Shown here: in pieces, positions 1-64,000 of the stretch
Position numbering within the stretch: position 1 is the stretch's first letter
How the letters are laid out: every line of letters begins with the position of its first letter
Origin: Candidatus Dormiibacterota bacterium
GTDB taxonomy: Bacteria > Chloroflexota > Dormibacteria > Aeolococcales > Aeolococcaceae
Assembly (NCBI GenBank): GCA_963718525.1
Contig: OY970355.1
Span: 2,720,001 to 2,784,000 of the forward strand
Direction: 5' to 3'
Length of the DNA stretch: 64,000 nt
Notes under the pieces: model-generated
Told to the model about the DNA's origin: nothing
Databases searched by the model: none
What the model saw: only the letters and a program-made list of their open reading frames with translations
Position numbers and translations under genes: made by a program

Positions 1-2
1 GG

Positions 3-890
3 AACTCACTGACGTTCCCCCTTGCGGCCGGCGCGGAAGCCGTGCTCGAACCGACCCGTCCGCCGACGCCGGCACTTGTGGCGGCGTTGATGGAGCGGCA
101 CCGGCCGACCCTCTTCTTTGCCGTCCCGACGTTCTATGCGGCGCTCGTGACCGCAGCGATCCCGGACACGACGTTCACATCACTCCGCCATGCGGTGTCC
201 GCGGGTGAGGCGCTTCCAGCCGAGCTCTTTCACCGCTTTCACGAGCGTTTCGGCGTCGAGATACTCGACGGGATCGGCTCGACTGAACTGACCCACATCT
301 TCATCTCGAACCGCCCTGGGCAGGCGGTGCCGGGGGCATCCGGCACGCCGGTGGGCGGCCATATGGTCCGACTGCTCGACGACGAGGGAGGCCCGGTGGC
401 AGTCGAAGCCCCCGGCCAGCTGTGGGTCTCGGGTGATGCCGCGGCGACCGGCTACTGGTGTCGGAGTGAGGAGACGCGGCGCACGTTTGTCGGGGATTGG
501 GTGGCCACCGGGGATCTCTATGCGGTTGACGCCGCCGGTGTGTATCGCCATCTCGGACGCCGTGACGACATGCTCAAGGTCGGCGGCGAATGGGTGTCGC
601 CGGCTGAGGTGGAGAACGTGCTCCTCGGCCACGAGAGTGTCGCCGAGGCGGCGGTGGTCGGTGCGCGATCGGGCGATCGATTGATGCGGGCCGTTGCTTT
701 CGTGGTGCCTCGACCCGGCGCGCACCTCGACCCCGAGGACGTACTCGCGCGATGCCGCGCCGAGCTTGCCGGTTACAAGCGTCCGCGCCGCCTCATCGTC
801 GTCGCCACCCTCCCGAAGACCGCGACCGGCAAGGTGATTCGGGCCGACCTCCGCCGCGAAGCCGAAGCGATGCTCAGCGAGCCGGCGTGA
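3..890 (+). CDS. benzoate-CoA ligase family protein (5' partial, runs off window start)
   Basis: Frame is open from the window edge (NSLTFPL). Adenylate-forming motifs SAGEALP, DGIGSTE, TGD, GRxDDMLKVGG and LPKTATGK are present; adjacent to boxBC. Confidence 0.85.
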   Translation, partial: NSLTFPLAAGAEAVLEPTRPPTPALVAALMERHRPTLFFAVPTFYAALVTAAIPDTTFTSLRHAVSAGEALPAELFHRFHERFGVEILDGIGSTELTHIFISNRPGQAVPGASGTPVGGHMVRLLDDEGGPVAVEAPGQLWVSGDAAATGYWCRSEETRRTFVGDWVATGDLYAVDAAGVYRHLGRRDDMLKVGGEWVSPAEVENVLLGHESVAEAAVVGARSGDRLMRAVAFVVPRPGAHLDPEDVLARCRAELAGYKRPRRLIVVATLPKTATGKVIRADLRREAEAMLSEPA

Positions 891-896
891 GCCCGC

Positions 897-2315
897 CTAC
901 GTCAGGTGGACGTACACGTAGTCGATGGGCTGGCCGTTGATCCCGGTCGCAGGCGGTGCGATCCAGGCCGCCATCTTGCCCGGTTCGAACACCGGCTTCA
1001 TGAGCGATTGGACGTAATCGAAATCAGCTGCGGTCGGCAGCCATTCGGGTTCACCGCGCGCCCAGGCGTCCGCGTCGACGAGCGATCCATCAGGCGTCAC
1101 CCAAGAGGCCGCAAACGCGCCGACACGACGGTTGAACCCGTGATGGGGCAAGGCCAGTGTCCTGTCGACGCCGGCCTGTTGGAGAATTCGATTCCAGCGT
1201 CGAACACCGTTGTTGCAGTCGGTGAAATACTCCGACCGCAGGTCCTGGTTCAGCGCGGTGAGCGCCGGGATACTGGCCTGTTCAACGCGCCCGTCGATGA
1301 CGATATCGACGGCGGCCATGAGCTCGGTGAGCTGATGGTCGTCGGCTCTGCGCTCCTCCTGCCAGCGTCCCTTCAGGCCGGCGGTGAAGTAGTTGGCAAC
1401 GTTGGTGGAGCGCTCTCCGCCGAAGAGATCGAGGGAGACGCTGTAGTGAAAATTCAAATATCGCTGCAGGACGTCAAGGGGGATGCCGCCGTATTTCTTG
1501 ACGTCATCGGTGTCGTGGTCGCGCATGAGTTCGGCGGTTCGCCGCACCACCCTGTCGATGCCGGTGGTCCCGACCATCATGTGGTGCGCCTCTTCGCGGA
1601 GCATGAAGCGGCACGTGCGCGACAGCGGGTCGAAACCGCTCTCGGCGAGGGTGCCCAGCTGGAATTTGCCGTCGCGGTCGGTGAAGTAGGTGAACATGAA
1701 GAAGGCGAGCCAGTCTCGGGTCGGTTCGTTGAAAGCGCCAAGGATGCGCGGTGCATCCACGCTGCCCGAGTGGCGCATCAGCAGCTCCTCGGCCTGCTCA
1801 CGTCCCTCGCGACCGAAGAATGCGTGGAGCAGGTAGACCATCGCCCAAAGGTGGCGCCCTTCCTCGACATTGACCTGGAAAAGATTGCGAAGGTCATACA
1901 GGCTCGGTGCCGTGAATCCGAGCAGCCGCTGCTGCTCCACTGACGCCGGCTCCGTGTCTCCCTGAACGACGAGCAGACGCTGCAGGTCGGCGCGATACTC
2001 GCCTGGTACCTGCTGCCATGCCGCCGTGCCCATGTGCTCACCAAAAGCAATGCGGCGGTCCGGTTCGCGATCGGCGAGGAAGATCCCCCATCGGTACTCC
2101 TCGAGCGGAATGTGTCCGAAGTGCGCCCATCCATCACGGTCCGCGCTGATCGCGGTGCGCAGGTAGACGTCGCGCGCGATGAGGTCCGGGCCGAGGTCGC
2201 GCCACCACTGCATGAAGCGCGGTTGCCACGCTTCGAGCGCGCGTTGCAGGCGCCGGTCGCCACGGAGATCCACGTTGTTGGGGATCCGGTCTGTGTAATC
2301 GGCGCTGAGGCTCAT
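897..2315 (-). CDS. boxB: benzoyl-CoA 2,3-epoxidase subunit BoxB
   Basis: RIPNNVDL, QGDTEPASVEQQ, NVEEGRHLWAM and EEAHHM di-iron motifs; ATG at 2315 lies directly after the boxC stop. Confidence 0.93.
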   Translation of the reverse strand: MSLSADYTDRIPNNVDLRGDRRLQRALEAWQPRFMQWWRDLGPDLIARDVYLRTAISADRDGWAHFGHIPLEEYRWGIFLADREPDRRIAFGEHMGTAAWQQVPGEYRADLQRLLVVQGDTEPASVEQQRLLGFTAPSLYDLRNLFQVNVEEGRHLWAMVYLLHAFFGREGREQAEELLMRHSGSVDAPRILGAFNEPTRDWLAFFMFTYFTDRDGKFQLGTLAESGFDPLSRTCRFMLREEAHHMMVGTTGIDRVVRRTAELMRDHDTDDVKKYGGIPLDVLQRYLNFHYSVSLDLFGGERSTNVANYFTAGLKGRWQEERRADDHQLTELMAAVDIVIDGRVEQASIPALTALNQDLRSEYFTDCNNGVRRWNRILQQAGVDRTLALPHHGFNRRVGAFAASWVTPDGSLVDADAWARGEPEWLPTAADFDYVQSLMKPVFEPGKMAAWIAPPATGINGQPIDYVYVHLT

Positions 2316-2316
2316 G

Positions 2317-4020
2317 TCACACCCGCTCCCTGTCAAGCGACGCGCGCTGACCGCTCCCGTATCGCCGGAGCGCGCCGGCCGGGCCGATCGCGTTGGGGCG
2401 GCTGAACACCCAATTCTGCCAGGCGGTGAGCCGTCCGAAGATCTTGGTTTCCATGGTTTCCGGTCCGACGAATCGCATGTTCGCCTCCATGGCGGTGAGG
2501 GCATCGGGGCTGAATGCGGCGCGCTGTTCCAGCGCGATGCGGACCTCGTCGTCCCAGTCGATGGCGTCCGGGGCGAAGGTCACGAGTCCCAGCTCCGATG
2601 CTGCGGCAGCATCGATGGGGGCGCCCATCGCCGCTCTGGCGGCGTCGAGCTCGGAGGTGCGTCCGAAGAATCGCGACTCGAGCCGTGTCAGCGCATTGCC
2701 CATCGGGTACATACCCAGATTCGAGTTGGTCACCACGATGACGGCCGGTGCGTCCTGCTCCTCGATCGTACCGTCGAGCATGAACTGCTCGTCGCAGGCC
2801 AGCGCGAGCTCCAGCAGGAGTCCGCCAAAACAACTGCCAGGCTCGATCGCCGCAAGCAGGCTGCGGCTGGTCACATCAAGACGCTTGAAGACGCGTTTCA
2901 GGAGGAGCACCACCTCGTTGACGAACCAATCTGCGCCGGAACGCTCGAGCAGGAATCGGTCGTGCGCGAGGACGCGGTCCATGTCACCCACCGTCTTGAA
3001 TATCCACGTCCCAAGGGTGACCTCGTTGGTGCGCAGGCGGAGGATCACGTCGTCGAGCTCGCGTGCCAATGCGAGTGGCCAGTACCGGCTGCCTTGGTCG
3101 CGGGCGCCGGCGGCATCACCCGGAGCCGGCTGTTCGGGCCCTCGGATGGTGATCGTGACAATTCCAGCGGCCCGGTCCAGGTGTACGCTCACGTGCCGGT
3201 AATCGCCGCTGGTGTCATCCCACGCTGCGTCAAGTGGTTCGAGCGAGATCCCGCGTGCCGGTTTCGTGCGCGATCTGCGTGCCGCCGCGACTGCCAGCGC
3301 ACGGGTGCGCACCGACTCGTCGAACTGACCGCGAGGAACAGCCGCATCGACCAAACCCCATGTCACGGCAGTGTGCGCTTTCACTCCCTCGCTCTTGGTC
3401 ACGAAGACGTCGGCCAGATCCCGGCGCACGTGCCGCTTCTCGCCAAGACGCGTGAGACCACCGGTTGCCGGCAACACGGCGAGCAACGGGAGTTCGGGAA
3501 GCGATACCGCCGACGACCCGTCGTCGATGAGCAGGATCTCATCGCACGCAAGCGCCAGTTCGTACCCGCCGCCGGCGGCGGCGCCATTGACCGCCGCCAG
3601 ATAGGTTTGGCCCGAGTTGGCGCTGGCGTCCTCCATCTCGAGCCGCGTCTCGTTGGTGAACTTGCAGAAATTGACCTTCCAGGGGTGTGTTGCTTGAGCG
3701 AGCATCCCGATGTTCGCGCCGGCGGAAAAGCAGCGGTCCTTCGCGGAGGTGATCACGACGCATCCGACCTCTGGATGCTCGAAGCGAAGGCGCTGAACTG
3801 CGTCGTGGAGTTCGATGTCCACACCGAGGTCGTACGAGTTCAACTTCATGGCGTATCCCGGACGCAGCCCACGTTCCTCGTCAACATCCATGGCGAGCGT
3901 CGCGACAGCGCCGTCGATGCTCAGGTGCCAATGCCGGTAGCGGGAGGGGTCGGTTGCGAACGAGACGGCCGGGGCACGTTCATCGGTCGCGGCGACCTTC
4001 GCGGCGGCTTCGAGCGCCAA
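2317..4020 (-). CDS. boxC: 2,3-epoxybenzoyl-CoA dihydrolase BoxC
   Basis: KLNSYDLGVDIEL, KVNFCKFTNETR, GGGYELALACD and ETKIFGRLTAWQNW; crotonase fold. Confidence 0.93.
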   Translation of the reverse strand: MALEAAAKVAATDERAPAVSFATDPSRYRHWHLSIDGAVATLAMDVDEERGLRPGYAMKLNSYDLGVDIELHDAVQRLRFEHPEVGCVVITSAKDRCFSAGANIGMLAQATHPWKVNFCKFTNETRLEMEDASANSGQTYLAAVNGAAAGGGYELALACDEILLIDDGSSAVSLPELPLLAVLPATGGLTRLGEKRHVRRDLADVFVTKSEGVKAHTAVTWGLVDAAVPRGQFDESVRTRALAVAAARRSRTKPARGISLEPLDAAWDDTSGDYRHVSVHLDRAAGIVTITIRGPEQPAPGDAAGARDQGSRYWPLALARELDDVILRLRTNEVTLGTWIFKTVGDMDRVLAHDRFLLERSGADWFVNEVVLLLKRVFKRLDVTSRSLLAAIEPGSCFGGLLLELALACDEQFMLDGTIEEQDAPAVIVVTNSNLGMYPMGNALTRLESRFFGRTSELDAARAAMGAPIDAAAASELGLVTFAPDAIDWDDEVRIALEQRAAFSPDALTAMEANMRFVGPETMETKIFGRLTAWQNWVFSRPNAIGPAGALRRYGSGQRASLDRERV

Positions 4021-4166
4021 TTCGTCCAGACCTCCGCAGCACGGGCGATTCCTTATCCATTATGGACGCCGGCTCCGCTTCCCCCATAGCGGCGGAAGCC
4101 TCTGCCCGGGACGATGAATCAGGTAGCTGGTTGCTCCAGGCATGAATCTCTGACTAGAGTCAGAGA

Positions 4167-5069
4167 ATGGACCAAGCGCTGATCGCGCAGCTCCGCCGCT
4201 TCAACCGGGTGGTCACCCAGCACGTCGGCGCCCTCAACGAGCGATTCCTGGACCGAGCTCACTCCCTCGGGGAGGCCAGGGTGATGTGGGAGATCGGCGC
4301 GCAAGGCTGCGACGTGCGTGCGCTGCGCCAGCGGCTGGGGCTGGACTCCGGATACCTCAGCCGGCTGCTTGGTCGTCTCGTCGTCGGCGGGCTCGTGAGC
4401 ATCGGTCAGAACGAATCGGATCGACGGATTCGAACGGCGCGGCTCACGGCATCCGGTTTGCGGGAGTGGTCGGTGCTCGATGCGCGCAGCAATGCGCTCG
4501 CCGAGTCACTCCTCGCTCCGCTGGCGCCGGGGCAGCGAGATCGTCTGTGTGCTGCCATGGCTGACGTCCAGCGACTCCTCACGGTCGCGAGCGTCGAGAT
4601 CGCAATCATCGATCCAGCTCGCCCGGAGGCTCGCCAGTGCATCAACTCGTATTTCGCCGAACTCGACCGGCGGTTCGACACTGGCTTTGACCCGTCGAAG
4701 ACGATCAGCGCAGACGACGTTGAGCTGCGATTACCCGCCGGGCTGCTCGTGGTCGTGTGGCTGCAGGGACGCCCGGTCGGATGCGGTGGGCTCAAATTTC
4801 ACGGGGACCAGCCCGCGGAGCTCAAGCGAATGTGGGTCGCCGACACCGCGCGCGGACTCGGCATCGGTCGCCGCCTGCTCACCGATCTGGAACGGCTCGC
4901 CGTGAAGCACGGTGCGCGGACGGTGCGACTCGAGACGAACGGAACGCTCACAGAGGCGATCAGCCTGTACCGATCGGCCGGCTATATCGAGGTTCCGGCC
5001 TTCAACGACGAGCAGTACGCGCACCACTGGTTCGAGAAGCGTCTGGCGGAACACTCGCACTCGACGTAG
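4167..5069 (+). CDS. bifunctional MarR-type HTH / GNAT acetyltransferase
   Basis: N-terminal wHTH (LGLDSGYLSRLL, DRRIR) and C-terminal GNAT (ELKRMWV, ARGLGIGRRLL). Confidence 0.85.
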   Translation: MDQALIAQLRRFNRVVTQHVGALNERFLDRAHSLGEARVMWEIGAQGCDVRALRQRLGLDSGYLSRLLGRLVVGGLVSIGQNESDRRIRTARLTASGLREWSVLDARSNALAESLLAPLAPGQRDRLCAAMADVQRLLTVASVEIAIIDPARPEARQCINSYFAELDRRFDTGFDPSKTISADDVELRLPAGLLVVVWLQGRPVGCGGLKFHGDQPAELKRMWVADTARGLGIGRRLLTDLERLAVKHGARTVRLETNGTLTEAISLYRSAGYIEVPAFNDEQYAHHWFEKRLAEHSHST

Positions 5070-5129
5070 CCGGACCGCGCGTCGGTGTGACGCTGTTGGC
5101 GACGGCCGGCGAAACCGTAGTGTTGCGGA

Positions 5130-5609
5130 ATGCCTGGAGCACCGGAGGTGGACTTGCCACCGGGCAACGCCGACGATCGCGAACTGCTGCTCAGCTGGCT
5201 TGCCTGGCTGCGCGCTGCGGTGCTCCGGAAGATCGAAGGTCTCAACGATGCAGACGCCCGCTGGACGCCGGAGGGTGCGCTCATCTCGCTGCTGGGCATC
5301 GTCAACCATCTCACGCACGTGGAGTGGCGATGGATTGATGGAGCCATGCGTGGTGGCGCGACAAGCCGCCTCGAGGCGGAGTTCCGACCCGGCGCTGAGC
5401 TGAGCGTGGCCTCTGCGGTTGCTGCGTATCGTGACCGGGCTGCCGCGACGGAGGACTACGTTCGTTCGACGCCACTCGACCGCCCGACGCGAAAGGGAGA
5501 TGGGACGGATCTGCGCTGGGTGCTGCTCCACCTCATCAACGAGACCGCACGCCACGCCGGCCATGCGGACGCTACGCGCGAGCTGTTGGATGGACTGACC
5601 GGCGAGTGA
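5130..5609 (+). CDS. DinB/DUF664 family protein
   Basis: SLLGIVNHL and LRWVLLHLINETARHAGHAD motifs. Confidence 0.85.
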   Translation: MPGAPEVDLPPGNADDRELLLSWLAWLRAAVLRKIEGLNDADARWTPEGALISLLGIVNHLTHVEWRWIDGAMRGGATSRLEAEFRPGAELSVASAVAAYRDRAAATEDYVRSTPLDRPTRKGDGTDLRWVLLHLINETARHAGHADATRELLDGLTGE

Positions 5610-5613
5610 CGGA

Positions 5614-6450
5614 TCAGCGGGCGATCGGTGGACCGCTGCTGACAACGCGCTCGACCAATTCGGGCGATGCGCCGGGCGGAAAGCTCTCGAGTATCCAGGT
5701 CACACCGGCCTGGTCGAGGGCCGCGACCGTTTTCGGCACGCGCTCCGGCTCCTCGAGCGCGAGCTTGCAGCGCACCGCGATGTCGATGTCCGGCGATCCG
5801 AGATCCGTCAACGCATCTCGGATCGCCTGCACATCCGTGGGATCGGGAGACTGCTGCGTGCTGTCGGTTGGAAAGATCGGAAAACAGCCCTGCAGCTTGG
5901 CGATCCGCCTGAGCGGCTTGCGATTCGGCCACCGGATTGCTCCCCACATCGGCAACGGCGTCTGCCGTGGCGTAGGCAGGAGCGCAGGGGAATTCACGAC
6001 GTAGTGCCGCCCACGGAATGTGACGGGCTGTCCGGTGAGAAAACGCTGAACAAGTTCCAGCGCCTCGTCGAGCATCTGTCCTCGAACGACGGCATCAGCC
6101 TCATCTCCAAACGAGCTGAACTCGGACCATCCATCGTCCCCGAGCCCGATACCGCCGATGAGTTGGCCGTCGCAGAGACGATCGAGCGTCGCCATCTGCC
6201 GGCTGAGCACCCATGGCCGCCGTCGCGGCAGCGGTGTCACCAGCGCTCCCAGTCGCAGTCGCGTTGTGGCAACCGCCACCGCGGCCATCGTGATCCATGG
6301 ATCCGCAACCGCCATCCCGGGAGCGGCGAGCATGTGATCCCAGAGGAAGAGCCCATCCCAGCCGGCATCCTCTGACCGCTTCGACAGCGCCATCACACGC
6401 CGCGGTTCTGCGAACTCCGCAAACGGCGGGAGGAAGACTCCGAAATGCAC
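5614..6450 (-). CDS. LLM class flavin-dependent oxidoreductase
   Basis: GWDGLFLWDH, DPW, RLRLGALVTPLPRRRP and TLDRL motifs. Confidence 0.85.
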   Translation of the reverse strand: MHFGVFLPPFAEFAEPRRVMALSKRSEDAGWDGLFLWDHMLAAPGMAVADPWITMAAVAVATTRLRLGALVTPLPRRRPWVLSRQMATLDRLCDGQLIGGIGLGDDGWSEFSSFGDEADAVVRGQMLDEALELVQRFLTGQPVTFRGRHYVVNSPALLPTPRQTPLPMWGAIRWPNRKPLRRIAKLQGCFPIFPTDSTQQSPDPTDVQAIRDALTDLGSPDIDIAVRCKLALEEPERVPKTVAALDQAGVTWILESFPPGASPELVERVVSSGPPIAR

Positions 6451-6466
6451 TCCGAGGGAGGCTGCG

Positions 6467-6640
6467 TCAGATGGCGATGGCGATCTTCACGCCGAGAAGT
6501 ATCAACGGCCAGACGATCACTGCAAGGATCGCTGACAGGATCGCCCCGATGGTGCCGACATGGTCAAAGAAATGGTGGGTCGCCGCCACGACGATGCCGA
6601 TCACGATCCAAAGGATTGGCAGCAGGGACATGCCTCGCAT
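6467..6640 (-). CDS. small 2-TM membrane protein (57 aa, MRGMSLLPILWIVIG...WPLILLGVKIAIAI)
   Basis: Read manually (below the ORF-track cutoff); GGAGG RBS upstream; fills the gap between the CsbD-like and LLM genes. Confidence 0.7.
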   Translation of the reverse strand: MRGMSLLPILWIVIGIVVAATHHFFDHVGTIGAILSAILAVIVWPLILLGVKIAIAI

Positions 6641-6675
6641 GCTCGACCTCCTTGGGTGGTGCTGACGCTGAGCGG

Positions 6676-6867
6676 TCAGCGACCGTCGGCGGTGTCTTTG
6701 AGGGCCTCCCCAGCGCCTTTCAACTTGTCGCCGGCATCGCCGACGGCGTGCTCGACCTTCCCCACTCCCTGCTGGGTCTTGCCTTCTGACTCGCGTTCGG
6801 CATCCCCGGTCACCTTGCCCTGGACTTCCTTCGCCTTGCCGACGACCTGATCAGCTTCTCCAGACAT
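6676..6867 (-). CDS. CsbD family stress protein
   Basis: GKAKEVQGKVTGD...EGKTQQGVGK pattern; GGAGG RBS before ATG 6867. Confidence 0.85.
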   Translation of the reverse strand: MSGEADQVVGKAKEVQGKVTGDAERESEGKTQQGVGKVEHAVGDAGDKLKGAGEALKDTADGR

Positions 6868-7007
6868 TTGCCCGACCTCCAACTGCGAGACCGGAGCCAT
6901 GTAGGCTACCGGCCTGTCGCTTTGATGTGATAGTCGCAGTATCACACAATGCACCATCGCATGTTGGGCGCATGCGGGGCTGCGGAAGAGAAGGCGGCCC
7001 CGCCGGC

Positions 7008-7880
7008 CTACCAGTGCGCGAGGAGCCAGTCATGCACCTCGCCGAGACGACGCGCCGGCAGGGTCAGATGTCCGTCGTCCTCGCTGAGCCGAGCTTCAAC
7101 TCCCGGGATGTGGGTGGCCAGCCAGGCGCCATGACCGTAAGGCACAAAACGGTCCTGCCGGCCGTGGAGGAGCAGCGTGGGAATGGCGATGTCGTCCAGC
7201 GCGAAGCCCCATGGCTCTATATCCGCTACGCCGTCCTCCCACCACCCCTCGCAACCTGGACCAAGCCCCTGAACCGCGCTGTCCACGAAATACTGCGCGA
7301 GTTCGGGCGTGAAGACGGCTGCGTCGGCCTCGGAGACCAGCGTCATGATCAAGTCGCCAACCTGCTCGGCGGTAGCACCGAGCATCTCCAGGCGATCGTT
7401 CTCGAGCTTGACCCTCGCCGCATCCCTGTCGCGTAGCAGGAGTTTGTAGTCGTCCACATTCAAATCGCCCATACCGGCGAACCATTCGAGGCCTTCGGCT
7501 CCCCACGGCGCCGGTGAGGCGAGGGAAGCGGCAGCCGGGATGAGATCGGGCAGGAGCGCGGCACACGCGAGAACGTGCGGCCCGCCGCCGGAGATGCCCC
7601 ATGTCAGCACTCGGTCGAGACGCAGGGAGGAGCAGATGGCACGGACATCGTCGGCGCAGTCAGCAACAGACCGTCCTGGCCGCGGGCTGGATCCTCCATA
7701 CCCGGGGCGGTCATACGTGATGAAGCGCATGCCCCGCTCCGCGGCGCTGGCGACGTCGGGGGCGTACTGCAGCCGGGAATTAGGCGTGCCGTAATGGACG
7801 AGCACCGGGATGCCATCGGGCACGCCGCCTTCGGAGACCGCCAGCCTCCGGCCATCAGCGGTATCGATGATGCGTTCCAC
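7008..7880 (-). CDS. alpha/beta hydrolase
   Basis: YDRPGYGGS, GISGGGPH nucleophile elbow, HGRQD and C-terminal GH; start inferred at GTG 7880. Confidence 0.85.
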   Translation of the reverse strand: MERIIDTADGRRLAVSEGGVPDGIPVLVHYGTPNSRLQYAPDVASAAERGMRFITYDRPGYGGSSPRPGRSVADCADDVRAICSSLRLDRVLTWGISGGGPHVLACAALLPDLIPAAASLASPAPWGAEGLEWFAGMGDLNVDDYKLLLRDRDAARVKLENDRLEMLGATAEQVGDLIMTLVSEADAAVFTPELAQYFVDSAVQGLGPGCEGWWEDGVADIEPWGFALDDIAIPTLLLHGRQDRFVPYGHGAWLATHIPGVEARLSEDDGHLTLPARRLGEVHDWLLAHW

Positions 7881-7992
7881 AGCTGCCCACCTCGTGTGAT
7901 GCGCCCACGGCCAAGAGCAACCGATTATCCACGGGAGCGGCATGGTCCACGGCGCTGCGGAGACGGCCCATTTGTCGATGTATGCTCCGGCG

Positions 7993-8706
7993 ATGGCGAA
8001 TGCCCGTGAGGAACACGTCCGCGCAGCTGACAACCATGAATTCACCGGCTACCTGACCCTCCCTGCATCCGGCTCGGGCCCCGGCATGGTGGTGGTGCAG
8101 GAGATCTTCGGCGTGACCGACTACATCAAGGACGTCTGCGCGCAACTCAGCGACCTTGGCTACGTTGCGCTCGCCCCGGACCTGTATTCCCGGATCGATG
8201 GCAACTCGGTGATCGACGAGCGTTCAGAGAACGCGCTGCCTCGTGCCTTCGGATCCATGCAGCAGCTGGATTTTCCCCAGGCGACACGCGATGCCGCTGA
8301 CGCACTCGAGCACCTGCGCACTTTGCCCGAGGTGCCCGGTCGGCGCGCAGGCATCATCGGCTTCTGCCTCGGCGGGGGCATCGCCTTCTTCGTGGCCGCG
8401 GATGCGGAACCGGACGTGGCGATCTGCTACTACGGCTCGGCGATCCCCGGCAATCTCGACCGGGCACCCAACGTGCACTGCCCCGTGCTCTTTCAGTTCG
8501 GCGACGCTGACGAGTACATCACCGCAGAGCAGCGTGCTGCAGTCGAGCAGGCATTCGCGGGACGCCCGCACACGGAATTCCACCTCCATCACGGCCCCAA
8601 CCACGCCTTCGACAACCACAACGCCGCGATGTTCCACGACCCCGAGGCCGCCGCCGCGGCATGGAGGCAGACAGCCGCGTTCCTGGAGCGCGAGTTTCCG
8701 GCATAA
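7993..8706 (+). CDS. dienelactone hydrolase family protein
   Basis: QEIFGV, GFCLGG and HAF motifs. Confidence 0.9.
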   Translation: MANAREEHVRAADNHEFTGYLTLPASGSGPGMVVVQEIFGVTDYIKDVCAQLSDLGYVALAPDLYSRIDGNSVIDERSENALPRAFGSMQQLDFPQATRDAADALEHLRTLPEVPGRRAGIIGFCLGGGIAFFVAADAEPDVAICYYGSAIPGNLDRAPNVHCPVLFQFGDADEYITAEQRAAVEQAFAGRPHTEFHLHHGPNHAFDNHNAAMFHDPEAAAAAWRQTAAFLEREFPA

Positions 8707-8718
8707 CTGGCCTGAACG

Positions 8719-9705
8719 TCAGCGGACCTCAATCACATTCGGCCCTCTGGGCACCAACTCGCCGATGATCGGCGACCCCGGCACCTGCCCGGCCACGAGC
8801 AGACCGCCGCTGGTCTGCGCGTCGGCGAGCAGCAGGCGCTCGGCTTGGTCGCCGGCCGTGCGGCCACCCCAGCCGACGTGTGGCGCCACCCACTCGAGGT
8901 TGCGGCGCGTCCCACCGCTGACGTACCCCGCGTCGAGAGCGTCGCGTGCACCGTCGAGATACGGGACCGCGTCGGCATCGATGACGGCGGTGACGTTGCT
9001 CGCCCGAGCCAGCTTGTAGAGGTGACCCAGGAGACCGAACCCGGTGATATCGGTGGCGCAGCGCGCGCCGCTCTCGAGCGCCGCTTCAGACGCCGCCCTG
9101 TTCAGCATGACCATGGCCGCCACCGCATGCGGGAAGACGTCGCCGGTCTGTTTGTGACGGCTGTTGAGCACGCCGATGCCCAGCGGCTTGCTCAGTGACA
9201 GCGGCTGACCGGCCACGCCGGCATCGGTGCGCAGCAGCCGATCGGAGGGCGCAACACCCGTGACCGCCATCCCGTACTTGGGCTCGGGGTCGTCGACGCT
9301 GTGCCCACCGGCGACGGGACAACCGGCCTCGGTGGCGACCGCAAGGCCACCGCGAAGGACCTCGGCTGCGAGGGTCATCGGCAGCAGTTCGCGAGGCCAG
9401 CACAAAAGGTTCACGGCGAGGATGGGGCGGCCTCCCATCGCGTAGATGTCGGAGAACGCGTTGGCCGCCGCGATCCGACCCCAGTCGTAGGCGTCGTCGA
9501 CGACCGGGGTGAAGAAGTCGACCGTGCTGAGCAGCGCGGTGCCGTTGTTGTCGATCCGGACCGCGGCCGCGTCATCACCATGGTCGAGCCCGACGATCAG
9601 CGTCTCGCTGGGCACGCCGATCAAGCCCGCGACCATCTCCTCCAACTCCCCAGGCGGGATCTTGCAGGCGCAGCCACCGCCGTGCGCGTAGCCGGTGAGT
9701 CGCAT
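8719..9705 (-). CDS. selD: selenide, water dikinase (Cys form)
   Basis: GGGCACK, DFFTP, GGHS, TDITGFGLLGH and DAQTSGGLL motifs. Confidence 0.95.
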   Translation of the reverse strand: MRLTGYAHGGGCACKIPPGELEEMVAGLIGVPSETLIVGLDHGDDAAAVRIDNNGTALLSTVDFFTPVVDDAYDWGRIAAANAFSDIYAMGGRPILAVNLLCWPRELLPMTLAAEVLRGGLAVATEAGCPVAGGHSVDDPEPKYGMAVTGVAPSDRLLRTDAGVAGQPLSLSKPLGIGVLNSRHKQTGDVFPHAVAAMVMLNRAASEAALESGARCATDITGFGLLGHLYKLARASNVTAVIDADAVPYLDGARDALDAGYVSGGTRRNLEWVAPHVGWGGRTAGDQAERLLLADAQTSGGLLVAGQVPGSPIIGELVPRGPNVIEVR

Positions 9706-9773
9706 CCCGCGATGTTGGCAGGTTGGGCGCAGACGCTCACAGCTGCTGTGAGCGGTGGCCTACGCTTGCCCTC

Positions 9774-9868
9774 GGAGGCGTCTGGGCACCTGGTGGGCCT
9801 CCTGATCTTCAAAATCAGTGTGACCGAGTATCCCGGTCAGGCGGGTTCGATTCCCGTCCGCCTCCGCC
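9774..9868 (+). tRNA. selC: tRNA-Sec (anticodon UCA)
   Basis: GGAGGCG...CGCCTCC acceptor stem, CTGAT-CTTCAAA-ATCAG anticodon arm, long variable arm TGACCG..CGGTCA and GGTTCGATTCC T-arm; lies between selD and selA. Confidence 0.95.
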
Positions 9869-9896
9869 GGTACACGTGGGGTCATCGCGCATGCAC

Positions 9897-11174
9897 ATGG
9901 ATCCGCGCCGGAGCATCCCGCAGACGGACTCGCTGCTCGCCGACTCGCGACTGGTCGATGCGCAGCATCGTCTGGGCCGGCCTCGCGTTCGGGACGCCGT
10001 GCACGTCTCCCAGGAACGGGTTCGCGACGGCTCGCTGCCGCCGGAGCAGCTCATCGATGACGTGCTCCGAGGCCTTCCTGCCGGCGCCACGAGCCTCCGG
10101 CCTGTCATCAACGCGACCGGGACGGTGCTGCACACCAACCTCGGGCGGGCTCCTCTCTCGCAGGCTGCCCGACGCGCGTTGCATAGCGCTGCGGGCTACG
10201 TCGATGTCGAGTACGACCTCCTCGAGGGAGTTCGTGCTCCGCGAGGAAGGGGCACCCTGAGGGCACTCCGAGCGGCGCTGCCTGACGCGGGCGACGTCAT
10301 GGTCGTCAACAACGGCGCCGCGGCGCTGCTGCTCGCGATTACGGTGCTCGCGTCCGGACGCGAGGTCGTGTGGAGCCGCGGCGAGCTGGTCGAGATCGGC
10401 GATGGTTTTCGCCTTCCCGACCTCGCCACCTCCACCGGCGCAACCGTGCGTGAGGTGGGCACCACCAACCGCACGACCAAGGCCGATTACGTCGCTGCAA
10501 TCGGAGCCCGAACCGGATGCCTGCTCAAGGTCCACACCTCGAACTTCCGCATGACCGGGTTCACATCGTCGGTCGCGATTGGCGAACTTGTGGGTCTGGG
10601 TCCACCGCTGGTGGTGGACGTCGGGTCGGGCTTGCTGGCGCCCGACCGTCTCCTCCCTGACGAGCCTGACATCGCGGGTGCGCTGCGGTCCGGGGCCGAC
10701 GTGGTCACCGCAAGCGCCGACAAGCTGCTCGGCGGCCCGCAGGCCGGGATCATCGCCGGCAGGGCTGCCCTCATTGCCAGGTTTCGACGTCATCCCCTGG
10801 CGCGAGCGCTCAGGGTTGACAAGCTCACGCTCGCGGCCCTCGAGGCCACCCTGTCCGGCCCCGAGTCCCCAACATCCGTGGCCCTCCATGCAGACCCCGA
10901 AGCTCTGCGCCTCCGCGCCGTGGCGATCGCGAGACGTCTCGGCGACGAGGCCGGCGTCGTGCCGAGCGACGGCGCCGTCGGTGGCGGCAGCGGGCCCGGG
11001 GTGACCCTGCCGGGCTGGGCGGTGAGCCTGCCGGAGCGCTACGCCTCGCAACTGCGCCGCGGCGATCCCGCGGTGATCGCCCGGCTCGAGGGCGGTCGAT
11101 GCCTGCTCGATGTCAGATGCGTCCCCGCTGCTTCCGACGATCAGATGGTGGAGGCGGTGCTCGCGTGCAGGTGA
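9897..11174 (+). CDS. selA: L-seryl-tRNA(Sec) selenium transferase
   Basis: VINATGTVLHTNLGRAP, VNNGAAA, SRGELVEIG, EVGTTN and SADKLLGGPQAG; start placed after the tRNA. Confidence 0.95.
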   Translation: MDPRRSIPQTDSLLADSRLVDAQHRLGRPRVRDAVHVSQERVRDGSLPPEQLIDDVLRGLPAGATSLRPVINATGTVLHTNLGRAPLSQAARRALHSAAGYVDVEYDLLEGVRAPRGRGTLRALRAALPDAGDVMVVNNGAAALLLAITVLASGREVVWSRGELVEIGDGFRLPDLATSTGATVREVGTTNRTTKADYVAAIGARTGCLLKVHTSNFRMTGFTSSVAIGELVGLGPPLVVDVGSGLLAPDRLLPDEPDIAGALRSGADVVTASADKLLGGPQAGIIAGRAALIARFRRHPLARALRVDKLTLAALEATLSGPESPTSVALHADPEALRLRAVAIARRLGDEAGVVPSDGAVGGGSGPGVTLPGWAVSLPERYASQLRRGDPAVIARLEGGRCLLDVRCVPAASDDQMVEAVLACR

Positions 11175-12994
11175 TCGCGACGGCTGGTCACGTCGACCAC
11201 GGCAAGTCGACACTCGTGCGGGCGCTCACGGGGATGGAGCCGGATCGGTGGGCGGAGGAGCGGCGCAGGGGCATGACGATCGATCTCGGATACGCGTGGA
11301 CGGCGCTGCCCTCCGGGGAAGAGATCGCATTCGTCGATGTGCCGGGGCACGAGCGGTTCACGACCAACATGCTCGCGGGCGCCGGTCCGGTCCCTGCGGT
11401 CCTCCTCGTGATCGCGGCCGATGAGGGCTGGGCAGCGCAGACCGGCGAGCACGTCAGAGCCCTCGACGCCCTCGGAGTTCGCCATGGCGTCGTGGCCGTG
11501 ACTCGCATCGACCTCGCCGATCCCTCAGCGGCGATCGCACAGGCACAAGAGGGCCTCGCACGCACCTCCCTCGCCGGCATACCCGCGGTCGGCGTGTCGG
11601 GTCAGACTGGCGCCGGGCTGGACAGGCTTCGCATCGCGCTCGACGACCTGGTGCGCGGGCTCCCGGCGGCGGATCCTGAAGCGCGAGTCCGTCTCTGGGT
11701 GGACCGCTCGTTCACGGTCCGGGGCAGCGGCACTGTGGTCACCGGGACGCTTTCGGCAGGAACGCTCCGCCGGGGCGACGTCCTGGAGCTCGGCAACTCG
11801 ACCGTGACGGTCCGGGCTCTGCAGCGCCTGGGACAGCCTGCCGAAGTCGTCATCGCCCCGGCCAGGGTTGCCGTCAACCTCCGCGCCATCTCCGCCGGCG
11901 ATGTCCGACGCGGCGACGCGCTGCTGACTCCCGGCGCATGGTTGCGCACTGCGGTGGTGGATGCCCGTGTCGACGGCAGGGATTGGCCGGCGCACGGCGT
12001 CCTCCACGTCGGTGCGGCGGCGGTGCCTGCGAGGATCCGCCGGCTGGACACGGGCGGATCACCGGGCACGTCGTGGGATGCGTCGTCGCCCTCATCCAAC
12101 TCCTGCGTGGTACGGCTCATCCTCGACACTTCGCTACCGCTGCAGGTTGGCGACCGAGTGCTGCTCCGGGATCCGGGCCGCCGCCAGGTGGTCGGCGGGG
12201 CAACCATCCTCGACCCGCTCCCGCCGCCGCTCCACCGCCGAGGTGCGGCTCGGGCTCGCGCCGCGGCGCTGCGCGGCGATCGCGGGACGCCCGAGGTCGC
12301 CGTCGAGCTGGCGCGGCGCGGCGCGGCGAGTCGAGCGCTCCTGCAGCAGATCGGGGTTCCGGTGGGCGATCCTCTTCCGCACGGCGTGGTCGCGGCCGGG
12401 TCCTGGCTCGTCACCACGGCGCGCTGGGAGGAGTGGCAGCGGAACCTTCGCGCCGTCATCGAGCGTCAGCCGGCAGCCATCCTCGATGCGGGTGCGACCC
12501 ACGCCGATCTCGTGCGAGCCCTCAGGTTGGACGACCCGACGCTGTTGTCAGCCCTGGTGCGCGCGTGTCCGGAGCTGGTGGACGCCGGGGGCCGCGTCCG
12601 CAAGCGGGGGAGCGCGCCATCATTGCGGCCGGACATCGAGCAGGCGATCTCTCGTCTCGTCGCGGGACTCAACGCCGAGCCGTTCGCTGCACCCGAACAG
12701 CCGGGGCTTGTCGCCCTGGGGCTCGGTCATCGGGAACTCGGGGCGGCGGCCGCTGCGCGGTCGATCCTCCTCCTCCCCGGGGACATCGCCCTACTGCCAT
12801 CAGCGCCCATGCTCGCTGCCGCGCGCCTCCGCGGACTGGCGCAGCCATTCACACTGTCCGAGGCGCGCCAGGCGCTGGGGACGACCCGCCGCGTCGCCGT
12901 ACCACTCCTCGAGCACCTTGACCGCATCGGGGCGACTGAACGGGTGGACGGGGAGCGACGGAGGGTGCGGGCCATCGCTGCGGTTGGGGCTTAG
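11165..12994 (+). CDS. selB: selenocysteine-specific elongation factor
   Basis: TAGHVDHGKST, RGMTIDLG, DVPGHE and C-terminal wHTH TTRRVAVPLLEHLD. Confidence 0.93.
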   Translation: MQVIATAGHVDHGKSTLVRALTGMEPDRWAEERRRGMTIDLGYAWTALPSGEEIAFVDVPGHERFTTNMLAGAGPVPAVLLVIAADEGWAAQTGEHVRALDALGVRHGVVAVTRIDLADPSAAIAQAQEGLARTSLAGIPAVGVSGQTGAGLDRLRIALDDLVRGLPAADPEARVRLWVDRSFTVRGSGTVVTGTLSAGTLRRGDVLELGNSTVTVRALQRLGQPAEVVIAPARVAVNLRAISAGDVRRGDALLTPGAWLRTAVVDARVDGRDWPAHGVLHVGAAAVPARIRRLDTGGSPGTSWDASSPSSNSCVVRLILDTSLPLQVGDRVLLRDPGRRQVVGGATILDPLPPPLHRRGAARARAAALRGDRGTPEVAVELARRGAASRALLQQIGVPVGDPLPHGVVAAGSWLVTTARWEEWQRNLRAVIERQPAAILDAGATHADLVRALRLDDPTLLSALVRACPELVDAGGRVRKRGSAPSLRPDIEQAISRLVAGLNAEPFAAPEQPGLVALGLGHRELGAAAAARSILLLPGDIALLPSAPMLAAARLRGLAQPFTLSEARQALGTTRRVAVPLLEHLDRIGATERVDGERRRVRAIAAVGA

Positions 12995-14025
12995 GGCCGA
13001 CCGGCCCCGAGCGAGGAGTTCGCCTCAATGCGCCGCCGTTGCGGGACCACCGTGTATCGGGGATCGCGAGCGGATTCCTGCCCGGCCTCGAAGATCGCGA
13101 AACGAGCGCAGACGGATCCGGCGACGAGCGCGGCACCCGCAAGCGGCGCCACTACCCGGTGGCGGCCGAGGGCGAGCGTGCCCACGGCGCCGGCCGCGGT
13201 GAGGGCGCGGCTCGCGTCCATGAGCTGTTTCGCTCTTCCGAAGCGAAACGTTGCAGCGCTGAGTCCCATGCTCTGCGTCATGCGGACCTCCGTACCAAGG
13301 GCGAACGCCGCTCCCCCCACGGCCATCCGGCGTGCAGGCCCGGCCTGCGCGACGCTGGTGCCGAGCATCGCGAGCCCCCCGGCAGCTGCGGCGGCCGAGC
13401 CCACGAACACGAACGGAAGCTCGCGGCGGGCCTCATGCCATGCCGGGGTCGCCGTGTCGGACAGGAGGACTCCCGTGTACGACGCGAGAGCCGGAGCCAG
13501 CGCAGCGGCGAGCAACCCTGCGGGGCGGGCGGCGAGATCGAGCAGCCGCCCGACCACCGGGAGCGGGCGTGGCAGCATGCCGGCGAGTTCAGCGGTGCCG
13601 GCGAGCGCCGCCATCGGTCCGTACGCCGTCAGGATCCACGTCCCCACCGACATCGGCGACGTGGGTTTCGCGACCCGCAGCATGTTCACGAAACGCTCGG
13701 GTTTACCGAGATCGTGGACCAGCGCGGCGGCTCCGGCGGTCACGCTGAGCAGTGCGCCGAAGCGCGCGACCCGTCGCAGCTCCGGCAGGTCCTTGAGGTC
13801 GGCGCCCGCAGCGAGGAGCGAGGAGCCGGCCGCCATCCCACCCAGGAAGAGATATGCGGGAATGTTGCTTTGCCATGGAGACGGCTTGACGACCGGGCGC
13901 CCGTAGTACGAGGTGAAGCTGACGTCGGGAACCATGGGGCGTTCGCCGTCGCGTCCGCCACCTCCGCGGCGCCTGCGTCGTGGTGCGCCCGCAGTAGTTG
14001 CGGTGCCGGACGGTGCAGCGGTCAC
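12991..14025 (-). CDS. nrfD: NrfD/PsrC family membrane anchor subunit
   Basis: SYYGRPVVK, YLFLGG, DLGKPERF, SPMSVG and YTGVLLSDTATPAW; GTG start overlaps the upstream stop. Confidence 0.88.
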   Translation of the reverse strand: MTAAPSGTATTAGAPRRRRRGGGGRDGERPMVPDVSFTSYYGRPVVKPSPWQSNIPAYLFLGGMAAGSSLLAAGADLKDLPELRRVARFGALLSVTAGAAALVHDLGKPERFVNMLRVAKPTSPMSVGTWILTAYGPMAALAGTAELAGMLPRPLPVVGRLLDLAARPAGLLAAALAPALASYTGVLLSDTATPAWHEARRELPFVFVGSAAAAAGGLAMLGTSVAQAGPARRMAVGGAAFALGTEVRMTQSMGLSAATFRFGRAKQLMDASRALTAAGAVGTLALGRHRVVAPLAGAALVAGSVCARFAIFEAGQESARDPRYTVVPQRRRIEANSSLGAGRP

Positions 14026-14945
14026 GCGCGCGCCCGCACAAACGCCACCACTGCGCCGGCGAGCAGGGTTGCGCCCGCCATCGCGGCCGTTCGCCACATC
14101 GCCGGAAGGTCCCGGGTTGTCACCACCGGATCCGGAGGGAGGCCGTAGACCTCGGGTTCGTCGAGGAGCAGGAAGAAAGCCCCGGCTCCGCCGATACCGT
14201 CACTGGTGTCCTCCAGGTACAGCCTCGCGTCGGTGACACCCGCGGCGTGCAGCTCCTCGATACGGTGACCCGCGCGAACGCGCAGCTCATCGAGGTCGCC
14301 GTACTGGATCGACTGCGTCGGGCAGGCCTGTGCGCACGCCGGGGTCATGCCCTCGCCGAGGCGGTCGTAGCAGAGGGTGCATTTCTGCGCGATGCCGACG
14401 TTCCGCGTGCCTGCCGGCCCCTCGCGACGGTCGATGACGCCGAACGGACAGGCGGGAACACAGTATCCGCAGCCGTTGCAGATATCGTCCTGCACCACTA
14501 CGGCCCCGAACTCCGTTCGCGTCAGTGCACCGGTCGGGCAGACATCGAGACAGGCGGCGTAGGTGCAATGCTTGCAGACGTCCGACGACATCAGCCAGCG
14601 AATCCCAGTCGCTGCCATGGCAGCCATGTTCTGGCCAGATGTGGGGGCAACCATCGGGAGCGGCACGAATCCCGTCGTCCCCGTCGTGGCGATGGATCGT
14701 CGTGGCTGCTCGATGAATGCGACGTGACGCCACGTGCTGGCGCCGAGCCCCCCGGTATTGTCATAGGACATCCCCAGCATCTCGAGTCCATCCTCGGGGA
14801 CGCCGTTCCATTCCTTGCATGCGACCTCGCACGCCTTGCAGCCGATGCATATCGAGCTGTCGGTGAAGAATCCCTTGCGTGGAGGATGTTGCGTCCAGCC
14901 GGTATCGGATGCGGGGTCGAGCGCCGTGGACCAGCGCTGCATCAT
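14022..14945 (-). CDS. formate dehydrogenase iron-sulfur (beta) subunit
   Basis: CIGCKACEVAC, CKHC...CLDVCP, CNGCGYCVPACP and KCTLC...CAQACP; C-terminal TM helix. Confidence 0.9.
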   Translation of the reverse strand: MMQRWSTALDPASDTGWTQHPPRKGFFTDSSICIGCKACEVACKEWNGVPEDGLEMLGMSYDNTGGLGASTWRHVAFIEQPRRSIATTGTTGFVPLPMVAPTSGQNMAAMAATGIRWLMSSDVCKHCTYAACLDVCPTGALTRTEFGAVVVQDDICNGCGYCVPACPFGVIDRREGPAGTRNVGIAQKCTLCYDRLGEGMTPACAQACPTQSIQYGDLDELRVRAGHRIEELHAAGVTDARLYLEDTSDGIGGAGAFFLLLDEPEVYGLPPDPVVTTRDLPAMWRTAAMAGATLLAGAVVAFVRARA

Positions 14946-17900
14946 GCCGGCTCTTCAGGTGGCGTCAGTCGCGTGGTGCCTGTCTCGACGCGGATCCCGG
15001 CGCGCCGCCGGTACTCCTCGACGTAGCGGGGCAGCGCTGGACCGGTCGGCCGCCGGCCCGGTTGGATGTCGCACGACGCGGCTTTCAACTCCTGGATATG
15101 CACATTCGGATCCAGCGCCACTCCCATGACGTCGTTCGCCGAGTCGCCACTGACGATCGCTCCCCCACCGCCAACCCCCCAGTGATATGGAAGCCCCACC
15201 TGGTGGATCGTCCGTCCACCGACGACGAGGGGCGTGACACGGTCGGTCACCAGGACCCTCGCCTCGATGGCGGTCCGCGCTGTGACGATGGTGGCCCAGC
15301 CCAGATGCTCGAGCCTGCGCTCAGCAGCGAGTTCCGGCGAGACCTCGCAGAAGAATTCAGGCTGCAATTCGGCGAGGTACGGGGACCAGCGGCTCATCCC
15401 ACCCGCGGTGTGATGTTCGGTCAGCCTGTACGTCGTGACCACGTAGGGATAGACGCCGGAACCCGGCTCGGGTGGCGACGGGCTCGTGAGGTTCTCGTTG
15501 CGCGGGAACATCTCACGCGTCGGGTTCGCCTGCTGCGAGTGCATGGGGTTGCGAACCGGCGATTCGACCGGCTCGTAGTGCACGGGGAGCGGCCCATCGA
15601 GGAGTCCGCTCGGCGCATACAGCCAGCCCTTCCCATCCGCCTGCATGATGAATGGATCATCGCCGGCGAGCCCCTCAGGGCCGCCGACCCCCGGCTCCGG
15701 CCGGAACGACGGCGCTTTGTTGACGGGGAAATCGGGCACGTCGTGGCCCGTCCACCTTCCCGCGGTCGCATCCCACCACACATAGGCCTTGCGCTCGCTC
15801 CACGGATTGCCCTCGGGGTCGGCCGACGCGCGGTTGTAAAGGATGCGCCGGTTCGCCGGCCAGGCCCACGCCCACTCGGGCGCGACCCACGACTGTTGCG
15901 AGCCGGGCTTACGCCGCGCCGACTGATTGACTCCGTCGGCGTACACACCGGTGTAAATCCAGCATCCCCCTGACGTGGAACCGTCCGCCTGCATCTCGAC
16001 GAAGCTGCTGAGCATCTGCCCGGCTCTGTCGCCGCTGAGGTGGCGACCGTTGATCTCCTGCAGCACGGACTCGGCGTCGGGCTCATCGCCCTCCACCAGT
16101 GGGTAATCCCACGCAAGCCGCTGCACCGGAAGGTCGCGCTCGAGCCGTGACGTCGCGAGGCGTTCACGGAGCAGCCTGCCGAGGTGATAGAAGAAGTGCA
16201 GGTCGCTGCGGCACGCGCCGGGCGGCTCGACCGCCTTGTGATGCCACTGGAGCAGACGCTGCGTCTGCGTGAAGGTCCCATCCTTCTCCGTGTGCGCCGC
16301 GGCCGGCATGAAGAAGACCTCCGTGCCGATGTCTTCGGTGCGCATCTCGCCGGTGGCGATCTCCGGACCGTCCCTCCAGAATGTCGACGACTCGATGAGC
16401 GTGAGGTCCTTGACGACCAGCCATTTCAGGCGTGACATGGCAAGCCGCTGCATCTTGCCGTTCGATGATCCGACTGCGGGGTTCTGCCCGAGCAGAAAAT
16501 AGCCTTCAACCTTGCCCTCGAGCATGTCGACGATGGTCTGGTAGTTGCTGTGATCGTCGCTGATGCGGGGGAGCCAGCCGAAGCCGAAATCGTTGTCCGC
16601 CGTGGCGGCATCACCCCACCACGCTTTCAACAGGCTGACGGTGTACGTGTCCGCCGCCGTCCAGAAACCCTTCTGGCCGTCACTCTTGATGGACGCGAGG
16701 TACGCCTTCAGATCCCCATGCACGGCCGCCTTAGGCATCGGCAGATAGCCGGGCAGCAGGTCGAAGAGCGTGGGAATGTCGGTCGATCCCTGGATGCTCG
16801 CGTGACCGCGCAGCGCCAGGATGCCGCCTCCCGGACGGCCCATGTTGCCGAGCAGCAGCTGGATGATCGCCGCACCGCGGATGTACTGCACCCCGACTGA
16901 ATGCTGGGTCCAGCCGACCGAGTACACCCACGACGTCGTGCGCTCGCGACCGCTGTTCGCGGTGACCGCCTCGCACACCTTGGCGAACAGAGCGGGGGGG
17001 ACCCCGCAGATCCGCTCGACCATCTCGGGGGTGTAGCGCGCGTAATGACGCTTGAGGATCTGGAACACGCAGAACGGGTCCTGGAGCGTCTCGTCACGCC
17101 GGACCTCGCCATGGGGCAGCGCGGCGCCCCGTCCGCCGAACTCCTGGCCGCCGCCGCCCGCGTGCGCCGGTGGTTGCCGCCCGGGCACCGCGCGCGAGCC
17201 GGCCGCAGCAGCGGTCTCCATGCCTTCATAGGCCCAGCTGGTCGTGTCGTAGGTTCCCGTTGCAGGGTCGAACCCGGAGAAGACTCCGCCGAGCTCATCG
17301 GCGTCCTGGAAATCCTCGCTGATGATGGTGGCCGCATTGGTGTAGCTCAGCACGTACTCGCGGAAGTACAGCTCGTTGCTGAGGATGTAGTTGATGATTC
17401 CGCCAAGGAAGGCGATATCGCTGCCGGCGCGCACGGGTACGAACAGGTCCGCCACAGCCGACGTTCGGGTGAACCGGGGGTCGATGTGGATGATCGTTGC
17501 GCCGCGTGACTTGGCTTCCATGACCCACTGGAACCCGACCGGGTGACACTCGGCCATGTTCGAGCCCTGGATGACGATGCAGTCAGCGTTCTGCAGGTCC
17601 TGCTGGAAGGTCGTGGCTCCGCCACGTCCGAACGATGTCCCCAGACCGGGGACTGTGGAACTGTGTCAAATACGGGCCTGATTTTCGACCTGCACGACCC
17701 CCAACGACGAGAAGAGTTTCTTGATCAGGTAGTTCTCCTCGTTGTCCAGGGTGGCGCCGCCGAGGCTGGCGATTCCCAGCGTGCGGTGCAACGCGTTCCC
17801 GTCGCTGTCGACGTCCTCCCAGGTGCGTGCACGGGTGTCGAGGACGCGGTCGGCGATCATCTCCATCGCACGTTCCAGCGGCAGCTCTTCCCAGTCGGTG

Positions 17901-18235
17901 CCGTAGGGGCGCCGATACTTGACAGTTGTCACTCGGCCCGGATTGTTGACGAGCTGCTCGCTCGCCGACCCCTTCGGGCACAGGCGGCCGCGCGAGATCG
18001 GCGAGTCGGGATCCCCCTCGATCTGCACCACACGGTCGCCCTTGACGTAAACGCGCTGCCCGCAGCCGACAGCACAGTACGGGCAGACGCTCTTGACCAT
18101 GCGGTCGGCAGTTTTCGTCCGTGGCGTGAGCTCGTCAGTGCGGGCTGAGCGAACCGCGGTTCCGCGGCCGAGCCGGTCGGAAGTGGTGAGTTGACGCACG
18201 ACCGGCCATGAACTGAGTCGACTGCGGATGCTCAC
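14942..18235 (-). CDS. fdnG: selenocysteine-containing formate dehydrogenase alpha subunit (UGA=Sec at 17666-17668)
   Basis: The two ORF-track pieces are in frame across TGA, reading ENQARI-U-HSSTVPGL. Also CPYCAVGCG, LCPKG, LRGH and molybdopterin-binding TYRLTEH. Confidence 0.92.
17637..17653 (-). promoter_or_regulatory. bacterial SECIS hairpin
   Basis: GTCCCC-GGTCT-GGGGAC stem-loop 12 nt 3' of the in-frame UGA. Confidence 0.8.
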
Positions 18236-18273
18236 CGGAATACCTCCAAGCGTGCTATGACCGGCGAATCAGG

Positions 18274-19671
18274 ATGCCAAAAATGATAGTCGCCCTGACC
18301 GTCGCCGTCGCCGGCGCGGGACTTGCCGGGTTCGTCATCTCGCGTCCCCAGGCAACTCCGCGCGCAACGACACCGATTGGCAGCCCGGCCCTGGCTGCGG
18401 ACACGCTCGCCTCGACAATCGGCTACACGGCGGCCGCGAATCCCGGCAGCAAACAGGTGGTGGTATTCGGCGGCGACCTGACCCTCGCGCAGACGTGGCT
18501 GTGGAGCGGGAGCCGCTGGAAGCTTGCCCATCCGCGGACGAGCCCATCAGGACGCGAAGAGGCTGCGGCCGCGTACGACCCCGAACTCCACATGGTGCTG
18601 CTGTTCGGCGGCATCCAGCCTCCGGAGACCTTCCTGGGCGACACCTGGGGCTGGGACGGTTCCACGTGGCACCTCCTGGACTCAGGGTCGATCGGTCCGC
18701 CCCCCGGGCAGGCGTCGATGGCATGGGACCCGGCGCTGGACACGATGGTGCTGATGCCGGCATCGAGCTCCGGGGCCGATACCTGGACGTGGTCGAGGAC
18801 CCACTGGGTCGACCACCGCCAGCCGGACCCCTACCTGCCGCCGGGAGTGCTCGATCTTGCCTTCAACCCGGCGACGCAGGTGCTGATGGGCGTCGGCTTT
18901 GGATCAGTCGTCAGCGGTGGGTACGGGGCACCCACTGAGACGTGGACGTGGAACGGTGCCTCCTGGAGCCAGCTCTCGACACGCGTCGTGCCCTCAGCGT
19001 ATGGGATTCTCGGACTGGGATGGGATCCGATCAGCGCGAGACTACTGCTCTTCGGCGAAGGGCCGGCGACCCTGGTTCCGCTGCTGCGGTGGGAATGGAA
19101 TGGCACCGATTGGGTGCAGCTCCCCTCCCTCTCGAGCCCAAGCGTCATCGAGGGCCACGTCACCGGCGGTGAGACGTCGGCCCTGCTGCTCGTTGGGGAG
19201 TTGAGCGAGGCGACTGCCGCCACCCCAATTCGGGTGTGGTCGTGGGATGGGACGGCCTGGGGGCCAACGACCTCCACAACGGTGCCCCCGGTTGCCAGCG
19301 CGAGTCCACAGGCCACAGCCGGCCCCTGCGGGTACGTCGATTGTTCGACGCCACAGCGCGAAGGCGCTCCAGCGTCATGCGATGCATCCGCGTTCCACGC
19401 GCTCGTGACGAACGACATCGATGGATCGATCGAGATCGGCGGCAGCGCATGCGATGGCAACTACCTCGTCCTGAACCTGGGACACCGCATCTGCGCAACC
19501 ACGCTCGGCGCCCCGTGCCTCAATTCGCTCGGGCTGGCGTTCTTTGTCGCGCAGAGCGGTAGGTGGTCGCTGATCTCCTACGGCCGAACGCTCACGTGTG
19601 CCTCCGTCGCAGCAATGATGGAGCAACCGAAGCTCCCTGCGTCGCTCTGCACCCAAGCGTTGCAAGGCTGA
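18274..19671 (+). CDS. secreted Kelch-like beta-propeller protein with Cys-rich C-terminal domain
   Basis: N-terminal signal/TM segment; six xWxWxGxxW-type repeats; Thr/Pro linker; 8 Cys in the tail. Confidence 0.7.
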   Translation: MPKMIVALTVAVAGAGLAGFVISRPQATPRATTPIGSPALAADTLASTIGYTAAANPGSKQVVVFGGDLTLAQTWLWSGSRWKLAHPRTSPSGREEAAAAYDPELHMVLLFGGIQPPETFLGDTWGWDGSTWHLLDSGSIGPPPGQASMAWDPALDTMVLMPASSSGADTWTWSRTHWVDHRQPDPYLPPGVLDLAFNPATQVLMGVGFGSVVSGGYGAPTETWTWNGASWSQLSTRVVPSAYGILGLGWDPISARLLLFGEGPATLVPLLRWEWNGTDWVQLPSLSSPSVIEGHVTGGETSALLLVGELSEATAATPIRVWSWDGTAWGPTTSTTVPPVASASPQATAGPCGYVDCSTPQREGAPASCDASAFHALVTNDIDGSIEIGGSACDGNYLVLNLGHRICATTLGAPCLNSLGLAFFVAQSGRWSLISYGRTLTCASVAAMMEQPKLPASLCTQALQG

Positions 19672-19710
19672 GCTAGGATCGCTGGCTCAATCACCATGGA
19701 GGGAAGCACG

Positions 19711-19962
19711 ATGCCGCTGTACATGGACCATCACCACAAGGTCGACGGTCTCACCGCCGAGGCGGTGGCGGGTGCTCATCAACGGGACCTGGAGGTGCAG
19801 GGAAAACATGGCGTTGAATACTTGAAGTACTGGTTCGACGAAGGCTCGGGCGCTGTGTTCTGCCTGGTCAACGCACCCAGCAAAGAGGCGGCGACGGCGG
19901 TGCATCGCGAAGCTCACGGGCTCGTCGCCGACGACCTCACCGAGGTCCAGGAAGGCACTTGA
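19711..19962 (+). CDS. DUF4242 / SCO4226-like nickel-binding protein
   Basis: MPLYMDHH, AHQRDL, YWFDE, FCLVNAP and VHREAHG; GGAGGG RBS. Confidence 0.85.
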   Translation: MPLYMDHHHKVDGLTAEAVAGAHQRDLEVQGKHGVEYLKYWFDEGSGAVFCLVNAPSKEAATAVHREAHGLVADDLTEVQEGT

Positions 19963-19979
19963 TCCCACCCGGCTGAACG

Positions 19980-22253
19980 ATGACGGGGCAAGCGACCGTT
20001 CCGGCAGCGAGGGAGGTCGCGCCGTCTTCGCCGCGCGGATCACCAGACGCGCGATCGGACGTTCGCCGCGTCGCCCTGCATCGCGCAGTGCGCGCAGCGG
20101 TGGTCAACCCGTTGGTATTCGCGGTGACCCTGCTCGTCTTTCGCGACCTGCAGATTGCGACGTTCGCCGTCTTCGGTTGCTTCGGATTACTGGTCATGGC
20201 GGATTTCGGCGGCCCGCGGCGCCCGCGTGCCGCTGCGTACGCTGGAGCGGCGCTCGCAGGTGCGGTGCTCGTAGCGCTCGGAACGGCTGTCTCGCTCATT
20301 CCCGCTGCGGCTGCCGCGGTCATGCTCGTTGTCGGCTTCGTTATCTCATTCGCCAGCGTCTTCGGCGGATATGTCGCGGCCGCGCAGACAGCGCTGCTCC
20401 TTGCGTTCGTACTCGCGGCGTCCGTTGCTGCACCGGCCTCGACGATTCCAACCCGTCTTGCGGGATGGGCGCTCGCCGCAGCGGTCTCGACCGTCGCGGG
20501 CGTGTTCTTCTGGCCCTGGTTTGAGCACGCCGCGATGCGCAGGCGGGCCGCGGACGCGTGCCTTGCCCTGGCAGACCTGGTTGCGGCGGTGCGACACAGT
20601 GCTCCCGACCTCCAGGTTGAGGCATTCAAAGCGAGGGCGCGCGCCGAGGTGTCGGCAGTCCGCCAGGCATACGCGCACACCGGCATGCGGCCAGCCGGAC
20701 CGACCCGCCGGGACCGTGCCTTCGTCGAGCTCGTCACCCAGCTCGACCAGGTGGTCACGCTCACGGAGCGGCCGCTTCACCAGCAGCGTCGGTCGCAGCG
20801 CCCCTGCATCAAGGAGGGAGACCGTCTGGCATCGGTGGTGGTCGTTACGTTGCGGGCGGATGCTGCCGTGCTCACGGGTGGCCCTCCCCCGTCAGTACGC
20901 GACCTCGAGGACGCACGCCGCGCGCATCGTTTGGCGCTCGACCGCTGGGCTGCCGCCGAGCTGAACGCTGGGCGATCACCGGAGGAGGTGCTCGAGGGCA
21001 TCGACGTTGACCACACCCTTCGCGTCATCGCGTATCTCACCATCGCCTTGAGCACCAATGCCGTGATCGCCGCGGGTGGCCGGCCCGATGAAGGATTGAC
21101 GCTGCCGGCCGGAACGCCGCGCCTCGAAGGAACCCGTGGCATCGCCGTCCGCACCCTGGGAACGCTGCGCACGCACCTCGCGCCGAGCTCGACCGTCCTG
21201 CACAGCAGCGCGCGTGTCGCCGTCGGACTGGCGGTGTCCGTGCTCCTGGCGCGAGTCCTCGGGGTTGAGCATGCGTTCTGGGTGGTGCTGGGCGCCCTCT
21301 CCGTCCTCCGCTCGAATGCGCTCGCAACCGGACGGACCACCGTACAGGCCCTGATGGGCAGTGTCGTCGGGTTCGTGGTCGGCGGCCTGTTCGCGAGCGT
21401 CGCCGGAAACAATCCGGTCCTGATGTGGCTCGCGATGCCGATCGCGATCTTCGTTGCCTCGTACGCGGCGAGTGCCATCGGATTCATGGCCGGCCAGGCG
21501 GGGTTCACCGTCATGGTGATCATCGTCTTCAACCTCATCTCCCCCGCCGGGTGGCGGGTGGGACTTGTTCGGATCGAGGATGTGGCGCTCGGCACGGGGA
21601 TCAGCCTCGTCGCCGGCCTGCTGCTCTGGCCGCGAGGAGCGCGTCGCGACCTTGCGCGCGCAACCGCCGGGGAGTATCGAGCTGTCCGCGTCTACCTCGA
21701 CCAGGCGTTTCAGCTCGTGCTTGGGCGCGATGCGTCGGACGACGTCACCGGGATTCGAGCCGCCGCAGTTCGGGCTCGTGATCGCGCAGGCGAAGCCTTC
21801 GACGCGTTTCTCAGTGAACGGGGCGCCAAGCCGCTCGATGCCGACGCCGCCGCCCGTCTCGTGTCTGCTGGAGGCCAGGCGTTGCTGGCGGGCGACCTGC
21901 TCGTGGTGGTGGCAACCGACCTCGGCTATCGAGCGGATGCGTGTCCCGAGAGTGTCGCCACGGTCGAGGCGCAGGTGCATTCGCTGCTGACCAGTGTCAA
22001 CCTTCTCGCTAATCAGCTCGCTGGTGAGCGCGACGACGACGATCGCCGCATTCCACATCCGTCATCGGAGCTCTTGCGTGCTGCAGCACTGGACTGCATG
22101 CGCCGTTCGGGGAGCGATCAACGGGCGACGCGCGGTGCGATGGCGGTGGTGATTGCGTCGGAGTGGGTCGAGAATCTCGCGCGCACGGAGGCGGATCTTC
22201 ATGGTCCTGTTGAAGCGGCAGCTGCGGCTGCTCGGATTCGTTGGTGGCGATGA
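19980..22253 (+). CDS. FUSC family membrane protein
   Basis: Two hydrophobic blocks separated by a helical domain; HAFWVVLGALSVLRSNA and RIEDVALG. Confidence 0.85.
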   Translation: MTGQATVPAAREVAPSSPRGSPDARSDVRRVALHRAVRAAVVNPLVFAVTLLVFRDLQIATFAVFGCFGLLVMADFGGPRRPRAAAYAGAALAGAVLVALGTAVSLIPAAAAAVMLVVGFVISFASVFGGYVAAAQTALLLAFVLAASVAAPASTIPTRLAGWALAAAVSTVAGVFFWPWFEHAAMRRRAADACLALADLVAAVRHSAPDLQVEAFKARARAEVSAVRQAYAHTGMRPAGPTRRDRAFVELVTQLDQVVTLTERPLHQQRRSQRPCIKEGDRLASVVVVTLRADAAVLTGGPPPSVRDLEDARRAHRLALDRWAAAELNAGRSPEEVLEGIDVDHTLRVIAYLTIALSTNAVIAAGGRPDEGLTLPAGTPRLEGTRGIAVRTLGTLRTHLAPSSTVLHSSARVAVGLAVSVLLARVLGVEHAFWVVLGALSVLRSNALATGRTTVQALMGSVVGFVVGGLFASVAGNNPVLMWLAMPIAIFVASYAASAIGFMAGQAGFTVMVIIVFNLISPAGWRVGLVRIEDVALGTGISLVAGLLLWPRGARRDLARATAGEYRAVRVYLDQAFQLVLGRDASDDVTGIRAAAVRARDRAGEAFDAFLSERGAKPLDADAAARLVSAGGQALLAGDLLVVVATDLGYRADACPESVATVEAQVHSLLTSVNLLANQLAGERDDDDRRIPHPSSELLRAAALDCMRRSGSDQRATRGAMAVVIASEWVENLARTEADLHGPVEAAAAAARIRWWR

Positions 22254-22281
22254 CGGTGCAAACCATTCCGGAGGTGGATGA

Positions 22282-23121
22282 ATGACGACCTCGGTTGCGA
22301 TCCTGGGTACGGGCAAGATGGGCGGCGCGATGGCGCGCCGGCTCGCGTCCTCGGGGTTTGACATGATCCTGTGGAATCGCACGGCTGCAAGGGCACAGGA
22401 GCTCGGCATCGGTCGCGTCGTCGCCACACCGGCCGACGCGGCCCGCGATGCCGACGTGGTGATCAGCAGCCTGACCAACGAGTTGGCTGTCCGCGAGGTC
22501 TACCTCAGCGGCGACGGCGTCTTGCGGAACGGCTCTGGAAAACTCCTCATCGAGGCGAGCACCGCGGGCCCCCGAATCGCCGAAGAGCTCGGTCCCGATG
22601 CACGGGCCGCCGGAGCGCGCTTCCTCGAAGCGCCGGTGGTCGGCAGCGTTCCCGCGGTGGAGAGCGGGAAGCTGCTGATTCTCGCGGCAGGCGATCCGGC
22701 GGACGTTGAAGACGCTCGGCCGGTGCTCGAGCACCTCGGTGACATCGTTTACGCCGGGCCGTGGGGCAATGGCCAGCGGTTGAAGCTGATCGCCAACAGC
22801 ATGCTGGGCATCGTCAGCGCCGCAGCCGCGGAGTTGCTTGCCGCCGGAACGGCCGCGGGTCTCGAGCGTGCCCAGGTCTTTTCGGTGCTCGCGCGCTTTG
22901 CGCCGGGGCTCTCGGCGCGCGAACGCGGATTCCTCCAGGACCAGCACACCCCCACGATGTTCGCGGTGCGCGACCTGGTCAAGGACCTGGATCTCGCACT
23001 GGAAACCTTCGGCGGCGCGATGCCGCTCGCACACCAGGCGCGCGAAGCGTTCGCGGAAACCAGGCAGCGCTCGCCGGATCTCGATATCTCAGCCGTCGTG
23101 ACCCTGTATGAGCAACGGTGA
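22282..23121 (+). CDS. NAD(P)-dependent beta-hydroxyacid dehydrogenase family protein
   Basis: GTGKMG, WNRT, EAPVVGS, KLIAN and KDLDLA motifs. Confidence 0.88.
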   Translation: MTTSVAILGTGKMGGAMARRLASSGFDMILWNRTAARAQELGIGRVVATPADAARDADVVISSLTNELAVREVYLSGDGVLRNGSGKLLIEASTAGPRIAEELGPDARAAGARFLEAPVVGSVPAVESGKLLILAAGDPADVEDARPVLEHLGDIVYAGPWGNGQRLKLIANSMLGIVSAAAAELLAAGTAAGLERAQVFSVLARFAPGLSARERGFLQDQHTPTMFAVRDLVKDLDLALETFGGAMPLAHQAREAFAETRQRSPDLDISAVVTLYEQR

Positions 23122-24454
23122 CCTGAGGGATTGGCGGTTCGGGAGACACGCCGCGTGAGCCAAGGGCGAACAGCAGCATGAATGCGACGACGTAATAGAA
23201 GTTGAACCGCGCATACGAGGCGAACGCGGTTGACACAAGGAACAGGAACGCCGAAGCAACGCAGAGATCGGCGACGTCCCGAGGCCGCAGCAGCAGCACT
23301 GCGAGGCTGGCTGCGCCGACCGCGGCTGGAAAGATCCATCCCGGCAGTGGCGCTCCGCCGCTGTTGTGAACGATCGCCCCCACAGTGAGGCCGTCGTAGT
23401 AGGCGGGTTCCCAGAAGTGACGCACCAACGTCGCGAACGCAACCGCCGGGATGCCGACTCCGATGCTGCAGATCAGCATGATGGTCAGAGCCAGGGCGCT
23501 GCCCGCGACGATCCGCACGCGCCAGGAGGGCGACCAGACGAAGAACGGCAGGAAGAGCACCAGCGCGGTGGGTTTGACCAGCAGGCACGCTGCGATGGCA
23601 ACCACGGTCCAGACGGCATGGCGCTTGTGGAGCGCGAGGCCGATGCCGAACGTCACCACCATCAATGTCTCGGGCCACGCGGTGACCACCATCGACGGCG
23701 CAAGCGGCAACGCGACAGCAAGCACCAGCAGGAATCGCCTGCTGAGCGGCGAGAGCTTTCCCTGCCGCGCAACGATGAACACGACGACGACGGCGGCGAT
23801 TCCCCACAGCACCGACGCAACTCGGATGTCCCCCACCAATGCTCCGGGAAGTGACGCGACGGCCACCACCGGTCCGTAGGGCAGATGCTCGGGACCGATC
23901 ACGACGACGCTGGGCGCGATGGGAACGCGGTCGTAGATCGTCGCGCTGTACGGATTGCCGCCGTGCAGCAGACTGAGTGCGCCGGCTGTCTCGATGTAGA
24001 AGACATCGAAGAGCCCGTGTCCCCAGTGCCATGGCACCACCGATGCGGCCACCGACGCAGCGGCTGCCAGAGCGATGCCAGTGCGAAAGCGCCATCGCAA
24101 TGCAATCACGACGCCGATCACGACCGCGGCGGCGAAGATGACCTGGGGTCCGCCGAAGAGATCCGCGTTGAAAAAGAATGCGAGGGCACAGCAGGCGATT
24201 GCCGCGACCCAGGTGGGTTTCGATGGCTCGGCGGCCACCATCGATCGAGCGGTGAGGAGCAGCGCGCCGGCGATCGCCAGCAGCAGCAGCGCCGCAGGAT
24301 TTGCTGACCCCGCGCTGATCATCAACGCAACGACGATCGCGACCGTTCCCAGCAGGGTGGCATCGCCGGAGCCGAACGACAGGCGTGTGGCGCTGCGCGT
24401 CCCTCTCAGCGTCGCAGCCCAGCGTGTCGAGGATGGCGTGGTAACTCTCGACAC
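22979..24454 (-). CDS. GT-C fold (GT87-like) integral membrane glycosyltransferase
   Basis: Multi-TM; DVF...LLHGGNPYS, PYGP and VK motifs. The start is uncertain and the 3' end overlaps the convergent gene by 143 nt. Confidence 0.6.
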   Translation of the reverse strand: MSRVTTPSSTRWAATLRGTRSATRLSFGSGDATLLGTVAIVVALMISAGSANPAALLLLAIAGALLLTARSMVAAEPSKPTWVAAIACCALAFFFNADLFGGPQVIFAAAVVIGVVIALRWRFRTGIALAAAASVAASVVPWHWGHGLFDVFYIETAGALSLLHGGNPYSATIYDRVPIAPSVVVIGPEHLPYGPVVAVASLPGALVGDIRVASVLWGIAAVVVVFIVARQGKLSPLSRRFLLVLAVALPLAPSMVVTAWPETLMVVTFGIGLALHKRHAVWTVVAIAACLLVKPTALVLFLPFFVWSPSWRVRIVAGSALALTIMLICSIGVGIPAVAFATLVRHFWEPAYYDGLTVGAIVHNSGGAPLPGWIFPAAVGAASLAVLLLRPRDVADLCVASAFLFLVSTAFASYARFNFYYVVAFMLLFALGSRGVSPEPPIPQVTVAHTGSRRLRYRDPASAAWFPRTLRAPGVRAASRRRRFPVRDPGP

Positions 24455-24660
24455 TCGCCCCACCCTAGAGGGGAGTCGAGTCGCAATCCGGCCCGTTACG
24501 GAGCCGAGTCGCTTCCCGCTCCCTCCTTGGGCGGTGGCCTTCGGAGGCGTAGACGCTGCGAATCCGGCAGACCCATCGGTCAGCGAGGTTCTGCACTCCC
24601 GTTGAGCGACCCAACTCTCTCTTTGGCGATCGGCTCCGGCGGGACGATCACTCGGCGTCC

Positions 24661-25446
24661 ATGGATGACGACACGTCGACACCAGACAGCCGCCCGATTG
24701 ACGTGCGATGGCGCCTTGACGGGCGGGTCGCGCTGGTGACCGGCGCCTCGGCCGGCCTCGGAGCGCGCTTCGTGCGCGTGCTGCACACGGCTGGAGCGAC
24801 CGTGCTCGTGACCGCCCGCCGGGGCGAGCGCCTCGACGAGCTCGCCTCGGAGTGCGGCGAGCGTGTCGAGACGATGGCCGGAGACATCACCGACGCTCGC
24901 CACCGCGAGGCGCTCGCGGGGCGTCTCCAGTCTTATGGCCGGCTCGATGTTTTGGTCAACAACGCCGGTATCTGTGATGACGGCCCCATCGAGGAACAGT
25001 CGCTCGACGATCTGCGCCAGGTCATCGAGGTGAATCTCATCAGCGTCATGGATCTCTGCCGGGTGATGGCCCCCTTGCTGCTGGCCTCCCCGGTGGCGAG
25101 CGTGGTGAACATCGCATCCATGTACGGCGTTGTCGCATCTCGCGGGCCGATGGCGGCTTACAACGCCACAAAGGGTGCCGTCGTTAACCTCACGCGGTCG
25201 CTGGCGGCTCAGTGGGGCGGTCGCGGAGTGAGAGTCAATGCCCTGGCGCCGGGCTACTTCCCTTCGGAGATGACTGGCTTCCTGGCCGATGAAGACTTTG
25301 CGCAATCCATCCGCGATCGCACCCTCCTTGGGCGAACGCCGGCTCTGGAGGAGATCGACGGCCCGCTACTGTTTCTTGCCTCCGACGCGTCGAGCTACAT
25401 GACCGGGCATGTGCTTCTCGTTGACGGCGGTTGGACTGCGGTCTGA
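24661..25446 (+). CDS. SDR family oxidoreductase
   Basis: TGASAGLG, NNAG, YNATK and VDGG motifs. Confidence 0.92.
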   Translation: MDDDTSTPDSRPIDVRWRLDGRVALVTGASAGLGARFVRVLHTAGATVLVTARRGERLDELASECGERVETMAGDITDARHREALAGRLQSYGRLDVLVNNAGICDDGPIEEQSLDDLRQVIEVNLISVMDLCRVMAPLLLASPVASVVNIASMYGVVASRGPMAAYNATKGAVVNLTRSLAAQWGGRGVRVNALAPGYFPSEMTGFLADEDFAQSIRDRTLLGRTPALEEIDGPLLFLASDASSYMTGHVLLVDGGWTAV

Positions 25447-25499
25447 CGTTCCGGCATCAGCTGCCCGGGATTACCCTGAACGGGAATGCTCACAAGAAG

Positions 25500-25946
25500 A
25501 TGCCGATGAGACGGCGGTCGACCGTGGTCGGCGTCACAGGACTCGCTCTCGCCGCCGCGGCAATCCTCGCCGCACATGCGCTCGGAGCCGGTAGCGGACC
25601 CGTCTGCCCCAGGTCAACCGACGCCAATTGGAATCCCTATGACGGGACCGTGGCCCAGGCACGAGCGTGCGGCCTGACCGTATATCCGCTGACCGCGACC
25701 ACAGTGCTCCCCGATCGTGGCACGCGCTACGTATACCAAGGACCCGGCCACACCACCATCACCCGAAATGCTCCGCCACCAGGATTCAACCCGCTCAGCG
25801 CTAGCGCGGCCGAACTGGCGTTATATAGCCTCCCACCCGAACCGCCCGTGACCAATCCGATAGCGCGCACACACTGGCTCACCGAGGTGAAGAGCATCAA
25901 GACGTGGGTTCCGCCGACCTCCTTCCTGTATACGTCGGCCGGCTGA
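25500..25946 (+). CDS. secreted hypothetical protein
   Basis: Signal peptide followed by PPPGFNPLSASAAELALYSLPPEP. Confidence 0.6.
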   Translation: MPMRRRSTVVGVTGLALAAAAILAAHALGAGSGPVCPRSTDANWNPYDGTVAQARACGLTVYPLTATTVLPDRGTRYVYQGPGHTTITRNAPPPGFNPLSASAAELALYSLPPEPPVTNPIARTHWLTEVKSIKTWVPPTSFLYTSAG

Positions 25947-25966
25947 ATATTTCCTGTTCGGTCGGA

Positions 25967-26317
25967 TCAATAGGCGTCGACGAAGTCACGGAGCCGCTGC
26001 CATTCGGCTATGCCTGAAGGAAGGTCTGCCTTGACACACTCCGGAGTATCGCTGTCGAGCAACTCTCGATACCTGCCAAGCGTGTGGTCGGCAGCCTTCC
26101 GCACCGATTCGAGTGACACCGCCGGCGGCGTCATTCGGTCAGTGGCCGCCGCTACGCCCGACGCGAGGAATTGCAGGGCGGCACTCCAACACTGAATCTC
26201 CGCCATCACCTCATCGATGTGTTCACGCGTGGGGCTGTTTTCCTTGGTCCATGTCAGCATGTCCTGCGCACCCTCCAGACAATCCTCGAGCCACGACTCT
26301 GGCCCGACATCAGTCAC
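25967..26317 (-). CDS. hypothetical protein
   Basis: 116-aa ORF with protein-like helical composition; no recognised motif. Confidence 0.45.
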   Translation of the reverse strand: MTDVGPESWLEDCLEGAQDMLTWTKENSPTREHIDEVMAEIQCWSAALQFLASGVAAATDRMTPPAVSLESVRKAADHTLGRYRELLDSDTPECVKADLPSGIAEWQRLRDFVDAY

Positions 26318-26440
26318 TGCGCGCTCGCCACACGACCAGGAGATCGCGAGCCTGAAGGTGCGTCAGCGGCCCGAACTCTCCCGTGACCGGATCACGCCGG
26401 CTCGACAGGAAGGAGTTCACCTGAACTGGAAAGATCGGGC

Positions 26441-26488
26441 TGGAGCGGGAGACGAGGCTCGAACTCGCGACCCCTACCTTGGCAAGGT
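26441..26488 (-). repeat. att site: 48-bp duplicate of the tRNA-Gly 3' part
   Basis: TGGAGCGGGAGACGAGGCTCGAACTCGCGACCCCTACCTTGGCAAGGT is identical to 33430-33477. Confidence 0.95.
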
Positions 26489-26870
26489 CCGGATCCAAAT
26501 CCGAATACGCGAGGGCCAGAAAATGGCCTTGCGGCGCCTACTTCCCGCTGGATCGATGCTTTTCGACGCGGAGCTACGGCGGTTGACGTCAAGCGACGAC
26601 GACCTGACAGTGATCGAGTGAGGGCACACTCGCGTGGTCGAGGGGAACCTCACCTGGTGGCCTCTACACAACCCGGCCCGTCGATGCGTAAGTCCGCTGC
26701 CCCGATTGATACCAGGGAACCATCTCGAGGGTGGACGGTCCCACTCGGGCACGAGGAGAGCTGATATCCCAGTCTCGAGAGCCAGCGATCGATCGTCAGA
26801 TCCACGCTGCCTTGGGCGATCATTTCACTGACACTCCCATGCGAGACGACATCTACGCGATTCGCTCGAC

Positions 26871-27494
26871 GTGATCATCGATCACGTCATTTTCGTTGTC
26901 CGCGATCCGGTCAAGGCTGCCCAGGACTTGTACGACCGGCATGGCTTGGGGTCCGAGCGTGGCGATTACCACACGTTCTCAGGAACCCGAAATTGGAGCG
27001 TGCCGCTGGCGCCGCCTACATATCTCGAACTCCTGTCAATCGAGGATCGCACGGTCGCGGCAGGTTCGAAGGCTGGACAAGAGGTCATGGCATTTGAGGC
27101 GGCCGGAGGAGGCTTGATGACATGGGCGGTCCTGGTGGCGGACGTTACGGTCGTATCCAGGCGGCTGGGGATCGACATCTTCGACTACACCATTACCGAC
27201 GACAGTGGGACGCTTCGCGGGTGGAGGGCAGTCACCGGACCACGGCATCTGCCGTTCTTCATCGATTGGCCGAATAGCGAGGGGCGCCTGCGCCGCTGGG
27301 AACAGAAATACCAGCGGGTCGGGCACACCTCGGCTCCGATTGCGTTCTCCGGTCTCACCATCAGCGGATCAGCGAGTGAGATGTGGGAGTGGCTGGGCCC
27401 CCACGACCTGCCGTTGCGTTTCGTCGACGGCACTGACGGTCTCATTGAGGCTCGCATCGCCACCGCCGCTGGCGGCGAGATTGTGATTGCCTAG
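26871..27494 (+). CDS. VOC/glyoxalase-like family protein
   Basis: IDHVIFVVRD, H..SGTRN, YLELL and LPFFIDW (Glyoxalase_3-like). Confidence 0.8.
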   Translation: MIIDHVIFVVRDPVKAAQDLYDRHGLGSERGDYHTFSGTRNWSVPLAPPTYLELLSIEDRTVAAGSKAGQEVMAFEAAGGGLMTWAVLVADVTVVSRRLGIDIFDYTITDDSGTLRGWRAVTGPRHLPFFIDWPNSEGRLRRWEQKYQRVGHTSAPIAFSGLTISGSASEMWEWLGPHDLPLRFVDGTDGLIEARIATAAGGEIVIA

Positions 27495-27583
27495 CTCGGG
27501 AGCCCGTCGTCTGGCGACATTCACCGATGCTGGCCTGCGCGCGACTGCTCTACCCTGGGGTGATCGTGAGCGTTGACGGACGG

Positions 27584-27937
27584 ATGGACATTGACCCCGA
27601 TAACCACGTGCCTTTAGCGCCATTACCGCTCGGAGAGAGGCAACCTCCGGGTCGAAACCCGCCAGCACCGCCCGGTACGGGCGAGGGGGGGCAGCCGGGC
27701 AACCCCGGACGCAACCGCAGCCCTCTCGAGGAGCTCATATACACCGCGAAGATGCGCGGCTATCTGTACAAGTCAGAACTCGCGGCATTCCTTGAAGTCG
27801 TGGACGAGCAAGCTGCGGTGTTGCCGCATCTGGGCCTTTGGCAAGACTTGACAGGTGCCCCGGTGCGCCGAAAAGAAGCAATTAAGTCCATGGCTCGCTG
27901 GCTACGCGAATTGGGGATAAAGGTCAGGCGCGGCTGA
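27584..27937 (+). CDS. hypothetical protein with sigma-70 region 1.1-like domain
   Basis: Pro/Gly-rich N-terminus, then LEELIYTAKMRGYLYKSEL...LRELGIKV. Confidence 0.5.
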   Translation: MDIDPDNHVPLAPLPLGERQPPGRNPPAPPGTGEGGQPGNPGRNRSPLEELIYTAKMRGYLYKSELAAFLEVVDEQAAVLPHLGLWQDLTGAPVRRKEAIKSMARWLRELGIKVRRG

Positions 27938-28208
27938 GCTGCCTACCACTAGAAGAAAACTCCCCGCTCGGTGTATACGCGGGTCAACTCGAGTAGATAT
28001 TGGCGGATGCTGGCCCGGTCGAGGTTATTAGCCGTTGAATGGGATCGGCCGTCTCGGGTGGCGCCAACCCCCCGAACATATGTGCTGGAGGCGGCGCAAG
28101 AGCGCTAGAATGCCCCAGCACCTCCGACTGCTGAGGACCTCATGTGCAGCCGGCCTGCGATCAAACGCCACTGCCCGCGAACGGTCCTTGCGGTAGCGGA
28201 GAGACTCG

Positions 28209-28688
28209 ATGACGGACGCCGAAGAGATCGTATCGATCCTCATTGATGAGGCCCGAGCACAGATTGCATTGCAGTCGTCAAATGCTGACAGCCACGACAC
28301 CAAGGCGCTCGCGCTACTCGGAGCGGACATCGCGGCAGGACTGGCGGTCATCAGCCTTCACGCCGTCCAAACTGCCAGCGTTCCGCCCAGCATATTCGAC
28401 CGCTATTGGTGGGTTCCGGTCGTTGGAGCCGCGTTCTCTGCAATAGCCTTCTCGTTCACGCTGTGGAACCGCGACTTCAGAATCGGTCCCGCCCCGGATA
28501 CCTTTTATGCGAACCACATTTTCCAGACGAGCTTCGCCGCCAAGTACGCCCTCCTCACTGATCTCAGCATCGCGATAACCTGGAACAACGGACGCGTCAG
28601 ATCTAAGGGTGGGGGATGGATTGTCGGAGCCTGTGGAATGGTCGCGACGGCTCTAGGTTGGCTCGTTATCTGGGCAGTGGTAAAGTGA
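28209..28688 (+). CDS. 3-TM membrane hypothetical protein
   Basis: GGAG RBS; DTKALALLG followed by 2 TM helices, a loop and a C-terminal TM helix. Confidence 0.7.
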   Translation: MTDAEEIVSILIDEARAQIALQSSNADSHDTKALALLGADIAAGLAVISLHAVQTASVPPSIFDRYWWVPVVGAAFSAIAFSFTLWNRDFRIGPAPDTFYANHIFQTSFAAKYALLTDLSIAITWNNGRVRSKGGGWIVGACGMVATALGWLVIWAVVK

Positions 28689-28708
28689 CCGAGTGACCGA
28701 TCACGCTG

Positions 28709-29020
28709 ATGAGCAAGAGCAGGTTTCGGCGCCCGCCGATGCCCAACAGGAGGCTCCGACGAGCCCTCCGCTGCAGCTCGGGACGGAGACCATCGACCCC
28801 TTCACCATCGCAAAAAGGGGCGATGTTGCGGGAGGAAGGGAGGTACGCGCCAGTGACTGACCACCCCGAGCAGCAACCGCGACCGTCAGCCCCGATGGAA
28901 CCGAAGCAAGAGACTCCGCCGAGCCCCCCGCCACGCCTCGGGACCGTGACCACTGATCCTTTCACCATCGTCAAGAAGGGTGCTGGACCAGATGGTGCGG
29001 AGAAGCGCCCCCGCGACTGA
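28709..29020 (+). CDS. proline-rich hypothetical protein
   Basis: Follows 28688 directly; the real start may be further downstream (e.g. VTDHPEQ, after GGAGG). Confidence 0.35.
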   Translation: MSKSRFRRPPMPNRRLRRALRCSSGRRPSTPSPSQKGAMLREEGRYAPVTDHPEQQPRPSAPMEPKQETPPSPPPRLGTVTTDPFTIVKKGAGPDGAEKRPRD

Positions 29021-29196
29021 CTCTCCGGATGTTGTGGGACACGATTCATCCAAGCCACCATTAGGAATTGATGCGCTGGAAGCCCGCCCGGCAGTCTGTC
29101 GAGGTACATTCCCAGATGCTCGCCTGCTGAACCATCGTGACGCTTGAGGCTGGAGAGCAAACAGCGGAGCACAAGGGTTCCCGCTCGAGCCGGCCA

Positions 29197-29460
29197 TCAT
29201 CCGACGCTGTGCGTTCGTGTCGATGGAAGCCGTGTGATCGCAAAAGAAAGGAGAAGCACCACCGTCGCTGCGCCCGCACCGAATAAGGCACATTGCCAGG
29301 TCGCGAAGGTCGGCTCCGGGGCAATGCCGCTATTACACATCGATGCCCCGTCCGGACACACGCTGCCCGGCAGCGACAAAAGGACGGCGGTCCAAAGACC
29401 AATCCCGATCCCCACGGGCGCCGAGCCCAATTGAAGGATCGTCATGGCGATGCGCCTCAT
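29197..29460 (-). CDS. small 2-TM membrane protein
   Basis: Two hydrophobic segments flanking a Cys-containing loop; sits between two 20-bp motif copies. Confidence 0.5.
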   Translation of the reverse strand: MRRIAMTILQLGSAPVGIGIGLWTAVLLSLPGSVCPDGASMCNSGIAPEPTFATWQCALFGAGAATVVLLLSFAITRLPSTRTHSVG

Positions 29461-29695
29461 GAACCGATGCTACTTTTTGACCTTCCCGGCGGCCCGGCAC
29501 GTCACCACCTGGTGACATCGGCAGACGTGGCCTCGGCTGTCATCACGCCCGGTCATTTGCTGAGCGCTTTGATGCTACTGCCGCCGCCCCTCGAGGGACA
29601 TTTGCGGATACTGGCCTGAGCGTCGTGCGTTACGCGTGAGCATCAGCCCACCGCGAGCTCCTGCGTTCGCCGGGACTCACCCCTAATGTGTCCTC

Positions 29696-30040
29696 ATGTC
29701 AAACGGCAAGGCGCCCATCCCTGGCTGGAACCCCGCGATCCCTCCTCGCTCGTCACATAAGCCGGCGTGGTGGGCCGCAGGCATCGTTTGCTGCTCACTC
29801 GCCGCCATCGTGTCGGAGGCGACCGCAGGCGGGATAGGTGAGGTGGCTCAGCCGGATCAAGCCGCTTGGGTTGCGATCTTCAAACTCCTTCCGATCCTGC
29901 CACCTGCGCTTGTCGTGATCGTGACTGGCGTCCGCTCGGCGCTTCGTGGACGAAGCACGTGGTCAACCGCTGGCGTCCCCAAGTTGCTGTTCTGGAGTAG
30001 CCTCGCCCTCCTTTGCGTCGCGATCCCAAAACCAGCCTGA
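29696..30040 (+). CDS. small 3-TM membrane protein
   Basis: Three hydrophobic segments; sits between two 20-bp motif copies. Confidence 0.55.
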   Translation: MSNGKAPIPGWNPAIPPRSSHKPAWWAAGIVCCSLAAIVSEATAGGIGEVAQPDQAAWVAIFKLLPILPPALVVIVTGVRSALRGRSTWSTAGVPKLLFWSSLALLCVAIPKPA

Positions 30041-30279
30041 TCTCCTGAGGACTGCCTGGGTACATTCCCGGATGCTGGCATGCGCAGGTGAAACGTCACT
30101 TGGTGGTGTGCCTGGTCGTGAACTAGACCGCTCAGCGCGGACTTCCGGACGTCGAGCGTGCCTGGCACTGCACACCGTCGCCAGCGTGCTCGTGCGGCGC
30201 GTCCTCGGTTGAGCTGACCGCATCCAGGGCTTGCAGAGGTAACGATCCCGGACTGTCTAACTGAACGCGCTTGGAAAGG

Positions 30280-31089
30280 CTAGGTGCTCGGGCGTGCTAC
30301 AGCCCAGAGGAGATCGATAATCTCCGTCGCCGCGTTTCGGAGGAGCGGGAACGCTTCACGAACTGTCTGTCCCTTGAGACCCCGCGGCTCGCCCAGCGCT
30401 ACGTCAAAAAGGAAACTCGGCTGGTCGTCCGGTTCAAGATGCGAGCCAACGGAAGCGCTATAGAGTTGGCTGCCATCTTTGAGGGGCGCACGGTCGGCGG
30501 GTCTGATGTAGACGAGCTGGTTGGGAAGCACCGCGGCCGGCTTGGGGCTGGCGATCTTTTTCAGCTCAGCCCAAGGGCTTAACGCGACGCGTTTTGGCCG
30601 GAGCGCCAAGACAACCAGGAAACGATGTTCGTCGACGACGTCGAGCTTGTCCAAGGCCCAGAGAAGAGTGTTCTTCCCTCCCTCGTACGGCTCCAGCCCC
30701 TTGAACGCTTGCACGACCGGCTCCGCGGCTCTACCTACCTTGGTCTCCACCGTGGCTTCGTACGCTTTCCGGTCGAACTTGGGACTGCGCCAGATCGGGA
30801 AGTCGGTCTCGAACGAAGGCTGCTTGCCGTTGTCCCGAACGATGGCGTTGGCGAAGTCGTCGAGCGCGGATCGGAGATTGTGGATCGCGTCACCCAGGGT
30901 CAGAGTGATTGGGTCGGGGATGCTCGCGTCGGTGAGAATCCAACGGCTGAAGCCAGGGCGATTCGGATCGTTCTCGCGGATGACGGCTTTGGCCTTCGCT
31001 ATTCGGAACCCCGCGAGTTCATGCCCGAGATCGACGATGTGCTTGTCGACCCATTCGAGCTTCCGCTCGACGCTGTAGAGGGGATTCAC
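30280..31089 (-). CDS. hypothetical protein (GDxIHNLRSALD...DxHR type)
   Basis: 269-aa ORF with protein-like composition; GDAIHNLRSALD, FPI and LDVVDEHR. Confidence 0.7.
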   Translation of the reverse strand: MNPLYSVERKLEWVDKHIVDLGHELAGFRIAKAKAVIRENDPNRPGFSRWILTDASIPDPITLTLGDAIHNLRSALDDFANAIVRDNGKQPSFETDFPIWRSPKFDRKAYEATVETKVGRAAEPVVQAFKGLEPYEGGKNTLLWALDKLDVVDEHRFLVVLALRPKRVALSPWAELKKIASPKPAAVLPNQLVYIRPADRAPLKDGSQLYSASVGSHLEPDDQPSFLFDVALGEPRGLKGQTVREAFPLLRNAATEIIDLLWAVARPST

Positions 31090-31122
31090 GGCTCGGCGCT
31101 ATTCTGATCCCATCGAATACCA

Positions 31123-31292
31123 GACCCCTTGCCTTGGCAAGGTACGGCGGGAATGCCGAATACGAGAGGGCGAGAAAACGGTCTCGCGGCGCCTACTTCC
31201 CAGCTGCATCGACGCTATTCGACGCGGAGTCGACGGCCGTTGACGTCAAGCCACGCCGACCCGTGGGTGATCCAGTGAGAGCACCCTCGGGT
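31123..31292. repeat. degenerate second att plus element-end copy (homologous to 26469-26635)
   Basis: Shared colinear blocks CCTTGGCAAGGT, CCGAATACG, GCGGCGCCTACTTCCC, TTCGACGCGGAG and GTTGACGTCAAGC. Confidence 0.85.
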
Positions 31293-31386
31293 CGGCCGAC
31301 CGTTTTCTTATTCGATTGTTGCCAACTCGCGCATCTCGGGCGAATGGGCGCACGAACCTCCTCTGGTGAAGCGCGCCCGCAGACCG

Positions 31387-32817
31387 TTATGCGACGACGT
31401 CGCCGCGCGACGCCACGCCTTCTGTAAGCACACGGCTCGGATGGTGTACGTCCCCGAAGAAGGTGCCCTTGCGGAGCACTCGATCCAACCACGCTCCCGC
31501 TATCATCGAGGTGACGATCGCCAGAAGTACGAGGTCGACATAGAACTTCTGGGAAATGATGTGTGCGTCGAAGGCCACCGAGGCCATGACAATCGCTGGA
31601 CCGCCTCGTGCATTCAGCGCCATCGCCAGATTGATCGCACTCTCGCGACCCTCGCCCGCCACGCGCGCGCCGGCGTATACGCTGAACCCCTTGACGACGC
31701 ATGCATAGACAAGGAATGCCGCAAAGAACGGGATGTCGAACTGGTGGATGAGGTCGAGCTTTAGGCCCACGATCGCGAAGTAGATCGGGATGAAGAAAGC
31801 GAATGAGAAGCTCTGAATACTTGCCTGAGCGCGGACTGCATCGATCGAGACCCTTCCACGCTCTTCCGCGCTGGTCGAGAGCGTCCCGGCCAGAATCCCA
31901 GCGACAAACGCCCCGAAGATGGGTGAGATACCAAAGAACAGCGCGATGCTCGTCATCACCAGCATGAAGACGATCTGGAAGGCCAAAGCATTGCCGCGTC
32001 CCAGGAAATTGAAGCGCAGCGCACCCATCTTCTCGACGAGTGAGCGACCAAAGGCGAGCGGGAGCCCGAAGATCGCAATCGATACGATCACATAGTAGGC
32101 ATCGGAGAGCGCCGAGCCAGGGTGAATCGAGAGCAGGCTCGGGAGAGCGAAGCTATCCGTAGAGGGGGTCGCGACGAGGCCGACCGCGATGCTGAGCAGG
32201 ACGTAGAGGACCACATCGTCGATGAGTGCGACGGTGAGGACCATGCGTGCAAACACAGTCCGCATCAAACCGAGATCGACGAGAATCCGTGAGATCACCG
32301 GGATGCTGGCGACGGCGATACCGCACGAGAACACGATGAGCAGCGACGTGTGGTTCGCTGCAGAACCGATCAAGCCTCCCGGGTTGAGCACCAGCAAGAA
32401 GGCAGCGCCGGCGGCGAACGGGATGAGGTTGCCGATCAGCGCGATCAGCGACGTTGTCCGCCCTTCTCCGCGCCGCCGATGGGACCGTAGGGTTGCCCCG
32501 GCGCAATACATCAGGAGCAACTGACCCAGTTGGTAGATTGCCCCAAGTACGGTGGTGGTTGACGCCGACCCGCTGATGAGCTGATGCGAGAGATCGGGAC
32601 TCAGCAGTCCGATCAAGGTGGGGCCAAGCGCTAGCCCGGCGATGATCTCGCCCGCCACCCGCGGCTGGCGCAGCTTTACAAAGAGGAAGCCGACGGAGTG
32701 GACTGCGACCAGCAGAACGCTGAGCGTGAGGAGTAGATGCAGGGTGTCGCCGTTGCTGAAGCTCAAACTCACACCCGTCGGGACCGACGCGACCCCGCTG
32801 CCGAACACCGGACTCAC
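31387..32817 (-). CDS. cation:proton antiporter (CPA2-like)
   Basis: RQPRVAGEIIAGLALGPT, ALIDD, FFIPIYFAIVG and LNARG; multi-TM. Confidence 0.88.
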   Translation of the reverse strand: MSPVFGSGVASVPTGVSLSFSNGDTLHLLLTLSVLLVAVHSVGFLFVKLRQPRVAGEIIAGLALGPTLIGLLSPDLSHQLISGSASTTTVLGAIYQLGQLLLMYCAGATLRSHRRRGEGRTTSLIALIGNLIPFAAGAAFLLVLNPGGLIGSAANHTSLLIVFSCGIAVASIPVISRILVDLGLMRTVFARMVLTVALIDDVVLYVLLSIAVGLVATPSTDSFALPSLLSIHPGSALSDAYYVIVSIAIFGLPLAFGRSLVEKMGALRFNFLGRGNALAFQIVFMLVMTSIALFFGISPIFGAFVAGILAGTLSTSAEERGRVSIDAVRAQASIQSFSFAFFIPIYFAIVGLKLDLIHQFDIPFFAAFLVYACVVKGFSVYAGARVAGEGRESAINLAMALNARGGPAIVMASVAFDAHIISQKFYVDLVLLAIVTSMIAGAWLDRVLRKGTFFGDVHHPSRVLTEGVASRGDVVA

Positions 32818-33135
32818 GGTGCCTCCCCCAACGCTGCTCCTTCCCCGCTACCACCGCGCGAACGGGGCAATCGCGTCACTTTAGCAGTTCGCCGCTGGCC
32901 CCGCAACCCGAGATAGCTTCGCTGGTGACCCGGTGCGAAGTATCGAATCCAGCATCCATCTATCACGCCCTCGACGGCCGGCAGGTTCGCAACTCAACGG
33001 CCATCGGATCTTCGAGGCCTTCGAGAAAAACACCGCCGATGTTGATCGCCATCTGCTGCTGAGCTTGCAGTCGGACGACGGACGCTGAGCTGCTCAACCC
33101 TTGACCTTCCGTTGCAATGGGGCGGTGCCTCTACC

Positions 33136-33357
33136 TCAGAACCGCACCCGCGCTGCGGCTTGGAGGACGGCCTCGCTGGTCTTGCCCCGGTAGTGGAAGG
33201 CGACCATGTCGCTGCTGGCGTGGCCGAGCAGCTGCTGCAGATGGAGCATGAGCATGCCGGCATCGGCGCACCAGGTGCAGAACGTGTGCCGGAACCGATA
33301 CGCGTTGCACCTGATGCCGCTCGCCAACTCGCTGCACCCTACTTTCGGCGCACTCAA
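33136..33357 (-). pseudogene. tyrosine recombinase/integrase C-terminal remnant
   Basis: YRFRHTF...LQQLLGHAS...HY (box II R-H-Y); the N-terminal part is missing; lies immediately 3' of tRNA-Gly. Confidence 0.8.
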
Positions 33358-33429
33358 CGCAATGCAAAGTAAGGTGCTCAGCGGGTGTACGCGGATCGTA
33401 TGTATTCAATCCGGTCCCTCTAACGCGAC

Positions 33430-33504
33430 TGGAGCGGGAGACGAGGCTCGAACTCGCGACCCCTACCTTGGCAAGGTAGTGCTCTACCACTGAGCTACTC
33501 CCGC
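33430..33504 (-). tRNA. tRNA-Gly (GCC)
   Basis: GCGGGAGTAGCTCAGTGGTAGAGCACTACCTTGCCAAGGTAGGGGTCGCGAGTTCGAGCCTCGTCTCCCGCTCCA forms a cloverleaf with encoded CCA. Confidence 0.97.
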
Positions 33505-33559
33505 TCGCTTCGCGCGAAGGGCAGAGTATATCGGCGCCGCCGCCCGGCACCTGACCGAT

Positions 33560-34201
33560 TCAGACCGGGTGTGCCGCCTCGAGCCGCTGCGACGCTATCC
33601 ATCGATCGAGCACTGGTCCAGACTCGAACGACGTGATCAGCGCATATCGCGGACCCGGGCCGGGGTTGTGTACGACGTGATACAGCCGCTCAGTGTCGAT
33701 CACGAGTTGACGGCGCGGATGGAGCGGGATGCGGCTCTCCGTCGAGGGATCGTCGCGAACCTCGCGCAGGACGAACTCTGAGCCCTCGGGAGCGTTGAGC
33801 TCGAGCCAGGACCGGACCACCCAGCCCTCGCCGTCGGGGTTGAGCCGGTTGTTGTCGTCCTGGTGGAGCTGGCGCAATGCATCGGCCTCCGACGAGGGAT
33901 TGAGCTTGATCACCCGGACCCGTCCGTACCTCGCTCCTACGGCCTCGACGTAGCTGCATAGTGTCGGGGCGATCTCGCGGTTGGCCGTCCAGATACCGTC
34001 CTTATCCGGCTTGCCGTGATCCCAGAAGCCGGCGCATTCCATCTCGCCCTTCGCCGATGCGAGCGGCGCGAAGTTGGTGTCGCCGCCGGATTTCCAGTCG
34101 ACATACTCGAGGCGCTCCCACTCCTCCGGGGGGATGGCCGGGCCGTCGCCAAGGATGGCGAATCCCTTCTCGGCGAGCACGTCGAGTTTGGTGTGAGCCA
34201 T
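33560..34201 (-). CDS. conserved hypothetical protein, possible Fe(II)/2OG cupin oxygenase
   Basis: GRVRVIKL, HQD and a later HVVHN...R suggest an HxD...H facial triad; GAGG RBS. Confidence 0.6.
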   Translation of the reverse strand: MAHTKLDVLAEKGFAILGDGPAIPPEEWERLEYVDWKSGGDTNFAPLASAKGEMECAGFWDHGKPDKDGIWTANREIAPTLCSYVEAVGARYGRVRVIKLNPSSEADALRQLHQDDNNRLNPDGEGWVVRSWLELNAPEGSEFVLREVRDDPSTESRIPLHPRRQLVIDTERLYHVVHNPGPGPRYALITSFESGPVLDRWIASQRLEAAHPV

Positions 34202-34311
34202 GGAACTACCTCTCAATGTCTGGACGCAGTGCGGCGGACGCCGAATCAGTCGCTAAGGCTACACGCGGGTACGGGTCGTGGCACATCCCAGGCCCGATAA
34301 GCTGGCTCTCG

Positions 34312-35088
34312 GTGACAGATGACCTGGCGCTCGCCCTCGAACTCGCTGATGTCGCCGACAAGATCTCGATGGAGCGCTTCCGAGCTCACGATCTCAAGAT
34401 CGACGCCAAGCCAGACCTCTCACCGGTGACGGAGGCCGATCGGGCCATCGAAACGTACGCCCGGGATCGGATTGGCGCCGCGCATCCGGACCATGCGATC
34501 ATCGGCGAGGAGTTCGGCGTGGTGGGTGATCGCGGCGCCACCTGGCGGTGGGTGATCGACCCGATCGACGGGACCCGGAGCTTCGTCCGGGGCAACGAGA
34601 CGTGGGCGACCCTGATCGCCCTCCAGCGCGATGGCGAATCCGTCGTGGGAGTGGCGTCGGCGCCCGCGATGCGGCTGCGGTTCCACGCAACCCTCGGCGG
34701 CGGGTCGTTTCTCAATGGACGCCGCATCCACGTGTCGAGGATTTCGGACATCTCCGAAGCCCTGATCACGCACACCGCTCTCCGCGGGTTCGTGATCACC
34801 AAGCAGGCGGAGAAGCTCGTCGCACTCGCCGGTCGGTGCTGGGACGCGCGCGGCTTGGGCAACTCGATGTCGCACCTCGCGGTGGCTCGGGGAACTGCCG
34901 ATATCGGCTGGACGTCACGTGCGAACCTCTGGGACTACGCTGCGCTCAAGCTCGTCGTGGCCGAAGCAGGCGGCCGGTTTACGGACCGGAGCGGTGACGA
35001 CCCGGTGCTCGGCGGTAGCGGCATCTCGTCGAATGGGGTGCTTCACGACCTCGTCCTCGAGGCGGCCGGCTACCCGCCATCGGCGTGA
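34312..35088 (+). CDS. inositol monophosphatase family (HisN-like) phosphatase
   Basis: KPDLSPVTEAD, GEE, DPIDGT and WDYAA motifs. Confidence 0.85.
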   Translation: MTDDLALALELADVADKISMERFRAHDLKIDAKPDLSPVTEADRAIETYARDRIGAAHPDHAIIGEEFGVVGDRGATWRWVIDPIDGTRSFVRGNETWATLIALQRDGESVVGVASAPAMRLRFHATLGGGSFLNGRRIHVSRISDISEALITHTALRGFVITKQAEKLVALAGRCWDARGLGNSMSHLAVARGTADIGWTSRANLWDYAALKLVVAEAGGRFTDRSGDDPVLGGSGISSNGVLHDLVLEAAGYPPSA

Positions 35089-35163
35089 TGTGGTGATCGG
35101 CCGTTGCGGCGCCGTCGCGCGCACGCCGGCTGGCAACCTCATAGGTGTCCTAGCACAACACCT

Positions 35164-37143
35164 CTAAAGGTGAATGCCTCGCATCAGCATCCCGAGGGCG
35201 TACGCCTCTGGCGTAACCGGCTGCTCGCCGGGGTCATTGTCCCCATGCGACTGTGACGCATTGTCTGGAAGCATCTGGAATGCGCCGGCCATGATCAGTT
35301 GATGGACGTTGGGCGCAATGGCGTGCACGAGTTCACCGAATTTCCCAACCCGTGTCGACACCTCGTGGGGTCGCTTGATGAGCGCCTCGATCACCATATC
35401 CGCAGCCTCATCGGAGCTGATCGTCGGGAAATTCTTGTACATCCCGGTGGGCGCGATCATCGGCGTGCGCACCAACGGCATGTGAATCGTCGTGACCGCG
35501 ATGCCCTCCCCCGCAACCTCCGGCGCGAAGCACCGCGAGAACGCATCCAGCGCGTTCTTGCTCGCGACATACGCCGCAAAACGTGGTGGATACGCCTGTC
35601 CCCCAATGGACGTGATATTGACGATGTGCCCGTCCTGGCGCTCGCGCATTCCCGAGATCACAGCCATGATCAACGCGATCGCGCCGAAGTAATTCAGCTT
35701 CATCGTCCGCTCGAAATCGTGGAAGCGATCGAGCGAGTCGAGAACGGAGCGCCTGATCGACCGCCCGGCGTTGTTGATGAGCACGTCGACGCGGCCGTGA
35801 TCGGCGATCACACGCTCGATGAGGTGCGTGCACGCATCGTGGTCGCTGAGGTCGGTCGGATACATATATGCCCTGCCCCCGCCGCGCTCGACCTCGGCGC
35901 GCACCTCCTCGAGTTGTTCCTCGCGCCGGGCAACGCCGATGATCGTCGCTCCCGACGCCGCAAGGTGTTTGCACACGGCCCGTCCGATGCCACTCGAAGC
36001 GCCGGTGATGACCACGACCTTGCCACTGACGACGCGACGCACGTTCGCGGGAGTCGGCAGTTGCGGGTCGAGATGTCGCTCCCAGTAGTCCCACACCTTC
36101 CACGCGTAATCGTGCAGCGGCGGGCAGGTCACCCCGCTGCCCGCGAGCGCGGCCTGCGCCTCGCTCGCGTCGAAGGTGGCCGGATAGTCCATGTAGGTAA
36201 ACGCCGCCTCGGGGATGCCCAGACGCGACAGGGCCTGCTGGCGCATGCGCTGCACGGCGGGCAACGACCCGATTGCCGACAGTCCGCCGGGAAGCATGCG
36301 TGCCATGCGCCGGTCGATGCGCAGCGCGAATTCCGGAGCGTGCGCGGCTCTGCAGAAGGTGTTGAGCGTGTCGCCGAGCGACAGCGGCGCAGGGTCGACG
36401 ATGTGAAACGCGCGACCGTCGAGACCCTCGAGGTGCGCGATGTGGTCGATCGCTTTCGCGACAAAGTCGACTGGGACAAGGTTGAACGGGCCGCCCTCGG
36501 GGCCGATGAACGGCGCCCACTGCGGGAAGGCGTCGCGCATCTGCTGGATGAGCTTGAACGCGTAATACGGACCGTCGACGCGATCCGCCTCGCCGGTCTC
36601 CGACGAGCCGATGACCATACCGGGGCGGTAGACGCGCCAGGGCACCGTGGCCTCGGTGCGCACGATGTGCTCGGCCTCGTGCTTTGTCTTGTAGTAGGGG
36701 TGGTCGAGCTCCTGGCCCTCGTCGAACATCGCCTCGGTGAAGGACCCCTTGTACCGCCCGGCGACGGCAATCGAGCTCACCAAATGGAGGCAGCCGGCGC
36801 CGATCTCATTCGCGAGGCCGACGACGTTGCGCGTGCCGGTGACATTGGCGCGCTCCGTCTCGTCGGCCGGCGCCGTCAGGTCGTAGATGGCCGCGAGATG
36901 GAACACCTGACCGCCACGGAGCTGCTCGCGATCATCGACGGCCAGGGCAAGGCCGGGCTCGCCGAGATCACCGATCAGCGCATGCAGCCGTTTGCCGCCT
37001 GGATCGAGACGCTCGCGGAGCGCGGCATATCGGGCGCGTGAACCGGGACGCACCAGCACGAAGACGTTGTCGCCTCTCGCGAGGAGCAGCGGCACGAGGT
37101 GCCGGCCGATGAACCCGGTCGCCCCCGTGATGAAGTACGTCAC
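35164..37143 (-). CDS. two-domain SDR, fatty acyl-CoA reductase-like (AcrA1-type)
   Basis: TGATGFIG extended-SDR domain plus TGASSGIG/NNAGRSIRR/YVASK classical SDR domain. Confidence 0.85.
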   Translation of the reverse strand: MTYFITGATGFIGRHLVPLLLARGDNVFVLVRPGSRARYAALRERLDPGGKRLHALIGDLGEPGLALAVDDREQLRGGQVFHLAAIYDLTAPADETERANVTGTRNVVGLANEIGAGCLHLVSSIAVAGRYKGSFTEAMFDEGQELDHPYYKTKHEAEHIVRTEATVPWRVYRPGMVIGSSETGEADRVDGPYYAFKLIQQMRDAFPQWAPFIGPEGGPFNLVPVDFVAKAIDHIAHLEGLDGRAFHIVDPAPLSLGDTLNTFCRAAHAPEFALRIDRRMARMLPGGLSAIGSLPAVQRMRQQALSRLGIPEAAFTYMDYPATFDASEAQAALAGSGVTCPPLHDYAWKVWDYWERHLDPQLPTPANVRRVVSGKVVVITGASSGIGRAVCKHLAASGATIIGVARREEQLEEVRAEVERGGGRAYMYPTDLSDHDACTHLIERVIADHGRVDVLINNAGRSIRRSVLDSLDRFHDFERTMKLNYFGAIALIMAVISGMRERQDGHIVNITSIGGQAYPPRFAAYVASKNALDAFSRCFAPEVAGEGIAVTTIHMPLVRTPMIAPTGMYKNFPTISSDEAADMVIEALIKRPHEVSTRVGKFGELVHAIAPNVHQLIMAGAFQMLPDNASQSHGDNDPGEQPVTPEAYALGMLMRGIHL

Positions 37144-37184
37144 GCGGCCGACAATAGCTTTTTAGGACAATCGGAGACAGAGCC

Positions 37185-38351
37185 ATGCCTGAGCCGGTCA
37201 TCGTCGCCCTTGGCAGGTCCCCCATCGGACGCGCGATGAAGGGTTCGCTGGTCAACGTCCGCCCGGATGACCTCGCCGCGAGCGTGGTCACACAGGTGCT
37301 GGATCGTCTTCCACAACTGGATCGTTCGACGATCGACGACCTCATCTGCGGCTGCGGGCTCCCCGGCGGCGAGCAGGGCTTCAACCTCGGTCGCGTGATC
37401 AGCATCCTCACGCGCATCAACACCCCCGGCACCACCATCACCCGCTACTGCGCGTCGTCGCTTCAGACGACACGCATGGCTGCGCACGCGATCCGTGCCG
37501 GTGAGGGCGACGTCTTTCTGAGCGTCGGCGTCGAGTGCGTGTCGCGGTTCGTGAACGGCTCCAGCGACATGCCCCAGTGCCGCAATGAACGTCTCGAACC
37601 GGGCAACACCGAGGGCTACCCGGACATCTACATCGCGATGGGCCAGACGGCGGAGAACGTCGCGGCTCGCGAGGAGATCTCACGCGAGGAGATGGACCGG
37701 TTCGCGCTGCGCAGCCAGCAGCGCGCGGTCGCGTCCCAGGACGACGGCTTCTTCGCTCGAGAAATCGTGCCGATCGAACTGCCCGACGGCGCCGGGACCC
37801 TGACGAAGGATGACGGTCCACGCCGCGAGACAACGCTCGAGAAGCTCGCGGAGCTGAAACCGGTATTCCGCGAGAACGGCACCGTCACCGCGGGAAATGC
37901 ATGTCCGCTGAATGACGGCGCTGCCGCAGTGGTGATCATGTCGGACACCCGGGCGCGCGAACTCGGCATCACGCCGCTTGCCCGGATCGTCTCGACGGGA
38001 TTGACCTCACTCGAACCTGAGTTCATGGGGCTGGGGCCGATCGAAGCATCGCAGCAAGCGCTCGCGCGCGCGCGCATGACCATCAACGACGTCAATATCG
38101 TCGAGATCAATGAAGCCTTTGCAGCCCAGGTGATTCCGTCCGCTCGCGGGATCGGGCTGGATCCGTTCGACGATCGCCTCAACCCCCATGGCGGGGCGAT
38201 CGCCCTCGGTCATCCCTTCGGCATGACCGGCGCCCGGATCCTCTGCACCCTGTTGAACGATCTCCAGACTGCGAACGCCACGATCGGCCTCGAGACCATG
38301 TGCGTGGGCGGTGGCCAGGGCATGGCGATGATCGTCGAACGCCTGAACTGA
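37185..38351 (+). CDS. acetyl-CoA C-acyltransferase (thiolase)
   Basis: RYCASS, NEAFA, GHPFG and CVGGGQG motifs. Confidence 0.93.
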   Translation: MPEPVIVALGRSPIGRAMKGSLVNVRPDDLAASVVTQVLDRLPQLDRSTIDDLICGCGLPGGEQGFNLGRVISILTRINTPGTTITRYCASSLQTTRMAAHAIRAGEGDVFLSVGVECVSRFVNGSSDMPQCRNERLEPGNTEGYPDIYIAMGQTAENVAAREEISREEMDRFALRSQQRAVASQDDGFFAREIVPIELPDGAGTLTKDDGPRRETTLEKLAELKPVFRENGTVTAGNACPLNDGAAAVVIMSDTRARELGITPLARIVSTGLTSLEPEFMGLGPIEASQQALARARMTINDVNIVEINEAFAAQVIPSARGIGLDPFDDRLNPHGGAIALGHPFGMTGARILCTLLNDLQTANATIGLETMCVGGGQGMAMIVERLN

Positions 38352-38360
38352 GGCGACGAG

Positions 38361-39617
38361 TTAGAGCGCCACTCCGGTCCGGGGTCGTACGGACCTGCCC
38401 GGGATCACCACTTCCACGTCCGCCGGGGCGGTTGGATTGACAGTCCGGCGGCGTGGGGGACGGCTTGCCAGGATGATCGCCGCCAGCGCCTCGACGAGCC
38501 CGTCAGCCTCTCGCCGATCCAGGATGAGCGGGGCCAGGATGCGAACGCTCCCGGTGCCGGCGGGCAGCGTGAGGATGCCCCGTTGCTCGAGACGGCGCAG
38601 CAGGAGCGGGGCGTTGAGGCTAGTCTCAACCGCCACCATCGCACCACAACCGCGGACTTCGCGGATCTCGCCAAGGCGAAGCGCCCGCAGGCGGCTCTGC
38701 AGCCGCTCCGACGAGAGATCGGCGAGTGTCCGGAGCGTGGGGCTGAGCGCGGTGCGGATGGTCGCATTGGCTGCCGCGCACACCAGTGGCGGGCACGCCT
38801 CCTCATGATCGCGTCGCGCCACCCGCGCCCGACGCGAGATCGACGGACCCACTGCGATGACACCGAAGGGCATGCCATTGGCCAAAGATGACCCAAGACA
38901 CACGATGTCCGGGCCCACACCTCGCGCACCGGACGCCAGGGTTGGTCCCATGCGCAGCGCGGTCCGGACCTCATCGACGACGAGGAGTGCACCACTGCCC
39001 CTGCACAGCTCCCCGACTGAGGCGAGATAGCCCTCGTCCGGGACCCGGATTCCGGCCTCAACCTGCACGGGCTCGATGAGCACCGCGGCAACGCGGTCGT
39101 CGAGCTGGGCACGAAGCGCATCGAGATCGCCGAATGGCACGCGTACGACCTCGAGGGTCCTGCCTGCGATCTCGCCGAGGCGCCGACCGCTGCTGGCGCC
39201 TCGTCCACCGATGCCCGACCCATGGTCTGAGCGCTGCATGGCGATCAGGCGTGATCGATTTGACGCCGACGCAACCCACGTGATTGCCAGATCGACAGCC
39301 GCCGACCCGGACGCTGTGAAGCTCACGTGCGTCAACGGGACCGGAATGATGAAGCTGAGCGCCTCGAGAAGCTCCTCGCGGAGGTCGTAGTCGAACCCCG
39401 GTGGGACGCCGCTGAATGCCGTCAGCTGCGCGGTGATCGCTTCGTTGATTCGAGGGTGGTTGTGCCCGAGGAGCGTGGTGCCACCGCTCGAGGTGAGATC
39501 AAGGTATTGGCGATCCTCGTCGTCCCACACGTATGCCCCGTCACCTCGAATGAGGCGTAGGTCGCGTGATGTGCAACTCAACTCATTGAGCCACCGATCT
39601 GGGAGTACCGCAGTCAC
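38361..39617 (-). CDS. class III aminotransferase-like protein (ArgD/LysJ-like) lacking the catalytic Lys
   Basis: GDGAYVWD..YLD, LGHNHP, IEPVQ.EAG, DEVRT and PDIVCLGSSLANG. Confidence 0.75.
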   Translation of the reverse strand: MTAVLPDRWLNELSCTSRDLRLIRGDGAYVWDDEDRQYLDLTSSGGTTLLGHNHPRINEAITAQLTAFSGVPPGFDYDLREELLEALSFIIPVPLTHVSFTASGSAAVDLAITWVASASNRSRLIAMQRSDHGSGIGGRGASSGRRLGEIAGRTLEVVRVPFGDLDALRAQLDDRVAAVLIEPVQVEAGIRVPDEGYLASVGELCRGSGALLVVDEVRTALRMGPTLASGARGVGPDIVCLGSSLANGMPFGVIAVGPSISRRARVARRDHEEACPPLVCAAANATIRTALSPTLRTLADLSSERLQSRLRALRLGEIREVRGCGAMVAVETSLNAPLLLRRLEQRGILTLPAGTGSVRILAPLILDRREADGLVEALAAIILASRPPRRRTVNPTAPADVEVVIPGRSVRPRTGVAL

Positions 39618-39771
39618 CCAAGAACCTCCGCTATGTGCGCTAGCGTACCTCCGCCAAAGGTCACGTGCCCATCTGCTTTACAGAGTGCCGTGTTGCGCAG
39701 TACTCTCCGTTTGACCCGCCAGCGTCGTGCGACGCGTTCGCGAGTCCGGGGGGATGGGAGCACTTACTTGG

Positions 39772-39810
39772 GGGGCCGACGTTCGGGGGAGCGTCGGCCT
39801 CATTCTTATT
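39772..39810 (+). terminator. GC-rich hairpin, likely terminator
   Basis: GGCCGACGTTC-GGGG-GAGCGTCGGCC followed by ATTCTTATT. Confidence 0.5.
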
Positions 39811-39816
39811 GGAACG

Positions 39817-40647
39817 CTACCCGCCGACCTCGACCGGACGGGCCGGGTCGGTGATCCACTCGCTCCAGGATCCGGCGTAGAGCGCCGCATCGATGCCGGC
39901 GAGGCCCATCGCGAAGACGCCCTCAGTCGCGACGACCCCGGACCCGCAGTAGACGGCCACCTGTTCGCCCGGCGCAACTCCGATCACGGCGTAGCGGTCC
40001 CGCAACGCTTCCGGGGAGAAGAAGGTGCCGTCAGAGTGCTGAGTCTGCTGAGCAGGAAGGTTGCGAGCGCCTGGAATATGGCCCGCGATCGGGTCGACCA
40101 GCTCGATCTCACCGCGGAAGCGCTCCGGGGCGCGCGCATCCACCAGGACCCCGGTTCGCGCCATCGTCGCCGCACCCTCGGCGTCGAGCAGCGGCATACC
40201 GCCGGGAATCGCAACGAAGTCGCCGGCGACGGGACCCGAATCAACGCCCTCCTCCACCGGGAGCCCCGCCGCCGTCCATGCCGCATAGCCGCCATCGAGC
40301 AGGGCGACGTTGCTGTGGCCGAAGTACCGCAGCAGCCACCACGCTCGCGCCGCCGAGGTGCTGGTCGCGGCGTCGTACACGACGACCGGGCGCGAACGAT
40401 CCACGCCGTGGCGCCGCATCGCCGCGCCAAATGAGGCAGCGTCCGGCAATGGATGGCGTCCCGGACCCGGCGTCCCGCTGAGCTCACGGTCAAGATCGAC
40501 GAACTGAGCGCCTGGGATGTGGCCCGATCGGAAGTCACCCTCGCCTGAGGGCCCTCCCAGTGTCCAGCGCACATCGAGCACGACGGGCGGGTGGTCGGTC
40601 GCAATTCGTGCTTCGAGTTCGTGACAATCGATCAGGAGCGATACCAT
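39817..40647 (-). CDS. sulfurtransferase (tandem rhodanese)
   Basis: GHIPGA twice, GRHPLP, ARAWW, YCGSGV and YAGSWSEW. Confidence 0.9.
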   Translation of the reverse strand: MVSLLIDCHELEARIATDHPPVVLDVRWTLGGPSGEGDFRSGHIPGAQFVDLDRELSGTPGPGRHPLPDAASFGAAMRRHGVDRSRPVVVYDAATSTSAARAWWLLRYFGHSNVALLDGGYAAWTAAGLPVEEGVDSGPVAGDFVAIPGGMPLLDAEGAATMARTGVLVDARAPERFRGEIELVDPIAGHIPGARNLPAQQTQHSDGTFFSPEALRDRYAVIGVAPGEQVAVYCGSGVVATEGVFAMGLAGIDAALYAGSWSEWITDPARPVEVGG

Positions 40648-40766
40648 TGCTACAGGATCCCCCAGTGACGCGGGCGGACGAAACCTCAGAGAGGGCGATG
40701 GCGTTACCTGTCCGACTGCCGCGTGCAATCGCGTCATGAGACCGAACAATGGTACGGTGGAGATGC

Positions 40767-42053
40767 ATGGCTGACCAGACTTGGCGGAGCCGCGGAGGCC
40801 TATTGCTCGCTGGAGGTGTTGCCCTCGGCGGATTGCTCCTCACGTCGTGTGCGCTGCCGGGTACGTCGACGTCACCTGGCAGCATCGGAACCATCCACGT
40901 GGCTGGACCGCCCGCCGTCGCCGCCCCTCCAACCATCGTCGTGACCCCTTCAAACTCCGCACAGGGCGTGGGCCTTGACGCTCCGGTGGTTGTGACCGTC
41001 AGCACCGGCCACCTCGACACCGTCGCATTGAGCGAGGCCGGCTCGTCGACAGCGTTCCCGGGTGTCCTTGCGCCGGACGGCCAGTCCTGGGAAATGACCC
41101 AGCCGCTCGACCAGGGCGCGCATTACACAGTTGTCGCCACCGCCACGAGCACCGCCGGTTCCACATCGACGTCGACGTCGACGTTCGTCACCACCACGGC
41201 AAAGGGCCGCCTGCTGACCGGGATGACCCCGCTCGACGGGGCGGTCGTCGGCGTCGGTGAGACCATCGATCTGCGCTTCAACACCTCCATCCCCGCGAGC
41301 GAGCGCGCCGCTCTGCTCGAGCGCATCCAGGTCACGTCAACGCCGGCAGTTATGGGCGGCTGGCACTGGCTCACCGCGAACGTCGTCCACTTCCGCCCCG
41401 CCACGTTCTGGCCGTCAGGCACCAAGGTCACGGTCACTGCGAACCTGAAAGGGTTCAACGCGGGGAACGGGATCTGGGGCCTCGCCGGATGGACATCGAG
41501 CTTCAGCGTCGGCGCGAAGCACCTGTCGATCATCAACAACCTCACGCACACCATGCAGGTGTTCAACAACGACAAGCTGATCGCGACCTATCCGGTGAGC
41601 CTCGGCAAGGGCGGCTTCGCCACCATCCAGGGGACCTTGATCGTCCTCTACAAGACGCCGGTCGTTGTCATGAAGTCCTGTCCGACGTTCCATACGCCGG
41701 CCGCCTGCATTCCCGGTGGCGCTCAGTATTACGACGATCCGGTATACGAAGACACGGCCATCTCGACGAGCGGGTATTTCATTCACGCGGCGCCGTGGTC
41801 GGTGGGCTCACAGGGTCGGGCTGACGTGTCGCACGGTTGCGTGAACCTGAGCAACGCTCGCGCCACCACGTTCTACAACTGGAGCATCCCCGGCGACGTC
41901 GTCCAGATCGAGAACACCGGATACAACGCGAGCTATTCCGACGGCGAGGGCGACTGGCAGCTGCCATTCGCAGCCTTCTCGAACACCGCTGGACTTGGTG
42001 CGGTGTGGACTGCTCCCGTCAGCGTCGCCTCCCTGCCCGGCCAGGTCTCCTGA
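40767..42053 (+). CDS. L,D-transpeptidase lipoprotein with Ig-like domains
   Basis: Lipobox LTSC; FIHAAPWS...SHGCVNL catalytic motif. Confidence 0.9.
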   Translation: MADQTWRSRGGLLLAGGVALGGLLLTSCALPGTSTSPGSIGTIHVAGPPAVAAPPTIVVTPSNSAQGVGLDAPVVVTVSTGHLDTVALSEAGSSTAFPGVLAPDGQSWEMTQPLDQGAHYTVVATATSTAGSTSTSTSTFVTTTAKGRLLTGMTPLDGAVVGVGETIDLRFNTSIPASERAALLERIQVTSTPAVMGGWHWLTANVVHFRPATFWPSGTKVTVTANLKGFNAGNGIWGLAGWTSSFSVGAKHLSIINNLTHTMQVFNNDKLIATYPVSLGKGGFATIQGTLIVLYKTPVVVMKSCPTFHTPAACIPGGAQYYDDPVYEDTAISTSGYFIHAAPWSVGSQGRADVSHGCVNLSNARATTFYNWSIPGDVVQIENTGYNASYSDGEGDWQLPFAAFSNTAGLGAVWTAPVSVASLPGQVS

Positions 42054-42084
42054 CCACCGCTCCGGCCGGCCAGGGCTGCTGAGG

Positions 42085-43074
42085 GTGCGCGCCGTCGTCG
42101 TTGCAGCGCCGGGCGGTCCTGAGCAACTGCACGTCGAGGAGATCCCCGACCCGGTAGCCCGCCAGGGTGAAATCGTCGTCCGGGTCGCCGGTGCGGGTGT
42201 GAACCGCGCCGATCTGCTGCAACGCAAGGGCTTCTACCCACCCCCGCCGGGCGCCAGCGAGATCCTCGGGCTCGAGGCGGCGGGCACCGTGGCAGATGTC
42301 GGTCCTGGAGTCGACTCACTCGCATCTGGAGACCGGGTCATGCTCCTCGTCGAGGGCGGCGGGTACGCCGAGCTCGTCGCGGTCCGTGCTGCCCAGGCTG
42401 TTCGCGTTCCCGCCAATCTCGACCTGATCGAGGCAGGAGGCATTCCCGAGGTGTTCGTCACGGCGCACGACGCGCTGTTCACGCGCGGACGCCTGCGAGA
42501 TGGCGAGACCGTGCTCATACACGGCGGTGGCGGCGGGGTCGGCACGGCGGCGATTCAACTCGCGCGCCAGCATGGCTGCCGTGTTCTGGTGACGGCAGGC
42601 TCCGCCGAGAAGCTGCAGCGGTGCCTTGCACTCGGGGCCGACTTCGGCATCAATTACCGGACGGAAGATTTTGTTGCCCGTACGCGCGACCTCACCGATG
42701 GACGCGGCGCTGATCTGGTGCTTGACATCATGGGAGCGTCATATCTCGGCAAGAACCTTGATGTCGCGGCGACTGATGCGCGCATCGTGGTGATCGGGAT
42801 GCAGGGCGGCAACCATGGCGAGATCGACCTCGGGCTGATGATGCGCCGCCGGATCTCGCTGATCTCCACCAGCTTGCGCGCCCGTCCTGCCGACCAGAAG
42901 GCGGTGATCGTCGCCGCGTTCGCGGCCGAGGTGCTGCCCGCACTCGCCGACGGCCGTCTCCGGCCGGTGGTGGATCGCGTGCTTCCGCTGGAAGCTGCGG
43001 GTGAAGCGCACCGGCTCATGGAAGCCGGTGAGCTCGTGGGCAAGATCGTGCTCGACGCGTCGCCCCGTGCCTGA
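42085..43074 (+). CDS. NAD(P)H-quinone oxidoreductase (PIG3/zeta-crystallin family)
   Basis: GVNRADLLQRKG.YPPP, GLEAAG and HGGGGGVG motifs. Confidence 0.9.
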   Translation: MRAVVVAAPGGPEQLHVEEIPDPVARQGEIVVRVAGAGVNRADLLQRKGFYPPPPGASEILGLEAAGTVADVGPGVDSLASGDRVMLLVEGGGYAELVAVRAAQAVRVPANLDLIEAGGIPEVFVTAHDALFTRGRLRDGETVLIHGGGGGVGTAAIQLARQHGCRVLVTAGSAEKLQRCLALGADFGINYRTEDFVARTRDLTDGRGADLVLDIMGASYLGKNLDVAATDARIVVIGMQGGNHGEIDLGLMMRRRISLISTSLRARPADQKAVIVAAFAAEVLPALADGRLRPVVDRVLPLEAAGEAHRLMEAGELVGKIVLDASPRA

Positions 43075-43942
43075 GGCCGACCTCTGGGCGACGTGGTTGC
43101 GTACAGGCCGCGACGGCGGCAGTGCGGCAATGCGCGCGGAGAATCTCGGCCGCCTGGCGTCTGTGCGTGACCGCATCCTCGATCGTGCCGAGATCCAGCC
43201 CGGCGAGACGGTGCTTGACGTCGGCACCGGCCAGGGCCTGCTCGGTCTCGGCGCGCTCGAACGGACCGGAGCAGAGGGCCGGGTCATCTTCTCCGACATC
43301 TCGGACGCACTCCTCGACAACTCGCGTGGAGCCGTCGGCTCGATTGGGGCCGCCGAACGCGCAACCTTCGTGCGAGCGGCGGCCACCGACCTGTCACCGA
43401 TCGCCAGCGCCTCGGTCGACGTCCTCGTCGAGCGCGCAGTGCTCCTGTTTGTCGAGGATCGGGCACGTGCCTTTGCGGAGTATCACCGGGTGCTGAGCTC
43501 AGGAGGTCGCATCTCAATCGCGGAACCGATCAACAGCTGGATGAGCGCCGATCGGCCCGGGTATCTCTGGGGCTACGACGTCACTGATGTCACCGACCTC
43601 GAGCGCAAGCTGCACGATGCGGACCGCGCCGCCAATGCGACGGAATGGCAGCTCCTCTGCGGCTTCGATGATCGCGACCTGATCGCGATGGCGCGCACCG
43701 CCGGATTCGGTCGCGTCGAGGCCAACACTGAGCTGGCGATCGCTCCACCGCCGGCGCGAGACGACCTCGATGTGTTCCTCGATACCGCCCCGAATCCGCT
43801 CGCGCCCACCACGCGCGCGCTCATGGCGGCAGCCTTCACTGCGCGCGAGGCGGAGCGATTCACCGCGGCGCTGGGCGACGCGATGCGTGAGGGCCGAGGG
43901 GAGCGCCGCCACGCCATGACATATCTCCGAGCCTGGCGATGA
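43067..43942 (+). CDS. class I SAM-dependent methyltransferase
   Basis: VLDVGTGQG motif I and RVLSSGG. Confidence 0.85.
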   Translation: MPEADLWATWLRTGRDGGSAAMRAENLGRLASVRDRILDRAEIQPGETVLDVGTGQGLLGLGALERTGAEGRVIFSDISDALLDNSRGAVGSIGAAERATFVRAAATDLSPIASASVDVLVERAVLLFVEDRARAFAEYHRVLSSGGRISIAEPINSWMSADRPGYLWGYDVTDVTDLERKLHDADRAANATEWQLLCGFDDRDLIAMARTAGFGRVEANTELAIAPPPARDDLDVFLDTAPNPLAPTTRALMAAAFTAREAERFTAALGDAMREGRGERRHAMTYLRAWR

Positions 43943-45483
43943 GCCCCGCCCCCCACGACATCAGGTGGGACGTGGTTGTCGTCGGCGCGGGCCACAACGG
44001 ACTGACCGCCGCCGCCTACCTCGCGCGGGCCGATCGCACCGTGCTCGTGCTGGAGGCTCGTGACCGTATCGGCGGCGCGTGTACTCTCGATCATCCATTC
44101 GAGGACGCGGGATTCATCGTGAGCCCCTGCGCGTATCTCGTCGGTCTCCTCCATCACCGCGTCATCGACGAGCTCGACCTGCGCCGTCATGGCTATCGCG
44201 TGCACCTCGTCGACCCGCATCTGTGGTGCCCGTTCGACGACGGGACGGCACTGACGCTCTGGGATGACTCGGCGCGCAACCACCAGGTTGTCGCTGCGAT
44301 GAGTCCGGGAGACGCCGACGGTTACACCCGGTACGAACAGCTCTTCGGACGCATTCGACGCGCGCTCCGCACCGAGCCGCACGACACCTGGATCGGCGAC
44401 GCGCCGGATCGACCGGCACTCGAGGAACTGCTCCACCACGATCCGGAGCTTGTCGAGGTCATGTTCGAGGAATCGATCGCATCCGTCATCGAACGCCACG
44501 TCCAGGATGAGCGCCTGCGCACCGCCCTGCACGGCCAGGGATTGATCGGGACCTGGGCCGGGCCGCGCGATCCCGGGACCGCTGCGATTCACGCGATGCA
44601 CTCCATGGGCACCATCGAGGGACGGGAGGGCGCCTGGGGTTACGTGCAGGGCGGGATGGGTAACGTCTCGTTCGCTCTGGCCCGCGCAGCGGAGGAGGCC
44701 GGCGCCGTCATCCTGCGCGATGCGCGGGTTGCCGAGATCGTCCCGGGCGAAGCGGTGGTGCTCGAGGACGGGTCACGGATCCATGCCCGGACGATCGTCT
44801 CCAACGCGGACCCGCGAACCACGCTCCGCCTGCTCGCCGACGCTCCCCATGCCTTCGCCAAGAAGGTGCGCGACTGGCACATGGAAGGGCCGGTCCTCAA
44901 GATCAACTGCGCGCTGTCGCGGCTGCCCACGTTCACCGCCGCAGGACCCGACGACGCTCCGCATCGAGCGATGGTCACGATCGCGCGAAGCCTCGATGAG
45001 ACCCAGGCCGCATACGAGCGAAGCCGCGCCGGCGTGCCCGCACCTCGTTGGGCCGAGTTGTACTTCCACTCCGCGTACGATCCGTCCGTGGCGCCCGAGG
45101 GGAAGCACATCATGAGCGTGTTCGCCGAATACGCGCCGTACACGCTTGCCGACGGGTCGTGGGATGAACGACGCGAGGGGGTGGCCGACGAGGCATTTGC
45201 GGAGATCGCGCGCTTCGCGCCGGACATCGTTGACTGCGTCATCGCGCGCGAGGTGCTCGCGCCCCCTGACATCGAGCTGGCGGTGGGGCTTTCCGGCGGC
45301 CACATCTTCCAGGGCGAGTGCCTCCCCGATCAGATGTGGGATCGCCGCTTCTCCCCGCGCACGGGGATTGCGGGCCTGTACATGTGCGGGGCGAGCACCC
45401 ACCCCGGAGGCAGCGTCATCGCGATCAACGGGCGCAACTGCGCCATGGCAGTCCTCGCCGACACCTCCGGCAACCGAAGCTAA
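43939..45483 (+). CDS. phytoene desaturase family FAD-dependent oxidoreductase
   Basis: VVGAGHNGL, EAR..IGGA, GGMG and GASTHPGG motifs. Confidence 0.88.
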   Translation: MSPAPHDIRWDVVVVGAGHNGLTAAAYLARADRTVLVLEARDRIGGACTLDHPFEDAGFIVSPCAYLVGLLHHRVIDELDLRRHGYRVHLVDPHLWCPFDDGTALTLWDDSARNHQVVAAMSPGDADGYTRYEQLFGRIRRALRTEPHDTWIGDAPDRPALEELLHHDPELVEVMFEESIASVIERHVQDERLRTALHGQGLIGTWAGPRDPGTAAIHAMHSMGTIEGREGAWGYVQGGMGNVSFALARAAEEAGAVILRDARVAEIVPGEAVVLEDGSRIHARTIVSNADPRTTLRLLADAPHAFAKKVRDWHMEGPVLKINCALSRLPTFTAAGPDDAPHRAMVTIARSLDETQAAYERSRAGVPAPRWAELYFHSAYDPSVAPEGKHIMSVFAEYAPYTLADGSWDERREGVADEAFAEIARFAPDIVDCVIAREVLAPPDIELAVGLSGGHIFQGECLPDQMWDRRFSPRTGIAGLYMCGASTHPGGSVIAINGRNCAMAVLADTSGNRS

Positions 45484-46964
45484 CGACCCAGCCTCAGCGC
45501 GTTGCGGATCACGCTTATCTCCTCGCGATCGGCGACGCGGAGTGCGAGCAGCACCCCGCCATAGATGAGCCCAGACGCCACCACGATCACGAAGAGCAGG
45601 ACGCGGCTCTGATGGGGGTTGGCGACGTAGATGAACGCGCCCATCACCACCCCAGCGACCACTGCCTTCCAGGAGGTGCTCAGCAGGTCGATGGTCCCTA
45701 GCTGCGCCCGCAACACGAACCACCCGACCACCACGAGCGCTGCCTCGGTGACCACCACCGCCCAGCTGGCACCGAGGTACCCGAAGCGTGGGATCACGAC
45801 GAGGTTGACAGCAACGTTGATCACCAGCCCCACCATGGCAACGAAGGCGAACACGTTCTGTTTGTCGATGGCGTTCAGGGTGGCAGCGAACGTATTGTCG
45901 GCGAACATGAATACGATCGCGAGCGAGAGGATCTGCAACGCGGGCTCAGACCCCGCGTAGAGGTGGAGCAGGCTGTTGAACTGCGGGGCGAGCAGGAAGA
46001 CTCCGACGGTGATCGGCCACCCGAGGATCACGAGCGCCTTGAAGAACTTCTCAGCGAGCGGGAGCACCCGCTCGGGTGATCGCCGGTGGTACACCGCGAG
46101 CACCGGAAAGACCACGCTGCGCAGGGCGAATGGAATGAACAGGAGCGATTCAAACGGCTTGTACGCGAACGTGTAGTACCCCACCTCGCTGTACGGCCGG
46201 AAACGCTGCAGGATCGGGACATCGACCTTGAAGTACACGGTTGTAATGATGAATGTGATGCCGAGCGGCACCGCGACCCGTACCCACGAGAGGAGCAGTC
46301 CGGGCTCGAGTTGGAGCCCTGGTCGGAGCACTCCCATCACCATGAGGACGACTCCGAAGTACACACACGCGAACGCGTAGCTGATCGCATACGCCCAGAG
46401 AAAGAACCCTGTGTCGGCATTGATGTGGACACCGATGACCACGAGGGCGAAGACGATCAGCGTCTCGGGGACGATCTCAATGATCTCGAATGTGAGGCGC
46501 TGCAAGGCGTAGAGGCTGTTGCGGAGCAGCAATTGATAGCCCGACAGCACAAGGATCGCAAACGACGGCCACAGCAACGAGCGGACGCCCGCGACATACA
46601 GAGCCGCAAAGAGCAAAGGAAGTCCAATTGCGGCTCCAACCAGCTTGAGCGAAGCCACGTTGTTCCAGTACCGAGCCAGCTGATCCGGGTTGCGCGCGCC
46701 TTCGCGCACGTATAGGGCAGAGAACCCGAGGTCGGTCACGGTGCCTGCCAACCCGACGTAGGTGACCGCGGTCTGCATCTCGCCGAACCGGGTCGGGTCG
46801 AGGTAGTTGCCGATGATGATCACGGCAATGAGCGCGATGATCCGCGAGATCACACGCACCACGAGGATGAGGATCGTGTTGCGCAGCGCCCTCATCCCGA
46901 GACCGCCCGGCATGTCCGGCGTCGCCGCGCCGGGCGCCGGGGCTTCGTCCTGCAAGGCGCTCAT
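45480..46964 (-). CDS. Wzx-type oligosaccharide flippase
   Basis: Multi-TM; DLG, VG.Y..AY and IPRFGYLGA motifs. Confidence 0.85.
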   Translation of the reverse strand: MSALQDEAPAPGAATPDMPGGLGMRALRNTILILVVRVISRIIALIAVIIIGNYLDPTRFGEMQTAVTYVGLAGTVTDLGFSALYVREGARNPDQLARYWNNVASLKLVGAAIGLPLLFAALYVAGVRSLLWPSFAILVLSGYQLLLRNSLYALQRLTFEIIEIVPETLIVFALVVIGVHINADTGFFLWAYAISYAFACVYFGVVLMVMGVLRPGLQLEPGLLLSWVRVAVPLGITFIITTVYFKVDVPILQRFRPYSEVGYYTFAYKPFESLLFIPFALRSVVFPVLAVYHRRSPERVLPLAEKFFKALVILGWPITVGVFLLAPQFNSLLHLYAGSEPALQILSLAIVFMFADNTFAATLNAIDKQNVFAFVAMVGLVINVAVNLVVIPRFGYLGASWAVVVTEAALVVVGWFVLRAQLGTIDLLSTSWKAVVAGVVMGAFIYVANPHQSRVLLFVIVVASGLIYGGVLLALRVADREEISVIRNALRLGR

Positions 46965-47022
46965 TCTATCCGCGCCTCAGCGCAGTGCCCGCCGCTGATC
47001 GCGGCCGATACACTGCGACCCC

Positions 47023-48744
47023 ATGCCTGACGTCGCGGCCGAGCGACCTCGCGGCGACGCCGAGCCACGTAACGACGGCGGCGCGCTGATGGCGCGAACC
47101 CTCCGTGAACGGGGCGTGACCACCGTTTTCGCCCTTCCCGGCGGACACATCCTGCCCTTTCTCGACGCCTGCATCGACGCGGACATCAGGGTTATCGATA
47201 CCCGCCATGAGGGCGCCGCGGTCCTCGCCGCCGAGGGGTGGGCGCTGGCGACCGGGGACACCGGGGTCGCCGCGGTTACCGCCGGACCGGGGTTCGCGAA
47301 CGGCCTGATCGGGCTTGTTGATGCGGCGGTCTGGAGCGTTCCTCTGGTGATGCTCGGCGGTCGCACCAGCCGCAACCGGCAGGGCCGCGGTGCGGTCGCC
47401 GACGTGGACCAGCGCTCCATCGCTGCACCGATCGCAAAGTGGGCGGCGAGCTGCACCGACACCGGACGGATACCCCGGTACGTCGCCGAGGCGCTGCATC
47501 GAGCGCGAAGTGGCTGCCCCGGCGGCGTGTATCTCGAGGTGGATTCTCATGCCCTGTACGGAAAGGCGGCTCCCCTCGAGGTCACTGCGACCGGCTTTCC
47601 CGAGGCTCCTCTCCGCCAGGCGGGCGCTCCCGCAGACGTCGGAGCTGCGGTTGCCGCACTCGCGGCGGCGGAGCGGCCGATCATCATCGCCGGAAGTGGC
47701 TCGTTCTGGTCGAATGCCGGCGCCGAGATCGGCGGGTTCGCGGAGCGCGCTCGGATTCCGGTGATCACCGCGAGTGCAGCGCGTGGGGTGGTGCCGGATT
47801 CGCATGCCTGGAGCCTCGGTTCGCTGGTCCATGGAGGCCTTGCCATACCGACCGCCGATTGCGTGCTCGTGCTCGGCTCCGCATTCAACGCCAATGTCAT
47901 GTACGGCGGCGCTCCGCTTTTCGGTACGGAGCAGACGATCTTGCAGGTCGATATCGCACCTGAACGCATCGGCGGCAACCGAGCCGCGGACGTCATCGTG
48001 GTCGGCGACATCGCATCGGTGATGCGAGATCTCCGCGAAGCATGGACCGCCGCGCCGCCGGGCAGAGAAGAGTGGCTGGCCCGGGCGCGCTCGCTCGCCT
48101 CGGCGTCGCTCGACTTCTGGAACCGCCAGGTGGACGAGCACTCGGGTGATCTCCTGCACGCGGGAGCGGTCGCCCGCGAGCTCGCATCGTTCGTCCAGGG
48201 GCGATTCGGCGGCAATGCCACGCTCGTTGCCGACGGCGGGGATGCACTCGCCTGGGCGCTCGCGTATTTCGGAGCAGAGTTCCCCGGCAGGCTCCTGACC
48301 ACGACGACTGCGCTCGGGACGCTCGGAGTCGGCATGCCCTTTGCGCTGGCCGCGCAGGCGGCACGACCCGGCGAGCCCGTCTTCCTGTTCACCGGTGACG
48401 GCTCGTTTGGTCTCACCGCCATGGAGGTCAACACCGCAGTGCGCCACAAGCTCCCGGTTGTCGCGATCGTGTCGAACAATGCCGGCTGGGGCGACGTCCG
48501 ATACGAGCAGGACGAGCTCTTCGGCGCTGGACGGCACATCGCCAGCAACCTCCCGGCAGCACGCTACGACCTTCTTGCGGCGGCCCTCGGCGGCCATGGG
48601 GAGCACGTGGAGCGTCTTGCCGACCTCCGCCCCGCACTCGAGCGATGCATCGAAAGCGGGGTGTGCAGCGTCATCGACGTGCCGACCGACCCGACCGTCG
48701 TCTCCGAACTGCTCCGCATGGTTGCTCAGCTCGGGCTGATGTAG
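47023..48744 (+). CDS. thiamine pyrophosphate-dependent enzyme (acetolactate synthase-like family)
   Basis: TRHE, TAGPG and GDGSFG...NNAGWG TPP motif. Confidence 0.88.
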   Translation: MPDVAAERPRGDAEPRNDGGALMARTLRERGVTTVFALPGGHILPFLDACIDADIRVIDTRHEGAAVLAAEGWALATGDTGVAAVTAGPGFANGLIGLVDAAVWSVPLVMLGGRTSRNRQGRGAVADVDQRSIAAPIAKWAASCTDTGRIPRYVAEALHRARSGCPGGVYLEVDSHALYGKAAPLEVTATGFPEAPLRQAGAPADVGAAVAALAAAERPIIIAGSGSFWSNAGAEIGGFAERARIPVITASAARGVVPDSHAWSLGSLVHGGLAIPTADCVLVLGSAFNANVMYGGAPLFGTEQTILQVDIAPERIGGNRAADVIVVGDIASVMRDLREAWTAAPPGREEWLARARSLASASLDFWNRQVDEHSGDLLHAGAVARELASFVQGRFGGNATLVADGGDALAWALAYFGAEFPGRLLTTTTALGTLGVGMPFALAAQAARPGEPVFLFTGDGSFGLTAMEVNTAVRHKLPVVAIVSNNAGWGDVRYEQDELFGAGRHIASNLPAARYDLLAAALGGHGEHVERLADLRPALERCIESGVCSVIDVPTDPTVVSELLRMVAQLGLM

Positions 48745-48746
48745 CC

Positions 48747-49742
48747 ATGCGCGCAGTCCGGCTTGTCGAAGCGCACCGCCTCGAGCTCGTCGAGATTCCG
48801 ATCCCCGTAGCGACGCCCGGGGAGGTGGTGATCCGTGTCGACGGCTGCGGAATCTGCGGGTCGGACCTGACGTCGTACAAGGTGGGCTTGTTCACGGACG
48901 CCGTCCCCGGGCACGAGCTTGCAGGCGTCGTCGACGCCGTGGGCGACGGCGTGACCGGTTGGGCGGCCGGCGACACTGCCGTGGTCGATCCCAAGATCCC
49001 GTGCGGGGCCTGCGACGACTGCCGCAATGGAGCTTCGTACCGCTGTGCCATGGCGCTCACCGCCGGCATCGGGTTCGCGCGGGATGGCGGATTCGCCGAG
49101 TCGGTCGCGGTGCCCGCGTCGCTGCTGCACCGCATCCCGCCGGCTCTGGCGCTGGAACACGCGTGTCTGGTGGAGCCGCTGTCGGTCGCCATCCACGGCG
49201 TGGACCGAGCCCGCGTCGGTGCCGGCGAGCCGGTCGTGGTCATCGGCCTCGGTTCGATCGGGCTGCTCACGGTGGCTACTCTCCACGCGCGCGGTATCGG
49301 CCCGATCGTGGGGGTCGATCCGGTCTCGGATCGGCGCCTCCTCGCGCTCGATCTCGGCGCTACGATCGCGGTCTCCGAGATTCGCGAGGTGCGAAGCCAT
49401 GTCGCGCCGGTGCCGGCCGCCATCGAATGCTCGGGGTATGCGCCCCTCCTCCACTCGGCAGCGGACCTCGTCGCCCCCGGTGGCCGCCTCGTTCTCGTCG
49501 GCGTGCCGTTCGGAGAGGCGACGGTGATCCCGCTGATGTGGGTGACTCGTGAGATCGAGATCATCGGGAGCATCGCCTCGAGCACATCTGACTTCACCAC
49601 ATCCATCGATATGCTCGCCGGGGACCCCTCGATCGCGAGGCTCGCAACTCGCCGCGTCGCGCTGGCTCAGGTCCCCCAGGTGTTCGAGGAGCTGATCACG
49701 CCGTCTTCGGGCGGGAAGGTGATCGTCGACCCGCGGCTCTGA
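48747..49742 (+). CDS. zinc-binding alcohol dehydrogenase family protein
   Basis: CGICGSD, GHE, CGACDDC...C and GLGSIG motifs. Confidence 0.9.
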   Translation: MRAVRLVEAHRLELVEIPIPVATPGEVVIRVDGCGICGSDLTSYKVGLFTDAVPGHELAGVVDAVGDGVTGWAAGDTAVVDPKIPCGACDDCRNGASYRCAMALTAGIGFARDGGFAESVAVPASLLHRIPPALALEHACLVEPLSVAIHGVDRARVGAGEPVVVIGLGSIGLLTVATLHARGIGPIVGVDPVSDRRLLALDLGATIAVSEIREVRSHVAPVPAAIECSGYAPLLHSAADLVAPGGRLVLVGVPFGEATVIPLMWVTREIEIIGSIASSTSDFTTSIDMLAGDPSIARLATRRVALAQVPQVFEELITPSSGGKVIVDPRL

Positions 49743-50376
49743 CTGCAGGCTTCGCCGCGACGGCGACCGGCGCCGGAGCGACTGCGCGCCAGCAGTACCA
49801 CGCGGCTGTGCTCCGATACGGCCGGAAAGCGTCACCCAGCAGCTCGAGCGCCTTCGGGGTTGGCGGGGCGGTCATCTCGTGAATCCGCGCCCACCCGTTG
49901 CGCACACCGAGGTCATCGACCGGCCAGACGTCGGGACGGCGGAGCTGGAAGAGCAGGAACATCTCGGCCGTCCAGCGTCCGACACCGCGCACGGTGACGA
50001 GCCGCGCTACGATCTCGGCGTCGCTGAGCTTGGCGAGGTCATGCGTCGGCACCGTCCCGTCGACGAACTTCGCGGCAAGATCGATGATCGCGGCGAGCTT
50101 GTTGGCCGAGAGTCCGGCCGCTCGCATGGTTTCGGGGTTGGTGGCGAGAACGGCCTCCGGCGAGACCGGCGCCCCACCCAGCGCGGCGATCAGCCTTCCG
50201 TGAATCGCCCGCGCCGCAGCGCCGGCCAGCTGCTGCGCCACGATTGCGCTGAGCAGGGATTCGAACGCCGAGCCCGAGCCTGGACGCAGGTCCAACGCGA
50301 TGTTGCTCTCCACCACACGGCGGAACGCGGGGTCGGCCTTGACGATGTGCGCGGCCGCAGCGCTCAGCTTCGTCAC
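49696..50376 (-). CDS. alkA: DNA-3-methyladenine glycosylase II
   Basis: IVAQQL, HhH motif RGVGRWTAEM, DVWPVDD and PYRS. Confidence 0.85.
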   Translation of the reverse strand: MTKLSAAAAHIVKADPAFRRVVESNIALDLRPGSGSAFESLLSAIVAQQLAGAAARAIHGRLIAALGGAPVSPEAVLATNPETMRAAGLSANKLAAIIDLAAKFVDGTVPTHDLAKLSDAEIVARLVTVRGVGRWTAEMFLLFQLRRPDVWPVDDLGVRNGWARIHEMTAPPTPKALELLGDAFRPYRSTAAWYCWRAVAPAPVAVAAKPAVRAAGRRSPSRPKTA

Positions 50377-50891
50377 GCGAGCCTCACCTCCGCGAGGTTG
50401 GCAAGCCCCTCAACCACCCGCGCAGCGGGGAGTCGCAGCAAGCCCTCCGGCGCGAGCCTGATCTTCATGGACCGGCTACCCCCGCCGATCACCACGGTGT
50501 CCGGGACCATGACCCGAGAATCGATGTAGAGGGGCATATCGTCCGGCAGGCCGAAGGGTGTGACCCCGCCGATCATCATGCCGGTGATCTCGCGGGTCTG
50601 GTCCGCCGTGGCGAAGGACGCCTTGCGCACCCCGAGCAGATCGCAGACGGCGTGGTTCACGTCGAGCCGGCAGGTCGCGAGCACGACACACGCACAGGCG
50701 ATCCCCGGCTCCTTGCGAGCTGCGACCACGATCGTGTTGGCGGACTCCTCCGGGGAAACGCCGTATCTGGCGCAGAACGCCGCCGTGTCGGCGAATTCCG
50801 GGTCGCACGCGATCGTCTCGTGCTCGACACCGAGCGCCGCAAGCCTGTCGCGAACCAGCGTCTCGATGGCGGACGGATCGTCAATCAGCAT
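50373..50891 (-). CDS. YbaK/EbsC family protein
   Basis: SANTIVV, TGMMIGGVTPFG and GGGSRS motifs. Confidence 0.88.
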   Translation of the reverse strand: MLIDDPSAIETLVRDRLAALGVEHETIACDPEFADTAAFCARYGVSPEESANTIVVAARKEPGIACACVVLATCRLDVNHAVCDLLGVRKASFATADQTREITGMMIGGVTPFGLPDDMPLYIDSRVMVPDTVVIGGGSRSMKIRLAPEGLLRLPAARVVEGLANLAEVRLA

Positions 50892-50929
50892 CGCGTCCGT
50901 GCGGCCGACCCGTAAAGTCGTCCCTCAGC

Positions 50930-52072
50930 ATGCGCATCATCGCTCCCACAGAGACCGCGCCCGGCGAGACCCGTGTCGCACTGGTTCCGCGCTCGGTGAC
51001 GCAGCTCGTGTCCACGGGTGCAACGGTAGCCATTCAGGCGGGTGCCGGGACGGCGGCGGGGATCGCCGACGACGCGTACCGCGAGGTGGGCGCCGAGGTT
51101 GTCGCCGATCGGGCGGCGCTCCTGGAAGGCGCGGACATCGCAGTGGTCGTCCGCCGTCCCGACGTGGAGACGGCCGGCCATCTCAAACGGGGTTCGATCC
51201 TGGTCGGGGTGTTGGAGCCGGCAGGTGACAGCGCCTTGGTTCGCGTCCTGGTTGACGGGGGCGTCACCGCCTTCCGCCTCGAGGCGATGCCGCGGATCAG
51301 CCGCGCACAGGACATGGACGTGCTCTCGTCGATGGCCACGCTTGCCGGGTACCACGCCGCCGTCATGGCCGCATACCGCCTGCCACGCATCTTCCCGTTG
51401 ATGATGACCGCCGCCGGAACCATCACCCCGGCCCGCGCGCTGATCCTCGGCGCGGGCGTTGCGGGGCTGCAGGCCATCGCGACCTGCCGCCGGCTCGGGG
51501 CGGTGGTCGAGGCATTCGACGTCCGGCCGGCGGTGCGGGACCAGGTCGAGTCGCTGGGTGCGCGCTTCGTCGAGACCGGAGTCGAATCCGACACGCAGCA
51601 GGACACCGGTGGTTATGCCCGCGAGCTCGAGGCCGATGCGCAGGCACGCCAGGCTCAGGTGCTCGCCGAGCACGTCAAAGAGGCGGACGTGGTCATCAGC
51701 ACGGCGCAGATCCCCAATCGCAAGGCCCCGGTCCTGGTCACGGCCGCCATGGTCGCAACCATGCGGACCGGTTCGGTCATCGTCGACCTCGCCGCCCCGG
51801 GCGGCGGCAACTGCGAGCTCACGCGCCCCGACGAAGAGGTCGAGAGCGGTGGTGTGCTCATTCTCGGGCCAACCAACCTCCCCGCCGCGATCCCGGGTCA
51901 GGCGAGCCAGCTGTACTCGCACAACGCAACGCGATTTCTGAGTCAGCTGATCAAAGACGGGCAGGTGCATCTCGATTTCGACGACGTGGTGATCAGCCAG
52001 ACATGCATCACTCATGACGGCAAGCCGATCGGTGAACAGATCGAGGCGCTGCTCCAGGGAACCACGGCGTGA
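50930..52072 (+). CDS. pntA: NAD(P) transhydrogenase subunit alpha, part 1
   Basis: GETRVALVP, PRISRAQ.MDVLSS, GAGVAGL and GGNCE motifs. Confidence 0.93.
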   Translation: MRIIAPTETAPGETRVALVPRSVTQLVSTGATVAIQAGAGTAAGIADDAYREVGAEVVADRAALLEGADIAVVVRRPDVETAGHLKRGSILVGVLEPAGDSALVRVLVDGGVTAFRLEAMPRISRAQDMDVLSSMATLAGYHAAVMAAYRLPRIFPLMMTAAGTITPARALILGAGVAGLQAIATCRRLGAVVEAFDVRPAVRDQVESLGARFVETGVESDTQQDTGGYARELEADAQARQAQVLAEHVKEADVVISTAQIPNRKAPVLVTAAMVATMRTGSVIVDLAAPGGGNCELTRPDEEVESGGVLILGPTNLPAAIPGQASQLYSHNATRFLSQLIKDGQVHLDFDDVVISQTCITHDGKPIGEQIEALLQGTTA

Positions 52073-52410
52073 GCCCCGGCCAGACGCTTGCCCTCGGCGC
52101 GTTCATCTTCGCGCTCGCGGTGTTCGTCGGGTTCCTGCTCATCTCGAAGGTTCCGACAATGCTCCATACGCCGCTCATGTCCGGGACCAACTTCATTCAC
52201 GGGATCGTGCTGGTCGGGGCGCTCACCGTCGCCGCGACAGTGAACGACACGCTCGGCTACATCATCAGCATCGCCGCGGTGCTGCTCGGCACGCTCAACG
52301 TCGTCGGCGGATGGGTGGTCACCGACCGCATGCTCCAGATGTTCCGGCGACGTCCTGCATCGGGTGAGCAGCACAAGGCCGAAGCTCCCCCGGCGGAACC
52401 GGGACACTGA
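52069..52410 (+). CDS. pntA: NAD(P) transhydrogenase subunit alpha, part 2
   Basis: LHTPLMSGTN and NVVGGW.VTDRML motifs. Confidence 0.93.
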   Translation: MSPGQTLALGAFIFALAVFVGFLLISKVPTMLHTPLMSGTNFIHGIVLVGALTVAATVNDTLGYIISIAAVLLGTLNVVGGWVVTDRMLQMFRRRPASGEQHKAEAPPAEPGH

Positions 52411-52415
52411 CCGAG

Positions 52416-53810
52416 ATGCAGCCCTCCGCGCTGACCACCATCGGCTACATGCTGACCGCGATCAGCTTCATGTTCGGCATCCAATTGCTGCGCTCGCCGG
52501 CGACGGCGAGGACAGGAAATCGCATTGCGGCGATCGGCATGCTCCTCGTGCTCGGCATCACCGCAGCGCTCATTCACAACACGAGCAACTGGCCGCTGAT
52601 CATTCCTCCGATCGTCGTCGGTACGGCCATCGGCGCGGTGTCGGCGCGGCTCGTGCGGATGACCGCCATGCCGCAGATGGTGGCGCTGTTCAACGGCATG
52701 GGCGGCGGCTCGGCCGCGCTCATCGCCGTGCAGGACTTCCGCACCGCCGTGGCCCACGGGACCGCGACACCCGATATCGCGTGGGCGATCATGGTGAGCT
52801 GCGTGATCGGCTCACTCAGCTTTGCGGGCAGCCTGGTTGCCTTCGCAAAGCTGCAGGAATTGATGCCCGGGCGGCCGCTGACCTATCGGTTGCAGAGCGC
52901 CGTGAACGGGTTGCTGCTGCTGGTCATTCTCGCGCTCGGCGTCTACCTCGTCGTCGCCAACCAGAACCTGACGCTGTTCACCGTGTTCGTCATCCTTGCA
53001 CTGATCCTCGGCGTGCTGTTCGTAGTGCCGATCGGCGGCGCCGACATGCCCGTGATCATCTCGCTGCTCAACTCGTTCACGGAACTCGCCGCCGCCAGCA
53101 CGGGGTTCGTGCTCAGCAATGACGTGCTCATCGTCAGCGGTGCGCTGGTGGGTGCGTCGGGAACCATCCTCACCCTGGCGATGAGCAAGGCGATGAACCG
53201 ATCGCTGTTCAACGTGCTCTTCAGCGGCTTCGGTTCCAAGATCGAGTCCGCCGGCAGCGCGGCCGGCACTGATGGCGGCAGCATCCATCCAACCACCGTC
53301 GAGGACGTTGCCCCGCTGCTCGCGTTCGCGCAACTCGTGGTGTTCGTCCCCGGCTACGGCATGGCCGTCGCGCGTGCGCAGCACGAGGTCAAGGAGCTCG
53401 CCGACGAGCTCGAGAAGCGCGGAGTGACTGTCGAATACGCGATTCACCCTGTCGCTGGACGCATGCCCGGTCACATGAACGTCCTGCTGGCCGAGGCCAA
53501 CGTGCCCTATCCACAGCTCAAGGAGATGGATGAGGTCAACGGTGACTTCCCCCGAACCGACGTGGCGGTCGTGATCGGTGCCAATGACGTCGTCAACCCC
53601 GCGGCACGCACCCAGACCAACAGTCCCATCTATGGGATGCCCATCCTCAACGTCGACCAGGCGAAAACCGTCGTGGTGATCAAGCGCAGCATGGCGCCGG
53701 GATTCGCGGGCGTTGACAACCCGCTGTTCTATAAGCCGAACACCCTCATGTTGTTCGGCGACGCACGCACCGCCGTCGCTTCACTGATCGCCGAGGTCAA
53801 GAAGCAGTAG
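52416..53810 (+). CDS. pntB: NAD(P) transhydrogenase subunit beta
   Basis: MTAMPQMVA, IGGADMPV, HPVAGRMPGHMNV and GANDVVNP motifs. Confidence 0.95.
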   Translation: MQPSALTTIGYMLTAISFMFGIQLLRSPATARTGNRIAAIGMLLVLGITAALIHNTSNWPLIIPPIVVGTAIGAVSARLVRMTAMPQMVALFNGMGGGSAALIAVQDFRTAVAHGTATPDIAWAIMVSCVIGSLSFAGSLVAFAKLQELMPGRPLTYRLQSAVNGLLLLVILALGVYLVVANQNLTLFTVFVILALILGVLFVVPIGGADMPVIISLLNSFTELAAASTGFVLSNDVLIVSGALVGASGTILTLAMSKAMNRSLFNVLFSGFGSKIESAGSAAGTDGGSIHPTTVEDVAPLLAFAQLVVFVPGYGMAVARAQHEVKELADELEKRGVTVEYAIHPVAGRMPGHMNVLLAEANVPYPQLKEMDEVNGDFPRTDVAVVIGANDVVNPAARTQTNSPIYGMPILNVDQAKTVVVIKRSMAPGFAGVDNPLFYKPNTLMLFGDARTAVASLIAEVKKQ

Positions 53811-54198
53811 GCGGCAGTTTCCCGGCGGACGCGACGCTGCGCAGGGCATTGAGCAGGTCCGCCGGCGCGGTGTCCTTCACGACATAGCCGACGGCGCCGC
53901 TCTTCAACGCTTCCACCATGCGCTCGTGGCCGCCAAATGAGGTCAGCATCATCACCCGGGTACCCGGTGCCTTCTCGACGAGCCGCCGGGTCGCCTCGAT
54001 GCCGCCCATGCCGGGCATGGACAGATCCATCAACACCACGTCAGGGTGGAGCTCCTGAGCCATCTCGAGGGCCTGTTCGCCCGAATCGGCGAGGCCGACC
54101 ACCTCGATGTCAGGCTCGTGACCGAGAAACGAGGCAAGCCCCTTGCGGACGACCGGGTGGTCGTCCACGATCATGACGCGAGTCGCTTGAGGGGCCAT
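53797..54198 (-). CDS. NarL-type response regulator, receiver domain only
   Basis: DDHPVVR, DVVLMD..MP, T and K motifs; ends at 133 aa with no LuxR HTH. Confidence 0.85.
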   Translation of the reverse strand: MAPQATRVMIVDDHPVVRKGLASFLGHEPDIEVVGLADSGEQALEMAQELHPDVVLMDLSMPGMGGIEATRRLVEKAPGTRVMMLTSFGGHERMVEALKSGAVGYVVKDTAPADLLNALRSVASAGKLPPTAS

Positions 54199-54210
54199 CC
54201 GTCACCCACT

Positions 54211-55710
54211 CTACTCGATGGGCAGCGTCAAAACGACAAGCGTTCCTCGACCCGGTTCGGAGTCGATGGTGAGCGTGCCTCCGGCGTCCTCGGCGAGCTC
54301 GACGATTGCCGCGGTGCCGAGGTGTCCTTCGGCTCTTCGGCGCTCGACGTCCTTCTCGCTGAAGCCTTTTCCGTCGTCCTCGATGCTGAGGACGGCGGAG
54401 CCGTCCTCCGTGGTGAGATGCACTTTCACGTTCTTTGCGTGCGCGTGCGCCACGACGTTGCGAAGGATCTCGTGCGCCACCCGGAAGATGAGCGCTCCGC
54501 GGTCTTCACGAAGCCTGAGATTCGGCGGCAGGTCGAGCTCAGTGTTGGTTCCCTTGCGCTTCATCTCGCGCAACACCTCGAGGAGCGCAGCCTGAAGGCC
54601 CTCCCGGCGAAGCGTCGGCGGCGCCAGTTCGATGATCAGCGTGCGCAGATCCTTCATGGCGCCGCGGGTCTCCGTCGCTGAGATTTCCAGAAGCTCGAGC
54701 AGGTTGTTGTCGCCATGCTTGTCGTCCGGCGTCAGGCGCAGATGGGACGCCTCAGCGGACAGCGCGAAGGCCATCCCGGCCAGGTTCTGGACCACTCCGT
54801 CATGAAGGTCGCGAGCGATGCGTCGCCGCTCCGCCTCGGAGGCTTCGACCGCTTTTTGGAGCAGTTCCTCGCGTTCCTTCTGATGCGCGGCGCGCTGCTC
54901 CTCGTAGGCGTTCACGCGACGAGCGAAGATGATGAGGAAGCCGTGCAGCAGGATGACCGGCGCCAGTAGGGCCATGAATCCCACGGTTTTGGCGTCGTTG
55001 TACATGGTCACGAAGGCGAATGCAGCGAAACCGTAGCCGATGCTGTATGGGAGTACCGACAGACGTCCTCGCAGGACGCGCGTGATGGGGACGTGGGGGT
55101 CCGACAGGTGAATGACCACTGCGACGAAGCCGGAGTTCACCGTGAAGTGGACGAATCCCGCGGCCAGCCCCGCCAGCAGGGCTGAACCTGTTCCGCGTCC
55201 GTTGCCGGGACCGTTGACCCACACGAAGACGAGCCACGCCGCGACGTTGGCAATGAATTCGTTCGCCATGTTGAAGCTCGTTCGAAACCAACCGTTGTGG
55301 TTGCGAACGGATACGCCGATCGGCTCGGCGAGTGCGCCGACCGCCGCGCCTGCGGGACCGAACGTCACCGAAAGGCCGAGGTGGACGAACGCCGTCGGAA
55401 CCCACGAGACATTTGCCGGCGGAGCTGACCTGATCGCGAAGACGGCCATCAGGAAGATGGTCATCCCCGCCACCACGAAGGTGGTGTAGTCGACGGTCAC
55501 CCGCACCCTCAGCACGGAGATCACCGCTATGGCGATTGCCGCCACGACCGTCGCGCCGACATACGCAACCAGCCCAAGGTTGTAGTCGACTGGTCCGAGC
55601 GCCGGCGACTTGGGGAGAAGGTCCAGGCGCCGAATGGCCAGCACTGCGCTGCGAAACCAACCGCCCTTTTCAGCCCCATGCGTCCGCGGCGCGATGATGT
55701 CCTGCGCCAT
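54211..55710 (-). CDS. HisKA_3 sensor histidine kinase with multi-TM integral membrane sensor domain
   Basis: ERRRIARDLHD H-box, E..RNVVAH, DDGKGF and GGTL..S.PG.GT; N-terminal hydrophobic helices. Confidence 0.9.
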   Translation of the reverse strand: MAQDIIAPRTHGAEKGGWFRSAVLAIRRLDLLPKSPALGPVDYNLGLVAYVGATVVAAIAIAVISVLRVRVTVDYTTFVVAGMTIFLMAVFAIRSAPPANVSWVPTAFVHLGLSVTFGPAGAAVGALAEPIGVSVRNHNGWFRTSFNMANEFIANVAAWLVFVWVNGPGNGRGTGSALLAGLAAGFVHFTVNSGFVAVVIHLSDPHVPITRVLRGRLSVLPYSIGYGFAAFAFVTMYNDAKTVGFMALLAPVILLHGFLIIFARRVNAYEEQRAAHQKEREELLQKAVEASEAERRRIARDLHDGVVQNLAGMAFALSAEASHLRLTPDDKHGDNNLLELLEISATETRGAMKDLRTLIIELAPPTLRREGLQAALLEVLREMKRKGTNTELDLPPNLRLREDRGALIFRVAHEILRNVVAHAHAKNVKVHLTTEDGSAVLSIEDDGKGFSEKDVERRRAEGHLGTAAIVELAEDAGGTLTIDSEPGRGTLVVLTLPIE

Positions 55711-56002
55711 GCGACCGATCCTATTCCGCTCGCGCAAGACGACAGGGGTTGCGTGACAACATTGTCAGCGCGTCACGGAGAAAACCCTGTCCCATCCTCA
55801 CGTTTGACGCGTTGTTTCGCGTGCAGCGCGTCGCTCGCGTCAGTAATGTCAACGCGAAAACTCAGCGAAGAAATGTGAACGTGAGATCAGACGTCTGGTC
55901 TTAAGCCCAAAGAACCTCCGCAGGGTTACAGTACGCGCAACACCCACGCGCCGACGGTCAGGTCTCACGCTACCCGACGGCGCATTTTCTTAGGAGGTTC
56001 CC

Positions 56003-56035
56003 ATGGCTACTTGGGGCGACGTCGACAACTGGTAG
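56003..56035 (+). CDS. putative micropeptide MATWGDVDNW
   Basis: TAGGAGG-TTCCC-ATG GCT ACT TGG GGC GAC GTC GAC AAC TGG TAG in an otherwise intergenic region. Confidence 0.6.
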   Translation: MATWGDVDNW

Positions 56036-56092
56036 ACCCTAGGGTTGCCCGGCACTCACTGTAGAGCGCCGGTGTGACGATCTATTGGGTAA

Positions 56093-57466
56093 TTGCGTGA
56101 CAGGCCTTTAACGGGTCGATCGCGTCATTATCACGGAGGGGGCCCACGGGCGGGCTGCCGGGTGCGCAACTGCGGCGCATTCGGCTCCGGGTTGGGTCCG
56201 CTCGCGTACGCTTGCGTCGCGATTGAGCACTCCAAAAAGGAAACGACGCTGAGGTCCTCGGCGGATGCGTCCACCGACCGTTTGAGCACGCATCGAGGTG
56301 TGCTGAGGCCCCCTGTTCGACTGCTCATCGCTGCTGGGACGTCCTTCTACGGGGACTGGCTCACGACGGTGGCCCTGGTCGTGCTCCTCTACCGCGTGAC
56401 CCAGTCCCCGCTCGGACCCGCTGTGTACATGCTCGCCCGGGTGGCGCCCAGATTGATCGGACCATTCCCGGGCGGCGCGCTCGCTGATCGGTTCGGACCC
56501 GCCCGTATCGCGGCCGTCTGCGCGGTGCTGCAGGGGCTGCTGACCGCATCAATCGTGGTGCTTGCCGATACCGGGCTCATCTGGCCGATCTTTGTGGTGG
56601 TGGCGTTGGCCCAATTCCTGAGCTCTGCCGCGCAACCGTGCTACGGGGCCCTGGTCCCCCGGGTCACCGATGCGTCGGGCCTGGGCAGGATCCAGGGCAT
56701 CTTCGCGGCGCTGAACAGCTCCAGCCTGATGATCTCGCCGGTGATCGGTGCGCTGCTGCTCCCCTTCCTGGCCCCGGAGGTGCTGATCGCCATCGACGCC
56801 GGCACATTCTTCGTCGCGGCCGCACTGGTTGGATCACTCGCCGGCGTCGGACGGGCGACGCCAGGGCAGGCTGGGAGCACTCGGGGCATGTCGGCGGGGA
56901 TTCCGATCGTCTTTCGCGATCCGATGCTTCGTTTCCTCGGCGCCGCGTACATCTCCAACGCCGCTGCGGTGACCGCCTTGCAGGCCGTGCTGGTCGTTGC
57001 CGCGGCGCAACGCTTCGGCCATGACACAGCGGTGGGCTGGCTCTACGCCGCGGTTGGAGCCGGTTCGCTGCTGGGAACGTTCCCGGTGATCCGTCGAACG
57101 CCCGAACGAGTGACGCAGCTCCCGATCATCGCGGCGACCGTTCTTGAACTCGTCCCACTGGCCGCGTTCGTCTTCGTGACGAACATCGCACTCGCAATCG
57201 TCCTCCTGTTCATCAGCGCCACCGGGGCTACGCTGTACCAGACGAGAGGCGCGGTCGGCCTGCAGCAGCGCGTGCCACGCGACCTGTTGGGACGGACGAC
57301 CGCAGTCGAGCGCTTCGCGGGATCGCTCGGGATGCTGCTTGGCGCAATTGCCGCGGTCTCGCTGGTTCAACCGCTCGGCTGGCAATCGACGGTGCTCATT
57401 GTCTGCGCGCTTGGCGCGACCTTGCTGTTCGTCACAGCCGTGAGCGAGGGCGACAGTCCGGACTGA
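56093..57466 (+). CDS. MFS transporter (DHA3/MFS_3-like exporter), paralog 1
   Basis: S.YGDWL, GGALADRFG motif A, QQRVP.DLLGR; ~12 TM. The true start is probably later (~56250-56300). Confidence 0.85.
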   Translation: MRDRPLTGRSRHYHGGGPRAGCRVRNCGAFGSGLGPLAYACVAIEHSKKETTLRSSADASTDRLSTHRGVLRPPVRLLIAAGTSFYGDWLTTVALVVLLYRVTQSPLGPAVYMLARVAPRLIGPFPGGALADRFGPARIAAVCAVLQGLLTASIVVLADTGLIWPIFVVVALAQFLSSAAQPCYGALVPRVTDASGLGRIQGIFAALNSSSLMISPVIGALLLPFLAPEVLIAIDAGTFFVAAALVGSLAGVGRATPGQAGSTRGMSAGIPIVFRDPMLRFLGAAYISNAAAVTALQAVLVVAAAQRFGHDTAVGWLYAAVGAGSLLGTFPVIRRTPERVTQLPIIAATVLELVPLAAFVFVTNIALAIVLLFISATGATLYQTRGAVGLQQRVPRDLLGRTTAVERFAGSLGMLLGAIAAVSLVQPLGWQSTVLIVCALGATLLFVTAVSEGDSPD

Positions 57467-57661
57467 CCGTCCCGGGCGCTCATCAGGTGCGAGTCAACGT
57501 GCTGGGTAGGTTGGCAAAGAATTGTACAAGTTGCGTGAACGGTTGTTAACTCGCCCCAAGCCCGCCGAACGTGGCGAGTGTCAACCAGCCACCCTGAAGT
57601 GGCCACCTCGCCATTGATGTGTCGAGAATTCTGGTGTCGGCGGTATCCATTGGAGGCGGTT

Positions 57662-57688
57662 ATGGCGGACGGCGCGGCCTGGGGCTGA
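57662..57688 (+). CDS. putative micropeptide MADGAAWG
   Basis: GGAGG-CGGTT-ATG GCG GAC GGC GCG GCC TGG GGC TGA. Confidence 0.55.
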   Translation: MADGAAWG

Positions 57689-57704
57689 GCCCCACTTCGT
57701 TGAC

Positions 57705-57727
57705 CCCCGAGCTTGCTCGGGGTTTTT
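57705..57727 (+). terminator. intrinsic terminator between micropeptide 2 and MFS paralog 2
   Basis: CCCCGAG-CTTG-CTCGGGG-TTTTT. Confidence 0.8.
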
Positions 57728-57747
57728 GAATCCGTTGGTGCGACGTC

Positions 57748-59142
57748 GTGAGTCAGCTCACGACGTCGCGCTTCGTTTCGGCCCCTGCACCCGGAGTGGA
57801 TATGCCGATCGACGCGGCGCGATTCTTTCCTCGAGCCGCAGGCACGCTGCCGAAAGCTGATCGATCAGCGCGGCTGCTGCTTGCGGCCGGAGTCTCGACG
57901 TACGGCGATTGGTTGACCGTGGTCGCGCTCACCGTCCTGCTGTTCGGGATCACCCATCAGGCAGAGGCCCCCGCGCTCTACATCGTGGCGCGATTCGCCC
58001 CAAAGGTGCTCGGTCCAAACCTCGGCGGCGCGCTCGCCGATCGCTTTGGACCGAGCCGGGTCGCCGGCTGGTCAGCACTCGCGCAGTGCGTGCTGGTCTC
58101 CGGCATCGTCATCCTTGCGAACACCGGGACCGTCTGGGCGATTCTCGTGACGGTGGCCTGCGCGGGGTTCCTCGGATCCGTCGCACAGCCGGCGTACAGC
58201 GCATCCATTCCGCGAGTCACTCCGCCGGCCCGGCTCCTGCGCGTCAACGCGATCTACAGCGGTCTGTTCGAATCGAGCGTCCTCGTTGCACCGGTGATCG
58301 GTGCGCTCGTGATGCCGCTCATCAAGCCGCAGATCCTCGTCAGTGCCGACGCAGCCTCCTTCCTGATCGCAGGAGTGCTCATGCTCTCGCTCCGGGTCGG
58401 TCCTGCGGAGACCGTTGCATCGCGCGCCGGCGATCGCTCAGGTGCACGAGCCGTGCTGGCTCGAGACCCGATGCTGCGTGCGCTCGCCGCCTCGTTCTTC
58501 TGCAGCGCCGCTGCGATCACGACGCTCCAGGCAGTGCTGGTCGTCGCCGCCGTCCAGCGCTTCGGGAGCGCCACCGACGTCGGCTGGCTCTACGCGGCTG
58601 TCGGGGGCGGTGAAGTCATCGGCAGTCTCGTGCTCCTGCGGTCGAGCCCGCGCACCATCCGCGCTCGGGGTGTCGCCTTCGGCTTTCTCGTCGAGGTGAT
58701 CCCCATCGGCCTCTTCGCTTTCATCAGCGGCATGCTCCCGGCGATCGGCCTGCTCTTCGTCAGCACCGCAGCCGCCGCGATCTATCAAACACGCGGCCAG
58801 ACCGCCCTCCAGCAGCGCGTCCCCCCGGAGATGCTCGGGAGGGTCAATGGCCTGCTTCGCATGCTGCTCTACCTCGGCATGCTGGTCGGAGCCGTCGCCG
58901 CTGCAGTCCTCGTCGAGGCGATCGGCTGGACGGTGCTCGTGCTGGGAGCCACGACGGTCTCGGTCGTCGCCTTCGTCCCCGCGGCCCTCACCTACCGGCG
59001 GGGTCCACGGCGTCCCGACGAGGTCAACCTCGCCGGGACACCAATGGTGCCGGTCTCAGGTCAGACCGCGACCGCCTCGCGGGCTTCCTTCTCGATCGGC
59101 AGGCCCACGGAGTTTCCCCACTCGCTCCACGACCCGTCGTAG
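57748..59142 (+). CDS. MFS transporter (DHA3/MFS_3-like exporter), paralog 2
   Basis: STYGDWL, GGALADRFG and QQRVPPEMLGR; colinear with the 56093-57466 protein. Confidence 0.85.
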   Translation: MSQLTTSRFVSAPAPGVDMPIDAARFFPRAAGTLPKADRSARLLLAAGVSTYGDWLTVVALTVLLFGITHQAEAPALYIVARFAPKVLGPNLGGALADRFGPSRVAGWSALAQCVLVSGIVILANTGTVWAILVTVACAGFLGSVAQPAYSASIPRVTPPARLLRVNAIYSGLFESSVLVAPVIGALVMPLIKPQILVSADAASFLIAGVLMLSLRVGPAETVASRAGDRSGARAVLARDPMLRALAASFFCSAAAITTLQAVLVVAAVQRFGSATDVGWLYAAVGGGEVIGSLVLLRSSPRTIRARGVAFGFLVEVIPIGLFAFISGMLPAIGLLFVSTAAAAIYQTRGQTALQQRVPPEMLGRVNGLLRMLLYLGMLVGAVAAAVLVEAIGWTVLVLGATTVSVVAFVPAALTYRRGPRRPDEVNLAGTPMVPVSGQTATASRASFSIGRPTEFPHSLHDPS

Positions 59143-59930
59143 TTGCTGACGCGCGGGAAGCCGAGCAGGTACGTGAGCACGAACCATGTGTGCGACGAGC
59201 GCTCACCGATGCGGCAGTACGTGATGACCGTCTTGTCGTCGGTGACGCCCTGCGCGGCGTAGAGCTCGCGAAGTGCATCGGCCGGCTTGAACGTGTCGTC
59301 GTCCTGGATAGCCTGCGCCCATGGGATATTCGCAGCGCCGGGAATGTGCCCGCTGCGCTGGGCGCCTTCATTGGAGTACTCCGGCGGAGCTGAGATCTCG
59401 CCCTTGAACTCCGCGGGCGAGCGCACGTCGACGAGCGCCCGGCCCTCGACGCCGAGCGCCTTCTCGACATCACCGCGGAAGCTGCGGATGGACGTATCGG
59501 CCTCCGGTGCTCTGTACGAGCTGGCGGCGAACGACGGCATCGCCTCGGTGACCTCGCGACCCTCGTCGATCCACTTGCGACGCCCGCCGTTGAGCAGGCG
59601 AATGTCGGCGTGGCCGTAGATCCGGAAGGTCCAGAACGCAAATGCGGCGAACCAGTTGCGGAAGTCGCCGTACAGCACGAGCGTGGTGTCGGGGGTCGCG
59701 CCGATCCTCGACAGGAGCTGCTCGAACTGCTGCTTCGACAGGATGTCCCGTCGTACGGGGTCGTTGATGTCCCGCTTCCAGTCGACCAGCGTCGCGCCGG
59801 GGATGTGCCCCAACTCGTACGCGGCCGACGGGTCGTAGTCCACTTCGAGTATCCGCACCTGCGGGTCGGAGAGGTGATCGGCCAGCCACTGGGTGGTGAC
59901 CAGAACCTCTGGATGGGCGTATTCGGTCAT
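59061..59930 (-). CDS. thiosulfate sulfurtransferase (CysA/SseA-type rhodanese)
   Basis: GHIPGA twice, YCRIGERSSHTWF and YDGSWSEWG; AGGAG RBS. Confidence 0.92.
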   Translation of the reverse strand: MTEYAHPEVLVTTQWLADHLSDPQVRILEVDYDPSAAYELGHIPGATLVDWKRDINDPVRRDILSKQQFEQLLSRIGATPDTTLVLYGDFRNWFAAFAFWTFRIYGHADIRLLNGGRRKWIDEGREVTEAMPSFAASSYRAPEADTSIRSFRGDVEKALGVEGRALVDVRSPAEFKGEISAPPEYSNEGAQRSGHIPGAANIPWAQAIQDDDTFKPADALRELYAAQGVTDDKTVITYCRIGERSSHTWFVLTYLLGFPRVSNYDGSWSEWGNSVGLPIEKEAREAVAV

Positions 59931-60039
59931 GAGGGAATGCTCCTGTTGCTCTTGGCTGTTCCTGCGCGGTGATCTGCCGCACGGTTGCGAGATGTCTGAC
60001 GCGGGGCCCTGCGCCGTCGCGTACCCGGACTCACGAGGC

Positions 60040-60123
60040 CTAGGCTGGACAGCTTGCCCTGTCGGACCGGCAGCGTCCCCAGTCGAGCCAGCGACGGCGC
60101 GTCAGCCGCGGTGTCTCGTCCAT
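60040..60123 (-). CDS. putative Cys-containing leader peptide MDETPRLTRRRWLDWGRCRSDRASCPA
   Basis: Read manually; ATG is 9 nt after a -10 box; LTRRRxxDxxR..S..C pattern upstream of a sulfur gene. Confidence 0.6.
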   Translation of the reverse strand: MDETPRLTRRRWLDWGRCRSDRASCPA

Positions 60124-60132
60124 GTCAGCCGG

Positions 60133-60162
60133 ATGGTATGGAATCCCATGCGCGGAAGTCAA
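60133..60162 (-). promoter_or_regulatory. sigma70-type promoter for leader peptide/sulfurtransferase
   Basis: TTGACT-18 nt-TACCAT; the -35 overlaps the inverted repeat GGAAGTCA-N8-TGACTTCC (60154-60177). Confidence 0.55.
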
Positions 60163-60185
60163 GTTTTCATGACTTCCCTGCGGAG

Positions 60186-60845
60186 TCACGAGGCGGCCGT
60201 CTCCCCCACCCGCCTGGCCAGCAGGTACGCGCGCATGGTCTGGACCTCGACGTCGGGGTATGGCTCCCGCACCACTCGTGCCTCCAGCTTGAACCCGGCG
60301 GCAGCGACGTCGGCGGTGAGCTGTTCCAGGTCGAAGAAGTGAAACTCCAGGTTCACGCGGACACCGAGCATCTCGTCGGCGTGCACCGTCGCGTCGCCGT
60401 GCTCGCCCAGGTGGACGGCGATCAGGAGCAGACCGCGTTCAGCAAGGGTCCGGTGAAATTCGCTCAGCGCCGCGCGGATCTCGAGCTCGCTGGTCAGGTG
60501 AATGATCGAGTAGAAGGCGACCAGCCCCCGCCACGAGCCGCCGGCCGCATCGAGCGCGGTCATCGTGCCCACGTCGAAGCTGATGCCGGGGTGCAGGGCT
60601 CGCGCTCGCTCGACCATCGCAGGGGAGAGGTCGATGCCGGTGACTGCGAGCCCGAGCCCGGAAAGGAACCCGGCAACGTGACCTGGGCCGCATCCCGCGT
60701 CGCACACTGACGCGCCCGCACCGAACTCCTCCTGCACCTGTTCCGCGAACGCGGTCAGCAATGCCCGGTCGAGCGGCTTGTGACGCAATTCGTCGTGCAC
60801 CCGCTCGACATACGCGTCGGTGACGGCGTCATAGCTGGCGCGCAC
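60186..60845 (-). CDS. class I SAM-dependent methyltransferase
   Basis: SYDAVTDAY, DAGCGPG, GIDLSPAM and YSIIH motifs; start uncertain. Confidence 0.82.
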   Translation of the reverse strand: MRASYDAVTDAYVERVHDELRHKPLDRALLTAFAEQVQEEFGAGASVCDAGCGPGHVAGFLSGLGLAVTGIDLSPAMVERARALHPGISFDVGTMTALDAAGGSWRGLVAFYSIIHLTSELEIRAALSEFHRTLAERGLLLIAVHLGEHGDATVHADEMLGVRVNLEFHFFDLEQLTADVAAAGFKLEARVVREPYPDVEVQTMRAYLLARRVGETAAS

Positions 60846-60896
60846 CCGCGCCTGATGCTCCGGCGACGCGCCGCCGCCTGGTATGTTCGCGACGTC

Positions 60897-61295
60897 ATGC
60901 GCCCTTGGACCGTTCGCGCCCTCGCCATCGGCGTCGATGCGGTCTGCCTCGCGCTCTTCGTGGCGCTGGGACGCGCGAGTCACGACATCTCCTCGGGAAT
61001 CGCCTGGTACCTCACCGTCCTCTGGCCGTTCCTGGTGGGCTGGTTCGCGGTGGCCACGATGCTCGGCGTGTACCGAACACCGCTGGATCGCTGGGCGATG
61101 CTCGCCTGCACGTGGATCGTGGGATGCGCGATCGCCCTGGTCCTCCGGTCCGCGGTGACGCACCGCGGCACACCGATCGTCTTTGTCATCGTGACCTATA
61201 TCTTCATCGGCCTGACCACGTTCGGGTGGCGCCTGTTCGTTCACGGGCTCGGCCGCGTCCGCCATCGGGAGTCGAGCTCAGGGCACCTCACGTAG
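60897..61295 (+). CDS. DUF3054 family membrane protein
   Basis: D....FVALGRASH, WPFLVGW and GWR motifs. Confidence 0.8.
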   Translation: MRPWTVRALAIGVDAVCLALFVALGRASHDISSGIAWYLTVLWPFLVGWFAVATMLGVYRTPLDRWAMLACTWIVGCAIALVLRSAVTHRGTPIVFVIVTYIFIGLTTFGWRLFVHGLGRVRHRESSSGHLT

Positions 61296-61324
61296 TCATC
61301 CGCGCCCGGCACTACACTCGGAGC

Positions 61325-61492
61325 GTGGCCGGCATCATCCTGTTGTTGGTGCTCGGCGCGGGCACCGGCGCGCTGATCCTCTGGGGCATCCGCCTGCCGC
61401 CGACCAGGCCGCGCCCGGACAGCCGCTACCGTGGCCGGACCTACACGTCGGTGCACCGCAAGCTCAAGCGCACCAAGCCACCCAAGGACTGA
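61325..61492 (+). CDS. small single-TM protein
   Basis: Hydrophobic N-terminus and basic tail (55 aa). Confidence 0.45.
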   Translation: MAGIILLLVLGAGTGALILWGIRLPPTRPRPDSRYRGRTYTSVHRKLKRTKPPKD

Positions 61493-61582
61493 CGGCGCGC
61501 CGCGACCGAGATTGCCGCTGCTGACAGGCTCGCCCGGAGTGCTGAGGAGCCGCGAGTCTCGCCCCGCGACCCCTCTGATCAC

Positions 61583-62929
61583 TCAGTCGCTTGGGATGCC
61601 GCTGGCAGGCGGCGCCGAGGCCGCCCCCGAGTAGGTGGTTATCGGGCCGGACGTGGTGTCATCGGTCGTCTCCACCGGGCCGAGCGTTGTGACCGTGCCG
61701 TCGGCACCGACGGTCACCATCTGCACGCCCGTGAAGCCGTTGTGGTCTGTTGACGAATATGCGTAGGGCGTCAGTCCCGGCCCGTCGGTCCAGTGGCTGT
61801 TCTCCACGGCCGCGACGATGCTCGCCCGGGTCGGGTTCTGCCCTGCAGCCTTGAGCGCCTGCACGAAGGTGTATGCCTCCGACATGCCGTACTCAACGTT
61901 GCCGTCCCATGGGAGCGACGGTGCGTACTGCGCCTTCACGCTCTGGAAGAAGGTCACCCATGGATTGGAGGCATCGGTCAGGACCGGCAAGTAGGTGTCG
62001 CTGATCGTCCCGGCGATCAGGCCCGCCGGCAGCTTCTTGCCGAGGGATCCGCCGGTCAGGATGGCGGAGAGCGTGGGTGGATCCGATCCGACGTTGCTCA
62101 CCACGAACTTGGCGGCATATCGGAGCCCGGCGGCGCTCGCTTCCGCGATCGCTGTGAAGAGCGGGACCGAGAAGCTCACGATCACCTGGACTCCCTGGGC
62201 TTGCAACGACGCGATCGCCGCCCCGACGGCCATTGCCCCGGCGGCTGTGGGTGTGTAGTACGCGGGCGTCGAGTCGACATTGAGCCCCTTGCCCTGGAGC
62301 GCGTCCATGACTCCGGTGAATCCGTCGGTGCCGAACTCGTCATTGGGACCCTGCAGGAAGAAGCCCACCTTCTTGGTCGCGAAGTTCTGCGCGATGTACT
62401 GCCCGAGGATCTTGCCCTCGAGGGTGTAGTTGGGCTGCCATCCGAAGGTGTCCGGGTACTGGGAGGTGTTGTTCCAGCAGTTGCATCCGGATGCGACGAA
62501 CAGGTCGGGCACGTGGTTGGAGTTCAGATAGCTCACCACGGAGAGGTGAGTTGGCGTGCCGAGCGCCTGGAACATCGCGAACACGTTGTCCTGGAGCACG
62601 AGCGTGCGCGTCTGCGTCGCCGTGCTCGTGGGGTTGTACTGATCGTCCAGGTACGTGTAGTTGATCTTCCGGCCGTTGACGCCACCATGGGCGTTGACGT
62701 ACTTGAAATACGCATTGGCTGCGGGAGCGATCTCATCGTATCCTGGCGCCGCGGGCCCGGTGAGCGGCTGGGTGCTCCCGATGGTCACCGACGTTGCGGT
62801 GATCCCAGGCGCTGACGCCGCGTTGGTCGTGCCCGAACTGGTGCTGCCGCAGGCCGCGGACAGCAGCGCTGCCGCCCCTCCCGCAGCGATCACCGCCCAG
62901 GTCCTCGATCTACTGATCTCTGGTCGCAT
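61583..62929 (-). CDS. branched-chain amino acid-type ABC substrate-binding lipoprotein
   Basis: Lipobox SAAC; PLTGPAA and GGVNGRKI...DDQYNP motifs. Confidence 0.88.
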   Translation of the reverse strand: MRPEISRSRTWAVIAAGGAAALLSAACGSTSSGTTNAASAPGITATSVTIGSTQPLTGPAAPGYDEIAPAANAYFKYVNAHGGVNGRKINYTYLDDQYNPTSTATQTRTLVLQDNVFAMFQALGTPTHLSVVSYLNSNHVPDLFVASGCNCWNNTSQYPDTFGWQPNYTLEGKILGQYIAQNFATKKVGFFLQGPNDEFGTDGFTGVMDALQGKGLNVDSTPAYYTPTAAGAMAVGAAIASLQAQGVQVIVSFSVPLFTAIAEASAAGLRYAAKFVVSNVGSDPPTLSAILTGGSLGKKLPAGLIAGTISDTYLPVLTDASNPWVTFFQSVKAQYAPSLPWDGNVEYGMSEAYTFVQALKAAGQNPTRASIVAAVENSHWTDGPGLTPYAYSSTDHNGFTGVQMVTVGADGTVTTLGPVETTDDTTSGPITTYSGAASAPPASGIPSD

Positions 62930-62968
62930 GCGTGTGCTCCTTGTGTGTGCGGGTACCGGTTGCCGACG

Positions 62969-64000
62969 TCATTGAGAAGGCACCTCGGGTGCGGTGGGCA
63001 GTGCGCCACGGCGGCTGGTGCGAATCATCCGCGTCAGTGCGCGGACAATCGATGCCACGGCTCCGGCGACACCACGCGGAAACACGAGGATCGCGGCGAT
63101 GAGCACGATGCCGTAGATGGCGAGCGGCACGTTGTTGGCGACATTGCTCGACAGATTCAGGCTGCTGGCAAAACCGCTCGTCCACACCGGGAGGTAGACG
63201 AGGATGAACGATCCGAGCACCGCCCCGCTGAGACTTCCCAGTCCGCCGATGACGATGACGGTGAGCAGCGACAGGGACAGGTTGAGCGTGAAGCCACTCG
63301 GCGAGGTGATCGTCACCCAGTAGGCGAACAGTGACCCCGCGAGGCCCGCACACGCGGCGCTGATCACGAATGCGAGCACCTGGGTGCGGGCAACGTCGAC
63401 GCCGGCAAGACGAGCGGCGATCTCGTTGTCTCGGACCATCCGGAACCGCCTCCCGGTGGCGCCGCGTACCAGGTTGGCGAGCACGAAGAAGGTGACCACA
63501 CCCGCCACGAGCGCGATCCATACGAGCCACTGCACCGATGAGAAACCCGCACCGAGGAAGCTGGGTGGCGCAGGTGTCGGGACGCTCAGACCCTGGTTGC
63601 CACCGAAGATGCTCGCGAAGTGCGACGGCACCTGGGGCAGGGCGACCGCGAGAGCGAGCGTGGCGCCGGCGAGGTACGGTCCGCGCAACCGGGCTCCGGC
63701 GATGCCGACAATCGCGCCGGCAACGCCGGTGAGTGCGATGGAAGCGACCAGCACGAGGATCATTGGGAGATCCGCATGCCATGTGAGCAGCACCGATGTG
63801 GTGTACGCGCCGATCATCATCATCGCGCCATGGCCGAGTGACACCTGACCGTTGATGCCCGTGAGCACCGTCAGCCCGGCCGCCGAGATGGCATAGATCG
63901 CCACGCCGGTCACGTTGTAGTTCGTGTACGGATCGAAGACGAACGACGTGAGCAGCAGAAGCACGATGGCGAGCGCAAGAAAGAACAGCCCATGGCGCCC
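62969..64000 (-). CDS. branched-chain amino acid ABC permease, LivM-like (5' partial)
   Basis: GQVSLGHGA, RLRGPYLA.ATL, RDNEIAA and GGLGSL.G motifs. Confidence 0.88.
   Translation of the reverse strand, partial: GRHGLFFLALAIVLLLLTSFVFDPYTNYNVTGVAIYAISAAGLTVLTGINGQVSLGHGAMMMIGAYTTSVLLTWHADLPMILVLVASIALTGVAGAIVGIAGARLRGPYLAGATLALAVALPQVPSHFASIFGGNQGLSVPTPAPPSFLGAGFSSVQWLVWIALVAGVVTFFVLANLVRGATGRRFRMVRDNEIAARLAGVDVARTQVLAFVISAACAGLAGSLFAYWVTITSPSGFTLNLSLSLLTVIVIGGLGSLSGAVLGSFILVYLPVWTSGFASSLNLSSNVANNVPLAIYGIVLIAAILVFPRGVAGAVASIVRALTRMIRTSRRGALPTAPEVPSQ

Follow-up and report, generated by a model that had tools for sequence, protein, structure and literature searches.

Within the 64,000-nt window analyzed here (the whole stretch of DNA under study), two very short ORFs whose peptides carry Trp at or near the end precede two major facilitator superfamily (MFS) pump genes and lie beside divergent genes for a membrane-sensor kinase and its response regulator (Table 1). 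The question raised by this locus is whether the short peptides are signals, exported by the pumps and sensed by the kinase, as a preliminary description had proposed, or whether they act in cis on the pump genes. The layout in that description held up: both short ORFs (sORF1 and sORF2) are led by a Shine–Dalgarno (SD) sequence, GGAGG, 5 nt before the ATG; Pfam searches recovered the kinase and receiver on the minus strand and MFS-1 and MFS-2 after the sORFs on the plus strand; the two pumps are indeed paralogs (48% identical); and downstream of each sORF come hairpins, with a canonical terminator behind sORF2. As also described, there is no protease or peptide-modifying enzyme among the neighbors (pntB, rhodanese).

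Table 1. Positions of the features discussed, numbered from the first letter of the window
Feature	Position	Strand	Remarks
Receiver-only response regulator	53797..54198	-	133 aa; Pfam Response_reg alone, residues 8-119
Sensor histidine kinase	54211..55710	-	Pfam HisKA_3 and HATPase_c; polytopic N-terminal sensor domain
Sensor domain	about 54856-55710	-	Kinase residues 1-285
Palindrome TGACA-N4-TGTCA	55753..55768	.	Divergent promoter region; conserved in IG1 alignment, 20 loci
-10-like hexamer TACAGT	55927..55932	+	Conserved column block; putative sORF1-leader promoter
Leader RNA, ~255 nt	55940..56195	+	sORF1 and four hairpins; RNA-library contigs
5' hairpin	55948..55983	+	Just before sORF1 SD; RNAalifold consensus
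SD of sORF1 (GGAGG)	55993-55997		Ends 5 nt before ATG
sORF1	56003-56035	+	MATWGDVDNW, stop TAG; putative class A leader peptide
Hairpin A	56046..56074	+	Conserved loop (CACUGUAG); 0-12 nt after sORF1 stop
Hairpin B	56082..56139	+	Long; conserved GAUAAC loop; many strand-specific G-U pairs
Hairpin D	56152..56188	+	11-14 bp, GC-rich; leader RNA 3' end; RNAalifold
MFS-1	56249..57466	+	DHA3-like major facilitator; Pfam MFS_1/MFS_3
Conserved box upstream of sORF2	57514..57552	+	IG2 alignment
SD of sORF2 (GGAGG)	57652-57656		Ends 5 nt before ATG
sORF2	57662-57688	+	MADGAAWG, stop TGA; putative class B leader peptide
Intrinsic terminator T1	57705..57727	+	7-bp stem 57705-57722, then TTTTT; 16 nt after sORF2 stop
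Hairpin 2	57738..57771	+	15 bp; strand-specific G-U pairs; homologous to hairpin B
MFS-2	57802..59142	+	DHA3-like paralog of MFS-1

Conservation and coding signature of the sORFs

sORF1 was kept in 27 of 27 genomes of the genus, and sORF2 in 35 of 35, counting those with a readable upstream region. The sORF1 peptides follow a class A pattern, M-A-[TNS]-W-G-D-x-[DEA]-[NSTA]-W with an optional extra residue, and the sORF2 peptides a class B pattern, M-[AT]-x-G-x-[AG]-W-[GAS]. Codons 1, 4, 5, and 10 of sORF1, including both Trp codons, are invariant; codons 2 (Ala2) and 6 (Asp6) show 167 and 135 pairwise differences with not one nonsynonymous change; and codons 3 and 7 to 9 are variable. Conservation of sORF1 peaks over its N-terminal M-A-x-W-G-D half and at the final Trp; positions 7 to 9 are the fastest, the tree giving them 13, 6, and 7 amino-acid changes (synonymous sites, 4-6); and the stop codon may be TAG, TAA, or TGA. 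In sORF2, indels are multiples of three, the Ala, Thr, and Gly codons vary synonymously, and Trp is last or penultimate in 32 of 35 genomes; it is third from the end in the other 3, which have one residue more after W-G. Over the sORFs as a whole, the Trp-to-stop distance takes values of 0, 1, or 2 codons. Judged from these alignments, the conservation pattern is that of coding sequence.

Conserved Trp-ending sORFs exceed chance expectation. The whole 3.34-Mb genome, both strands included, holds 315 GGAGG-led sORFs of 4-20 aa, and Trp is last or second to last in 21 of them. Of 40 more MFS-homolog loci in the family, 31 have an SD-led sORF with W or W-x at its end within 700 nt upstream in sense orientation, as against 0 of 40 for the antisense strand of the same segments and 31 of 478 for other 715-nt windows of these loci. 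The preliminary description had named recurring W(G) peptides with synonymous variation as support for its proposal, and such peptides do recur. The C-rich stretch that directly follows the stop is complementary to the G-rich Trp-Gly codons, with a compensatory GGAG/CUCC change in one locus, and class B leaders of other genera carry a C-rich, G-poor stretch directly after the sORF stop.

Structured leader RNAs in front of the pumps

Each sORF heads a leader of 130-320 nt, and the flanking motif ATCC(R)TTGG is common to both leaders. Upstream of the first, the palindrome is a candidate operator for a DNA-binding factor; a GTCTTAAG motif occupies 55897-55904, and the stretch at about 55795-55845 holds more inverted repeats, likewise conserved. 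The RNA evidence consists of contigs from two metatranscriptome runs of one study: X1 spans 55940-56195 with 0 mismatches, and X2 matches 55939-56141 and then continues as a variant. These contigs, a type of evidence that is weak for RNA ends, start 7-8 nt downstream of the -10-like hexamer. Over the 3.5-kb stretch compared, the pump mRNA was not seen in the RNA libraries, and the leader alone was present.

Double-sided compensation was found at 16 of 52 pairs of leader 1 and 4 of 30 pairs of leader 2, and the G-U pairs are strand-specific. In the 5' hairpin the compensatory changes include pairs 18-41 and 19-40 of alignment A2, and in hairpin A up to 6 sequences per pair carry double-sided changes (RNAalifold). 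Other genera have a homologous hairpin B with a GYAAC loop, followed by a U-run in one group of genera. Hairpin D, which has no U-tract and lies just before the contig end at 56195, is a candidate attenuator or 3' end. In the second leader, T1 was found by a terminator scan and has compensatory changes at 2 pairs; the conserved box upstream is a possible promoter, and the sole consensus promoter match within it falls on the minus strand. A nhmmer search of the genome returned no further leader copies. RNAalifold gave no mutually exclusive antiterminator under a stalled ribosome, the sole alternative helix being weak (5 bp, p 0.11).

MFS-1 probably starts at the conserved CTG, since SD and CTG are conserved in 20 of 20 aligned loci and no other start is; homology begins at 56315. 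Among NCBIfam models the pumps match DHA3 best; for MFS-1 the top match is TIGR00900 (DHA3), at 128 bits and below the 319.6 cut-off, and matches to Mef, Tap, and EntS are weak. The pumps are fast-evolving, with a mean pairwise distance in the genus of 0.26-0.30 vs 0.07-0.09 for their neighbors.

A linked membrane sensor with variable outputs

The kinase start was set from the alignment at a conserved ATG (MAQD...). Its sensor domain is MASE9-like by Atlas structure search (TM 0.70-0.83), with weak sequence support, PF20972 being matched by 2 of 30 members at E<=1; an AlphaFold model has a pLDDT of 81. In a VIA structure search, the best 15 matches were ECF S-component-like (Z 8.3-13.6; next row, 6.8); the predicted fold is thus that of an ECF S-component, a fold of small-molecule binders. 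Mean pairwise distances in the genus fall from 0.47 in the sensor domain to 0.20 in the kinase half, whose NCBIfam matches include UhpB, and 0.09 in the receiver. One correction to the preliminary description concerns the response regulator: its REC part is NarL-like, and the protein (87-98% identity within the genus) is a receiver only, with no DNA-binding domain. In other genera, 13 of 13 orthologs checked next to this kinase likewise stop 3-12 residues past REC.

sORF, pump, and polytopic membrane sensor domain are linked across the bacterial family, and the output fused to the sensor domain differs between loci: a kinase, HD-GYP, or PAS-GGDEF-EAL. The conserved core consists of the pump and the MASE9-like integral-membrane sensor domain. 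sORF2 and MFS-2 come without a sensor of their own in all 35 genomes of the genus, and so does the sORF-pump unit at one locus of another genus (G101:C36; 1 of 63 places compared). Conversely, in one genus pump and sensor occur with no sORF at 6 of 6 loci, and there the pump sits directly behind another gene. MFS-2 orthologs in three other genera head an operon sORF-MFS-RR(REC+GerE)-HK (4 of 4 loci examined); the present genome has no ortholog of this class B regulator or kinase. Peptide distance correlates with sensor-domain and MFS-1 distance (Spearman 0.40-0.45) and less with PntB and receiver distance (0.1-0.2).

Proposed cis-acting leader peptides and the competing explanations

We put at roughly 0.47, slightly short of even odds, the reading that the sORFs are translated, cis-acting leader peptides or attenuators of their own DHA3-like pumps, built like Mef(E)L. 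A promoter about 60 nt ahead of sORF1, or about 110 nt ahead of sORF2, would yield a transcript with a strong SD and an 8-11-codon ORF, its Trp codon 0-2 codons before the stop, and then conserved hairpins, some of terminator type (T1 after sORF2, hairpins B and D after sORF1). By default, transcription would end inside the leader, which would explain a ~255-nt leader RNA without pump mRNA in the libraries. A ribosome held on the sORF would alter downstream folding or termination so that the pump is made; the nascent Trp peptide plus a small molecule could hold it, at or near the stop codon. We infer translation of the sORFs, ribosome stalling, and the read-through switch; candidate signals are a ribosome-acting compound exported by the pump, or free Trp or a Trp-like metabolite. 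The MASE9-like sensor, as partner of the pump, would probably report pump substrate or pump state, and probably not the peptide.

In favor of such leaders, the two paralogous pumps each come with a separate sense-strand sORF heading the leader, and across loci the presence of an sORF follows the pump and not the sensor. The covarying hairpins and terminator, the leader-only RNA contigs, the likeness to the mef(E)/mel attenuator, and the complementarity of the Trp-Gly codons to the C-rich stretch also speak for this reading. Directly translated regulatory leader peptides of 6-14 aa are common, whereas we know of no directly translated secreted signals of that length. Other observations count against a cis switch. 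The RNAalifold search yielded no antiterminator that a stalled ribosome would overlap, and T1 starts beyond the footprint of a ribosome at the sORF2 stop; the fast positions 7 to 9 are those nearest the peptidyl-transferase center at termination, which is unusual for an arrest peptide; and the varying Trp-to-stop distance and stop codon argue against a precise termination arrest. The fast sensor and pumps also behave like pherotype-type peptide systems, and the class B operon of three genera (sORF, pump, regulator, kinase) likewise resembles peptide-pheromone operons.

These last points belong to the exported signal of the preliminary description, which we regard as unlikely but a serious contender: leaderless Trp peptides of 6-14 aa, probably after Met removal, would leave through the MFS pump and be sensed, as in quorum sensing, by the membrane sensor, whose domain would feed a kinase or c-di-GMP enzymes. 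Selection acts at the amino-acid level along the whole peptide, with anchors at the N-terminal M-A-x-W and the C-terminal W(-G) around a fast-changing middle, and the descending distances from hypervariable sensor through pumps and kinase half to receiver mirror what known pheromone systems show in their polymorphic blocks of exporter, peptide, and sensor. The three genes adjoin in most genera, and peptide operons, too, have a short structural gene followed by a hairpin or terminator, which sets stoichiometry. However, the correlation between peptide and sensor distances vanishes once MFS-1 distance is controlled (partial correlation with the sensor 0.02, p 0.39), and shared local ancestry of the three, which are adjacent on the DNA, explains it. 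An exported signal leaves the conserved, structured RNA that separates sORF and pump (160-300 nt) without a role, a receiver-only partner leaves no transcriptional feedback evident, and the sensor fold is one of small-molecule binders; we also know of no precedent for unprocessed ribosomal signals this short. The linkage of sORF, pump, and sensor is real, but the structured RNA, the sensor-less and sORF-less loci, the receiver-only regulator, and the sensor fold fit a cis leader better.

Selection on the peptide exceeds what stalling needs, and the leader RNA is discrete and apparently abundant, with conserved loop sequences. This could point to a dual function, in which cis attenuation is joined by a released peptide and/or the ~255-nt RNA acting in trans inside the cell on pump, sensor, or other mRNAs, as for peTrpL/rnTrpL; in the available parts of the reports, a Trp-containing leader peptide controls a multidrug efflux operon in trans (PMC7298713, PMC7968998). 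The idea is speculative, nhmmer found no obvious partner sites in the genome, and we hold it improbable. A classical amino-acid attenuator, with Trp codons sensing the supply of charged tRNA-Trp and the peptide sequence irrelevant, would make the pumps answer Trp starvation or inhibitors of Trp-tRNA charging. A leader and terminator architecture does exist, and Trp, the rarest amino acid, is the one universal sORF feature (1-3 Trp in 6-15 residues) and greatly enriched. Yet Ala2, Gly5, and Asp6 are under amino-acid-level purifying selection, the Trp codons are not tandem, and the last Trp comes so late in the ORF that ribosomes stalled there and ribosomes at termination would lie only 0-6 nt apart; the pumps belong to an exporter-type family, and no trp genes lie near the module. 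We consider this attenuator very improbable. That the frames are incidental, untranslated parts of protein- or ligand-binding, riboswitch-like RNAs is hardly credible: the hairpins and loop motifs are strongly conserved, and the Gly5 codon is GGC in 27 of 27 genomes without synonymous variation, but start, stop, SD, and SD spacing are all conserved, all indels are multiples of three, the residues are held although fourfold and twofold sites change freely, the sORF is unpaired in the consensus fold, and no Rfam family matches the leaders.

Comparison with known systems

ComQXPA and Agr are Gram-positive peptide-pheromone two-component systems with a processed, leader-bearing precursor, ComX having a conserved Trp. 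The present locus resembles them in its HisKA_3-type kinase with polytopic sensor, its short peptide with conserved Trp (as in ComX), its hypervariable sensor half beside a conserved kinase half and regulator, and the adjoining peptide, exporter-like, and kinase genes. It differs in having no precursor with leader and no processing or prenylating enzyme, an MFS protein as exporter candidate, and a regulator without DNA-binding domain, and in that the module also occurs with c-di-GMP enzymes replacing the kinase, or with no peptide gene. UhpABC-type systems use a transporter as co-sensor, and the present locus likewise links, at the genetic level, an MFS-fold membrane protein and a HisKA_3 kinase whose N-terminal domain is multi-pass; the sensor domains, however, have no sequence relationship, and the pump-sensor tie here is a genetic one.

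TnaC exceeds the present peptides in length and depends on a C-terminal Pro and on a defined distance between Trp and stop, whereas spacing varies here, Pro is absent, and the downstream genes encode pumps, not tryptophanase; the genome does have a tryptophanase-family gene, but at another place and not co-distributed with the module. According to the portions available of two reports, TnaC is the arrest peptide of the tna operon, which senses free tryptophan with an essential conserved Trp, a residue also conserved in our peptides, and its arrest at the stop codon relieves downstream termination (PMC8429421, PMC8450073). MASE9 is described, in the accessible text, as a promiscuous integral-membrane sensor with HD-GYP, GGDEF-EAL, and other outputs, ligand binding being presumed to occur within the membrane (bioRxiv 10.1101/2021.11.05.467447). 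The sensor domain here is likewise fused to HD-GYP, GGDEF-EAL, and other outputs; unlike MASE9, its PF20972 match is marginal, and the HisKA_3 fusion and constant DHA3-like pump neighbor differ from MASE9 as described in that text.

MsrDL and toiL, in the sections available, are uORFs of 6-8 codons on which ribosomes stall at the stop or close to it, with an effect on termination, Rho-dependent in the case of toiL (PMC10314930, PMC12121999). The present sORFs share with them the very short regulatory ORF and the proposed effect through a ribosome held on it, and the C-rich, G-poor stretch of the class B leaders in other genera adds to the likeness; the sequences are unrelated. For mef(E)/mel, the available part of the report describes an attenuator that controls a DHA3 pump: transcription starts 327 nt upstream, and the leader has four stem-loops, encodes a peptide of 8 aa, and contains a terminator, with attenuated leader transcripts visible by RNA-seq (PMC4335068). 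Compared with that description, our peptides lack an R-L-R-type macrolide arrest motif and have Trp near the stop as their hallmark, RNAalifold found no anti-attenuator structure, the pump has a membrane sensor protein as its partner, and the host belongs to an uncultured phylum, by the names of homologs Candidatus Dormibacterota. As in Mef(E)L, a DHA3-type MFS pump stands behind a leader of ~300 nt that encodes a very short peptide.

Organization of the locus

The preliminary description had placed a histidine kinase and a receiver protein on the minus strand, facing two GGAGG-led sORFs that each precede one of two paralogous MFS genes, and this arrangement was confirmed. At sORF1 and sORF2 alike, GGAGG ends 5 nt 5' of the ATG. 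We likewise found no protease, modifying enzyme, or leader sequence; the neighbors are pntB and a rhodanese gene, and the ORFs span only 8 to 11 codons. MFS-1 and MFS-2 are 48% identical, and the top family match of both is TIGR00900 (DHA3 drug:H+ antiporters) at 128 and 135 bits, short of its curated cut-off of 319.6; both also weakly match Mef, Tet(V), Tap, and EntS. Searched by sequence, MFS-2 had 0 matches among solved structures. The local response regulator carries no DNA-binding domain, and a complex prediction for MFS-1 with the kinase sensor domain, run without controls, scored 0.00. The source genome is a single 3.34-Mb contig, and the names carried by kinase homologs assign the organism to Candidatus Dormibacterota.

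Features of the locus and its neighbors, with positions in the window
Feature	Position	Strand	Description
pntB		+	first in order, before the receiver gene
Response regulator	53797-54198	-	receiver-only, 133 aa
Kinase	54211-55710	-	HisKA_3/HATPase_c; multi-pass N-terminal domain of ~285 residues without Pfam match
Sensor domain	54856-55710	-	N-terminal part of the kinase
Inverted repeat	55754-55767		TGACA-N4-TGTCA
Inverted repeat	~55800-55845		TGACGCG...CGCGTCA
Inverted repeat	55897-55904		GTCTTAAG
Divergent intergenic region			590 nt, contains sORF1
sORF1	56003-56035	+	class A
Apparent MFS-1 start	56249-56251	+	CTG
MFS-1	up to 57466	+	pump behind sORF1
MFS-1/MFS-2 spacer			335 nt, contains sORF2
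sORF2	57662-57688	+	class B
MFS-2	57802-59142	+	pump behind sORF2
Rhodanese gene			after MFS-2, convergent

MFS-1 seems to start at a CTG, which is invariant and follows a conserved SD-like GGAGG(G)A in 20/20 aligned loci; these loci hold no other conserved start candidate, and indels in the in-frame stretch upstream are not multiples of three. The divergent promoter region (55745-55905) contains several conserved inverted repeats, candidate sites for a DNA-binding regulator; other genera have a perfect palindrome of 10 bp at the GTCTTAAG site.

Conservation of the sORFs within the genus

The pump pair was found (E<=1e-30) in 21 of 24 other sampled genomes of the genus, and the order pntB-RR-HK, then MFS-1-MFS-2-rhodanese, was retained in all 20 excised genus loci. 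Every genus genome with a readable upstream region had sORF1 (27/27), and sORF2 was present in 35/35, with Trp last or penultimate in 32 and one residue further from the end in 3. The 27 copies of sORF1 comprise 24 distinct sequences in which Met1, Trp4, Gly5, and Trp10 are invariant. Synonymous variation, which the preliminary description had proposed as a check, was evident at two further positions with fixed residues: Ala2 uses all four codons (167 pairwise synonymous differences, 0 nonsynonymous) and Asp6 both of its codons (135 and 0). These codon statistics are a coding signature. Residues change at positions 3 and 7-9, confined to limited sets, and indels in sORF2 are multiples of three. 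Across the source genome, GGAGG-led sORFs of 4-20 aa number only 315, 21 of them ending in W or W-x, and the recurrence of the sORFs exceeds chance.

Conservation of sORF1 is strongest in its N-terminal half, and the rate of change at positions 7-9 is that of silent sites. Parsimony counts put the rate at codon 7 at or above that of silent sites, a comparison in which neutral and positive selection are inseparable because it involves 27 taxa and saturation. Both the distance from Trp to the stop and the identity of the stop codon vary among sORFs.

In one genome of the genus (G016, locus L044), an insertion upstream of the sORF2 leader extends the MFS-1/MFS-2 spacer to ~1.1 kb, versus ~0.35 kb elsewhere. 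MFS-1 or MFS-2 is split across two frames in several genus genomes (loci L041, L049, L050, L055, L056, and others); since pntB is likewise split in L043, L045, L049, and L056, these look like assembly frameshifts and not gene decay.

Structured leader RNAs

Each of the two intergenic regions is a structured RNA rather than a DNA operator. In the leader 1 consensus (RNAalifold, 18 sequences), the sORF is unpaired and lies between a 5' hairpin and hairpins A, B, and D; 16 of 52 pairs show double-sided compensatory changes, and many G-U pairs make sense on the plus strand only. In leader 2 (20 sequences), a canonical terminator, T1 (stem plus U-run), lies 16 nt after the sORF2 stop, accompanied by a second hairpin of 15 bp. 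The two leaders are homologous by their shared sequence plan of sORF, hairpin, ATCC(R)TTGG motif, and long hairpin; other genera keep this plan, with a U-run after the long hairpin in one group. A search for antiterminators returned only weak, short complementarities, in which UGGGGC codons pair with the C-run after the stop, and only one alternative helix (5 bp, p 0.11). Against Rfam, the best match in window positions 55600-58000 had E 0.19, below gathering, and eight related loci gave none at gathering; nhmmer with both leader alignments found no further copy of either leader in the source genome.

Contigs from two metatranscriptome runs of one study cover leader 1 (55940-56195, without mismatch, and 55939-56141) and nothing else of the 3.5 kb compared. 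The RNA 5' end is placed 7-8 nt downstream of a conserved TACAGT and the 3' end just past hairpin D, both being contig ends only. This suggests a discrete leader RNA with little pump mRNA, although ends and levels cannot be proven from contigs; that sORF2 and both pump bodies are uncovered in the two runs carries no weight. A third run, its kind unstated and perhaps the source sample itself, spans most of this stretch.

Class B leaders from three genera (L118, L119, L156, L158, L161, L162, L167, L168) have a highly conserved, C-rich and nearly G-free stretch of ~24 nt directly after the stop, ahead of a strongly conserved GC-rich hairpin. It is a candidate Rho-loading site or anti-SD element.

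Pumps, sORFs, and sensors across the family

Pump homologs (E<=1e-35) were present in 68 of the 84 other genomes from this family and in 0 of 216 genomes from four other sampled families of the class, tallies that include three unpublished genomes. For a family survey we excised 40 pump loci from 15 genera. The preliminary description had proposed a scan upstream of the homologs for short SD-led ORFs, and at 31 of the 40 loci one that ends in W or W-x was present on the sense strand within 700 nt upstream, against 0/40 on the antisense strand and 31/478 in other windows of the same loci. The nine loci without one comprise six of one genus, where the pump lies directly behind another gene, one at a contig edge, and two extra paralogs. 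Class A sORFs (7-15 residues) lie beside the sensor gene and in many genera start M-A-T/S-W, while class B sORFs have 6-9 residues (e.g., M-[TS]-N-G-W-x); all share just one feature, a Trp placed 0-2 residues before the end. When the motif of the second leader was sought outside the genus, all eight one-mismatch matches fell in unrelated sequence.

The sensor domain was found in 95 of 116 other family genomes, and by genus it coincides with the pump: 15 genera have both, 6 neither, and 1, represented by a single incomplete genome, the sensor only. At 56 of 63 pump places outside the genus, a sensor-domain place lay within ~2.5 kb on the same contig, as compared by eye from two tables with three places in unpublished genomes; 4 of the 7 exceptions are at contig ends. 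The output attached to the sensor varies. In some lineages it is a kinase with a receiver-only protein (13/13 orthologs checked), divergent from a class A sORF-pump unit; in others it is an HD-GYP protein on the same strand upstream of the pump, or a PAS-GGDEF-EAL protein downstream of a pump that has no sORF. In class B of three genera, all four loci examined form an operon of sORF, pump, response regulator (REC+GerE), and kinase. This genus has lost the regulator and kinase of class B, and its sORF2-MFS-2 unit is now placed behind MFS-1. The pump is the hub of the system: it nearly always occurs with the sensor domain, and wherever it heads its transcript, a long, structured leader with a Trp-ending sORF lies before it.

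In one genus genome, a 58-aa ORF (L170:1468-1644, minus strand) adjoining an IS256-like transposase gene precedes a third MFS paralog; it abounds in Trp (7), His (9), and Asp, repeats W-x-H-S-D-G-D, and ends H-W-stop. Outside the window in the source genome (G000:C1:331575-331800), a strong-SD 48-aa ORF in an AT-rich stretch is followed by a perfect 13-bp hairpin, and a GTG-started 10-codon ORF ending N-W-G-stop, maybe by chance, sits right against the start of an MFS paralog that is only distantly related (26% identity). The source genome also has a tryptophanase/tyrosine phenol-lyase family gene (NF009709, 676 bits; G000:C1:623030-624412, equal to L177:131-1513, minus strand). We rejected a link of the module to indole or tryptophan: this gene was present in only 28 of the 116 other family genomes, among them genera that lack the module, and most genera with the module do not have it.

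The sensor domain

Within the genus, the sensor domain is the fastest-evolving part of the locus, with a mean pairwise distance of 0.47, compared with 0.30 for MFS-1, 0.26 for MFS-2, 0.20 for the kinase half, 0.09 for the receiver, and 0.07 for PntB. Its predicted-structure neighbors (Atlas) are MASE9 proteins whose fusion partners are HD-GYP, GGDEF, or kinases; the MASE9 profile PF20972 gave 0 matches for the window protein and reached E<=1 in 2 of 30 relatives (best 0.008).

ECF-transporter S-components are membrane-embedded binders of vitamins and metals. In a wide VIA search with the AlphaFold model (pLDDT 81), the top 15 rows were all S-components (Z 8.3-13.6 over 152-192 residues), the next row scoring Z 6.8. 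Support from Foldseek was weaker, with E 0.016 (TM by target ~0.6) for the likeness to S-components and nothing in the PDB at E<=0.001. The domain is thus predicted to have the six-helix S-component fold, a likeness of fold only and not membership among transporter subunits, and the model points to a membrane-embedded pocket for a small ligand. In the part of the published MASE9 description available (bioRxiv 10.1101/2021.11.05.467447), MASE9 is a promiscuous membrane sensor whose ligand is not known, and no S-component likeness is mentioned.

Interpretation of the sORFs

In its essentials, the layout matches mef(E)/mel: according to the accessible text of PMC4335068, the start site for a DHA3 pump there lies 327 nt upstream of it, and the leader contains four stem-loops, a leader peptide of 8 aa, and a terminator, with attenuation visible by RNA-seq. 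We therefore read the sORFs, tentatively and with a probability of roughly 0.47, as cis-acting leader peptides of the pumps. An SD-led short ORF does lie in each 5' leader on the strand of the regulated gene, and T1 in leader 2 and the covarying hairpins A, B, and D in leader 1 lie between sORF and pump. The nascent, Trp-containing peptide, in probable combination with a small molecule, would hold a ribosome on the sORF; leader folding or termination would then be altered and the pump made, while the sensor domain would separately report pump substrate or pump state to a phosphorelay or to c-di-GMP signaling. Several observations count against this reading: no convincing antiterminator was found, T1 lies beyond the ribosome footprint from the sORF2 stop, conservation is weighted to the N-terminal half with positions 7-9 at silent-site rates, and neither the Trp-to-stop distance nor the stop codon is constant. 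Sensing of Trp-tRNA by a pure attenuator would leave selection on Ala2, Gly5, and Asp6 unexplained and strikes us as improbable; a peTrpL-like leader with a dual function is conceivable and only slightly better placed. That the RNA is untranslated is contradicted by the codon pattern and can be given very little credence.

The preliminary description had instead proposed export of leaderless peptides of 8-10 aa by dedicated MFS proteins and their sensing by the membrane domain of the kinase. In its fuller form, this reading would be a new form of peptide signaling in bacteria: leaderless Trp peptides of 6-14 residues, translated directly, would be exported by dedicated DHA3-like MFS proteins and captured in the membrane by the S-component-like sensor wired to the kinase or to c-di-GMP enzymes, with peptide middle, pump, and sensor diversifying together between species. 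Selection along the whole peptide, a hypervariable sensor beside a conserved kinase and receiver, fast-evolving pumps, and the operon form of class B all speak for this, and a membrane kinase with a polytopic sensor adjoins the peptide gene, as in ComQXPA and Agr. However, those systems close the autoinduction loop with a DNA-binding regulator, whereas here the regulator is receiver-only, as in the 13 orthologous loci, and a REC+GerE regulator is confined to the separate operons of class B in other genera; they also use a leader-bearing precursor with a processing or modifying enzyme, where this locus has 8-11-codon ORFs between pntB and rhodanese. Pump and sensor occur without sORF, and sORF and pump without sensor; the predicted sensor fold is of a type that binds small molecules; the conserved structured RNA would have no role; and we know of no unprocessed signal peptide of this size. 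The correlation of peptide and sensor distances (0.45), real in itself, disappears once MFS-1 distance is controlled (partial Mantel) and would in any case be expected of adjacent DNA; such tests of peptide against sensor, pump, and neighbors do not discriminate, since the elements adjoin each other and slow markers carry little signal. The preliminary interpretation is supported in part: peptide-level selection and the association of sORF, pump, and sensor stand, and sORF-less and sensor-less units and the receiver-only regulator argue against signaling, which we regard as less probable than cis-acting leaders but ahead of the remaining alternatives.

Under any reading, a conserved module of pump and membrane sensor stands, the MASE9-like domain gains its first functional context, beside a DHA3-like pump, and its predicted S-component-like fold is retained. 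If the sORFs are cis-acting leader peptides, they would be a new family with an invariant near-terminal Trp that controls efflux pumps in an uncultured soil phylum, offering a handle for finding what the pumps export and a new nascent-peptide/ribosome sensor for study. If the peptides are exported, ribosomal peptides could serve as signals without processing, and small ORFs beside transporters would be read differently in genomes.

Comparison with known leader peptides

In TnaC, the conserved Trp keeps a set spacing to a C-terminal Pro-stop, and tryptophanase genes follow; the sORFs, in contrast, have no Pro and a variable Trp-to-stop distance, and pumps lie downstream. Searches of open-access text found no Trp-ending leader peptides ahead of MFS pumps and no description of the module or of small ORFs of Dormibacterota. 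Leader-peptide attenuation of an efflux pump is a known principle. Compared with the known attenuators of this kind, the Trp hallmark and the MASE9-like sensor partner are unusual and the host phylum is uncultured; hallmark, partner, and host would be what is new if the sORFs act as leader peptides.
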